Assembly (NCBI GenBank): GCA_030390025.1
Contig: CM059431.1
Location: 114,516,001 to 114,580,000 of the forward strand
Length of the DNA stretch: 64,000 nucleotides
Origin: Squalus acanthias
Taxonomy: Eukaryota
Reading direction: 5' to 3'
The notes below the pieces were generated by a model, which saw only the letters and a list, made by a program, of their open reading frames with translations, did no database searches and had not been told where the DNA came from. Positions 1 through 64,000 of this stretch are shown here, in pieces; within the stretch, counting starts at the first letter, position 1, and the number at the start of each line of letters is the position of its first letter. The position numbers and the translations under genes are program-made.

Positions 1-1213
1 TGTGGATGGACCCAGAGGCAGAGGGTCGACATGCAGCTGAGCCGAGCTGGCAGAGTCCTGTGCCCTCCGGCTAGGACTCTCCACTGCTGTCCCTGTCTCC
101 ACCATCTGCTGATGCTCACTTGTGAGCTGTGATACACCAGGTGACAACACTACTCTATGTCCCGAGGGTCCCACCGAGGTGTGAGTCTCTGCACTGGTGC
201 TGGGTGCGCTGAATTCTGCTGACGGAGCGCCCTCAGAGGTTGCAGCTTCCTCTGAGGAGTCTGGATGCTCAGGCTCTTCCTCCTGGCTAGTGGAGACGGG
301 TGCTTGCGATGGTCCTGTGGGGGAGTAAAGGAAAGAGTCAGAGATATGATGCCAAGGTTACATGCACATTGCATATTGCAGATGATCATAAATCCATCTG
401 TTAGAGCTTCAGATTCATTATCAGCGACTCATGCAATGTCAATGAGAGAGATGGAACACTATTCTGTCACCAGCTTGCTGTGATGCACCCGTCGGTCCGT
501 CCCCCACTTGCGTATCCTCCTCCACTCCTACGATCTCCAGGACCGCATCCTCCCAGGGAGTGAGCTGGGCTAATGAAGGTGGCCCTCCTCCTGTCCTGGC
601 TCTTTCCGTTTTATTGTGAGCTCTCTTTTCCTGCAATGAGGGAGACAAGTGGAGTTTGAGTGAGATTGAAGGAGTGAGTGTAGAGAATCCATAGCATAGA
701 TGCTTAGAAGGAGACAAAGATGGAGTGAGGTGGCAAGACCAAGGGCCCTCCCTGTGTGTTGTAAGTTGTTTTCATAGCATGACAGTGATAGGGAGTGTGA
801 GGGCTGCATAGTCGAATAGTAAGGTGAATGTGACCATAGAGGGAGAGGGAATGGGTAAGGGTGCATGGATGTCAGTGTCAAGTGGGATATGGAGGAAGAG
901 GTTGCTAAAGCTGAGTGCTGGTGAGGAGAGGCAATGGGGATCAGATTGAGGGTGAAGGGAAAGTCATACTCACTTTTGCAGTGCGTAGAAGGTCATGAAA
1001 CCTCTTCCTGCACTGAAGCCAGGTTCTGCGGGTTATGGACAAAGAGTTGACCTCCTGGGCGACCTGGACCCACACAGCCTTGGTCTGCTGGGGAGGCTTC
1101 TTCCTCCCTGAGGAAGGGAAGAGCACCTCTTTGTTGGCTCTTGCTCCCTCCACTAAAGCTTGCAGGGCAACGTCATCGAACCTGGGAGCAGACCTGGGTC
1201 TTTGGCTGGCCAT
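1..1213 (-). CDS. Spliced Myb/SANT-like DNA-binding protein of a PIF/Harbinger transposon (exon1 1213-974, exon2 630-471, exon3 314 to window edge; 3' partial)
   Basis: Exon1 MASQRPRSAPRFDDVALQALVEG...WVQVAQEVNSLSITRRTWLQCRKRFHDLLRTAK ends at donor GTGAGT; exon2 EKRAHNKTERARTGGGPP...LTPWEDAVLEIVG follows TTGCAG and ends at GTGACA; exon3 follows CCACAG. Phases 0 and 1 join with no stop to position 1. Confidence 0.85.
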
Positions 1214-1493
1214 TCCTCCTGCAGTTGCCTCTAAGATACAAGTCCAAAAGGTTGGCAGTCTGCAGAAGAAGCAAGGCTTGTTGCAGACCTTAAATGCAGC
1301 AGCAATGATGATGTCATCAGAGGCGACTTTCAGACTGGAATAACTCATTGGCCATGGGTTCCCACACGTTGGAACTCAATTGGCCAATTAAGTTAAAATC
1401 GCATCATTCTCCCACATCGATCTAGATTCGGGTGGGCAACACGAAAAGCGGATAACACGACCCCAACCCACCCTTAGTATCAAAATCCAGCCC
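1..1493 (-). mobile_element. PIF/Harbinger DNA transposon, one end, inserted into a CR1
   Basis: Contains the Myb-like gene; terminal AAAATCCAGCCC at 1482-1493 resembles other Harbinger-type ends here; CR1 coding sequence (YGILGFINRGI) stops abruptly at this point. Confidence 0.7.
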
Positions 1494-2292
1494 TATACCT
1501 CTATTTATGAAGCCCAGGATCCCGTAAGCCTTTTTAACCACTTTCTCAACCTGCCCTGCCACCTTCAATGATTTGTACACACATATCCCTAGGTGTCTCT
1601 GTTCGTGCACCCCCTTTAGGGTTGTACCATTTAGTTTATATGTCCTCTCCTCATTATTTCTACCAAAATGTATCACTTCACACTTTTCTACGTTAAATTT
1701 CATCTGCCACGTGTCCGCCCATTTCACCAGCCTGTCTATGTCTTCCTGAAGTCTATCACTGTCCTCCTCACTGTTCATTATACTTCCAAGTTTTGTGTCA
1801 TCTGCAAATTTTGAAATTGTGCCCTGTACACCCATGTCCAAGTCATTAATATATATCAAGAAAAGCAGTGGTCCTAGAACCAACCCCTGGGAACACCTTC
1901 CTCCAGTCCGAAAAACAACCGTTCACCACTACTCTCTGTTTCCCATCCTTCCACTGTCATTTTTATTCCATGGGCTTCAACTTTGCTGGCAAGCCTATTA
2001 TGTGGCACTTTGTCGAATGCCTTTTGGAAATCCATGTACACTACGGCAGCTGCATTACCCTCATCAACCCTCTCTGTTACCTCATCAAAACACTCAATCA
2101 AGTTGGTTAAACATGATTTGCCTTTAACAAATCTGTGCTGGTTTTCCTTAATTAATTCACACCTATCCAAGTGACTGTTAATTTTGTCCCTGATTACTGT
2201 TTCTAAAAGCTTCCCCACTACTGAGGTTAAACTGACTGGCCTATAGTTGCTGGGCCTTTACAGCCTTTTTTGAACAATGGTGTAACATTTGC
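1494..2292 (-). mobile_element. CR1 LINE RT fragment
   Basis: GKSCLTNL, YMDFQKAFDKVPH, VLGPLLFLIYINDLD, SKFADDTKLG with frameshift. Confidence 0.95.
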
Positions 2293-2329
2293 ATATGGAG
2301 ACGGCAACAGTGGCTCCCGTTCTGGCAAT

Positions 2330-2706
2330 GACTCAATTTTGAAATTCTCATCCTTGTTTTCAAAATCCCTCCATGGCCTCGCCCCTCCCTATCTCTGTAA
2401 CCTCCTCCAGCCCTACAACCCTCCGAGATCTCTGCGCTCCTCCAAATCTGGCCTCTTGCGCATCTACTGTTTTAATCGTTCCACCATTGACGACCGTGCT
2501 TTCAGCTGCCTGAGCTCCCTCCCTAAACCTCTCTGCCTCGCTACCTCTCTCTCCTCCTTTAAGACGATCCTTAAAAGCTACCTATTTGATCAAGCTTTTG
2601 GTCACCTGTCCTAATATCTCCTTAGGTGTCAAAGTTGGTTTGATGATGCACCTGTGAAGCGCCTTGGGACATTTTACTACATTAAAGGTGCTATATAAAT
2701 ACAAGT
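2330..2706 (+). mobile_element. L2-clade LINE 3' end
   Basis: SKSLHGLAPPYLCNLLQPYNPPRSLRSS...SFKTILKSYLF, then 3' tail GTGAAGCGCCTTGGGACA...GCTATATAAAT. Confidence 0.8.
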
Positions 2707-3231
2707 CATCGATGACGATGACGACTACTTAGAGACAGCAGCCACAACAAAAAACATGCTGGATGAAAGGGCTTCATGCCCTGTACGTGTCCAATCGAGT
2801 AGAACTGGGTTAACATTTCAAGTGTTTGTCACCTGGGCAACGCTTTGTCCTTTTTCTGACCAACCAGGTTCTGACTAGATTGCAGTTGCGGTGTTAGTTA
2901 TAACTAGGCTTCCATCTGATAATCTTTTTTTTATTGTCTACTTCTCTTACAGGAAGGAAATATAAGCATTGCACTGATTGTGCCTGGCAAGGGAACAAAC
3001 AGGAGATGCCTGACAAGTAAGACTCACCTGGCAAGGCAAGATATGTCTGGGTTTAATGGCGCGCATAAGGTTAATATTATTGTTTTCACTGATTTGCTAT
3101 TTCTGTGACTGTTAATCATTTTATAAAATGGAAGCCATTTCTTATTTCCTTGCCTGGACTTTTGCAAGGTTTTAAAACCACAGAATTCCTCAGAGTAACT
3201 GATCTATTTCTACAACCAGGCCGTCATAATG

Positions 3232-5008
3232 AAACATATCCTTAGGAAGGATATACTGGCCTTGGAGGGAGCGCAGCGTAGATTTACTGGAATGATACCT
3301 GTACTCCCAGGGTTAAATTACGAGGAGAGATTACACAAACTAGGGCTGTATTCCCTGGAATTTAGAAGGTTAAGAGGTGATTTAATCGAAGTTTTCAAGA
3401 TATTAAGGGGAACTGATAAGGTAGATGGAGAGAAACTATTTCCGTAAGTTGGGGAATCTAAGACTAGGGGACATAGCCTAAAAAGTAGAGCCAGATCTTT
3501 CAGGAGTGAAGTTAGGAAACACTTCTATACACAAAGGGTGGTAGAAGCTTGAAACTCCCTTCCACAAATGGCATTTGATGCTAGATCAAATGTTAATTTT
3601 AAATCTGAGATTGATAGATTTTTGTTAACCAATCAATTATTTGAAGAGGTAACAGAGTAGACGAGGGTAATGCAGTAGATGTAATTTATCTAGATTTCCA
3701 AAAGGCCTTCGATAAGGTGCCACATAATAGACTAATGAATAAGGTTAGTGCATAAGGAGTCAGAGGACAAGTAGTAGAATGGATAGCTAGCTGGCTGCAA
3801 GACAGAGAGGAGAGATTAGGGGTATAGGGTAGGTATTCAGAGTGGCAGAAGGTGGAAAGCGGGGTCCCACAAGGATCAGTGCTGGGACCACTGTTGTTCA
3901 CAATTAATATTAACGATTTAGACTTTGGAATCAAATACACAATTTCTAGATTTGCGAATTGCACAAAATTGGGGGGTGGGTGGAATAATCAATACTGAGG
4001 AGGACTGCAACATATTACAAGAAGACCTTAATAAACATGCAGAAGGAGCATATAGTTGGCAAATGAATTTCAGCACAGATAAGTGTGAGGTATATTTTGG
4101 TAAGAGAAATAAGGAGGTCACATATTACTTGGAAAGTACAAATCTTAATGGGGTAGAGGAGCAAAGGGATCTGGGAGTACAAATACACAAATCACTAAAA
4201 AAGTAGTGACGTAAGTCAATAAGGCCATAAAAAAGCAAACTAAGCACTTGGGTTAATTTCTGGAGGGATAGAATTGAAAAGTAGTGAAGTTATGCTAAAT
4301 TTGTATTGAATCTTTTTTAGACCACACTTGGAGTACTGTGTACAATTCTGGTCGCCATATTATAAAAAGGATATAGAGGTACTGGAGAAGGTGCAAAAAC
4401 TATTTACAAGGATGATACCAGAAATGCAAGGTTACACCTATCAGGAAAGGATGAACAGGTTGGATCTCTTTTCTCTTGAAAAGAGAAGGCTGGGGGGGTG
4501 ACCTAATAGAGGTCTTTAAAATTGTGGAAGGTTTTGATTGCGTAGATACAGAGAAAGTGTTTCCACTTCTGGGGAAGAGCAAAACTAGAGGCCATCAATA
4601 TAAGATACCCACCAAGAAATCAAATAGGGAATTCAGAAGAAACTCCTTTTCCCAGAGAATGATGAGAATGTGGAACTCACTACCACAGATAGTGGTTGAG
4701 GCAAATAGTATAGATGTATTTAAGGAGAGGCTAGATAAGCAAATGAGAGAGAAGGGAAGAGAGGGTTATGCTGATAGAGTTAGATGAGGAAGGATGAGAG
4801 GAGGCTCGAGTGGTGCAGAAACGCCGGCGTGGACTGGTTGGGCCGAATGGCCTGTTCGTGTGTTGTATATTTTCTTTAATTCTATGTAAAGGTATTAAGG
4901 GATATGGTGCAAAGGTGGGTATGTGGAGTTAGGTCACAGATCAGCCATGATCTCATTGAATGGTGGAACAGCCTCGAGGGGCCAAATGGCCTACTCCTGT
5001 TCCTATGT
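3232..5008 (+). mobile_element. CR1 3' fragment (3232-3630 plus 4888-5008) split by a second CR1
   Basis: LRKDILALEGAQRRFT...LEFRRLRGDLIEVFK; TTGTTAACC|AAAGGTATT is contiguous in the sister copy at 43134-43151. Confidence 0.85.
3633..4887 (+). mobile_element. CR1 LINE RT and 3' end (nested)
   Basis: [47 protein letters not shown] 3' motif and TTCTATG tail. Confidence 0.92.
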
Positions 5009-5999
5009 AAACTACTTCGCTGAAGTAAAATACACTACAACATGTCGTGCCTACTCTGGTAAATCACTATATAATACCACCTTGTTGCAGATGTTTGCCT
5101 GCCACTTTAATGGTGTAATCCTTATTTGTTTGTGTCACACAAATTGTACCTGTAACTTTACAACATTGGAGTTGAAATCAAGCTATGCAATATTAGTAAC
5201 AAACAATATCAGTATAAATTCCTCTGTCCACTATTTCAACAGTTTAAAATTACTGGGTTAAACCTTTCATCACAGCAGCAGACAAAGGAATTTCATAGGA
5301 GTACATTAACGTATTTATTACTAACATTGCACAGGGTGGTTTAAGTCCTAATTGTTTTGCCATTCAGTTCTGGAATTTTATTAAAAATCGCATAAAGATT
5401 GTTCATGCAAAATCTAAAGGATAGCTATGTAAGAATATCCATTATCTTGCAATAATACGCACGGAAACCACTGAATACTGGAATAAGAATCCTACTGTCA
5501 AAACACAATCAGACAGAGGCAGCTGAGTTATGTTTTAAAGTCAATGGTTTTTAAAATGAAAAATTGAAATTTGTCTTACTCACGTTAAACAACAAGGAGG
5601 TGCTGATGGTGGGAAGGGGAGTTAAAGGCTGAAACTCGACACCGAGCTTCACTTTTGTGGTTTGTGATGTCATCTGAGATACTTGATTGGGTTACAGCTA
5701 TGCACTGGTTTTCTAGGCATCCATTATTCTATATAACCGCAACACATATAATGTATTAAATGTTGGTTGATTGATTAATTAGTCAGTCACTGTCTTTCTC
5801 TCTCTCTCTCTCTCTCATTTTCAATGAAAGAAAAAACATTTAATACTACTGCTACTTAGTTTTTGTTCAATGTAGACTGAGAATGATGTGATCTTTGGGT
5901 TTCATAGAGAGCACTGTAGACTGATATCTAACCTCCCGACAATTTTGTGCCGTGCGGTTTATTCAAGTCTTGCCCGCCATCTTAAGGTGTTGAAGAGTC

Positions 6000-6230
6000 A
6001 CCTAGGGTCAGTTGGTAGCATTCTTGCCTTTGAGAAAGGACATTACGGTTTGATGTGATAAAGCACTATAAAATGCAAGTATGGGCACGTTATCCAGGTT
6101 AACACTCCAGAGCAGTATCGAAGGGTTGCTGCATTGTAGAGGTGCTGTCCTTCAGATTAATATACTAAGGTTCACCATGTTCTGAAGGCTCATGTGCAGG
6201 TTAAAGATTCCATGGCACTGAACTGAAGTA
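6000..6230 (+). mobile_element. Degenerate DeuSINE-like SINE
   Basis: GGTCAGTTGGTAGCATTCTTGCC head and GCTGCATTGTAGAGGTGCTGTCCTTCAGAT core resemble the copy at 19586. Confidence 0.55.
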
Positions 6231-6350
6231 TTGATGTTTTAATCAGTAAATAGGAAGTCATTTGTTGATGACTCCGGTAAATATTAACAGATTATACCAC
6301 AATCTAGAGCAGGTAAATTGCTGAGTTCAGCACTTGAATGGGAACACAAT

Positions 6351-6918
6351 GGGGTCGACTATGACTCCCTTCGCCTGGCGTTAGTGGGACGGTAACAGCC
6401 TCAAAAAGGAGTAGGTAGCCTTACCTCCCCGTTAAACCCAGTAATACAGCCGGCGTCATTTTAAAAGGGGCCTACCTCTGGCTATCCAAAGTGCCCGCCT
6501 GTTTCAGGTGATAGGCCACTTTTCATATGCTAATCGGGGTCCTATGACGTAAATAGGACCCCAATTGCCATTTTAGGTAGAAACTAGTTCCGGAGCCTGC
6601 GCAGTGCAATGGAAGAGAAGAGGGCCATCAAAGGTAAGCGTTGAATTTTTTTTATGGGCCTGGAGGAGCAGGAGTGCACCTCTGAGGCCCACAAAAATAA
6701 TCTGGGCCGCTAAAACCCCACCCCGGGGCCCCCACCCTCCGTGATTTACCTTCCTGGCGGCAACTCCGGTCCATTTTCCTTTGCCAAACCTGGCGAGCTG
6801 TGTCGGGACCCTGCAGCTCACCTGGCCAATATAAATGAGGCCGAAGCCTCAAAATCACAGGGGCGGGGGGCATCTTGACTGCCGGAATGGGCGGCGACCA
6901 AAAGTCAAAATAGACCCC
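6351..6918. mobile_element. Non-autonomous Harbinger-type DNA transposon
   Basis: Imperfect TIR GGGGTCGACTATGACT / AGTCAAAATAGACCCC (13/16), 3-bp TSD AAT at 6348-6350 and 6919-6921. Confidence 0.75.
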
Positions 6919-7105
6919 AATGTTTTTCTATAAAAAATGATTACCTCCAATACTTACCTCAGTGCATTACTTGTAATGAACTTGCGAATGCTTTTGTAAA
7001 TAACACATGTACAGATTTTCAAAAACTAACATCTGAGGAAGATAAGAGTTTCAATTTGAGAGGAAGGAAAAGTATTAATTCATCCTCATTGCTCATGGAT
7101 ACACA

Positions 7106-7282
7106 GGCCCCGAAATGCCACAGGGATCCTCACAATCTCTTGTCATAGCCTCTGTGGGAGAACGGCACAACCACCAGAAAGGTGCCATCGATTACTCTTT
7201 ATAGCGTTTCTCTAGTGTTGTACTGGTCTCCAGCTGAAGTTACGATGGGAAACAGGGAAAACCATTATGGAAATTCAGGGGC
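7106..7282. mobile_element. Short MITE-like element
   Basis: Imperfect inverted ends GGCCCCGAAATGCCA / TGGAAATTCAGGGGC; similar left end near 27757. Confidence 0.4.
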
Positions 7283-7837
7283 ATAGAGATTTGAAAACCA
7301 ATGTCATGTGGTTTTTCTGGCTGTGACCTATAGTATTTGTGTTTAGTGAAATATTTAAAGGTTCATCAGCTGTTTAATTCAACTGCTTAACATACTTAAA
7401 ATACTTTAAAAAATTAGGTCCCATAATCACGGATGGTGTGGAATAGACAGCATTCAAACTTCGCTGACACTTTGTACATGTATGATTACACCATGCAGGT
7501 TTTGGAAATAGTGCTGTACCTGCTCTCATTTTGGCAGCTTTTGTCACGAGCAGCATCAATGTAGGAGGCCTGCCACCTTTTGGCCATTAAGCAGATGGCA
7601 GCTTTTTTGACCAGTATACAAAAATGAAGCCTTTTTTTTATTTCGACAGACTTTTAATATAGTAATTTGTGCCGATTTGGGTGGTATGGATTACAGGGAA
7701 AGCTAGAGAGAGTTTAAAAAAAATAATAACTTGCACCTCTGCCCTTGAGAGGGGTAGAGGTTTTCAGGCTGAGAAAGGTAGTCCTTCTTACTCAGTTGCG
7801 GTAATATGGCTCTGTCGGCTCTGATTCAGGATGCACC

Positions 7838-8055
7838 AACAACAACATGCATTTATATAGCATCTTTCACATAGTAAAACGTCCCAAGCGGCTTCACAGG
7901 AGCGTTATCCAAAAAAAAATTTGACACCGAGCCACATATTAAGACAGGTGACCAAAAGCTCGGTCAAAGAGGTAGGTTTTAAGGAGCGTCTTAAAGGAGG
8001 AGAGAGAGGTAGAGAGGCGGAGAGGTTTAGGGGGGGAATTCCAGAGCTAAGGGCA
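7838..8055 (-). mobile_element. L2 LINE 3' end
   Basis: (AAC)n tail and reverse complement of the 2500-2700 sequence. Confidence 0.8.
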
Positions 8056-9401
8056 GAATATTCACAAAGCTCTCTTGCATGTTGCAATGGATACTAATTT
8101 CACACTGAGTAGTGTATACCGTATCGATCCTCGAGGGCTTATAATGTCACCTTTACTTGAATAAGTTCATGATATCAGGCACACTCCCAAGAGCTAGAAT
8201 GGCAATGGTCTAGAAATTCAATGACGCAGTGCCCGTGTTTAGTAGCAAACTGGGCACCTAAGTATCCAGTATGGCAGGCAGCAACAATATTGTATCGGGA
8301 TGCTCTGTAGACGTCTAGGGTGCACGTCAGCACTATTTTAAATGATGAATAAAATAATCAAGCGAAGGTCCTATGCTTGTTGTAGAACACTTTTTTTGAT
8401 ATTGGTCTGCCCCGTGCCGGACTCGCAACTCGTGGCGCTAACAGGCAGGTAGGATCCTTCAACAGCGCTATGTAAAGGGCTCATCCACCACATACACGTT
8501 AGTTGCTGGTTTGTCATTTGAGGCTGTTGGTCAACTTCTGAGCATTTTTCTGGCCGGTTTTCTGACTTATAAAAGTCAATTGTGACTGCTGAGAAGATTT
8601 TGCTGGTGCTGCACTGTTTTTGGCTGCCTTCTAAACAGTTTTACATGCTAAACATGGGCGGTCTGATAGAGCTGCCTTTAGAGCTGAAGGAGGAGGGCGA
8701 GCAGCAAGGAAGACAGGAGCGAGCAGGAGCAGCTGGGAGAAGAGGGAGGAGGTGGGCACTGCACAGGAGGCCATACTCACAGCGGGTCTTCAGGGAGTAC
8801 TTCTCCTGCATGAATTTCTTGGAGAAGCAGTGTCTCAGGTGCCTCCGCCTCACAAAGGAGGCTGTCACCTGCTGCAGCCACAACTCGAGCATCGCACCAG
8901 GGCATGGGCAGCACGGCCTGTGGCTGTCAAGGTCACCATAGCCCTTAACTTTATGCATCAGGCTCCTTCCAGGCTGCAGCAGGTGACATCAGTGACACCT
9001 CTCAGTTTACAGTCTACCGTTATATCAGGGAGGTCACCAAAGCTCTCTACACCAGGAGGAACACTTACATATCTTTCCCCATGGACAGAGTGTAGCAGAA
9101 TGAGCAAGCACTAAGCTTCGCCCGCATTGCAGGCTTCCGAGGGTGCAAGGTGCTATAGTCTATGCTCACATTGCCTTGTGGCTCCCCATCACCATCCTGG
9201 CATCTTTCTCAATAGAAAGTGATTCCACTCCTTCAAAGTCCAGCTTGTTTGCGACCACAGGCAGCGTAAGATGAAGGTCTGTACCTGGTTTCCTGGCAGC
9301 AATCATGACTCATTTATCCTGCGCCAGTCCTCTGTGCCGCAGGGACTTGCCTCATGACTCCTGTCAGGCACAGCTGCAGAGCTGGCCTACAACGAGAGCC
9401 A

Positions 9402-10097
9402 AAGGGGGTGCAAGAACAGAGAGACCTGGGGTGTTTGTGCACAAATCTTTGAAGGTGGCAGAACATATGGGAACCTGGGCTTTGTAAAGAGAGGCATAGA
9501 GTACAAAAGCCAGGAAGTTGTGCTAAACCTTTACAAAACACTAGTTCGGCCCCAGCTGGAGTATTGTGTCCAATTCTGGGCACCACACTTTAGGAAGGAC
9601 GTGAAGGCTTTGGAGAGGATACAGAAGAGATTTACAAGAATGGTTCCAGGGATGAGGGAATATATTTACGTGAAGAGACTAGAGAAGCTGGGGTTGTTCT
9701 CCTTAGAGCAGAGAAGGCTAAGAGGAGATTTGATAGAGGTGTTTAAAATCATGAAGGATTTAGATAGAGTAAATAAAGAGAAACTGTTTCCAATGACTGA
9801 AGGGTCAATAACCAGAGGGCACAGATTTAAGGTGATTGGCAAAAGAACCAGAGGCGACATGAGGGAAAACTTTTTTTACGCAACGAGTGATTAGAATTTG
9901 GAATGCACTGCCTGATAAGGTGGTGAATACGTAACCTTCAAAAGGGAATTGGATAAATATTTGAAGGAGAAAAAATTGCAGGGATATGGGGAAAGAGCGG
10001 GGGAGTGGGGCTAACTGGATTGCTCTTTGAAAGAGCAGACTTGATGGACCAAATGGCCTCCTTCTGTGCTGCACTATTTTATGATTTTATGATTCTA
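9402..10097 (+). mobile_element. CR1 3' fragment
   Basis: LYKTLVRPQLEYCVQFWAPHFRKDV...RRLRGDLIEVFK; TTTTATGA/TTCTATG tail. Confidence 0.95.
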
Positions 10098-10140
10098 TGC
10101 TGCCACCAGAAATGTCATCGAGCAGACAGTCGGCAAGCAC

Positions 10141-11402
10141 AACATAAGAACATAAGAAATCGGAGCAGGAGTAGGCCATACGGCCACTCGAGCCTGCTCC
10201 GCCATTCTACACGATCATGGCTGACCTTCTACATCAGCTCCAGTTTCCCGCCCTATCCTCATATCCCTTGATTCCCATAGTGCCCAAAAATCTATCGATC
10301 TCTGTCTTGAATATACTCATCGACTGAGCATCCAAAGATTCATAACTCTCTGAAAGAAGAGATTTCTCCTCATCTCAGTTCTAAATGGCTGACCCCTTAT
10401 CCTGAGACTATGACCCCTGGTTCTAGACTCTCCAGCCAGGGGAAACAATCTCTCAGCATCTACTCTGTCAATCACCCTCAGAATCTTATATGTTTCAATG
10501 AGATCACCTCTCATTCTTCTAAACTCCAGAGAGTATAGGCCCATGCTACTCAATCTCTCCTCATAGGACAGCCCTCTCATCCCAGGAATCAATCTAGTGA
10601 ACCTTCGTTGCACCCACTCTAAGGCACGTATATCCTTCCTTAGGCAAGGAGACCAAAACTCCAGGTGTGGTCTCACCAAAGCCCTATATAATTGCACCAA
10701 GACTCCAACCCCCTTGCAATAAAGGCTAACATACCATTTGCCTTCCTAATTGCTTGCTGTACCTGGATGTTAACTCTCTGTGATTTATGTTCCAAGGCCC
10801 CTAAATCCCTCTGCATACCAACATTTATCAGTCGCTCACCTTTGAAAAAGTATTCTGCTTTTCCATTCTTTCCTACCAAAGTGGATAATTTCACACTTCC
10901 CCACATTATACTCCATCTGCCACCTTCTTGCCCAATCACCTAACCGGTCTATATCTCTTTGCAGCCTCTTTGTATCCTCCTCGCAGCTTACTTTCCCACC
11001 TAGCTTTGTATCATCAGCAAACTTGGATACATTACACTCAGTCCCCTCATCTAAGTCATTGATATAGACTGTAAATAGTTGAGGCCCAAGCACTGATCCT
11101 TGTGGTACTCCACTAGTTACACCCTGCCATCCCGAAAATAGCCTGTTTATTCCTACTCTCTGTTTTCTGTCCATGAACCAATCCTCAATCCATGCTAGTA
11201 TATTACCCCCAATCCTATGAGCCCTAATCTTGTGTAACAACCTCTTGTGTTGCACCTTATCGAATGCCTTCTGAAAATCCAAATATACTACATCCACTTG
11301 TTCCCTCTTAGCTACCCTGCTAGTTACACCCGCAAAAAACTCTAATAGATTTGTCAAACACATAAAACTGTTCATAAAACTGTGTTGACTCTGCTTAATC
11401 AT
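10141..11402 (-). mobile_element. CR1 RT and 3' end
   Basis: [43 protein letters not shown]; (CATAAGAA)n tail. Confidence 0.95.
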
Positions 11403-11704
11403 AAGCAACGCTTTCACCTCCTGGACCATTCGGAAGGAGCTTTGCAATAAAGCCCTGAGCGGGTATCCAGATTTGTGGTCATCTGATGCATACTCCATAA
11501 CTTTGCCATCATGAGGGACTAGCCCTTATCATCACCTGGGCAGCAAATACAGCAGGAGGAGGAGCAGGGAGAACCAGAGTGACATGAACCACCAGTGTGA
11601 TGCATTGATTGTAGGATAGTGAAGGAAAGCGGGGAAGGTGGGTATTATAAGTAGTGAGGCTGTTGGTGGTGAGGGTGTGAGCAGAGAATAAGAGGGGAGT
11701 ATTC

Positions 11705-11925
11705 TTATCTTGATAGCTCTGGCGAGGTCATTGAACTCCTTTCGGCATCACAGCTACGAGTTGGGAGCTAAGCTCCTGGCATTGACCTCTTCAACCTCTT
11801 CCCACTGACGGCGGAGGTGTTGCCTGGAGGGCTTTTTGCCCCTGGGGGGAGCAGGATCTCCCTTCTCCTGTCCACTGCCTATGCCGGGGCCTCCAAGGGG
11901 CCTGCCTGGACCTCTTGCAGCCATT
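11705..11925 (-). pseudogene. Harbinger Myb/SANT-like exon 1 relic
   Basis: AVDRRREILLP, GGKKPSRQHLRRQWEEVEEVNARS, CRKEFNDLARAIK with stops; parallels exon1 at 974-1213. Confidence 0.75.
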
Positions 11926-12741
11926 TTAACCCTTTGACAAACATTTCCTCCTGTTTGCAGCCAGAGTGCACCTCCCCTTTAAGAGGTGCTGGCTGCCTTT
12001 AAGTGGCGTCAGAGAGTTGTGAGTTGTGAGTTCTGTCCCTCCTTCCCAATCAGGCTGCAAGTGTAGTGCTGGCTGCATGTCTGAATCACTTTAATGTGGT
12101 CCCAGCATGAATTTAACATGAACAGGCGTGTGTAACATGCGCCGCACTGCCGCCCCCCCCCCCCCCCCCCCCAGCCCCCCATTTTCAAGCGCAATCAAAT
12201 TTCTCGGCCATCATTCCATTCAATGTGGGATTGCTCATTGGCTTTGTCAGTAATAGTTATATTTTTAGAAGAATAACATTGTAATACCATGTTTAGAAAT
12301 ATAATTGCTGTAATTTGAATAACTACGTTAATAAAGATGTATTTTTCTCTTTTTGCTTTCGAAAATGTTGCCCTCATTTAACAGATTTTGTGTGCACGAT
12401 GACGATATATCTTTATGATAATTGTATGAAAGACATCGCTTATAGAGGAAATGTTATTATACTTCACCTCGTGACGTCAAGTGCATGGTTTTCATTTTGG
12501 TTTTTCGTGGAGCTGATGTCACGGCTGAAGGCAGAACTGGGGAGCAAAATAGTAATCAGGACCTTTTCACAATCCACACATCTATTTAGTTTCCATTAAT
12601 TTAACCCTAAGTGTGACATATGTGAGTTTTCTTTTTGGAGCATGATTGAGGGCCACCAGCTAGCATCTGATCCTCTGCTGCTCTGTCAGTTTGATGCATA
12701 TATTACACGGCAGAACTTGACCTGGTCATATTTTGTTGAAA

Positions 12742-12908
12742 AAAAAATTCCTCGCTTTTTTGATTAACTTGTAGGCTTTGCCAATGCAGTTTGATTGGTT
12801 TCACGCCAGGTAAAGTCCCTCAAGGTCTGAGGGATTCAAAGGCTGATTGCTATCTTCAAACTTCATTGGCAAAGCCTACAAGATAATCAAAAAAGTGGGG
12901 AATTTTTT
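12742..12908. repeat. Inverted repeat / palindromic element
   Basis: 53-bp arms 12742-12794 and 12856-12908 with 4 mismatches; inner hairpin TCCCTCA/TGAGGGA. Confidence 0.9.
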
Positions 12909-14169
12909 GAGAATCCATAAATTTGTTTACGAGACAGCTTAAAATGCCAATTTATTTGTCGGGACGATTTACTTATTTACATTCCAACATCCTTGTTCCC
13001 CTGCCCAGTCATGCAATATTATTGACCTTTAATCCAAAATAAAGTTAAAGTTCTCCAACTTGCCAAGTCCACCTTAAACCAATGTTCATATATGGAAAAG
13101 TATTAATAACAGGAATTAAGCATTTTATTTGGAAACCCACAGTAGGAAATAAAAAAGATTCTTAAGAGGCCTTACTTCAGGTGCTGCTTTTTTTCAAAAG
13201 CTCGAGCCAGCCAACAATCTCTGCAAACTATGCCTGGTATCAGAGCTTGAAGGCCCATACAGGAGATTCAGTATCTCTCTGGTATTGTCTCTCTGAAGCT
13301 GTGCTAAAATTACTCTGAGTGATTTCCCCATCCCATTGGAAATTTAGGAACATCTGTTTGATATTCCTAAAGCAAAGCACCTGCACTGACAAGGGAATAA
13401 AGATATAAGCCTGGATGTTGTTGTGAATAGGAATGCTTATTGCACTCATATCAACTTCTCTCCATTGTTTTAATGGAGGCATTAAAAGTAAATGAGTTAA
13501 CACCTCTGTTAAAATAGCGCAGAGGGGAATTTGATACAAGCATGCTAAGTGTTCTTATGATAACATCACTCACAGTGGTTTCCAGGATGTAGTTCACAAA
13601 TCAAGAACTTTTTTCCCCTCAAGGTTTTTTTCAGTGGTCGCCATTTGTTGGGACGGGTTTGGACATCTAGCAAATCTTTGGAAGATGATTGTATGGCTTT
13701 TCAGCATACAATTGAAATGCTGTGGTGGGATATTTATTATGCAAGTGTGTAAGTTTCCTTTCCGCCTTTCACAAACCCCATTCAATAACTGGACATGATA
13801 TGCGGAAACGCCAGTGGCTTCACAGTGCTTTCCGGTCTACAGTTAACAGTGAGATGGACCTGTAGTTCCTGCAGAATGTGTGGTCCATCTATGTTTTTGT
13901 TAACAGTCTGAGCTCTGTTTGTTCTGCTACTAGGGAGTTCTAGATGGTTCTTTTCTCTTCTTTCGCCTTTTTCTTCCCTCAAGTTTCTTTCTCTTCCTTT
14001 TTCCTTTACCCTTTTTCTACCCTCTTCATCCTTTCTCTGTTTTTACCCTTTTCTCCCTCTGCCTTATTTGCCTCTTTATTGCCAATTTTCTCACCTCCTC
14101 CCACCATCCCCCCACCAACCCCCCCCCCCCCCCCCGCCACCCCCCCCCCACCCCTGCCCCCCTTGTAGA

Positions 14170-14435
14170 CATTGATTCCCTGTTGGAATATTGTACCACA
14201 TCAGGTATCCTCCAATACCTTGCCCAAGTGGTCATCCTTCATGTCTAGAAAGCAAGTATAATCAGGCTATCCAACCATAGAGGTGTCACAGGCACTATTT
14301 TTGCCTGATTGTTCCCTCCCCAAACCAACAGCGCTGAGGCCAATTGCAGTGCCCCTACTCAACACAGGCCAGAGATTGAACCATGACCTTCCTGCTCTGT
14401 ATGGCCCAGCTACTTATTTAGTCAACGGAGCCATT
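14170..14435 (-). mobile_element. Degenerate tRNA-derived SINE (same family as 20870-22515 and 63240-63535)
   Basis: Shared blocks GCCCAAGTGGTCATCCTTCATG, GCGCTGAGGCCAATTG, GATTGAACCATGACCTTCCTG. Confidence 0.55.
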
Positions 14436-15914
14436 TAACTTTTTATTGGGGGGGAGGGGGGGAGAAGAGGCTGGAGGAAGCACAAACCTCTAAAACCTGA
14501 TGGTTCACTCACCAACAGAAAAAGTTTAAAAAATTGTAATCAGCACTGAACTGGCACAATTCTACAAAGCAAGTTTTTTTTTGTTAATTGGCAGGCCAAA
14601 GAAGCTGTCCCGGGTCCCTCAGTGAGTGCCCCTGAAGCTTTAAAGAGAGGTGCCCACCATAGCCATTGGTCCCCAATGTTGGAAAACAAAACATTTATAA
14701 AATACACAGCTATCTCAGGGTAAATGCAGGCAGTAGATTGATTTTATCTACTGAAAGACTTCCTGATATATTTACTATACTGAGCATTAAAAAAAAGCAG
14801 ATAATGAGAGAATAGTTTCCATTTGGATCAGGATTTAATATTTAACTGCTGGGCCTGAATCAATAATTCCATACAATAAATGTCAAAAGGAAATAGCTCA
14901 GTTCATTGAAATTCTTATTTTGGAATGTAATTCTGCATGGATCTGGAATGTGTTTACTTAAAGTTAAGACTAGCAAAAAAGAGATTAAATGAAAAGGATT
15001 GCAACATAAAATCATATGATATTTATTCAGGCCTCTTGCCTCTTTCAATGGATGACAACTCAAAGATCACAATGTAACATAATATACAGGATTTCAGCAT
15101 CTCTTTTATGACAAGCAAAAGAAAGCAGCAGTGAAATTATTATTTAATATAACAGCAGCCTTGCACCAGCTACATATTAAATTAGTTACATTTTCTCCCC
15201 AACTACTGCGTTTGAATTAAATTGCGTTGAGTTTTCAAAATGACTGCATTCAAATCCAAACAGAGAAACAACCATAAATTATTGGTTTGCCATTTTTCAG
15301 GAAGGGTGGGGGGGGGGGGGGCGGGGGGGGGAGCTGTGTTTACATGTTGTCTTCGTGCTTTGTGCACAATTAAGCAGGATCGCAGCTGTCAAAATAACAG
15401 CATTCTGAACATCCATCTGGCTTCTTAAATATTATTGTACATCTTTGTTCTCAGGAATCTCTGATGAGGAGATATTTTCACTTAATTGCTGCACGGGATC
15501 ACACATGATGGTTTATGGGTTTAGGCAAATTACAGGCTGCACTTTGTTAACAAATTGAAGAGCGCAAAGGCGGTTGATAATTATCCTATAGAGCTCAATT
15601 GGCCCTTAACAGCACCTGCATGTACAGCATCAGGGAGCCTTGTTTAAACACAAAAGCTCCTGTCTGTTAATTAACCTGAATGCACTTGTTATAAATGAAA
15701 CCTATTTGTTTCCACTTAATATATTTTCAGCTAGTTTCAATATTCATTTGTTATGGTTGTTAAGTGGGGTGAGAGCGAAAGATGAACTCTTTTTTTTAAC
15801 GGTACTACGTGTTAAATTACAGGTATGTGTACAGTGCACAGACACTGACTGAATGAACCCCATCTAGTGCTTCACCTACTTTTATTTGTAATTGTGTAGA
15901 TAAAGCAAAAAGAG

Positions 15915-16314
15915 AAAGAAAAGAAAGAACTTGTATTCATATAGCTCCTTACACATCCCCAAAATGTTTCAAAGTTCTTCACCACCAATGAATTACTTTT
16001 AAAATGCTGTTATTTGGCAGCCAATTTAAACACAACAAGATCCCACAAAGAACAATGAGATAAATGACTAGTTAATTTCATTTTGTGGTGTTGGTTGAGG
16101 GATATATATTGGCCAGGATGCCAAGAGAATTCCACCGTGTTTCTTTGAATGTTGCCATGGGATCTTTTATATCCATCTGAACAGGGAGACAAGGCCTCGG
16201 TTTAATGTCTCATCCAAAAGACGGCTCCTCTGACGATGCAACACTCCCTCGTTACTGCACTGAAGTGTTAGCCTACATTATGTTCTCAAGTCCTGGAGCA
16301 GGGCTTGAACCCAC

Positions 16315-16345
<31 letters not shown>

Positions 16346-16359
16346 ACTGAGCCAGACTG
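15915..16359 (-). mobile_element. DeuSINE (SacSINE1-like)
   Basis: Reverse complement of tRNA-like head, Deu core and L2-like tail as at 19586. Confidence 0.88.
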
Positions 16360-19300
16360 GCAAAAAGCCAAGTAGCATATAAATTCAATATAAGTATTTA
16401 TAAAAATATGCGTCTAATCACTTTAAATTTTAAGCCATATAAAGGGTTGAGAAAATAAGGCAAATATCAAAAGATCATTCTTCATTGAAAGGAGCTCATT
16501 CTTAAATGAATGTGGCAGAACAAAGGTGTAGCTCATAACAGTAGCAGTGGTATTTATGAGGACCTTTATATTTTCTTTTTCTCCTTCCTGGTTTTAATCT
16601 ACAATTATTGATGCAGAATGCCTTTTCAATCAATTGCTTTGATCTTTTGTTCTAAAAATTGGTCAAAGAACATATTCTTCAAAGCAATCAATGAGAGCTA
16701 CCAAAGTAGATGATGACTCTAGGGCTCTCGATTGTGGTTAATGTCTAATTAAAACCATTTTTACTCAATAAGAGTAAAACTAATGGAAGATTTAAATATG
16801 TGGGTAACATCTTTATATGATAATGGTATTGATCTTCAAACAATGAATGTCTGATGTAATCAAACCAGAAATATGGTGGCATGGAACAAAATTCTAGATT
16901 AAAAATGTAATTGTTCAGGTAAGAAAATGATAGATTCTTTTAAATGATGTAATAATTGAAGTACATTTCTGTCTTGTTTAAATTCCAGTTTTAGAGCATG
17001 ATCATGGGTGAGACTGCTCAAACACAAATGTGACTAAGGTTCCAGTCCGATTGTAATATACGACATAGGGTGTGCTTTCAAAGATTCATGCTCATTAAAA
17101 CAGAAAATATATTTAACATTAATAAGTCCCACTCACAAAGGGTGAATCTTGAAAATAGTAAATTAAATGGTGAAAAACAGAATGCATTTAGTAACTTTAA
17201 TCTCATTAACTTTACCTCTCCACCTACCAAGGAATACTTGAAATAGCTCAGGTAATTTTGTGAAAGAACTGTTCCATAATTAATGCAGTCTAGGTCGTCA
17301 CAATAACATTTTATAAGGAAACAAAGCGGGATGGTTTTTTTTGCTTGATCTATACTGTAGTTCAAAACTGTCAAAATTAAAATGTTGGTACTGTAACTTA
17401 AATTGTCCAGAGTGTAGTTTAAGTAAAAGTTCAGTTAAAATATAAAACATTTTTCTCATGCTCATATATAACAATAGATGCTGATTTCACCATCTTTCAT
17501 TACATTTTTTTAACCACTTTGCTACTTGTAATAAATTCACATTTCATATCAACGTGAGAGATGCCAGTGCTGGAGAATGGAGCAATTTTCCACATTGGTG
17601 CATTACAGCTAAGAGGCATGCACTAAGTATGCATTAATGTGTAATGATTTGGTATATTAGCATTAACGGGACATTAGCAAATTCTCACCCATTCTTTAAC
17701 CATTTTTTGGCATGTTAAGCACTAGATAAAGGCTGATGTCTAAATTTGCTCACGCTTCCCTTCCAGACTACAAAGGTGGCAATACGGCAGTGGAGACAGG
17801 CAGCAGAGGAGGAAACATTGTAAAGAGCGACTTAGCTATTGGAGTTCACATGGCAGTATCAGCAAGTCTTACTTTGCTGAACTTGTAGCAAGAGACAGGG
17901 AATGAGCAGTAGATTCCTGAGGGGAATCAGCAAGTATTGACGCGAAGAGATAAGGAACACCAAGATTCTGATTTTTAATATCATATTTAACAAAGAATCT
18001 ACCCATTCCAAGATGACACCCCTTTGCATACAATTGGCTTTTCGTAGGAGCACTAAGCTCCAAATATCCTGTCCTTCATGCTCTCTATGATTCCATACAG
18101 TGTTGAAATTAAGATTCATGCTCTTCCTCCAGGTGCATTGTCCTTCATGCTTTTTATGCTCTTTGTTTCCTTACAAATCAGGATTTTTTTGCACCATCTC
18201 CTATACAAATTCATTCTTTCCCAGGCTCAGGACTTGAAAATTATGGAACCCCCTTACCTTCCTAAATTCTATATTCCTCCTACAATCTAAAGGTTTGTAA
18301 AACCCAAACTTGATATTGCCTAACCATTATTTTCTGATTTGTCTTGTCTTCGATCCTATTTGTTTTAGTCTTGGTAATGTCCTGCACAATGGACCTTAGC
18401 CCTTCACCTTATGTCCTTTGTAAAGGCAGTGCAGAAACAGTGCAACAATAGGACAACTGGCAATGAAAAATAATGGAAGAGACTTACTGTGCAACTAGTG
18501 TAAAGAGTCAATTGAATTCTGAGGCATACGTACACACACATCTTTGAATGCTATTAAATCACTACTCACTAATGTTTGCAGGAAAGTGCATTGATTTGGG
18601 AACAAGTAGAAATGTTTTAATATTGGTCATTTAAATTGCATACAAAGAGCCATGTTGTGGCAGTTTACAGGGATGTACTGCATGCCTTGCACAGATTTAA
18701 GCAAACTGGAGGAAGAGGCACAATCTAAAGGCAGTCTGAATTCTTTCCTTTAATGTGGTTTTGGAGGTCTTTTGTCATATAATTTTTATCCAATAGAGAA
18801 TTACTGCTAAGGTTAATGTAGTCCAAAAGGTCTGTCAAAGCCATAAAAAACAGTGTGTAGCTCATCAAAGGGGGGGGGGGGGGTCACTTACTTGGCCAAG
18901 GTTACATGTGGTTCGAGGAGGACTGCCGAAAAGATTCCACACCAAAGATACAGAGGGTACAGCTGACATTCAAACCCTCTTTCATAAGCGAATAGATTTG
19001 ATGAGCCCCATCATTGGAGGGCAAGTAACCGGTTTTACTTTTCCTGTTGCACTTTGTATTTTTATTGTTCTGGTGGAGGGATTAATCTATAAATCTTTCA
19101 CTTATGCTTACACCAACACTAGTTTGTAACTAGTATTTCAGTAAGATGTATTTGTGGCTCTAAGAAGTTTTTGTATGATATCCACTTGAACTATTAAAAA
19201 TGCCAAAATTATTATAAATTATGTCCTTTCAAATTTGTGTTATGTTTAGAGAGAGTATTTTCATATTTATAAAACTAGGATGAAGTAATAGTGGTCGTAG

Positions 19301-19585
19301 GTCTGTCATTGGTTGTGGTGTTGGTGGGAATCATTTGAGATGTGCAATTGGCTTAAGTATAGTTTCTTGATACCAGTATGTTTCATATGCCGACTGAAAA
19401 CTGAACAGACAATTTTGTGACCTGGTAAGAACAATCAATAGATATATAATTTGAAAAGTAATGAAAATAATCCCTGGATCAACTACATATGTATCAGTAT
19501 GTAGTGAAACCCTTTATATGTTCCCAGTAAGAGTGACAATATCGCTCCTCCAGTATTACAACACAAAATAGTTTCTATAAACAGT

Positions 19586-20041
19586 GTCAGCTGTGGCTCA
19601 GTGGGTAGCACTCTCGCCTCTGAGTCAGAAGGTTGTGGGGTCAAGTTCCCACTCCAGATACTTGAGCACAAAAATCTAGGCTGACACTCCAGTGCAGTGC
19701 TAAGTGAGTGCTGCACTGTCGGAGGTGCCGTCTTTTGGATGAGACGTTAAACTGAGGCCCCATCTGCTCTCTCAGGTGGATGTAAAAGATCCTATAGCAC
19801 TGTTACAAAGAAGAGCAGGGGAGTTATCCCCGGTGTCCTGGCCAATATTTATCCCTCAACTAACATCACTAAAAATAGATTATCTGGCCATTATCACATT
19901 GTGGGAGCTTGCTTTGCAAAATTGGCTGCTGCATTTCCTACATTACAGCAGTGACTACACTTCAAAAGTACTTCATTGGCTGTAAAGTGCTTTGGGATGT
20001 CCTGAGGCTGTGAAAGGCGCTATACAAATGCAAGTATTTCT
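19586..20041 (+). mobile_element. Full-length DeuSINE (SacSINE1-like)
   Basis: A box TGGCTCAGTGG, Deu core GCTGCACTGTCGGAGGTGCCGTCTTT...GATGAGACGTTAAAC, L2-like tail GGCGCTATACAAATGCAAG. Confidence 0.9.
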
Positions 20042-20307
20042 TTTTTTATATAAGATAGATTTTCCAAATTCTCCCCAGCGCATATTAGAAAATCATGAAC
20101 AACATGCCTACGATTTCCTGACAAGTGCTGGAAGTGGGTATGTTGTGGGTACATCATGGGCATGGGATCTACTCTTATAGCTAGAATAAAGATATTAAAC
20201 TAACTTCACAGAGCCCAGTCAATGAATCAGTTTTCTATTGATTTGCATACAATGGCTATCCATGATGCTCATGCTTGTGTAATGACCAATTTTACTCTCT
20301 TTTTCTC

Positions 20308-20857
20308 AACAACAACAACAACAACAACAACATGTATTTATATAGCGCCTTTAACATAGTAAACCATCCCAAGGCACTTCACAGGAGTATTATAAGACAT
20401 AAAATTTGACACTGAGCCACATAAGGAGAAATTAGGGCAGGTGCCCAAAAGCTTGGTCAAAGAGGTAGGGTTTAAGGAGCGTCTTAAAGGAGGAAAGAGA
20501 GGTAGAGAGGCAGAGGGGTTTAGGCAGGGAATTCCAGAGCTTAGGGCCTAGCCAACAGAAGGCACGGCCACCAATGGTTGAGCGATTATAATCAGGGATG
20601 CTCAAGAGGGCAGAATTAGAGGAGCGCGGATATCTTGGGGGGGGGGGGGTTGGGGCTGGAGGAGATTACAGAGATAGGGAGGGGCGAGGCCATGGAGGGA
20701 TTTGAAAACAAGGATGAGAATTTTGAAATCGAGGCGTTGCTTAACTGGGAGCCAATGTAGGTCAGTGAGCACAGAGGTGATGGGTGAACAGGACTTGGTG
20801 CGTTAGGACACGGGCAGCCGAGTTTTGGATGACCTCAAGTTTGCGTAGGGTAGAATA
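20308..20857 (-). mobile_element. L2 LINE 3' end
   Basis: (AAC)n tail; LRKLEVIQNSAARVLT on minus strand. Confidence 0.88.
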
Positions 20858-21092
20858 TGGTTGAATCTCATCAATTTTCTCCATTCCACTCCTCTTTTGA
20901 AGAAGTTGATTCCTAACTGGGTTATGGTTCCATAAGCCCCATTTTCTCTCTGCTACCTTGATTAATGGGCCGTATTCACATGTGAGTATTAGCAGGGTAT
21001 TTGACCATGGGAAGGGTAGGACCAGTGCCAGAAAAGTGAAACTTGATCCTGTCCTCACACAACATTCACACATGCACATTTCTATCAACAGG

Positions 21093-21731
21093 AAAAGGCC
21101 AATGGAATGTTGGCCTTTATCTGAAGGCGGTTGGAATACTAAAGTAAGGAAGTGATGCTTCAGATTTTCCAGAGCCTTGGTCAGTCTCCATATGGAGTAC
21201 TGCATTCAGTTTTGGGCACCACACCTCAGAAATATATAATAACCTTGAAGGTGGTAAAGCGCAGATTCACCAGAATGATACTTAAAGCGTTAAATTATGA
21301 GAACAGATGGCATAAACTTGGTCTGTATTCTCTCAAGTTTAAAAGGATGAGTGGTGATCCAATTGAGATGTTTAAAATGATAGAGATACGATAGGGTAGA
21401 TACAGGGAAACTATTTCCTCTTGTGGGGGTAGCCAGAACAAGGGGGCAGAATCTTAAAATTAGAGGTAGGCCAGTTAGGAGTGAAATCAGGAAGATTTGT
21501 TTCAGACCAAGGGTAGTGGAAATCTGAAACTTTCCCCCAAAAGGTTGTGGATGCTGGGTCAATTGAAATTTTTAAGTCTGAGCTCAATAGATTTTTGTTA
21601 GGTAAGGGTATCAAGGGATATGAAGAAAAGGTGGATAAACGGAATTGAGGTACAGATCAGTCATGAGCTAATAGAATGGCAGAACAGGCTCGAGGGTCTG
21701 AGTAACCTATTCCTTTTCCTATGTTTGTATG
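21093..21731 (+). mobile_element. CR1 3' fragment
   Basis: KRRFTRMI...KLGLYSLKFKRMSGDPIEMFK; tail CCTATGTTTGTATG. Confidence 0.9.
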
Positions 21732-21806
21732 AACCTTGCCCAATTTCCCCTCTCTAACTCAGAGACACCGAGGCCAAATGTACCACCCTATTGTCACTCC
21801 GGCTCA

Positions 21807-22403
21807 AGGACATTCAGCCTCGGATCTGCGGGTAAGCGTTCTCCAAGGCGGCCTTCGAGACACACGACAATGCAAAATCATCGAGCAGAAACTGATAGCC
21901 AAGTTCCGCACCCATGAGGACGGCCTCAACCGAGATCTTGGGTTCATGTCACGCTACACGACGTAGAGTCATCCAGACTCGAGTCGTCGTTGGCTTGTTC
22001 ACAGATGTGATTTCCAGTAAAAAAAAGTAAAAATTTTAAAGTTTATGGTTTTCCATACAGACTGCATTTGACACATTAGACCCCCTGTGACCCCACCTCA
22101 TTGTCTCAGTTGTATCTTGCTATGTCTTTGATGTGGTGCCTTCCTGGCTGACCTGATTGTTTCTCTGCCGAGGTGTGATGAAAGGCAGTCAGATAGATTA
22201 ACTGTAGTCGTCTGAGATTGTACGCTACACAGGCATTGTTCTCTGTCTATATATGCTTTGCCGATTCGTATTCCTTCACTTCACCTGACGAAGGGGCAGC
22301 AGCTCCGAAAGCTTGTGATTTCAAATAAAACTGTTGGACTATAACCTGGTGTTGTGCGACTTCTCACTTTTGTCCACCCCAGTCCAACACCGGCATCTCT
22401 GCA
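21807..22403 (+). mobile_element. Penelope-like element, 5'-truncated (GIY-YIG C-terminus, pLTR and tail)
   Basis: GHSASDLRVSVLQGG...EQKLIAKFRTHEDGLNRDLGFMSRY; direct repeat TCACTCCGGCTCA at 21794-21806 and 22404-22416. Confidence 0.92.
22281..22318 (+). ncRNA. Minimal type I hammerhead ribozyme motif
   Basis: UCAC-CUGACGA-A-GGGGC(AGCA)GCUCC-GAAA-GC-UU-GUGA. Confidence 0.75.
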
Positions 22404-23486
22404 TCACTCCGGCTCAGATTAGCTAATTTAGCACAGACTGGATATGGAACCTGAGACCATCTTAGTCTGTAAAACTCAGCGACACATTGGATAAATTGAC
22501 TGATCCATCAAGGAAGTCACAATTTCACTTAACACTGGAATATTATTCTACATAAAGGAACCGGTACAATAGATGCTCATTCAACCCACTAACAAGAACA
22601 CCACAGAAATGATGAGTGGCCTTAAAAGACGTACTGGTTGAAAGTGACTAGGTTTGGCCCATCGCCATGCAGCAATTCTTGGTGTTGGACATTGCTCAGT
22701 AAATTGGTGCAGAGTCACTATTCACCTTTGGTTCAGTAAACATTAGTCACATAAAGGGAGGCATATTTCTCTCTCACTGTTAACAAGTTAGTAAATGTCT
22801 TAAATTTACAATAATTGTTTCTGGCCATTAGTACATTTTACAATTATAAATCAATCCAAAAAAAAAAAATTCTTCGAACCACTTCTCTGGGACACTATTA
22901 GCTTTGTTTATGATCACAGGTCACGAACTTCAATGAACTCACAGTGGCCACTGAATCTGCAACTTCTGTCTTTATGAAATTTGAAGAGTATATTTGTTAT
23001 ACTAATAGCAATAACATTGTGCAATTCTGTCTCTGCCTTCATTACAATTGTCTGTGACAGCAGTTTATTACCATGCCACTTAATATACATGAAATGTAAA
23101 AATAAGGAATAATTTGTAAATTTAATTTGTAATTTGTGCAAATTAATTTCATTACAAAAGCGACTCCACGATAATTCAAACTTGTAAATCATCTCTTTAT
23201 AAAACTTGAAAAGTATAATTGTTTTGCTCTGGGGGAAAATAATGAATTAATTATGCTAATTGGGTTTAATTTACATATGGAAATTGGGATGATTACTAAA
23301 TAGTTTTTCACTCAATATCACAATTGCCTGTTATGTGAGTATTGCTATCACTGCCGAAGGAAATGTGAATCTTTTTTCAGGATCACTCTGAAGTTGGCAA
23401 GTACTGGAATGTTTTTCACTTAGGTACGGCAGTAATAAACCCTAAGCTGTGCGTGATTTTATCACACCAGTGATTTTTTTTAAAAG

Positions 23487-23560
23487 AAAGAAATTGCATT
23501 TATATAGCGCCTTTCACAACCTCAGGACGTCCCAAAGCGCTTTACAGCCAATGAAGTACT
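23487..23560 (-). mobile_element. DeuSINE 3' tail
   Basis: TTGCATTTATATAGCGCCTTTCAC...CGCTTTACAGCCAATGAAGTAC. Confidence 0.75.
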
Positions 23561-23885
23561 TTCTTCTTCTTCTTAGACAGTCCCTCGGAACCGAGGATGA
23601 CTTGCTTCCACACTGAAAATGAGTTCTCAGGTGACTGATGAGTCCAATGTGGGACCGACAGTCTCTGTCACAGGTAGGGCAGATGGTGGTTGAAGGGGCA
23701 GGTGGGTGGGGTGCTTGGGTTGGCGTGCGCTCCTTCCGCTGTTTGCGCTTGGCTTCCACTTGCTCCCGGCGAAGAGACTCGAGGTGTTCGGCACCTTCCC
23801 GGATGCTTCTCCTCCACTTTGAGCGGTCTTGGGCCAGAGATTCCCAGGTGTCGGAGGGGATGTTGCACTTTTTCAAGGAGGCATC
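23561..23885 (-). mobile_element. RTE-clade LINE 3' end
   Basis: LKKCNIPSDTWESLAQDRSKWRRSIREG...CPTCDRDCRSHIGLISHLRTH (C-terminal C2H2 motif), (AGA)n tail. Confidence 0.85.
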
Positions 23886-24019
23886 GCGGTGCACGGACCT
23901 ATTTTCCAGTGTTAGCAAATTTCACCCCCGCTATGTCCGAGAAGCCATGCAGAGGCTTGTCTTTCAGAGTTAGAGGGCTGGCATTGTCGAATTCCTTACA
24001 TTAAGGCATAAGGAAAAGA

Positions 24020-24195
24020 GCATTCACCTGCATGAAGGTGTACTGCTGGTTGGAAATATGCTATACATTGAGAGAATGATATCCTTTTCTATTGACATAC
24101 ATCTGGGTATTGATAAATGGTCAACGTATGTCAACAGAAAAGGATACTATTCTCTCAATATAGCTATATGGACGGCACATGACTCCTTGGACTTC
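24020..24195 (+). pseudogene. Small HARBI1-like transposase relic
   Basis: YVNRKGYYSLNI followed by AHDS. Confidence 0.45.
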
Positions 24196-24582
24196 AGAGA
24201 ATCCTACCGCTCCATGAAATTGCAGTGTCCTGTCATGTTGACATTGATTGTCCATGTCCTCTGTAGGCATTGTGCCTCAGCCAGGTGCAGGTAGGAATGC
24301 CTTTGCCTAGTGTGAGGTATCAGCGAGTGTGTCATGTGTCTCTCGTGCTGCCTGAAATCCATTGTTCCCTGTCTACATTGGGAGGAGAGGGGAATGTAGC
24401 CCCACAACAAAACACACAAGGGTAGATGGTTAAGCAGTTGCCACCATTGACAATATAAATCATGTGAGAAATAAGGTTTTGGTAAAGTTCCACAATGTAA
24501 CTGTTGGGTCCTTTAAATCTACTTCTGCATTTTCTCTGATGTATCTAGCAATTCCTGATGCCCATTTTATATGGGTGAGACC

Positions 24583-24785
24583 GTAGAATCATACAGCACA
24601 GCAGGAGGCCATTCAGCCCAATGTGCCTGTGCCAGCTCTTTGAAAGAACTATCCGATCAGTCCCACTCCCCTGCTCTTTCCCAATATCTCTGCAAATTTT
24701 TCCCCTTCAAGTATTTATCCAATTCCCTTTGAAAAGTTACTATTGAATCTGCTTCCTTTCAGACAGTGCATTCCAGATCCTAATA
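24583..24785 (-). mobile_element. CR1 3' end
   Basis: TAGAATCATACAGCACAGCAGGAGGCCATTCAGCCC. Confidence 0.85.
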
Positions 24786-24797
24786 ACAATTTGCTGT

Positions 24798-24959
24798 TTA
24801 CTCTCTATGTGACTACTTCATGGTTACTATCAATATGCGTATTTCCAGATTAATCTCCATGTGCCTATTTGCTGGTTAATCCCAATGTGGCTACCTCCTA
24901 GTTACTCTCCATGTGACTATTTCTTGGTAACCCACCACGCACCTATTTGCTGGTTAATC
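24798..24959. repeat. Degenerate 26-bp minisatellite (6 units plus partial)
   Basis: Units start at 24798, 24824, 24850, 24876, 24902, 24928; approximate consensus TTA(C/A)TCTCCATGTG(A/C)CTATTT(G/C)CTGG. Confidence 0.85.
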
Positions 24960-24989
24960 ATGTTAACCCTGACTAGGTGCAGTTAAGTT

Positions 24990-25550
24990 ACTATGAGTAT
25001 TGCATCCAGTTCTGGTCATCACACTTTAGGAAGGATGTGAAGGCCCTTGAGAGGGTGCAGAGGAGATTTACCAGAATGGTTCTGGGGATGGGGGATCTTA
25101 GCTACAAGGACAGGTTGGAGAAGCTGGATTTGTTTTCATTAGAGCAAAGGAGGTTGAGGGGTGATTTGATAGAGGTGTACAAGATTATGATGGGTTTGGT
25201 TAGGCTAGAGGGGGAAAGTCTGTTCCCACTAGTTGATGGTACAAGGACTAGGGGACACACATTTAAGGTTTTGGGCATGAGATACAGGGGGGACGTGAGG
25301 AAAAACTTTTTTACGCAGCGAGTGGTGATGACCTGGAACTCGCTGCTGACGGAAGTGGCGGAAGCAGAGACACTCAATGTTTTCAAGGGGAGACTGAATA
25401 GGCACTTGAGGGAAATAAACTTGCAGGGCTACGGGGATAGAGCGGGGGAATGGGACTGACTGGATTGCTCTACAGAGAGCCGGCACGGACTCGATGGGCC
25501 GAATGGCCTCCTTCTGTGCCGTTATGACTTTATGACTATGACTCTATGAT
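24990..25550 (+). mobile_element. CR1 3' fragment
   Basis: EYCIQFWSSHFRKDVKALERVQRRFTRM...FFTQRVV; ATGACT-type tail. Confidence 0.95.
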
Positions 25551-27434
25551 GGGAAATGGGACATATGACATCTCTGTGTCATCTCAATGAGGGGGCGAAT
25601 CAGCCACCTGCCAGAAATGATGGTGTAACCTCAGCTAGGTACTAAAGTCATTGTAGATCCAGTGTTGAGGATTCCCACTCCATTTCCCACCCCGGCCCAC
25701 CGAAAAATCTACCCAAAATTCAGGTGGCAGGCAGAGGAAGATCCAGGCTACTGTGTCTAATAACGTCGCACAGTATCACACACCAGTGTAGAAGAGTGTT
25801 CAGCTACTTACTGAATCAAATCTGACTGAGTTTCCCAGTTAATTGTTCTTTGAGGAGTCCTGTAGCAACACACGACAAACTCAACCGCGCAATTCAAGTT
25901 TAAAACTGTAGTAAGAGATCATCTGAAGTCAGTCCAAAAGACCACCATTCTAGGCAGGTTCTACTGAAAAGAAATACATGCTCTCACAGAAGCATAACGG
26001 ACAGAGCGGGATTGAATTTCTTTTAAACCCTCCTCTACGATGCGATGTCAATGGTTTTACTGGATGACAAAGTGATCTCCGTGCAGCCTGAGTTAGGGCC
26101 AGCATGAAATCAATAATTGCTTCCAAACCGTTCTCATTTTAACAAGGTTTAATATAATGTTGAAGTTTAAAAATAGTGTGGCTACTTGAATCCCAGTTAT
26201 AGCTGTTCTGTTTAAGCCCTTCTGAGCAGGAGGGACTGCACTAAAAAAGAATGGAACTTTTGTTTCCAATCGGCACTGAATGGCCTCCTTTTGTACTAAA
26301 GACTCCATCGCTGTGCATTTTAGAGATTTAAAATGGTGAGGGTAAGGGGTTATGAGACACATTGGGTCCTTCTAGTTGTAATATTCTGATTTACAGCTTA
26401 CATAGGATTACAAAACAAAGGGTTACCATCCCTATAATTATCACATACTGAAATATAGGTCTCCGGTGATTCTTCTTCAGTTGAAGCAGTGACAAAAATA
26501 AAGCTGCTGTAATTGAAGAAATAAAGTTTACTAGGAGGAGAAGCTGCCTGATTGCTTTACATGACAAAGTTAGGTAATTAGAGATCCCGTTTAATGGTGA
26601 ATCAGGTGCAAATATTCAAACCATGACAAACGACTTTAATAATGCAGCTCATGACGCTTAACAGAGATAAATTTTCTTTCCTTAAACTTCTCTTTCTCTG
26701 CCTGCGAGATGGAACGGCTTAAGTGGCCCTTTTGCTCCATTTCTTGTTTCATAACATCAGCGATTACTGTGCTTTTTTTTTTAAAAGGCTGAATAGCTTG
26801 TAAATGCAAAAAAAAAAGTATTCAGCCATTATGATTTATTCTGGAGCTAATGCATGTCAACTTCCTTGTGAAAATAACTACGGCCAGGATGAATATTCTG
26901 CTACCTCCTCAGTCTGTGTGCCACGTTATTGTTGTAACAGGCTACTGAACCATTGAGAATATGTGGCTTTCACTCACAAATTTGAAGCTAATTTCAATGT
27001 TTGTTATGGGTTGGCTAAGACCTCATACTTGCTTTCTGTTTGAAAAATTTCATTATTTCTGCATACAGGGGCTTTCTAATTGGACAGTAAGGATGTTCTA
27101 AGACTAATTTAGTGAATTGTACAATATTTTATGTGGAATTATGCAGGTTTATGGGTCCTCCAGGGATTGAGCTGGACACTTCATGAGAAACCATGTTTAT
27201 CAGAAAACGATATTAGCAGCTTTCACCTAGCTTTTGTCTTCATTAAATTGCAGCTCTCTCCCATCCAGGGTCATATCCGTGGCTCGCACTGATGATTTGT
27301 CATGATTGTGTTGTTTATTGAAGCATAAGGTTGATACAGCAGGGCTCTGCGAGACAATGCACAAGCGGTTCGAGGGAAGCAATCGCAAATTGTGCAGCAG
27401 GAGAAGCTTGAAAATGTGAAAGCGACAACACTTC

Positions 27435-27611
27435 GGGGGCGAATTTTCGTCTGCTCCTCACAGACGGTAATCTAGCGGAGCGGATCATCAATCCGTTAGA
27501 GAGCCCAACTCATTTTCATTCCAATGAAAGGAAACTCAGACCCGTTTTATAAAGGGCGGGTGATCCGCTCCGCCAGATTACCGCCAGTGCGGTGAAGACG
27601 AAAATTTATCC
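27435..27611. mobile_element. Palindromic MITE
   Basis: AATTTTCGTCT...CGGTAATCTAGCGGAGCGGATCA versus TGATCCGCTCCGCCAGATTACCG...AGACGAAAATT. Confidence 0.8.
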
Positions 27612-29244
27612 TGTTTTGTTGGATATTAATTATTAATGTTTTGGGATATTGCATTGTTTTGTTTGGGCCCTAATTTAGCCTAAAAGGAAATAGACACTTT
27701 CCTGAATGCTCACCCTTTTTTTTTAGTTGTTTACCTGGAGTAGATGTGGAATAACAGCCCCGATTTTCCTGGGGATCCTACGGCATAGGGATCCCTGAAT
27801 GGAGCGAAAGAAAGAGGAAATTATGGAGTAAGTGACTTACGCCATTACTGACGCCACTCCATATTTTCCTGAGATTTTTGCGCCACTCCATCATTACCCT
27901 CACCGAAAACAGTAAGAAGGTAATTATCATAGCTCCGTCCCCTATTGAAATCAATGGCGATCGCCATTTTCCTCCATTGAAGCCATTTTTCATGATGCTG
28001 CCACTTAGTTTTGACAATAGTTGTCCAAGTGGCCTGGCAACAGTGAATGCATTCACTCAATCAGACTTGTACATTTAAATGAGGCTGAAAATAAATTTCA
28101 ACTCCTGAAGAATTTGTTTCCTTTCAGAGTGTAAACAACAATGATCTCTGAGCCAAAGACACAGCAAAGAAAGATGTTTCTGCAAAATACCTGGAGCTGA
28201 AGCAAAGAGATTGTGATGTTCTGGGCAAAAATAAACATCCATAAAACACCAACGAGTCCATTTCACCAAACGGTGTGCATTTATCAGCTCTTTTAGAGTT
28301 CAAACTAAAACTAGCTTCAGAGAACATCATTTGATGGCCTTTTTAAGCTTGCTATTATTTAAAAAATTGAGATTTCAATAGACCTTGTAGCTCAAATGAA
28401 ATGCGCAATTACACAATGATAATAAAAACAAATCGATGAAATGCAGCACTAGCAAGCCTCAACATTCCGACATTAATATTGTAAAAAGTGAAGCAACTTA
28501 ATGAAATTACAATCCAAAGTAGCTTCTTAAAAACAAGTAAACCTGCCAATCAATTCATTCAACTACCAATGTAAACCTGTAGATTGTGGTTCTGCTTCAA
28601 TATAATTCTGCATACTTGATTTAAAGTCATTTGAAGAAAAATCAAGATGGCCGTTTTCGGTTCTCTCCAGTAAAACAAAATTTGTTTATTGGCCATTGGC
28701 TGCACGGCTTCTGATTCACCACTCTCCTCGCTGTGGCATTTTCAAATCAGTTTTCCACTAAAATTTGGTGTCAATGCGTCACTGGAGGATCAGGGCGCTC
28801 AACAGTCTAACTTATGGCCTCAAAATCACTAAAGCGGGGAAAACTGGGCCAATGAATAGGGAGGAGGGTGTTACAGGGCAGTAAAACAAGCTACGAGTAA
28901 CAAAATATATCAAATTTTCAAAATGAATCTTGGGAATATTTTACTTTGAAGATTGTTCTGTTGCCTATAATTCCCTACTGTCTATTATTAAACATCTACA
29001 GTTTTCATGTTTATTCATAGAAGTTGTAAACTCTCTATGATTTACTGATACTCAGAGATGCCTGATATTCTTGTGAATATTTAGCACCAATCTGGTGTAA
29101 CAATCATGGTGATGTTAAGCAAAGTTTCAGTATCAATAATGCGACTGGTAGCAGGCTATTGCAAGGTGTTTTTTTTTTGCAGTGAAATGTTAATTTATTA
29201 ATTTCCTGAGCGTATTTCAGTAATGTTAGGGTAATACATTCAAA

Positions 29245-29430
29245 CCAGTCAGATTGTCATAAAAACCCAAATGGTTCACTGATGTTCTACAGGGAAAGGA
29301 ACCTGCCACCCCACCTGGTCCGACCTGCATGTGGCTCCAGTCACACACTATGGGGTTGTCTCTTAATGCCCTTGTAGTAATGAGAAATGGGCAATAAATG
29401 CTGCCCTGCCAGTGTTGCCCACAACCCAAG
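29245..29430 (+). mobile_element. SINE fragment (MetaSINE-like core)
   Basis: TAAAAACCCAAATGGTTCACTGATGTTCTACAGGGAAAGGAACCTGCC core and GGGCAATAAATGCTG...GCCCAC tail. Confidence 0.55.
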
Positions 29431-30908
29431 AACATAGAAACATAGAAACATAGAAAATAGGTGCAGGAGTAGACCATTCGGTCCTTCGAGCCTGCACCGC
29501 CATTCAATGCGTTCATGGCTGAACATGCTACCTCAGTACCCCATTCCTGCTTTCTCGCCATACCCCTTGATCCCCCTAGTTGTGAGTATTATATCTAACT
29601 CCCTTTTGAATATATTTAGCGAACTGGCCTCAACAACCTTCTGTGGTAGAGAATTCCACAGATTCACCACTCTCTGGGCGAAGAAGTTCCTCCTCATCTC
29701 AGTCTTAAATGGCTTCCCCTTTATCCTTAGACTGTGACCCCTGGTTTTAGTTTTCCCTAACATTGGAAACATTCTGCCCGCATCTAATTTGTCTAAACCA
29801 GTCAGGATTTTAAACGTCTCTATAAGATCCCCCCTCATTCTTCTGAACTCCAGAGGATACAAGTTCAGTTGATCCAGTCTTTCTTGATATGTCAGTCTGG
29901 CCATCCCAGGAATCAATCTAGTGAACCTTCGTTGCACTCCCTCAATAGCAAGAATGTCCTTCCTCAAGTTAGGAGACCAAAACTGCACACAATACTCCAG
30001 GTGTGGCTTCACCAAGGCCCTGTACAACTGTAGCATCACCTCCCTACTCCTGTACTCAAATCCCCTTGCTATGAAGGCCATCATGCCATTTGCTTTCTTG
30101 ACTGCCTGCTGCACTTGCCTTCCCACCTTCAGTGACTGATGTACCATGACGCCCAGGTCTCGTTGCACCTCCCCTTTCCCTAATCTGCCACCATTCAGGT
30201 AATAGTCTGCCTCCCTATTTTTACCACCAAAGTGGATAACCTCACATTTATCCACATTGTACTTCATCTGCCATACATTTGCCCATTCACCCAACCTGTC
30301 CAAGTCACTCTGTAGCCTCCTAGCATCCTCCTCATTGTTCACACTGCCTCCCAATTTAGTGTCATCCGCAAATTTGGAGATATTACAATTAATCCCTTCG
30401 TCCAAATCATTAATATATAATGTAAACAGCTAGGGCCCCAGCACCGAACCCTGCGGTACCCCGCTGGTCACTGCCTGCCATTCTGAAAAGTACCCATTTA
30501 CTCCTACTCTTTGTTTCCTGTGTGCCAACCAGTTCTCAATCCACGTCAACACATTACCCCCAATCCCATGTGCTTTAACTTTGCACACCAATCTCTTGTG
30601 TGGGACCTTGTCGAAGGCCTTCTGAAAGTCCAAATACACCACATCTACTGGTTCCCCCCCTGTCCACCCTATTGGAAACATCCTCAAAAAATTCCAGAAG
30701 ATTTGTCAAGCATGATTTCCCTTTCACAAATCCATGCTGACTTGGACCTATCATGTCGCCACTTTCCAAATGGTCTGTTATGACATCTTTAATAATTGAT
30801 TCCATCATTTTACCCACCACCGATGTCAGGCTGACCGGTCTGTAATTCCCTGCTTTCTCCCTCCCTCCTTTTTTAAAAAGAGGGGTTACATTAGCCACCC
30901 TCCACTCC
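29431..30908 (-). mobile_element. Young CR1 RT and 3' end
   Basis: [52 protein letters not shown], 290-aa open C-terminus; (AAACATAG)n tail. Confidence 0.97.
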
Positions 30909-33189
30909 TAACAAATAATTAAAAAAAACTATAAAAAGGCTACACAGTCAAATGGCAGCTAAATGATGGGAGAAGGTTAAAAAAAAAGACAGGAGACTGC
31001 AGGGAGATGGGTTCTGCACTGAGCTGTGGGACAGGTTGAAGAGAAACTGTTCTGTTTAAATTAAGTGAGAGGACCCACTGGAATGACGATAATGTTGCAT
31101 TTTTTTTTAATTTGGATCATTATGTGAATATAAGATGTAGCAATTGAACTAAGAGACTCTGATCGCACCCATTGCTCAGTATCATTTTTTTTATAGAAGA
31201 AATTTATTGTTCCATTTTGCCAAAAAAATTGTTGTTGCTGTAAGTGTCCTTAACCAGTTATTTAGAGAGGGGTCCTCAGTTTACATCAGGTCTGTTATCA
31301 CAATAGTCTTGCATCACATGCTCACTGTGAAATAAAGCAGCTTTCAATTTAAAACCAACTTGACCTCATCTAGTGAAGAAACACATGTAAAAGATAGAGA
31401 TATCCAGTTGAGGTCACAAGGTGGTTTTATTGTATTTCCCCTGGGTTATACTACCGTAGAAGTAGATATAGGGCAGGGTGAGCCAGTTTCTTCAAGGTGC
31501 ATAGACTGCTTGCGGGGGCGACTGATGCCACTAAACCCAAGAAAGTATCTGCGACAGAACCAAATTTGTAATGGATAGTATCTGGCTCTGCTGCCTCACC
31601 CAATTCCAGCTACCCTATCCCACATTTGTTGGGGCCAATCCTCTGGCAATAGCGGTGGGGAAGTGCCAAACACATAGTAAGACTTACATCCCCCTACCAT
31701 TAACTACAAGCCTTGTTAGCTATTTGCTATTTGTCGCAGTGTGTCCAATAGAGAATTGGTCCAACATCTCTAAACGTAGTCACTGCTATATTTCATATGG
31801 AATTGGATTTTGGAAAAAACAAATGATGGTGAGACAAGCTTCAAATTGTTTGTATTATCCAAAATGTATGGTATTTTCATTTCAAGCCTCATTCGTATTA
31901 CATTTAAATTACTGACATCTTGAAGTAAAGAAGTAGTTTAACCCAGGACATTGGGAGATAAATTTTCAGTGTGAACAGTGAAAGGGAGTAAAAAGTTAAT
32001 AAATGTTACTGAGGCAATGATGTACCTAAAAACCTGCCGTAAAACCTTACCTTGGTGAAACAATTGAAATATGAGGCAGAGATAAAAGAAGTCACATTTA
32101 TTATGGAAATGGCACTAATACATCAGCAAAAATATCACTTTTTATGCATATTGCTGTCTGTATCAATAGTTTTCCTTTTTATTTGCCCAATATCATAATA
32201 GGGGTGTGTCATTATTAGTGAGTGATCTCTGGCATCATTAAACTTGCATGATATATTTTATTTTGGGATTTCTTAGAGCTAATTTAATGTGATGTGAACA
32301 TAGTTATTATGGTTTCTTGAATTAGTGATTAGTTGGAAACAGTCTTGGTTCAAGTTACAACCATTTGTTGGGTCACGCCAAGTACTATGATAGGCTATTA
32401 AAAGAGTATCTCACTAATGGCACTAATATCACATGTGGTTACTTCCTCCCTGACACTGTAGCAGAATAACAGTGTGTGAGTACATACTTCAATTAAAATT
32501 TAAACATTTATCTGCCATTCACAATTCTGTGTCACACCACTGAATGCAAATGATGTGCACATCAATATTGCAAAACTAGTCATGGAACCAGCTAACATTA
32601 CAGGTTTGATGTGTGTGTGGTTTATAAATACTGGGGCTGAAAACCCATAGGCTGTCCATTCTGAGATAGGTTCTGGGGTGCACCCGCTGATGACCTCTGA
32701 CACTGACCCCCTGAGTTTGTGGTGTCAGGGAGAGGTCACTTCATTTGCATGTCCTGGGAGGGCACCCGTGCCCATAGGAACACATCTGGAGTGCCCAGCT
32801 ATTGGTGAAGCTGCAGACTGCAGTGGTCAGATCGGCGGCAACAGTGTCAGTTTCCCCTTCCCACGCAGAAAGAGGAATTATGAATATCTGGTGTCCTTGG
32901 TCCCCTTCTTAAGGTTGCTGATAATTAAATTTTAAAAAATGATTACCCTTTTAAATCTTCAGGCGGCCAGGCCGTTCCCAGACCTGGATTCCAAGGTGGG
33001 ACCCATTTCCGCCACCAAATATACACCGGGTCCCTTTGAGGGCGAAGGTCACAGGAGCTCCCACCAAAAAGAGTTCCCGTGCCTGGGCCCATCCCATTCT
33101 GCTGGTGTTGCCTTTTAAGGAGCAGGTCGAGGCCCTGATGCTAGGGTGGAACCTAATTTATGGTCCTTCTGGCACCTTCTCACCAAAAC

Positions 33190-33285
33190 CGAGAAGTTCT
33201 GATGAAGGGTTAGAGCCAAAACATGAACTTGCCTTTTCTCTTGACAGAGGCTGACTGAGCTACGCATTTCCAGCATTTTGTGGGG
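33190..33285 (+). mobile_element. Degenerate Penelope-type pLTR fragment
   Basis: AGTTCTGATGAAGGG...AAAACATGAACT...ATTTCCAGCATTTT; same family as 35427-35562. Confidence 0.6.
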
Positions 33286-34169
33286 GGGGGTTTTGGAAGG
33301 AGTTTCATTTAGGCCACATGAAAACCAAAATGTTCCCTTGAAAAAAAAATGGTTCTTTCTCATTAAATTAAAATTGTGTAGGGTAGGTTTTCAATGAATT
33401 TATAAATATTTAACATTATATTACTTGTCTCATGAGAAAAGAATCAGTGATATGATCATGTAGTTGAAGGGATAGCAGCAAAAAATGTTGGTAGCTCTGC
33501 AGAAATGAAAGCTATTAACAGGCAAAAACCCTGGGAGTATGTGACAGGAGAGCAGTCTTGTGCCATTATCGACGAAGTATTGAACCATTGCTAAAGAAAG
33601 TCTACTGTCATTGTCGAGGAAACCGGAGTATACATTGAGGGGTAGCATTTGGCATCAATTCAGTGCCTTCAATTTTCTGATTGGTAAGCCTTAACTATCT
33701 GGGTAGGAGCCTTGTGTGGTCATTCAGGACTCAGTTCAACTGACTGGGGAAATATTGAGCATTAATCTGAGCCCTGCAGCGCCAAATGAAAGAAGCCTGG
33801 AGCACTGATCAAGGTCGTCTAAAGGAGCCTGCAGCTGGAAAGGATCCTCTGTATATTTGTACAGGTACGACATTTTAGTTTTGGCTTCGAACAGGTTTAG
33901 TCAGTTCATCTGAGACGGGATCAGAAAACTTAACCTGGCCTTTCTGCCCTTTTATATCATGGACCATTTCCCCAACTAAGAGGATGGGCGAGCAATCTAT
34001 TTCAAAGTCCTCAGTCAATACCAATGTAGAGTTGGCCACTAGAAGATGCATAGCAGCAAAGCATATCAACTTACCCTCTGATTGTCCTTCCATCCCTCTG
34101 AGGAAACAGCATTCCAACTAGATGTTCCAAATGGCCAGCCCAAGATAAAATGGGTAAACTACAATGGTG

Positions 34170-34331
34170 CATGTTTTTATTTTCACCACATGGGCAGCTG
34201 TCTGACAGAGTCGATCGCCCACCTGTTATAGAAGTTGAAATCAATGGAATGAAATCAGCTGGGTTCTATAACTGGCGGGTGAACCAACCCAACAGTTTAC
34301 CACCCATGTGGTGAAGATGAACCTTTACCCT
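34170..34331. mobile_element. Palindromic MITE (related to 27435)
   Basis: TTCACCACATGGG / CCCATGTGGTGAA and GTTATAGAA / TTCTATAAC arms. Confidence 0.75.
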
Positions 34332-35107
34332 AACGTCTTCCAGCTCTTTGGCACAGCTCTATATTGCAACAATGGCGTTGAGCTGTGCCACCAACACATG
34401 AATACTGCTCATGATTCTCTGCCAATTTAGGAGATTTGGGGGTTCTTGTGTTCAGGCTATTCTGAGTACCGCCACTACATTACCTTGTGAGAAAGAATAT
34501 GTGTTAATGGACCAAAGGGTCTTTGAGGGCTGCAAGAAAATATACATTGCCGCTGATGCTTAATGCAGATCTGCTTGGCTCCTTAATGATGTGGTGCTGA
34601 AGTCCTTCCCCACCTTTAATAAAGAACAACAAAGCACTGATAGTGGAAATGAAAGTCTGCCCAATCCAGAATACTTTGAAATATTTTAAGCTAAAAATAT
34701 TCACTACAAACATTCATTTAAGGTATGTATTTAATATGGATAGACACAATACTCAAGGATGACCAGCAAAGTAAATATCTTCTATACTATATAGCTCAGT
34801 GTAGAATCACGCTCATTGCAATGACTAAACCAAAGGGTCATTATTCTTATACAGTTAAACTTGTTGAATCTCATTTGGGTTAAAAGTTCGTATAGGATAT
34901 TCCACTAGTTTATTACAACTTCTGGCTCAGACGCTACTTAATTGCCTTCTATCTTACATTGTCTCCCATGTGTAATGTTTATTTCTGATATGATGAAGAA
35001 TTGCTCTGACAGCTATGAAAGGTATCATAAATGCATTCATGACGATGTCCTCTGGTTGGTATTTCTAGCAAAATTGTAAATATGCAGCTGTAATTTCCAT
35101 GGGCTGT

Positions 35108-35385
35108 TTCTCTCCCTACCCTACCCTCTCCCTACTCCCAACCCCTCCCCCTACTTTCTGTCTCTTCCTGTTCTCCTCCTCTTCCCCTTCTCCCTAATTA
35201 TCTCCCTCCATTCTTCCAACTTCCTTCTTTCCACCATCCCTTCTCTCTTCCTCCCCCTCTCCTCCTCTACTCACCATGCCTCCTCTCCTCTCCCCTCATC
35301 TCCCTCTCTCCGCCCTTCTGTCCCTCCTTCTCCCCTTCTCCTTCACTCCCCTCCTCTCTCTCTCCTCCTGATCTTGACACCCTCC
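35108..35385. repeat. CT-rich low-complexity tract
   Basis: Nearly pure pyrimidine. Confidence 0.9.
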
Positions 35386-35426
35386 TTGTATGCAACACCA
35401 CAGACGATCAACTGATGTATTATATA

Positions 35427-35562
35427 CAATAGCAAAATACTGCGGATGCTGGAAATATGAAATAACAACAGAAAATGCTGAAAACACTCAGCAGGTCAGG
35501 CAGCATCGAGGAGAGAGAAACAGAGTCAACGTTTCGAGTCGGGGACCCTTCGTCAGAACTTC
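35427..35562 (-). mobile_element. Penelope-type pLTR fragment, second family, with hammerhead motif at 35524-35560
   Basis: Minus strand AGUU-CUGACGA-A-GGGUC(CCC)GACUC-GAAA-CG-UU-GACU followed by GATGCTGCCTGACCTGCTGAG...CAGCATTTTCTG. Confidence 0.75.
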
Positions 35563-35577
35563 GACAGAATGATGTAT

Positions 35578-35584
<7 letters not shown>

Positions 35585-35608
<24 letters not shown>
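35585..35608. repeat. (TG)n microsatellite
   Basis: Direct reading. Confidence 0.95.
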
Positions 35609-36345
35609 TTATGTATGTCTGCATGCGTTGAAGCATAAAAAGATACTTACCCTCATTTTACTTGATCAAATTGTTGTGTATATTCTTGAACTTCAGTTTA
35701 TAACATTCATCAGAAATGCTGAGGAAATATTTTTTGAGGATTTATGTTTCGAATGCTGAAATGGTTCAGACAGTGCTTGAGAAGAAGTAAAATAATGTGA
35801 TGCTGTTTGTATTAAACATTTAAACACAGGCCTGTTTTAAGTCAGTCTCTTCAAACTAATGGAGATTTTAAACAAGTCGAAATTGGTGAGCAATGATCAA
35901 TCAAGTCTTAGTTGGTGATGTAAACACTTTGACTTGTCAGCTGCTCGCCACACTTACTTGGCTTTGATTAGCAGCAGAATAAACAGCTGTTTGAAAGGGA
36001 TTCTGCTGTGTAATAGCTGTGACAAACCATTGAAATCTTGCCAAGTGTCAAAAACACTCCATAAGCACAGTGTATAAATTTGTATCTGCCATTCTTGGAA
36101 AATCAGTGGGGAATGTCTCAGTGTATTCTGTTCCCTCCGATTAGTTACCGCAACTGACACATTTTAGAAATGCTTCAGCTTTTGTGATGCTTCTCACAGA
36201 CTGTGTTTATATCTCAACCAATTCACTAGGGCCTGCAGTAATACTGCACATACTGATCTGAAACGTGTCTGAGTATACATTTACATAGACAAGAGTTGCA
36301 TTGCCATTCGAATAGCTCTGTTGCATTTTTTCGTAGCAATATAGT

Positions 36346-36517
36346 TGGAGTTGGATATATTTCTTAAGGCTAAAGGGATCAAGGGATATGGGGAGAAAGC
36401 AGGGACAGGGTACTGAATTTGGATGATCAGCCATGATCGCATTGAATGGCGGAGCAGGCTAGAGGGGCCGAATGGCCTACTCCTGCTCCTATCTTCTATG
36501 ATTCTATGATTCTATGA
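36346..36517 (+). mobile_element. CR1 3' end
   Basis: GGGATCAAGGGATATGGGGAG...GGCCGAATGGCCTACTCCTGCTCC, (TTCTATGA)n. Confidence 0.92.
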
Positions 36518-37697
36518 ATAGGGGAGTCGGTTCTGGGCCCCAGAATATAGCTATACTATGAGCATCGGCAGGATGACCATGCACATATATATGATCATTT
36601 GTGTGCACATGCGCATGTCACGCAAAGTAAGTTGTAAATCTGTTTGAATTTGCTGCGGAAATAGTGGATTCTGCTTTAAAGCAAAGCCACTAGATTCTAT
36701 GAAATGAAACAAACTTTAAGTTGCTTCTGTCACTTCAGGTGTCATCCTATGTACCTGCTTCTGGCTGGTGGGATCTATACTGCTACTTGGACACTGGAAA
36801 TGGATGTGAAACCATTAATTGGAGGGAATTACACTCATATTGCTTTAATGCACTACAGAGTTAGATTACCACTCTGACTCTCAATTGTACTGCTACTTTT
36901 GCCAATGCAAAATTGGCAGTATTAATAACCCTAGGATTAGCAATTAAACTGATTTAATGCATTTAAATAGATATTTCTGCATGGGTGTATATATTTCAGT
37001 TCCTATTTTTCTAACAATACGTACTTCTTGCATGTTAGGAGATGTTTAGTCACATTTTATTGTGTCTGATCTAGCTAATTTTCCAGAATTATGAATCACC
37101 AGTCAAGCAACTTAGGAATTTGACTGTGTCTGAAAATGGGCATGCAGAGAAGGGATGTGCACAGCATGGCGCCTGTTCATGTGGGCACAAGGACACCCTG
37201 GGGTGGGGTCATTACCATATTATGGATGGGCACCTGTGCCAGTAATGGTGGTACATGGGCGACCAACACCTGCATGCCAGCATTTTGGAGCAGCTCCATC
37301 CCACTCCAACAGGACTCTCGCACTTCTGAGTTGCAGAGCTGGCTGTGTCATTGTTCCTCAGGAAGCTGCTCCAAGAACTGGAACAGCAATCAGTCCTCCA
37401 GGGAACAATTATAGTTGAAGATCTTCTTCAACCAAGTATTCGGGCCAACTTTCAGCAAAGAGCAGCACCTATGCCTACTCGCAGCAAACATAGGTACCGC
37501 TGGGCCTAACAGATGTGTATCTGGGCGGATACCTGGGGTAGCTGAGGAATGTCCCCAGACATGCCCGCAAAGTGTTACTGGGACATAGAACGATGGGCAG
37601 AAGAAGTGCCTGCCTTACAATGGAATTTTGTGTAACTTTATGATTACAGAATGAAACTCAGAGGATCCAGGTTCCACCCCAAAACCCATTGCCTCCG

Positions 37698-38067
37698 AAC
37701 AACAACAACAACTTGCGCTTATATATTGCACCTTTAGTAAAACATCCCAAGGTCCTTCACAGGAGTGTAATCAGACAAAATGTGACACCGAGCCAATGAT
37801 GGAGACATTAGGACAGGTGACCAGAAGCTTGGTCAAAGAAGTAGGTTTTCAGGAGGGTCTTAAAGAAGGAGAGAGAGGTGGAGAGGCGGAGGTTTAGGGA
37901 GGGAATTCCAGAGCATAGGGCCTAGACAGCTGAAAGTACGAGCACCAATGGTGGTGTGAAGAAAGGGGGAGGCGGGGGATGGCTGGAGGCCAGAGTTGTC
38001 GGGCTGGAGGAGGTTACAGAGATAGGGAGGGGCGACACCCTGGAGGGATTTGAACACGTGGATGAGA
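37698..38067 (-). mobile_element. L2 LINE 3' end
   Basis: (AAC)n tail; VFKSLQGVAPPYLCNLLQP. Confidence 0.85.
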
Positions 38068-38313
38068 ATGGCTGAAACCAAAATAATTTCTCTCAAAGTC
38101 AAAGTTCTGAATCGCCCAGTCAATGCAAGAAGAAAATCTCGAATTGCTTCAAGAAGGAGCGGGCAGATGTGGTATTCCTGCAAGAGACTAATCTTTTCCC
38201 CCTCAGCACATGCCAAACCCAGGAGGGACTGTGTTGGCCAAACAATGGCAGCCTGCTACTCATCCGAGAGCAAAGAAGTGCTCATTCTGATTAATAAGTG
38301 GCTCCCCTTATAA
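38068..38313 (+). pseudogene. L1-clade ORF2 N-terminal APE endonuclease relic
   Basis: MAETKIISLKVKVLNRPV / KKKISNCFKKERADVVFLQETNL / HAKPRRDCVGQ...SKEVLILINKWLP across two frameshifts. Confidence 0.75.
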
Positions 38314-39299
38314 TTGATCGGTTTGAGAAGGTTTTTAAAGGTAGAGAGAGTGATAAAGGGGTAGAGAAAAGTTTAGGAAGAGAGTTCTAGAGATTAGGAT
38401 AGAGGCAGCTGAAGGCCCATGGGCAAAGGAAAGGAAGAATGTATAGAATGACAGAATCGGGGAAACAGAGTTCATGCAGGATGATAGAGCTGTATGAGAT
38501 TACAAAGGCAGGGTGAGGTGAGGCAGTGGAAGTATTTATAGATGAGGACAAGGACTTAAAATTTAATGAGATGATGTCAGTCAGTGAAGACCAAGGTGGA
38601 TAGAATTTAGTGTAGCAAAGTTTTGAACTGATAATTCTTGACACCAGCGCCTCTGACTCAACTCCTACACAGCCTACCTTCCATAGACCTTCAGAAAAGG
38701 CCAACAGAATCCGAGGAACACCCAATAATAATACTGACACTATCTGGCTGGAAGAGGTCTGAATCTCGCTGAAAATCACCAATCTGGCAGAATGGGAAAT
38801 TCTGAGCTGTATTTATTAGAGTGGGTTTAGAATCTCCCCTAATAAAGGTACTACCAGATGAGATCAATTCCTTGGCAAAGGCCAGATTATGCTTTTACTA
38901 TGACTGTCAGAGAATTCCACTACTCTGCGTGATTTATTAAATATCTCCTTCAGGACCCAGCCATCCTTGAAAAACTCTAGCATGAGCAGAACCCTGCCCC
39001 ACAACCCCACCCCCCCACCACCACCATTTCTGCCGGAATTGTGCCTCCACTTCCCATCAAATCCCTACAAACACACCTGTATCCTTTTATCATGCTTGCT
39101 TTCAGATCCAAAAACAATACAAAAAACCTTAGAGAGTCCTGAGACCAAGACATTAGCCATCATAACAAAAAAGGAATGTGGAGAAGGAAAATCAGGATGA
39201 ATAACAAGCAGCCAATCTGCTACCACCTGTTTTACCCGCCCCGCCCCGCCCCGCCCCACCCCGCTGAAATTAAAAGTTCCGCCCTATATATACATATTG

Positions 39300-39730
39300 G
39301 TTCCATTGATGAGGCCCTACACTCTTAGGAGCCCAGCCACCCTGAATAGGTCCAGAGCCCTCTTCTACTGCTGGTAGTTTTCATTGCAAAATTGATATGC
39401 CTGGCCAACAAGGGTCTAGACAGTGGTGCACTGCAGCCTGGCTGATCTGGCAGATGTCACCTGACATAGCTTGAAAGAAGGTAGTTGCATAGACGTTCAA
39501 AGCAACAGCAACATTCACCACCATTGGCAGAGCCATCACTGTCCAGCTGGCAGGTTGGACTACAGGAGATGGCAAATTTCCAAGGCAGTGGAAGCAAATC
39601 TCTTTCAGACCTGCCCAAGTAACTCTGGTGGATGCATACACCTCAAGTGAGATACACCAGTCTGCGAGCATTTCTATGGAAATCCTCTTCATCCTCTATT
39701 TCCCTGAAAGCAAAAGGAATTCCCATTGGA
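39300..39730 (-). pseudogene. HARBI1-like transposase N-terminal relic
   Basis: ALPMVVNVAVALNVYATTFFQAMSGDICQISQAAVHHC. Confidence 0.75.
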
Positions 39731-39767
39731 ATGCCCATCTTACCAGTTTAATGTGCTTAAATTGAAG

Positions 39768-40704
39768 TGAGAAGTCGCACAACACCATGTTATAGTCCAA
39801 CAGTTTTATTTGAAATCACAAGCTTTCGGAGCTGCTGCCCCTTCGTCAGGTGAAGTGAAGGAATACGAATCGGCAAAGCATATATAGTCAGAGAACAATG
39901 CCTGTGTAGCGTACAATGTCAGACGACTACATTTTATCTTTCTGACTGCCTTTCATCACACCTCAGCAGAGAAACAATCAGGTCAGCCAGGAAGGCACCA
40001 CATCAAAGACATAGCAAGATACAACTGAGACAATGAGATGGAGTCACAGGGGGTCTAATGTGTCAAATGCAGTCTGTATGGAAAACGATAAACTTTAAAA
40101 ATTTTACTTTTTTTTTACTGGAAATCACATCTGTGAACAAGCCAACGACGACTCGAGTCTGGATGACTCTACGTCATGTAGCGTGACATGAACCCAAGAT
40201 CCCGGTTGAGGCCATCCTCATGGGTGCGGAACTTGGCTAGCAGTTTCTGCTCGATGATTTTGCGTTGTCGTGTGTCTCGAAGGCCGCCTTGGAGAACGCT
40301 TACCCGCAGATCCGAGGCTGAATGTCCTTGACTGCTGAAGTGTTCCCCGACTGGGAGGTAACAATCCTGCCTGGCGATTGTTGTGCGGTGTCCGTTCATA
40401 CGTTGTCTCAGTGTCTGCATGGTCTCGCCGATGTACCATGCTCTGGTGCATCCTTTCCTGCAATGTATGAGGTAGACAACGTTGGCCGAGTCACATGAGT
40501 ATGTACCATGTACCTGGTGGGTAGTGTCCTCACGTGTGATGATGGTATCTGTGTTGATGATCTGGCATGTCTTGCAGAGGTTGCCGTGGCAGGGTTGTGT
40601 GGTGTCGTGGTCGCTGTTATCCTGAAAGCTGGGTAATTTGCTGCGAACGATGGTACTTTTGAGGTTAGGCGGCTGTTTGAAGGCGAGTAGTGGAGGCGTG
40701 GGGA
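39768..40704 (-). mobile_element. Penelope-like element, 5'-truncated, with GIY-YIG domain
   Basis: PPLLAFKQPPNLK, PCHGNLCKTC, NVVYLIHC...WYIGET, LRQRMNGHR, GLNRDLGF; 11-bp TSD TTAAATTGAAG at 39757-39767 and 40705-40715. Confidence 0.95.
39816..39853 (-). ncRNA. Minimal hammerhead ribozyme motif
   Basis: Identical to 22281-22318. Confidence 0.75.
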
Positions 40705-40859
40705 TTAAATTGAAGGTCTACTTCCCTTCAATGCTAGAACAGGCCCAATTACAAATATTTTAAAAATTAAGGCAAGAACACTCAAATGTCCCCATATTTT
40801 GTACCATGTTTATCTCTTTTAAGTAAAGAGATCATAGACTCTGTTGATATAATTTCATA

Positions 40860-41590
40860 GAAGAGGGTAATAGATTGCAAATGGATTTGGATGCATTGGG
40901 GAAATGAACTCAAGATTGGCAAATGGCTTTCAAAACAGACGAGTGTGCAGTTATGCACTTTGATGCACTTAATAAAACCATAAAATATAGCATGAGTTAA
41001 TGCCAGTTAAAAGTAAAAGAAAGAGAGAAAGACTGCGGAGTGATCACTGACCACTCCCTCAAAGTGTCAAAAGGCCACAACCAAGGCAAATAGGTCCCTG
41101 GGTCTCTATTGCCCGAACGGTTCATTACTAAATTAGGGCCACAATAATAGGGTTAGATAAGGCTTTGGTAAGACTTGGTTTGGACTATCATGCCCAGTTT
41201 TGATCCCCATCTCAGGGTGTGCCTCTGGAGAAGATGCAGTGCAGTGCAACAAGAATGATCCTCAACCTGAGATCTGAAGGTAGACTTGATGCCATGGGTT
41301 AGTACTCACTGGAGTTAGAGGGGATCTCATCCAGGTATGCAAGATTATTAAAGGTAAGGACAAAATAAAAGTAGATAGTATGTTTGAGGTGATGGGGATA
41401 GGTAGAACTGAGGAAGCAGGGAGTGTGGTTGGATGTGTGGAAATGTTACTTTCTCCAAAGGGTAATTCATTGGTGGAACAGAATTCCAGAGGAGGTAATG
41501 AAGATTAATTCTTTACAGTCCTTCAAGATGCAGTAGATGGACTTCCGGGGAAAAAAAGATGATCACAGCATACGAAAGGTTGGCGTAAAT
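40860..41590 (+). mobile_element. Old, heavily mutated CR1
   Basis: LQMDLDALGK, WQMAF, CAVMHF, ALVRLGLDY, RGDLIQV remnants. Confidence 0.75.
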
Positions 41591-42029
41591 CATTCTGGAT
41601 AACAATTAATGAGCCTGGCACCTCCTGGGGCTTGTCTGATCACGCACAAGGGGTTAGAAAGGAATTTTTGGCAAAGGACTCCTGAATTAGTCGCAGGTCT
41701 CTGTTTTTTTTGCCTTTCCCAATAGAGGGCTGGGAATTTATATATGGGGGTGAAAGCTGCCACATATGGGTCCTCAACACATAAATACAAAGATATGAAA
41801 CTATCTGATCACAGTGTAGCAATGTGTGCTGGCTGTACATCAGGTAGTACAAGTCCATTGAATAGTACTATTTTAGTTGAATCAAATAGATTGATTAGCT
41901 AGCTAACAAGAACGAATGCTGAATTTTGGTCAGAATCTGAATAAGCTAGGACACAAATTTAGTAGATATTTTCAAATTTGCTCTTTTAGATTTATTCAGA
42001 CTCAGCTAATGTACATTGACATAAAAAGA

Positions 42030-42220
42030 TAAAATTAAAATGCTGGAAATCTGAAATAAAAACAGAAATTCCTGAAAATACACAGCAGATCTATCAGCAC
42101 CTGTAAAGAGAAATGAGAGATTAACACTTCCAGTGTGGACTTGGGCAGTCAAGAACTAAAACATGAATCTGCCTTTTCTTTTTACAAATGGTATTTACTT
42201 CATTTTCTGTTATTATTCAG
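42030..42220. mobile_element. Degenerate Penelope-type pLTR pair in inverted arrangement
   Basis: ATGCTGGAAATCTGAAATAAAAACAGAAA then CATTTTCTGTTATTATTCAG on the opposite strand. Confidence 0.55.
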
Positions 42221-42902
42221 CCTGTCCACTGAATTCATGCAACCCACCTGTGCACTTTCGCTAAGCTCCATTAAGCCTGAAGCTTAGTAGAAGACAGGTT
42301 GATCCAATGAGGGAAGTGAATCTGAACTTTGAATTCATAGATTCAAAAAGAAAACCAGATCATGCTCAACCCTACTGGCCAGCTGTCTGATTGAGCCACG
42401 TCTTCACAGAATCATTGCTAAAAATAATACCACATTTCAGAAAACAATTTTAATTTCTTTAAGTATTTTTAAAATAGTGCAGCTGAGATCTGTACCTCAT
42501 TTTGTAGATAAATATAAATACAAATCTGTATTTGCTGACTTGTATTTCCAACTGCTTAGCATTGCCCGTATTCTGATGTAAGGAAATGTGTATCCTGAGG
42601 CAGATTAACTTCGTTGGTGTTCTCAATTCAACTGCAAGTCACAAATTCTTCACTGATGTTTCTTATAGGCAGACTTGCTTATAGCTATGGTTAAACAAAA
42701 CTGAGAAGGATTATCATAACGCTAAGAAGGCATTTGTTATTTGAGTGCAAAGAGGCTATTTAACTTGGATTGTGTAAATAACTGGAGGGGATAATTGACA
42801 ACCTTCAAGCAAGACTAGAGGTTAACTGAGTGGTGGATGTGTGGGATAGATTCCCAGCAAAAGCCATTAATACTGTGTTGCTTCATGCCTTAAATTTGAT
42901 AA

Positions 42903-43260
42903 AAGTTTTCAAGATATTAAGGGGAACTGACAGGATAGATAGAAACTATTTCCACTAGTTGGAGAGTCTCGGATTAGGGGACATAGCCTAAAAGTTAGAG
43001 CCAGGTCTTTCAGGAGTTAGGAAAGTTAGGAAACATTTCTACACACAAAGGGTGGTAGAAGTTTGGAACTCTTCCCCAAACGGCAGTTGATGCTAGGTCA
43101 AGTGTTAATTTTAAATTTGAGATTGATAGATTTTTGTTAACCAAAGGTATTAAAGGATATAGGGCAAAGGCGGGTATATGGAGTTAGGTCACAGATTAGC
43201 CATGATCTCATTGAATGGCGGAACAGGCTCAAGGGGCTAAATGGTCTACTCCTGTTCCAT
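42903..43260 (+). mobile_element. CR1 3' end (sister of 3232-5008)
   Basis: Close match to 3391-3630 plus 4888-5005. Confidence 0.92.
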
Positions 43261-43261
43261 A

Positions 43262-44104
43262 GGAGGTGATTTTCTCATTGGGAAGATTTTGGAGGCGGGA
43301 CTCCCACTTGTCGGGTTTCAGTTCCGCCTCCATCAGCTTCTGCCCAACCAGCGGGATTTTCCCCTGATTGACCTTGTTAAGCCGGCCTGGCGGGCTTAGC
43401 AGGCCAATTAGGGTGAAGCCAGTTGCAGAGCACGTCAACATATGACATGTCATCTGTCAAGAATTTTTGAAAGAAATGTCATCGTTTGACAGCTCTGTGA
43501 AGCTGTCAAACACTGACATTCTGTGTAGTTTGATGAGACCTTATGTTCAGGACTCATCAAACCTTTCTACTTTGCAGAAATCAGATGACTATTGCATCGG
43601 AGGATGCAGCAGCCAATCTGTGATCTCTACAATGGAGATGTCGGGGACTCCGGCTCCACAGTGGCTGAAGGCTGCAGGAAGAAACAAAGGTAAGTTAACA
43701 TTTTCTAACACTTTACACTCACCTCACATACTTAGCACTCCACACTTGCACCCATCACTCACCTCTACAGCGCACTTTCAGACTCGTCTGACCCCCGCGG
43801 ACCCACTGCTTGCCTCCTACACCTTGGCGGGGTTCCCCCAGGTTGGGAAGCCCGCACTTCAGGGCACAAAATGGGGATAATCCTATTTTCTGCCTGTTAA
43901 CTACCTGTTAACAAGCAGTTAATAGGCTTTAATCCCTTCCTGCCTCCAAGGGGATGGGATCCGGCGTGGGACGGCTTCCCGCCTCCTGACAAGAGGGCAT
44001 GGAGGCGGGTTGGGGGCGGGTTGGGCACCCACCCCCAAATTCTGCCATTTTCCCGGCAGACCCGCCTCCATACCCATCTCCTCGGGGCTGAGAAAATCGC
44101 CCCC
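43262..44104. mobile_element. Non-autonomous Harbinger-type element inserted in a CR1 tail
   Basis: TIR GGAGGTGATTTTCTC / GAGAAAATCGCCCCC (13/15); CR1 tail CCTGTTCC...TATGTTCCTA resumes at 44105. Confidence 0.7.
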
Positions 44105-45747
44105 TATGTTCCTAAAATAGAGGTGGCTAAATATCTGATTAGAAATAGGATTGAAGGTTATAGAGTTGAGATAAAGATAATCAAATACTATGAAGAACAG
44201 ACAATCATGGTTCTTGAGCTCAGGCAATTGCTCAAGGGTGAGTAATGTGGCATGCAAAGTTACACAGATATCAGGTATTCCAATCGAATGATCTTTGAGG
44301 GGCTGAGAGAAACAGTGAAGTTTCATCAGGACATTAAATGGGTTGGGCAGAGTCCAATATAGAGTGAACTGTACCGGATCTGTGGAAAAAAACAAGGTTG
44401 ATAGGCTAAACTGGCTTTTGTCATTCATGCTTTTTTTTATAATTAAGAAAGAGGTAATAATTTTCATAGAAACTGGGTTTCGATGTTGCATAATTTAACT
44501 AGATCATTAATAATGTAGAAAATAAATAATAATAAGGAAAATTCTGTGTGTTTATGGCATGTGCTACCAGAGAAGGACTCTCTCGTTTTACAGGAGGGAT
44601 AGAATTGGATGTTCCTGCTGCACAGTATAAAGAAAGTAGATAATACAACTAAATTACTTCAGTAGAGAAGTTGTCAATTAAGGCAAGTAATAAAACATGG
44701 ATGTCTAGAAAATGCATATGCATCCCATAGTCATTGACGTGAACAAGGGTGAAAGGAGATTACTACTTGTGTGACTCTAGTCGAACCTCATTACAGGCAA
44801 GCTTGCTTTGGTATACAGCAACAACTTGCCTAAAATATTCCTACAAAGAATTGGCTTAACCTATAAATTTATTTATATACAGTGGTCTACTTGTATGCAT
44901 ATTAGGGCAAAAGGTGGGCTTGATTGTATTACCACATGTAGAATAGGTGAGGACAGGGAAAAAAAAGTTGCATAAGGTAGTCAGGCAACTTTTGCACAGA
45001 CCTATTGCCAGAATCCCACCAGATATCCTGCATGGCAGTTTTCTGGCATATTTTAATAATTTTCTGGCCAACAGAATTATTTTTCCAGGCTAGTGCTCAC
45101 CAGTAAAATACTTATCAGAAAAGATGTGTCAAAATTTCCAGGAAATCGAGCTGGTTATGAATAAAGGTATTTTCAAATTTATACAAGTTCAAATCCTACA
45201 GTCAGGCGTAGAATGGGGCACTCCTACACTTTGATATAGATATAGCTTAGTCGCAGAAATACTACTCTACTGATTGTGGGGCAGCTCCAGAGCTTCTTTT
45301 TAAGTTGTTATGGTTGACATGTTGCTTACAGCTTAAAGGATATGTATTCCAGTCAGTCCAACTTTAGCGGTCCTGAGGCCCAAACATGAAGTCTAATTAG
45401 TACTGGTGTGAAAGGCAATACGTAAAGGGTGGAAAAGCCATGATTGCATACTAGAGGTAATTCTATGTAACAGGTAATATAGATAATTGGACAGGACATT
45501 GTATCCACAATGTTATCAGGAAGAATGGCAGTGGTACTGCGCAGTGGACTGGAGAACTTTAATGAGACCTGGCAATATTTAGAGCTGTTGGTGTCACACA
45601 CGGCTGCTGATTCCTAGAATGAAGGTTTGTGCTCCTTTGTTTTTATCATGACCACAGCGCCATTGGCTGTTAGGACTTGCCCCTTTGACATGGGGCCACA
45701 GATTTCCTGGGTATGACTGCCCTGCTTGGGAGGCATTAGCTCAATAA

Positions 45748-46290
45748 CCCAATTAGTAGTTAAGGCAAATGATGGCTCTGGGCTCATTAGGTCTCATATG
45801 AAACGGTGAGCCCTTTAGTGACTGTCTTCCTGGTGATACTATTGTATCTAAGGGTGCAATTATACAAACACTTTTGCATCAGTGTGAAGTGGTTTTAGGT
45901 GCACGTTGATGCAAAAGTGGCAGAATCAGGTTAGGTTTCACTTGACTCCAGAATGCACTAAAAACATTTAGACTTGACTCTGTTGGACCTCCTGGGCACT
46001 TTAGAAAGTTACTGCAGAATCTTTTTAATATTATATGAAAAAGCGGACGTTCCTGTCAGGGGAACAGAACTCTGTGAATGCCTGTGTAGAGTTCTCTCTT
46101 AGAAGGTAGAGTATGATTTGCAGCCTGCAGTAAATATAATTGCACCCTTAAATACGATTTGCAGCCTGCAGTAAACATAATTGCACCCTTAAATACAATA
46201 GTATCACAAGGAAGACAGTCACTAAATGACTCAGTTTCATAGGAGACCTAATGAGCCCAGAGCCATCACTTGCCTTAACTCCTAACAGGG
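45748..46290. repeat. Foldback-type element with inverted arms of about 110 bp
   Basis: Arms 45758-45863 and 46177-46280; internal 13-bp IR 45869-45881/45907-45919; 41-bp tandem duplication 46115-46196. Confidence 0.88.
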
Positions 46291-47925
46291 CAGCAATAGA
46301 GTTACTGTGCTATAACTCAAAAGGAATAAAATTAGGATTTGCAATAATTTGCTTCTAATAAAATAAAATTTAACCATGGAGGTACAATATGATGTAGAAG
46401 TGTTGAATATGATATTTTCCCTTGAGATCTTTAAAGAGGTCCAGCACTGCCTGCTTATTCAGCCTTTGCCCCTTGATGAGCTGTGTCTGTCTGGTCCAGA
46501 ATGGAATCCTGTGATGGAAAAGGTCTCCCATTTTTACTTTCGTCTGTACATTCTGATCAGCATCAGAATGGGATATGTTATTGATATTCTTTGCAGCTAA
46601 ATAATGACAGCAGGAATCTCTTGTACTTCTATTTCCTGCCACAGCAGTTTGCGACTAGACCTTGGAAAGTAGTTACTGGCGATACGCTCCAAATTAATGT
46701 TAAAAGCACTATTCCAATAAAGTTCCACCCTATGCATCATTTCTGCAAAATTGCTTTTTGTGAATTGATTCCATAAGCAACAGTTCAAAAAAAAATCACT
46801 TATGGATTAGAAATTCCTTTTTATTCACAGGATGAACTATTTAAGATGAGTGTGCATCTTTGGTTTATACCATTATTTTAATTTCTGTCTTAGATTGATG
46901 GAATGTCCAAATTTTCTTTTAATGCTGCTGCTGCTGTACGTAGCACAAGAACACAAATCTAAATCTGATCTGTACTTCAATGTGGGGTGAAAAATATTTA
47001 CATGCTACACTATTCCAGACTGCAACAAAATTATATAGGCTGACAAATACATAACAAGATTGCTCACCTCCCTAAATGGCCCAGCATTATACTTATAAAG
47101 ACTGTGTATTAAAAATTATTAAAGTGAAATACAATATTTGGTTGTTTTTTTTTCTTAATTCCTTGAAGCTTTACGCATATTTTCCTGTTTACACACAGCA
47201 GTGAGAGTGCGCTAGGAAAAGCACGAGGAGAATATTTTACCAACTGATAAAGAAATGCAATAGTTATATGTGGTTGAGAATGGAGTACCTTAAGCATCAA
47301 GTATCACTTCTGCGACGATTCTTCTGTTCTGAAGATTGCTAATTTGGCGATGCTTGCTGATGGGTAGTGCATACATTCTGCCTATTTCATGCATCTTAAA
47401 ATGTCCCTCTTTATAACTTGTGAATGGATATTACTGGATATCCTACAGTATTCTGTGAAATAAAACTCAACATCAATACCATGCACTGAAGCTTTGGCTG
47501 ATTCACATGGCGCAATATCAGTTTAGTTTGAGTCGCATGATTTAAGTGCAGGAGTTTGCTGTCCATTTTAAATGGGGCTAATTTCGCTCAACTGAATAAC
47601 AATGTATTTCATTATGAATGGAAAAGCAAAGAAAATAATAATGTAGGTAGGAGCGTGTTTCTAGGGCATAAGATATTGAGAGGATTCAGGTGATGCTGAT
47701 AAACTGCTTAATGTTCTCTCTATAGTTTGCCACTTGTAATGCACTCCAATCTATATGTTACAATATACTTATAAAATGTGGTACAATACGTAAGTGAAAT
47801 TAAGTAGTTGGATACCTAACTAATTAGTAAAAATGTGAATAGACCAGGATTAAATATTTTTTGGGAGTAATAGAATCATATGCTATGCTATGATCTTTGG
47901 ATCAAGCTTTTGCTGATTTGGAATT

Positions 47926-48590
47926 ATCATAGAATCATAGAAATTTATGGCACAGAAGGAGGCCATTTGATCCATGGTGTCTGTGCCGGCGAATTCGTAG
48001 AATCATTACAGCACAGAAGGAGGCCATTCGGCCCGTCGAGGCTCTCTGCAAGAGCACTTCAGCTAGTCCCACTCTCCCGCCCTTTCCCCGTAGCCCTGCA
48101 ATTTTTTTTCCTTCAGGTACTTATCCAATTCCCTTTTGAAAGCCACGATTGAGTCTGCCTCCACCACCCTTTCAGGCAATGCATTCCAGATCCTAACCAC
48201 TTGCTGCATAAAAAAGTTTTTCCTCGTGTCGCCTTTGGTTCTTTTGCCGGTCACTTTAAATCTGTGTCCTCTGGTTCTCGACCCTGCCGCCAATGGGAAC
48301 AGTTTCTCTCTATCTACTCTGTCCAGACCCCTCATGATTTTGAACACCTCTATCAAATCTCCTCTCAACCTTCTCTGCTCTAAGGAAACAAACCCCAGCT
48401 TCTCCAGTCTATCCATGTAACGGAAGTCCCTCCTCCCTGGAATCATTCTCATAAATCTTTTCTGCACCCTCTCTAAGGTCTTCACATCTTTCCTAAAGTG
48501 TGGTGCCCAGAATTGGACACAATACTCCAGTTGAAGCCGAGCCAGTGTTTTATAAAGGTTCATCATAACTTCCTTGCTTTTGTGCTCTGG
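47926..48590 (-). mobile_element. CR1 3' fragment (47996-48590) with an adjacent second CR1 tail (47926-47990)
   Basis: LEYCVQFWAPHFRKDVK...RRLRGDLIEVFK; TCATAGAA tails. Confidence 0.95.
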
Positions 48591-50499
48591 CTGCATTAAT
48601 CTTCAGTATGAACAGAGTTCCATAACAAAAGTGTACTTACCATATATTAAACCTATAAATTATATCTTAGATTCAGATTTTAGAATTTAGTTTAAATAAA
48701 CACTGCTGTTTGGTCTAAATGGGGGGAAGCAAGGGAGAGATAGAAACCCCCCCTAGCTCTGTATGGTCTTTGCTAATGCAGCAATTAGTCTAATGGAATC
48801 AAGAAGTATGCTAGATACAGTGAGAATATAGCTGTATAAGGCAGTCAAAAAATGTTTTGAGACTGCTTTAGATGTTGCTCCCAATGGGACAACTAAATTG
48901 GCTCAGAGTATTCCAGCAATGAGTAACACTGTACTATATATGAATGATGCAGAGCTGATGGAAAGGGTGTTATTAAAATATATTCTTATTTCTATAAAGG
49001 ATAAGGCGTGTAAGAGTTAAGAGATAGCAATCTGGAGCAGACATGACAAAGTGTCAACTGTTCAATCTATAGGTGGATTGGTTCCCTTGTGTAACACAAT
49101 CCATACTGTGGAGACAGTTCTCTCATTGAGCTATCAGCAGGAACCTGGGTGATGATGTCACACTCTAGATAATCCAGCAGACTGGAAGAAAGTCTGTCAA
49201 AGTGTTGGATGGGCGCCAGATTCAGCTGTAGATTTATTCTGTTAATTTTGTCCCTTGGCTGTCTTCAGATGAGCACTACCACTCCAAATACAGCAAGAAA
49301 ATTGTTACATTACGGCTGTGTTAATGGTAATCAGTATGCTAATGAGTGCCTGAAGGTCATTATAGAAAACAGTGGTTTAAAGATGTATAACCTGGAGACA
49401 AAAAGTACTAATTCTTTTGGGCAAAAGAGCATCTTATTTATGGGTCATAGATTATTTGTTTTGTTTGCTGTTGAAAAAAAGGTGAGGAAAGCAAATCCAA
49501 GGATCTCATATTCAACGCCAGCGTTTCTAAGGAATGTGCTTATGTGTCTTGTTCCTATTTTTAATTGTTGCTCTTTTTCTTTTCATTCCCACAGTTGATT
49601 GTGTTCTTCCATCCTCCCTCACGCAACAGGGTATCAGACTCTACACTCTAATCTTGCAGGTTTACATATGCCAGTGTAACGTGAGATGGCCAAAGCCTTC
49701 TCCCTGTAGCCCACATTCAGAAACTCCTGAGATCTCATCTGAATGTCGGCCTCCACTATCATACTATCATTCAACTAAAGGGGACAGTTTAAAAATCACT
49801 GCTGCAAAAAAAACAATTTACCCACCAGGCTCCTCCTCCCAAGAGGAAGAGTCTCTTCAAGCGAATGAATCAGACCTCTAGTCAGAGGAAAACCAAGATA
49901 GAGATAGTGATGGTGAATTCTTCCAAGAGGAGAGGCCGCCTTCCCCAGCATTTCAATCCAGAAATAGTCAACTTCCCAGCTACCAAGAGGACATAAGTCT
50001 CTCTGGAGACAGGACCGTGAGAGGTCGGAGTCAACCCCCGAGACTGCAGAGTATAAGGATACAAGAACTGTAACTATGCCAAAAGGAGTTAGAACTCCAG
50101 TACAGGGAGAAAGACCTACAAGGTAGAGAGCAACTCGTAACTGCGAAAGAGCTAACATATCAACAGTTCGAGACCTCTAGGGATCAACCCAGTTTGATAA
50201 AGTAGCCCAGAAAGTGTACTACCTCTCCCAACAGATAGTTGAATTTACCTAGGGAAGGAAGTATCCTTCTGTGGTAGCTGCCGCAACCTCATTAGAGGAA
50301 GGACCACCTAATGTCTCTTCTGCTGGGTATGCCACAGAGCCTGGATTGACAACTTCAGTTCAGGACCTGCAATTGCTACAAGGGGAGGGATTAAGCCTAT
50401 TGTATCTTCTGCACTTTCCCCATCAGGAGAGGCCTATCTACATGCCCTGGTGGCCTCGTGCCATTATCCATAGGGGCAGGCCTGCAGGCAGACCCACAG

Positions 50500-51720
50500 T
50501 ACAGAGCAGCAGATACTGCTACACTCCCTCTGGATAGGCAACAGGACCTCCTGCTGAGGTGCGTCCCCCTGGTGGATAAATTTGACACATGGACGTCCGA
50601 AAGATACATTTCGGAACATTTAGTCACTGTTAACGCTCACCTGCAGTGAGTGAAAACAATGAGAGAGCAAGATAAAATCTACTTCCTGCGTCTTTCAGGT
50701 GCCTCCAAGGTCCAGTCAAGGATAGATGCCAACTGCAGTAGCTATCAGGCATATCATGACCTGTGCAAGAGATTGAAACAGAAGTATATTAAGTTCTGTG
50801 ACATAGATGGTGCTATATCGACCATGTATGATACTAAACAGTTGAAAGGGGAAGACCCAAGTACCTTCAATGCTAGATTACGACATATATACCTTTCAGG
50901 AAGGGAGACAACCCAACCGAGGGATGATGCAGAATTTGCCCAAGTGTCCGGTCGCAATCTACTGCCTGAGATACAAGATAAGATTAGTCTCCATATTCAC
51001 GAAGCAATCTACCACACCTTAAAAACCCTGCTTGGAGCATAATATTATTTGAGAGTGTAATTCTATTTATAGTGCTCCCATCTGGCCAGTGTTAAAACCA
51101 GACAGAAAATGGAGAATTACAGTAGACTATAGGCAATTAAATCGCCATGTCCCTCTGTGATGCTGGCCTATGGCCCACTTAATTCAGAACCTCGCCAGAT
51201 TGACAGGAGTATAGTGTTTCACGACGTGGACAATGGGTTCTGGAACATGAGTAATAACCCCAAAGACCAGCATTAGTTGGCCTTTTCATTTAATAATCGT
51301 TAGTCTACCCAGAATTGGTGTCCATTTGGATACGCCGACTGCCCGACGGAGTTCAATATCTTCCTATACCGAGCTGTCCCTGATGCTGAACAGGGAGGTA
51401 ACCTTATCTAGGTAGATGACATTCTGATTGGTGGTCAGACTGCATCTGAACAGCTGACAGAATGAAGGCATGTGTTAGATCAGCTAAGACAGGTGGGGTT
51501 AAAAATAGCCATGATGAAAGGACAGTGGTGCTGCCCCCAGGTGAAGTATGGGGTGTACACCATTGTGCAGGAAGGAATTCTGCCGCAGAGTGACTGTGTT
51601 CAGGTCATACTAGACATGGAACCTTCTGCCAACTTGAAACAATTGAGGTGCCTCTTAGGTTTGTGTAACTACTCCCAGCAGTTCATAGAGGGCCTTGCAT
51701 GCTCATTACGTGCCATATTG
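50500..51720 (+). pseudogene. LTR retroelement / endogenous retrovirus-like gag and RT relic
   Basis: Gag-like KQLKGEDPSTFNARLRHIY; RT YSAPIWPVLKPDRKWRITVDYRQLN, DVDNGFW, CPFGYADCPTEF, LI*VDDIL (51409-51420), LRCLLGLCNYSQQFI. Confidence 0.88.
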
Positions 51721-52499
51721 GATCAGGCTGTTCTGTAGGCACCAAGGGTGCTCACGGGAAGTATGTTAAATGCAAAATAAAATATTTGAATAAGGATCCT
51801 ACACTTCTTTTGAAGGTTTTAAGATTCACACTGTGTCTCATTTGGGCTTGTGATCCTGAAAACCCAGCATCAATCCTAGCCTCCTTTCTGGGCTTGTGAA
51901 TTTTTTAATACCCAATAGCTTTCCAGATTACTCTCTTTCCTTTGTTACCTGAGTAACTACAAAAGTATTTTGGGATATTTTATGCTATTTTGCCTCATTG
52001 CATCTTAGACAAAGAAAGACTCTGCTATTATTACTTCTATAAGAGGCAAAAAGAGATTGGCGGGAAGGGTGCAAAGCCTTCTATGTTTATGTCTTAATTT
52101 CAATTGCATTCAATTAACCAATCAGAGTGACACATGTGTTCTCCTATCAATCATTCCCAACAGTCAGTAAGTGTCCTCGAAGGTGTTTGAGCTACTGAAG
52201 CATGCATTTTTAGTTAGGCTGGCTTCACCTTACAATAGGGTCGCCATTCCCAAACCACCCGGATTGTCTAGGAGTCTCCAGGAATGGGACATGAATCTCC
52301 CAGGCACTGCTGCTAGCAGCTCGGGAGAACTCGCATTTTAAATTTCACAGAGCAGCAGCAGCATTCCCACTCCGTGACGTCACCGGCTGCCATTACAGAG
52401 AAGCCTCCGGTTCGATGATGTCAACCCCCCCTCCCCCACCACCACAGAGAACCGGCCTCTGCGTAGGTGTGACTAGGGACAGCTGGTTGCCAGGTGTCT

Positions 52500-52915
52500 G
52501 GGGGGTGGGGAGAGAAAGAGAGGTGGAGCGGGGAGAGTTGCAGGACTAGGGTGAAGTGGGACTAGGGGGCAGAGCGAGTGACAGCGGACTGAGGGTCGGA
52601 GAGAGGGAGACAAGGGATGGAGAAAGAGGGAGACTGGGGATTGCGGGTCGGGGCACTGGGGTCAGGGGATGGAGAGATAGAGAAGAGATAGAGACTGCAG
52701 AATGAGGGTCCGGGGATGGGGGACGAGAGGGTGATTGGGTAATGCGGATCGGGACATTGGGGCTTGGGTGGGTGGGAGAGAGGGAGACTGGGGACTGGGG
52801 GTTTGGGGGGATTGGGGCTTGGGCAGGGGGAGAAAGAGAGACTAGGGAATGGGGGGATTGGGGCTCAAGTGGGGAGGGAGAAAGGGAGACTGGGGAATGG
52901 GGTGGGTGTGGGGCC
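52500..52915. repeat. G/A-rich degenerate tandem repeat
   Basis: Recurrent GGAGA(A/G)AGGGAGACTGGGG units and many GGG runs. Confidence 0.85.
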
Positions 52916-53174
52916 CAGCATTTCCAAAGCCAGGTGCAGCTGCAATAATGTGGTAAATGGGAGCGGCACTGAGAGAGAAACAGCCAGAATAAGTGCCCAC
53001 CAAACTCTTCCAGGGCCTTGATCCTCACACCACCATGAAAGAGCTTCAGTTTGCCTCCACTAACCTTCAAATGTAAGATTTTATTAAGGAGTGTCATGGA
53101 CATTAAACACAAACGGGGAGCGTGACATGCAAATTCAGAATTGCATATTAAATATAAAAGTGTCTTATTGGATG

Positions 53175-53363
53175 GTGTATTGAAGCTGTCGCTAAGACCT
53201 GGTGGTTTACATCTGAGGATCCTGAGGGAAGTTTGGGAAGAAATAGTGGAAGCTCTGACTATCATTTTCCAAAAGAACATTGTGTCAGAGCCTGGAGGGT
53301 GGCAACTGTGACACCCTTCTCCAAAAAAAGGAGACAGAGATAAGCCAGGAATATAAAGGTCAG
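53175..53363 (+). mobile_element. CR1 internal fragment
   Basis: GLHLRILREVWEEIVEALTIIFQ, WRVATVTPFSKKG. Confidence 0.75.
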
Positions 53364-53377
53364 TTATTCCTATTTCA

Positions 53378-53918
53378 TGATGTGGAGATGCCGGCGTTGG
53401 ACTGGGGTGGACAAAAATGAGAAGTCGCACAACACCAGGTTATAGTCCAACAGATTTATTTAATTTTACAAGCTTTCGGAGCAGTTCGCTCCTTTGTCAG
53501 GTAAGTTTAGCAGTGAGAGAATCTCCCAGAATTCACAATTTAAACACAGACAAAATATATTCAAATCTTCATTTCACGGGTTCATGTCACGATACAGAAC
53601 GTGACTTGACATCATGGCCGGTCTTCCCAGGTGTTTTTTTTTTTAAAAAGGCTAACACAAGAACCTACACAGATTGATAGGATATGCAGCCAGCAGGTGG
53701 TTTGACACGTTGGACCCCCTGGGACACATCTCATTGTCTTGGCTATGCTCTTTGATGTAGGGAAAGATTTGAATATATTTTGTCTGTGTTTAAATTGTGA
53801 ATTCTGGGAGATTCTCTCACTGCTAAACTTACCTGACGAAGGAGCGAACTGCTCCAAAAGCTTGTAAAATTAAATAAATCTGTTGGACTATAACCTGGTG
53901 TTGTGCGACTTCTCATTT
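53378..53918. mobile_element. Penelope-like insertion with inverted pLTR arms
   Basis: 14-bp TSD TTATTCCTATTTCA at 53364-53377 and 53919-53932; 157-bp arms 53413-53569 / 53764-53920 with 2 differences; ORF end GFMSRYRT* at 53578-53604 (+). Confidence 0.92.
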
Positions 53919-53949
53919 TTATTCCTATTTCAAACAGCCGTAAACTCCT

Positions 53950-54035
53950 GGGGTAGATTTTTGTCTTCGCCACCTGGGCAGTAATTTGGCAGAGCAGATC
54001 ATCCACCTGTTATAAAAGCTGCCCGATTTTTGTTC
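53950..54035. mobile_element. Half MITE (27435/34170 family)
   Basis: GGGGTAGATTTTTGTCTTCGCCACCTGGGCAGTAATTTGGCAGAGCAGATCA. Confidence 0.6.
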
Positions 54036-54779
54036 CAGATAAAGTTGCGATTATTATGGGGTGGGGTGGAGATGAGAGAAGAATTGTTGAAGAAGTGCCA
54101 TAGAATTGCCTCAGCATGTGTCCTCAAAATGGAGTCAGTAGTCAGACAGAATGCTAGGAAAAAAAGGAGCTAATGCTAATTAAACCATGAAGTCTTATAC
54201 AAACAAAGCTCTCTCTACCAGGGAGAGAAAGCAAGCCATCAAGACTACAGGCCTGGAGATGGCTCATTAAGGAGTACATAAAGACCTGTGTGCGACCCCT
54301 TTGTTAGCAAAGACCTGAGAGGTTAGGGAGTAAACGAATGACTTGACATGTCCACGTGCCAGTGGTTCATTGATTTTGAGGTCATCAGGGGTATTAACAG
54401 TGCTGTGTGAGGTGACTGACACCAGAAGGGCCGAACCCTTCTAACACGTGTCATTCAGATCGGTTAATAGAATTGAGGAGGTTTCTTTGGAAATTAAGGA
54501 TATATTAGATCGTGCTTTTGACACTAAAGTCTCAGTCTTCAGTCCTTAGTTTAGTTCTAGTTCTTTTAGTAGTTCTTGTCATTGCCAGTGTAGTAGCAGG
54601 TGGAGGGCCTTTTGTCTGGTATATGTTGAAGGGTGTTTCTGTAAAATCAAAAGTGCACCTCCAACAGAGAGCGAAAGGATATATACAGGCAGATATAAGT
54701 GTGTCACTTAGAGAAGTTTCCCTGAGATCAAGGCAGGTGAGATTTAAGGCAGCTTGAGCTAATAAGTTAAAGGGGTGGC

Positions 54780-54990
54780 CTGAGGGAGTTTTTCAAGGTT
54801 GTGAAGGGTTATAAGGTAAATAAGACTGGATTGTTTTTAAGTGGAAATTATTTGCTTGAAAAGAGGAATATTAAAGGGTATGGGAACATGCAGGAGAGTG
54901 GGACTAGATGAGGTGGCTTATGTGGGGAAAAACATCAGTTCAGACTTGCCAATAAATAGCTTTATTCTGTGCTATACCATTCAATGATTC
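54780..54990 (+). mobile_element. Old CR1 3' end
   Basis: ATTAAAGGGTATGGGAAC...GAGTGGGACTAG...TTCTGTGCT...TTCAATGATTCT. Confidence 0.6.
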
Positions 54991-55132
54991 TGCTTCACTG
55001 CAAAGTACATCTCCTGTTCCGTGAACTTCAGCTTTCTTCTCCCCTCTCTGCAACGCCCCCCCCCCCCCCCATAACAATCACAATTTCCTGATCAACTCTG
55101 CCATCAATATTACCCTGCAGAGTAATACTTAC

Positions 55133-55595
55133 TGGCTCAGTTGGTAGCACTCTCACTTCTGAATCAGCAGCATTGTGGATTCACAGTCCCACTCCAGAGA
55201 CTGAGCGCAAAATCTAGGGTGACACTCCAGTGCAGTACTGAGGGAGTGCCGCACTATCAGAGGTGCCGTCTTTCAGATGAGACATTAAACCGGGGCCTCG
55301 TCTACCCTCTCAGGTGGATGTAAACGATCCCACTGCAATATTTGAAGAAGAGCAGGGGAGTTCCCCTGGTGTCCTGGCCAATATTTATCCCTCAACCAAC
55401 ATCTAAAATAAACAGATGATCTGGTCATTTATTTCATTGCTGTTCGTGGAAGCTTGCTGTGCACAAATTGGCTGCCGTGTTCCCTACATTACAACAGTGA
55501 CTACACTTCAAAAGTACTATATTGGCTGTAAAGGGCTTGGAGTCATCCTGAGGTCATGAAAGGCAGCATATAAATCCAAATTATTTCTTTTTCTT
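55133..55595 (+). mobile_element. Full-length DeuSINE (SacSINE1-like)
   Basis: Colinear with 19586-20041. Confidence 0.9.
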
Positions 55596-56669
55596 TATTA
55601 TTGCTGGCAGCCAATGATTATTTGGCTTAATTTACTACTAGTTTACAAAGCAATGGATTTGAATTTTGAGCATTCGTGGCTTGCAGTAAAATAACTGAAA
55701 ACAATTAACATCTCATTACTGTTGAAGGGTCTTTTTCTGATGAGTATAACTATTAGGAACAATTTTGTACTTATGTATTTATGTCCTGTTGGCCTCATTC
55801 AAAAAGACCTCTCGTTTGCACAACTAATCCTCAAATACTGAACATTTACTGTACGTGATATTTATGTAAAATGTGAACCACAACCATTTTATATATAAGA
55901 ATTAATACTTTTGAGTGCAGTTGAGGGATACTTTTGTTGTTTAAATCTTATCAATTTTCATACCTGGTAGCTCGAATTTTATGCTGTTGGGCAGGTCACA
56001 ATAGTCACAATAGCAAGAGATTGTACTTCTGCCTACTTTCAGCTAACTACCATATTCAGATTTAGGCCTTCGCAAGAAAGTGGAGGGCAAAGAAGATCTG
56101 TCTAAGAAGAATATTCGGGCTAATTTTAACTTGAAAGATGTTTGAACTAGCTCCACTGATTGCCATTAGAACATTGAGGGCAGAACTGCCTCCTTCCAGC
56201 AATGGCACTTAAGTTATTTTCTTAAAATGCAGTAGTACAGAAAATAGGGTGGCCTAGCAGCTGAACTTAGCCCTGCAGGTATAATCTCTGCCTGCAGGGC
56301 TAAGACTAGCTACTTCGGCCTTCATGTGGTAGCTTTCCAATCGTGGCACTAAAGCGAGGGAGACAATTTAAAATCTGATGGTAGCTCGCTCCACTTTTAA
56401 CGTTGCTTCCAGGTTAAATTGGATTAAAAAAATACAAACCTATGGCATTCGTCAAAAATCCACCAGAGACCATAAACAATCAGCACAGTGCACCGAAACA
56501 GTGCTACCATTTACCAGAACCAATCGCCAGGGCCATCATGTTGTATTACATTCATTGTACACCGTATACCATGACAATAAATCATTCAACTGAAGTGCTG
56601 ACGGTGATAGTTTCTTTGAGCACAAGAATCAAAGCCCTGCTATTTAAAATCCACCATTGGATGGATCTG

Positions 56670-58169
56670 TCTCTGGCGTTCCATCTTTTTTTGACGGATT
56701 TGAGAATCATTAGTTGGACCATTGAGTAACATGGCCAACTCCTGAAGCATGTCAAATTGTAATAAATATTAGGATACAATAGTATCAAAAATCTTTTTTT
56801 TTCCAAGTTTAACAGGTTCTTAGTATTCAGTGTTTTACTTAAAATGAGATCCAACAGAGCAGTTAGTGCAATCACCTTTTTGATCAACCTTTTTGACAAT
56901 TTTACCACACCAACATTTTAACACATAACAACATTAACTGTTTTTTGTAGCTTCTGTGTTTAAAAATGAGGTAACAACATAATTCTCACAATTACAGTCC
57001 TTTAGGAAGCTCCAGCAATCAACGTTGTCTTTCCGTCATTTTTACTTGTATTTCAACAGTTATTGCATTCAGTGACTAGTTGAGTGTTTGATTTTGAATG
57101 TTGTAATGTTTTAGTGAACATTAAGCAATAGAATTTACGGGAGCAATCTGCAGCTCCCTAATCCTGGTACATGACTATTCCATGGGGAATGTTCATTAGC
57201 AGAGTGCTGATTTGTTTGGTTGAAAACAATTTAGAAGAAGGTTATTAACTTCAGCCCCTCATGATGCTTGTTTCTCTTTAAGACCAGGAAAAAAAAGAGA
57301 CCGATTTAGCCGAAGATTAGGGACTGTTGTAAAACGGACTGCGTCTAATGAAATATTACACTCTTCATAATTTTTATTCTAAAATTTCTTGCTGAGAGGG
57401 ATTATATAAATTACTTCTCTCCAGGCAGAATATTTTAGAAAAAAAAAATCTACTTCATGGTGATTTACAACAAAATTATGTGGAGGACCTGAAGGGTGGC
57501 AGAGTTTGATTGCGGTTAGGAGAGACATTACTCGAGGAAAAATGTAATTTCCAGAAAGTATGAATCATGTCATTCACAAAATTTAGGGGGTATTATTTAA
57601 ATTCCCCAGAAATTTAACACTATTTACATGCATCTCACTGTTAAATATTGTATTGCCATTTGAGGTATCGTACCTCTAAACTTACCATAATTTGTGTACG
57701 GTATTTAACAATAAGGGATGTGATTTACATCAATAGAGATTATTACAGTATGAAAGTGATTTACATCAATGTGATGAGTGCAACCATAATGATTTTGTAA
57801 TCAATTATAGCTAAACATCATAGAATCTTTCATTAATATTTTAACCCTTGTCCTTTTTTTAAAAAAAAAACTATCCTTCCAGGTGTCTTCTGACATTCTC
57901 TTCCATCTCTGGCATTCCATCTTTTTTTTTTGGACGGATTTGTGAATCATTCATGGCACTGGTTGGACCCTGTGAGTAACATTACCAATTCCTGAAGCAC
58001 GTCAAATTGTATTATATATTAGGATGCAGTAGTAGCAAAAACCTTCTTTTAGTTTAATAGGTTCTCAGTATTTTGTGCATTCAGTATTTTACTTAAAACC
58101 AGGTCCAACAGAACATTTAGTGTTCGACCTTTCTGACAATTTTACTGCACTAACATTTTAACACATAAC
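56670..58169. repeat. Diverged direct duplication of about 260 bp (56670-56929 and 57906-58169)
   Basis: Colinear from TCTCTGGC(G/A)TTCCATC to AACATTTTAACACATAAC with several indels. Confidence 0.9.
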
Positions 58170-58612
58170 CCAAAATATATGGCAAGGTTATTTTTTTTCT
58201 GTTTTTTTTTTCCTGTACTGCTGTAAATAAGACATGTTTTATGTATCGTATGTTACTTTACTGCCTTAAAACATTCAGCATGATAGCATAGATCTGCCAA
58301 GCATTTTCAAAACCATTCTTTAAAGAATCCCTGCATGTGCACAGGATGCCACCCAGTAATCAACCTACACAAGGGCAAAGTACCGAACATGCATTATATT
58401 CATGACGCCGATATAAAACTGGTCAATTCTCAACTTGGAGTAGGTTTTGAACCCCCTGAATGAAATGCTGCTGGTTTTGAGAGGGTTAAAGACAAGGAGC
58501 AGTCATAGAAAAGATGCTACTCCATTCCGCACTGTGGGGAAGAAACGGAAGATTCAGTTATTTTTATGGCGAGGGAGTTCGGTGTGAAAAACCTTTTCAT
58601 CTTAAAGGCTAC

Positions 58613-59200
58613 GGCCTAGAAATTCGTCTCGGGCAGGCGGTGGCACAGAATGGGCGGTATCGGATCAGCTGCCCGTTATACACAGCATCTGATATTCAGT
58701 TCCATTGCAGTCAATGGAACTGAGTGCAGTCAATGCGCACATAAAGCTAGGCTGAGACTCCAGTGCAATGCTGAGGGAGTGCTGCACTGTCGGAGGTGCC
58801 GTCTTTCGGATGAGACGTCTGCTCTCTCAGGTGGACGTAAAAGATCCCATGGCACTATTTCAAAGAAGAGCAGGGGAGTTATCCTCGGCTTCCTGGCCAA
58901 TATTTCTCCCTCAACCAACATAACAAAAACAGATTATCTGGTCATTTTCACATTGCTGTTTGTGGGAGCTTGCTGTGTGCAAATTGGCTGCCGCATTTCC
59001 CACATTACAACAGCGACTCCACTTCAAAAAGCACCTCATTGGCTGTAAAGCGCTTTGAGACGTCCGGTGGACGTGAAAGGCGCTATATAAATGCAAGTCT
59101 TTCTTTCTTTCAATGGAGCGGAATATCAAGAGCTGCGTATAACGGGTGGCCGATCCGATACCGTCGTGTTGCACCACCACCTGAGATGAATTTCTAGGCC
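58613..59200. mobile_element. Palindromic MITE with a DeuSINE (about 58735-59109, +) at its centre
   Basis: TIR GGCCTAGAAATTC / GAATTTCTAGGCC; arms CGGTATCGGATC / GATCCGATACCG and CCCGTTATAC / GTATAACGGG. Confidence 0.88.
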
Positions 59201-60207
59201 TTCACTTCTGATGAAGGATTGCCATGTTTTGGGGATATATTTTGGCCAATTTCCCACAAGAAGGATTTGGAAAAGAGTTGCACTTAAATGTTGGGTTATG
59301 AAAGCAAAGTGTATTCACACTAGTAAAAAAAAACACAGACATGAGGGTGATTAAAATGCTAATGAGCTAGGAGTTGAAGTTATTTCCCCATAGACCAAAA
59401 ACAATAAGCAATTTCTTAGCCTGTCCCGGTAATCAATAAGAAGCTCACACCTATGGCATTGGGAAATGCTTGGTCTTCGGGAGGTATCGTCTGACATAGG
59501 CTTTCCCCTATGGTTGTGAACACAGGGAGATAAAATAAGGACAAAAATGCCCACTCTCAGTCAGGTGTTTGAGCAAAGAGCTGCTGGGGCAGGCTTTCAG
59601 AAATTAAGATGCAGGAGGGAAGGTTTTTGTGTTGAGGTCAAACAAGACAACCCACTGATGTGACAAAGCAGTGTGTTTTCATTATTTTGCATTATTCTGT
59701 GAAGACAAGTTGTACAGATTGAATTGATTGAGTCCAATCTTAACTGCTGCTCTGTATGTTCACTTCCTCTCTGAGGAAAACAATGTTTTGCATTGGATAA
59801 ACTATCTGTCTACTGAGAGATTGGAGAAGCAAGCACATGTGAGGGCGCGTGTAAAAGACATGATATGCCATACATGTTATAATGTCAAGAATGTTACATT
59901 GTTGCATCCCTTGGGTTACGCTATCATATAAGTAGATATTGGACAGTGTGAATCAACTCTGGTATATAAGGGACGTGGCATTCTCTTATGGGAGTGTCTG
60001 ATGTCACTGAACCCAAGAAGGTATCTACGACAAATCTAAATTTGTAACAAGGATGTACCTCCAAAACCTCATAAACCTGACATGTCTCTTTACAGAAGCT
60101 GACTCACTCGTGTATTTACAGCATTTTCTGTTTTATTTTTTGAAAAACTAGAGTTTGTTGCAACTTTCTTACCTAAAAAGCTCACAATATCTGAAGATAG
60201 AGTTACA

Positions 60208-61603
60208 GAGGGTTATTTTGGTGAAAGGGTGAAAACAGGCACTAAGTGGGTGCTGTGCTAATAAGACTAGCCTGTTTGAAAGTCTGGTTTTAGCCCACAA
60301 TTTTGGGGCTAATTGATGAGTACCAAGATTTACACGTGCCTGGAGGTGCTAAAACAGACACCTGCAGGTTGAGCACTCAAGCGCTGATTAGACACAATTT
60401 TCGTGGAGCAGTGTATGTAACCTCCACGCACCCACTTCCACTGAAGGTGTGGAGTGCGCTGGCTGACACACAACAGAACATTTCAGGATGGCTCAGGGAC
60501 CGAGGGAGAGGGCACACAGGTTCTTGAATGCGGCACAGGTGGTCCTGGTGGAGGAGGTCCAGAGGAGGAGGGATGTCCTGTACCGCAGGGGGGGGTGGGG
60601 GTGGAGGGGGAGGAGTCCACCCCGCCCTGATGTCCCCCTTCTCCTTCTCTCCTGCAGCAGCTGGTGCTGCTCTGCCTGGCCTCATCTACTCCTCCCATTC
60701 CTCCTCCAGACCAAAGGAGACCTCTAGCAAGATTCCCATGACCAACCGCTCTCTTTCTCCTGGTGACTCCTATAAGGTCTCCAATAAGGTACAGTAGCAC
60801 AACACTCACTCTCTTTAGGTGAAGTCCTCAGAGAATTTCCGGGAAAAATTTTGACAGAATGTTGGTGAAGTCTTGACAAAGTGTCCCAGAAAGTCTCCCG
60901 GTGTGTCTCAAAAGTCCTCTTCAAAAGCAGTCTATCTCCAGCAGCAAGTGAACAGTGAAAGCTGAGCATGGCTTTAAGTAGTACTAGAAACGGTGGCATA
61001 GTGGTTAGCACTGTTGCAGCACAGCGCCAGGGACCCAGGTTCGAATCCGGCCTCGGGTGACTGTCTGTGTGGAGTTTGCACATTCTCCCCGTGTTTGCGT
61101 GGGTTTCCTCCGGGTGCTCCGGTTTCCTCCCACAGTCCAAAGATGTGCGGGTTAGGTTGATTTGGCTATGATAAAAAATTGACCCTTAGTGTTAGGGGGA
61201 TTAGGGGTATAAATACACGGGGATAGGGTGGGATATGTGTCGGTGCAGGCTCGATGGGCCAAAATGGCCTCTATCTGCATTGTGGGATTCTGTGATTCTG
61301 TGAAATCCTCCGCAACAACTTGTTTATTCCTGTTCAGCTGATCGCTGTTATGAGAAGTCGGTAATTGAAGCGGTAGCCACCAAAATGGCAAGTAGCCTCT
61401 TCAATGAGTGTTAGCAGGCAATTTAATTGGCAATCGGAGCCTTAACAATCCTCAGGGCAGCTGTTCCTAGCGTGCACTTCAACTCCTTTACCAAGATGGC
61501 GTCTTATGCTAAAGGCGGGCTAAACCAGCGTTGCAGCTCAAGACCCCATCTTGGCCACCTCGGAGGCTCTTTATTGCCTAAAGTAGCCGGGGGAAATCAC
61601 CCC
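60208..61603. mobile_element. Internally deleted Harbinger (Myb-like start +, transposase start -)
   Basis: MAQGPRERAHRFLNAAQVVLVEEVQRRRDVLY (60488 +); MGILLEVSFGLEEEWEE*MRPGRAAPAAAG (60739 -) resembles the 8655 start; ends GGGTTATTT / AAATCACCC. Confidence 0.65.
60991..61302 (+). mobile_element. HE1-like V-SINE
   Basis: tRNA head with B box GGTTCGAATCC, V core GTGTGGAGTTTGCACATTCTCCCCGTG...GGTTTCCTCCCACAGTCCAAAG, CR1-like tail. Confidence 0.93.
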
Positions 61604-63239
61604 ACAATGTTTCACCAAGGCCAAGACTGGACTGGAGTTGGATAGGGTCAGACATTGGATTGGCATCATGGATTCAGTTCTGCTGATGAAATTTCATTGA
61701 AAACATTAATGGTTGCATATCATGAGACACGGGGGAAACTGCACAAAATTAACTTTTATTTTTAAAAATATTTTTTCTCCAGTTTACATCTTGGAAATTT
61801 CTGGGCAACCATTCCAAAGCCCAGAGTGTCCAATCAAGAACCAAAACTGTGAAAGAGAAGACTCAAGTCTCTATATTTTGTTTATTCTATTCCTAAATTT
61901 TATTTCTTTAGTAATACAATTAAATTGCCACATAATAGGGTGGAAACACATCATTGTATTTTAATTACTCCCCATGATTGGTGGTCAGAATTATGCTACT
62001 AGGAAGGACCAAGGAAAATCCTGTTGAATTGGACATGGAAACAATGCTCAGTAGTATTTTAGATGTCCGTGTGACATGGCACATTTAAGATTACTTCTGA
62101 ATCTGCATAGTCATGCCACATTCTCCTTGAATGTCCACAGCACTGGGACCCCCGGTCTCCAATTGGATAGGGATTCTTAAGCGCATTTCTGGAGTTTCTT
62201 TCATTTTAGCTTGGAGAACAACGAAGTACAAACATGGTATGGGGGCATTACCTATGGAGCACTGACATCTTGATACACATTGGAACTGCTGATTTGCCAT
62301 ACTCCTCAGGTAGTATATCATTCTGAGTTGCATCTTAGAATAAATACATTTTCAATGATGTAACATTACAAATCACTATTATTGTATTATTAAGGCCAAT
62401 ACTAGCATCAGGAATAAAATTCTGTGAGCACAGTCAATGGAAAGGTAAATCGTGCAGGATGCGTAATGGGCTGCCACTAGTTTTCCGCCACCACCACCAA
62501 AGTTAAAATGACGCCTTGTATTTCTGATTTGGCATCGATGATTGGTTTACTGTTTTTTAAAAAGAAAAAAGTAAGCTGTTAGTGTTGTTAAATTTTCTAC
62601 CTGACATCACTGATGAGAAGCTATTATCCAATGGACCTTGACTTCGGCTGGTCAATCAAAAAGTCGATACTGCATTATCTATTCAATAAATATGGTCACA
62701 ATAAGAAAACATTTTAATTAGGTAGCTTAGTGGTTCTTTTCATGAAAATGCCGATGCAGTGTTCCACAGAACACGGGTTTATACCCATAATTCCTTGCAC
62801 AAGTTCCTGATCTCAGCTGTGTGATTGGAAAGCCACCAAGCAGTATCCAGGCAGAGAGAGGGAAAGAGTCACGCAGTCCACTCTCTTACATCTCCTAGTG
62901 GTCAGCTTTAGTGCACAACCAACAGATGGCTGGTTAAAGATTGTCTGGCTGCCTGGCTCAGACTGACCTAAAGAGAGATGAAAACTAAAGAAATAACTTA
63001 ATAAAAAAAAAGTTGATTGAGATAAATGTACTCAGTAAGTACTTCTGAAACGTGTTATAGTACTTGTCAAACATTGCACGGTACTGAACCTTTTAAAGTA
63101 TAAATGAAATGTAGTACCCATAGGTCCTATAGGTGATCTTGCTTTGTTAAATAGACAGGATGGATAGTGGTAATAAAATAAAGCTCCAGTAGATGGGAAG
63201 TGGTAGAGAGGTATTGATTTGGTAACATTATTTTAAATA

Positions 63240-63535
63240 GAGTTGGTGAGTGCACTCTCCTGTGTGGAACTCACCTACAGAATTTGAAGGCCCCAGGTTA
63301 GATGCCCAGTCTGATTTCAGCCAGACTGGTGGTAAGGAGAAATATCAGTCCAGGTTCTTACTCCTGATCACTATCCAGTGATCCCTGTTGGAAAGTGCAT
63401 GGGTATGGGTATCGAATGAGGACAGGCTGAGGCATAGCTATGATATTCCATCCTGTCAATACTCACTGTCTAGTTTCATACATGAAGAACTGCCATTTGA
63501 GTGAGAGTCAGCACCTTCATGAGAGGAGGGAAAAA
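63240..63535 (+). mobile_element. Degenerate tRNA-derived SINE
   Basis: GAAGGCCCCAGGTT...CTCCTGATCACTATCCAGTGA...GAGGACAGG...CATGAAGAACTGCCA. Confidence 0.6.
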
Positions 63536-63903
63536 TTACTAACATGCTGATCTTAGGATAATGGCACTTTAGTATAATTTTCACATGGCCTAGCTTTTCT
63601 GCTGTATAACTTTTCTCTCCAACTTTGCTGATCGGACTGCTTGGTTCTCATGAAAAAGAAAGTCTGCTCAAGGGCTTTTTAAATACATCACTGAGCAATT
63701 ACCAGCCTTGTTGTTCTTTTAAATGCTCAAAATGATGTGTTAATATGTCTGTAATTGCAGCAGTTCAATGAGGTGAGGGTACTTTTTGTTGCTAAATTTA
63801 AAAGGGGCGATTTTAACCCAGCCCATCCAGGTGACTGACCCGGCAACATCCCACAGCCTTTGATTTTAACCTGCTCTTCTCCCTTTCATCTTTAAATATG
63901 TAT

Positions 63904-64000
63904 GTGAGAAGTCGCACAACACCAGGTTATAGTCCAACAGCTTTATTTGAAATCACAAGCTTTCGGAGCGCTGCTCCTTCGTCAGGTGAAGTGAAGAGAT
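63904..64000 (-). mobile_element. Penelope-like pLTR end (runs off window) with hammerhead motif at 63953-63989
   Basis: Minus strand UCAC-CUGACGA-A-GGAGC(AGC)GCUCC-GAAA-GC-UU-GUGA, then AATAAAGCTGTTGGACTATAACCTGG. Confidence 0.9.

What the first reader, a model, noticed from the sequence alone, without database searches (positions are those of the whole stretch)
53364..53932. TSD-flanked Penelope mini-element with inverted arms whose only two differences both hit the hammerhead core
Seen: one 541-bp insertion (14-bp TSD) with 157-bp inverted arms, each holding a hammerhead motif. The left arm has G8->A (CUGACAA), the right arm G12->A (AAAA); all other positions are identical. Only the left arm has the tail extension; the ORF end lies in the spacer on the opposite strand. 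Established: G8 and G12 are the catalytic residues, and inverted pLTR arrangements are known. Inference: an inverted/template-switch integration. Both changes are at CpGs, so methyl-C deamination can explain them, but selection against self-cleavage in a host transcript is testable. A transcript would form long dsRNA.
Basis: partly seen in the sequence, partly recalled or inferred. Interest (0 to 1): 0.7.

Follow-up and report, generated by a model that had tools for sequence, protein, structure and literature searches.

The report
Truncated Penelope copy with inverted end
This is an ordinary, recent, truncated copy of a Penelope-type jumping gene in a cartilaginous fish, with one end duplicated back-to-front, and the two changes that would disable its small self-cutting RNA motifs are likely chance mutations at methylation hotspots.

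Summary
In detail: a 541-nt insertion, a 14-bp TSD, 157-nt inverted arms differing only at hammerhead G8 (left) and G12 (right), and a 35-nt tail on the left arm only. Two related organisms carry the empty site with one TSD copy.

The 'spacer' is the element's own body (ORF end plus 3' UTR) running into the right arm. So this is a 5'-truncated Penelope-like copy (Neptune-type by its sister copy) with an inverted 5' pLTR, an arrangement already described. It likely arose by priming on both target strands and joining the two cDNAs over an 8-nt templated filler.

The double core hit is unlikely at one locus (about 1 in 500 to 1 in 4,000), but a rough count puts 0.1-5 such loci in a scan of this size. 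Selection against self-cleavage fits poorly. These minimal hammerheads are predicted to need a same-sense partner, a copy's G8/G12 would cut the partner rather than itself, and a read-through RNA would bury the motif in a 157-bp duplex. No host gene was found. The family-wide core versus non-core CpG test remains open. Interest is low.

The parts
53364..53377 (.). left target-site duplication (14 bp)
   Evidence: single copy at the empty site in organisms B and C
53378..53412 (-). 35-nt 'tail' extension, left end only
   Evidence: many family contigs end at 53371-53381 and at 53412 (table 7), the two recurrent family ends
53413..53569 (-). inverted, 5'-truncated pLTR (left arm, 157 nt)
53466..53504 (-). 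left minimal type I hammerhead motif; G8 replaced by A at 53495; predicted cut between 53470 and 53469
53570..53577 (+). 8-nt filler at the inner junction, a 1-mismatch copy of 53583-53590
53578..53604 (+). last 8 codons and stop of the RT-endonuclease ORF (GFMSRYRT*)
   Evidence: sister copies end GFMSRYTT*/GFMSRYMT*; P0001 ends GFMSHYM
53605..53763 (+). 3' untranslated body of the element, continuous with the right arm
   Evidence: alignment with the copies at 22 kb and 40 kb; covered by family contigs in organism A only
53764..53920 (+). right arm: 3' pLTR end without tail; last 2 nt shared with the TSD
53829..53867 (+). right minimal type I hammerhead motif; G12 replaced by A at 53856; predicted cut between 53863 and 53864
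53919..53932 (.). right target-site duplication (14 bp)
   Evidence: junction bridged by X2 record 16 with 0 differences

Best explanation
This is a dead, 5'-truncated Penelope-like retrotransposon copy with an inverted 5' pLTR, likely made when the element's enzyme nicked both target strands 14 bp apart and primed a cDNA on each, and its two hammerhead changes are likely neutral methyl-CpG deaminations after insertion. Inferred steps: one cDNA started at the tail-plus site and ran 192 nt (left arm), the other started at the tail-less site and ran about 343 nt to the ORF end (right arm plus body), and the two 3' ends were joined with a short templated filler. The core is a natural hotspot: the conserved C11.1 before G12 forces one CpG, and C7 before G8 gives another, so two of the four arm CpGs sit on catalytic Gs.
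For: Shown: TSD and empty orthologous site in 2 of 2 related organisms laid. Body and right arm are collinear with two non-inverted copies in the window. The sister copy's ORF is 89% identical to a shark protein with an RT domain. Shorter inverted forms are common in the family: 13 of the 15 joints shown (of 90 found) join the left arm straight to the right arm. From papers: inverted 5' copy plus a 30-40 bp tail at one end is the usual PLE arrangement (PMC8557442); the same with 9-10 bp TSDs in a rotifer (PMC3846280); paired min-HHRs 100-700 bp apart on opposite strands already noted (PMC4209133); a PLE protein nicks and extends both strands and starts at two sites that bound the tail (PMC11167929). 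For neutrality: CpG positions change about 3.3 times faster between two sister copies (4 of 52 against 12 of 514). A non-core CpG (53426) is changed in 6-7% of summed depth in both organism A runs. A rough expectation for 'both arms hit at G8 or G12 and nothing else' is 0.1-5 loci, assuming 4 insertions per window, 1163 windows, 5-25% carrying two hammerheads and 2-7% change per CpG position (window number).
Against: At this one locus the coincidence is not trivial. The chance that two changes both fall on catalytic Gs, one per arm, is 0.0002-0.002 for CpG rate ratios of 3.3-15, and 0.009 even given that both are CpG changes. None of the 11 non-core CpG sites in the insertion is visibly lost. 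The three other window copies keep G8 and G12 (6 of 6 positions). The scan-wide expectation rests on assumed inputs extrapolated from one window. Priming on both strands is shown only in vitro for a Poseidon element, not for this family. Arkhipova et al. favour self-priming on an antisense template.
Confidence: 0.8

Rival explanations
1. The two changes were already in the RNA templates: the arms were copied from two different RNAs of ribozyme-dead source loci, and arms that run through the hammerhead come preferentially from RNAs that were not cut.
For: The arms are best read as two separate cDNAs (different start sites, filler at the join). In one search, 13 of 15 joints shown link arms that both stop at or 3' of the predicted cut site. 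The per-locus coincidence is small under neutrality.
Against: Three of three other window copies run through an intact hammerhead. Unprocessed RNA is the dominant template in vitro and core mutants do not change insertion (PMC11167929). The short arms are equally explained by short contigs and by sister subfamilies that stop aligning at 53872/53461; three joints in table 5c do cross the cut site. In the dimer fold a copy's own G8/G12 would not govern its own cutting.
Confidence: 0.09
2. One reading: the insertion lies in a host transcript, and selection fixed core changes because self-cleavage was harmful.
For: Each arm has a disabling change and there are almost no other private changes. Tandem retrozymes are reported as depleted from introns and exons in Xenopus (bioRxiv 10.64898/2026.07.22.740005, passages).
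Against: Single min-HHRs showed no cleavage in vitro (PMC4209133), and a PLE hammerhead cut only with the element's protein. With the AGCU palindrome as helix III, each centre uses G8/G12 of one copy to cut the other copy (modelled), so these changes would not protect this RNA. On either strand the sense hammerhead is transcribed after its complement, and 5 of 6 core positions tested are predicted paired to the other arm at probability 0.92 or more (the sixth is the mismatch). Only one arm is sense in any one transcript. A crude exon scan found no recognisable host exon.
Confidence: 0.05
3. The changes came from enzymatic C-to-U editing of the first-strand cDNA during integration, since both are G-to-A on the RNA-sense strand in a CGAA context.
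For: Both changes have that polarity and context; the one family CpG variant listed (53426) has the same polarity.
Against: Two same-polarity changes have a 1 in 4 chance under ordinary deamination. All 4 CpG transitions between the 22 kb and 40 kb copies have the opposite polarity. No non-CpG G-to-A cluster is seen.
Confidence: 0.03
4. The 541-nt structure is a non-autonomous family unit that is copied as a whole, or arose by fold-back self-priming.
For: The subfamily is abundant in organism A (summed depth 1e5-1e6 against 14-21 on single-copy flanks; not a copy number). Self-priming is proposed in PMC3846280.
Against: No second copy of the unit in the window. The junction has a local templated filler and no palindrome. 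Summed depth dips in the junction bin (weak). Other inverted copies have many different junctions.
Confidence: 0.05

Closest known systems
EN+ Penelope-like elements with inverted 5' pLTR and tail (Pen2/Pen2a of Adineta vaga, PMC3846280; general scheme in PMC8557442)
   Same: 5'-truncated body, inverted shorter pLTR at the 5' end, 30-40 nt tail on one end only, TSD of variable length, hammerhead in the pLTR
   Different: very short body (8 codons); 14-bp TSD; no palindrome at the inner junction but a templated filler; core changes in both hammerheads
Neptune clade PLEs of cartilaginous fishes (e.g. P0001 from Heptranchias perlo)
   Same: sister copy 89% identical over 178 aa, C-x4-C-x2-C linker before the endonuclease motif, same ORF end
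   Different: this subfamily's 3' UTR is distinct and had no cover at 90% identity in organisms B and C; clade placement by RT tree not done
Minimal type I hammerheads of metazoan PLEs (PMC4209133)
   Same: CUGANGA plus one extra nucleotide, G10.1-C11.1, GAAA, 4-bp helix I, palindromic AGCU in place of helix III, dimer-type fold possible
   Different: 5-bp helix II; G8A in one arm and G12A in the other; arms inverted, so no dimer in cis
LINE-1 twin-priming inversions (recalled, no call)
   Same: 5' inversion inside one TSD, explained by priming from both target strands
   Different: here the two cDNAs overlap by 157 nt and both begin at element 3' ends, giving inverted repeats rather than one inverted segment
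Non-LTR retrozymes (bioRxiv 10.64898/2026.07.22.740005)
   Same: short, non-coding, pLTR-related, hammerhead-bearing
   Different: retrozymes are same-orientation tandem repeats; this is a single inverted insertion

Membership tests
EN+ Penelope-like element | pLTR bearing a hammerhead motif | tested here: met
   motif in both arms and in three sister copies; not detected by Rfam
EN+ Penelope-like element | 5' truncation with adjacent inverted pLTR | tested here: met
EN+ Penelope-like element | 30-40 nt tail at one end | tested here: met
   35 nt, left end only; recurrent family ends
EN+ Penelope-like element | target-site duplication of variable length | tested here: met
   14 bp with empty site in two relatives; 12 and 11 bp at two sister copies
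EN+ Penelope-like element | single ORF with RT and C-terminal GIY-YIG endonuclease | tested here: inconclusive
   this copy keeps 8 codons only. The sister fragment matches RT-bearing proteins and shows VVYLIHC...C...WYIGET by eye, but had no Pfam hit itself and no PDB hit; PF01541 is on record for 4 of its 54 relatives
Neptune clade | CX2-5CxxC linker before the endonuclease | tested here: met
   C-x4-C-x2-C in the sister copy at 40169-40717 and in P0001; definition from PMC8557442; the motif is shared with Nematis
Neptune clade | RT phylogeny | not tested
   no RT of this subfamily in the window; no tree built
Active hammerhead ribozyme | intact core including G8 and G12 | tested here: not met
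   G8A left, G12A right
Active hammerhead ribozyme | self-cleavage | not testable with these tools
   needs an assay; single min-HHRs were inactive in PMC4209133
Non-LTR retrozyme | same-orientation tandem units with two or more hammerheads | tested here: not met
   arms are inverted, one unit
MITE-like or non-autonomous family unit | terminal inverted repeats reaching both ends | tested here: not met
   left arm starts 35 nt inside the insertion
MITE-like or non-autonomous family unit | same unit recurring at many loci | tested here: inconclusive
   one copy in the window; no listed contig piece bridges the inner junction (most pieces not shown); no genome assembly searched

The most novel reading that the evidence does not exclude
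The two arms are a fossil of a two-template integration, in which a dimeric Penelope enzyme copied two different RNAs into one site, and hammerhead cutting acts as a length governor on new copies, so that arms reaching past the ribozyme are enriched for core-dead templates. That would give the first genomic read-out of what PLE hammerheads do in vivo.
Probability: 0.08. Interest if true: 0.6.

Novelty: new member of a known kind. Interest (0 to 1): 0.17.

Why it matters
As it stands it is a clean example of a known insertion type. It is useful mainly because the empty site is verified and the two arms show both start sites reported in vitro in one event. The role of PLE hammerheads in vivo is open (PMC4209133, PMC11167929), and a young, abundant subfamily with two CpGs on catalytic Gs would be a good natural test: an excess of core changes over other CpGs would show that cutting matters in the host or in template choice. 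This single locus cannot show that.

Tried and rejected
Rfam: no hammerhead hit at either threshold. No whole genome is held for this window, so no assembly-level copy count was possible. Pattern scans for family copies: 0 in metagenome contigs, 0 in viral contigs. Protein scan of metagenome contigs: 3 of 109 candidates confirmed, only 27-32% identical and of no use for the CpG test. No RNA holder listed among 24 runs; this says nothing about expression. One search gave no allele shares at G8 or G12: no row is listed there, apparently because contigs that fit both arms are left out of that table (my inference). I first read 53678 as a third, non-core CpG decay and computed p = 0.035; the site is not a CpG, so that figure is withdrawn and replaced by the less favourable 0.009-0.014. 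Host gene: a crude splice-site scan listed candidates, none recognisable by eye; the ORF at 50650-51042 had no Pfam hit or homologue; this does not show the locus is intergenic. Earlier findings: nothing by place, words or sequence. Literature: no relevant paper listed for selection on hammerhead cores in genomic copies (2 unrelated listings), for twin priming in Penelope (2 unrelated listings), or for a shark Neptune family (15 of 19 listed, none specific by title). Lunse et al. 2016 on dimer cleavage is not held; only its title was seen. Supplements were not read; alignments in PMC4209133 supplements may include this motif family.

Full report
Observation. A 14-nt exact direct repeat (53364-53377, 53919-53932) encloses 541 nt, and two 157-nt arms (53413-53569, 53764-53920) are 99% complementary. 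They differ at two columns only: 53495, where the left arm reads CUGACAA for CUGACGA, and 53856, where the right arm reads AAAA for GAAA. Both lie in CpGs; the inferred ancestral arm has four CpG sites. The left arm carries a 35-nt extension also seen at the end of a sister copy near 22.4 kb. Rfam finds no hammerhead here, so the ribozyme call rests on the motif and on hand-set folds.

What it is. On the + strand, 53578-53604 reads GFMSRYRT*, the end of the ORF. From there to 53920 the sequence is collinear with two non-inverted copies in the window. One of these (ORF 40169-40717, minus strand) encodes a C-x4-C-x2-C linker followed by a GIY-YIG-like motif and is 89% identical to a shark protein with an RT domain. 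The linker marks the Neptune and Nematis clades (PMC8557442, passages); I built no RT tree. So the 'spacer' is the body of a 5'-truncated Penelope-like element, and the left arm is an inverted, shorter pLTR with the tail. The window holds four insertions of this superfamily with five hammerhead motifs; the three plain copies keep G8 and G12, and two of them show TSDs of 12 and 11 nt (the third is cut by the window end).

Other genomes. Contigs of four runs were laid on 53150-54150 at 90% identity. In organisms B and C, one contig each joins 53363 directly to 53919, an empty site with one TSD copy and flanks about 97% identical (6 differences in 214 nt). The insertion is therefore real and younger than that split. 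The body of this subfamily has essentially no cover in B and C but very high summed depth in both organism A runs; depth is not a copy number, but it points to a large recent expansion. Family contigs end repeatedly at the tail end and at the tail-less end. Of 90 joints, 15 are shown, and 13 of these join the left arm straight to the right arm at varied points, so shorter inverted copies recur in all three organisms. The table gave no allele shares at G8 or G12.

What is in print. An inverted 5'-truncated copy next to the element, with a 30-40 bp tail on one end, is the usual PLE arrangement (PMC8557442, passages). The same with 9-10 bp TSDs is described in a rotifer (PMC3846280, passages and Discussion). 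Pairs of minimal hammerheads 100-700 bp apart on opposite strands were already noted, and a single motif showed no cleavage (PMC4209133, parts 1-2 of 4). A purified PLE protein nicks and extends both target strands, starts at two sites that bound the tail, uses unprocessed RNA, and its hammerhead cuts only with protein present (PMC11167929, passages and part 2 of 4). G12A slows a hammerhead by 500-fold to a million-fold (PMC2553840, passages).

Likely mechanism of the structure (inferred). Staggered nicks 14 bp apart gave two primers. One cDNA began at the tail-plus site and ran 192 nt; the other began at the tail-less site and ran about 343 nt. The inner junction carries 8 nt that copy, with one mismatch, a sequence 13 nt downstream, which resembles templated insertions made in end joining (recalled) and is not a clean template switch or a fold-back palindrome. 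The right end shares 2 nt with the target.

The two core changes. Taken alone the coincidence is unlikely: 0.0002-0.002 for both changes to fall on catalytic Gs, one per arm, at CpG rate ratios of 3.3-15, and 0.009 given that both are CpG changes. An earlier figure that counted 53678 as a third CpG decay was wrong and is withdrawn. But the core is a built-in hotspot: C11.1 before G12 is conserved (PMC4209133) and forces one CpG, and all five window motifs have C7. CpG positions change about 3.3 times faster between two sister copies (4 of 52 against 12 of 514), and one non-core CpG is changed in 6-7% of depth in organism A. With 4 insertions per window, 1163 windows noted in this genome, 5-25% carrying two hammerheads and 2-7% change per CpG position, 0.4-21 loci would have both arms hit and 0.1-5 would have nothing else changed. 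These inputs are assumed or taken from one window, so this shows only that chance is enough.

Why host selection against self-cleavage fits poorly. Helix III is only the palindrome AGCU, so the motif is predicted to need a same-sense partner, which inverted arms cannot supply. In the modelled dimer each catalytic centre takes G8 and G12 from one copy and cuts the other copy, so these changes would not protect their own RNA; this is a model, and protein-assisted monomer cutting is not excluded. In a read-through RNA from either side the sense hammerhead comes after its complement and is predicted to be locked in the 157-bp duplex. I found no recognisable host exon, which is weak. In favour of some selection, tandem retrozymes are reported as depleted from genes in Xenopus (bioRxiv 10.64898/2026.07.22.740005, passages), but that concerns dimer-competent arrays and their presence, not later point changes.

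Verdict. A new member of a known kind, with a striking but probably accidental pair of mutations (0.8). The boldest reading left open is two-template integration with enrichment for ribozyme-dead templates (0.08). The family-wide comparison of core and non-core CpGs, and the recurrence of the inner junction, were not obtained and would settle it. My searches listed no paper that makes this comparison.

Noticed in passing
window 53440-53467 joined to 53864-53892 (contig joints): 13 of 15 joints shown link inverted arms that both stop at or 3' of the predicted hammerhead cut site; two begin at 53864 or 53865. This could mark cut templates, or only short contigs and loss of alignment to sister subfamilies.
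   Followed up: partly
window 39765-40707 (-): 5'-truncated Neptune-type copy with endonuclease fragment, intact hammerhead, no tail, 11-bp TSD.
   Followed up: yes
window 21793-22416 (+): 5'-truncated sister copy, 97% identical to the 40 kb copy, intact hammerhead, with tail, 12-bp TSD.
   Followed up: yes
window 63905-64000 (-): Third sister copy cut by the window end; intact hammerhead with a different loop II, no tail.
   Followed up: partly
window 21804-22369 against 39765-40331: All 4 CpG transitions between these copies are C-to-T on the element's sense strand; small numbers.
   Followed up: no
window 53180-53363: The insertion sits in what looks like an old CR1-type LINE fragment (recalled resemblance, not tested).
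   Followed up: no
window 941-1375 (-): ORF with a Myb/SANT-like domain (PF13873), probably from a Harbinger-type transposon (recalled).
   Followed up: partly
window 50650-51042 (+): 130-aa open frame with no Pfam hit and no homologue among longer proteins.
   Followed up: partly
one search hits P0008, P0009, P0021, P0025, P0027, P0047: Several annotated shark gene isoforms (septin 5a, XRCC5, a cytochrome P450 and others) contain this element's endonuclease fragment: exonised copies or annotation artefacts.
   Followed up: no
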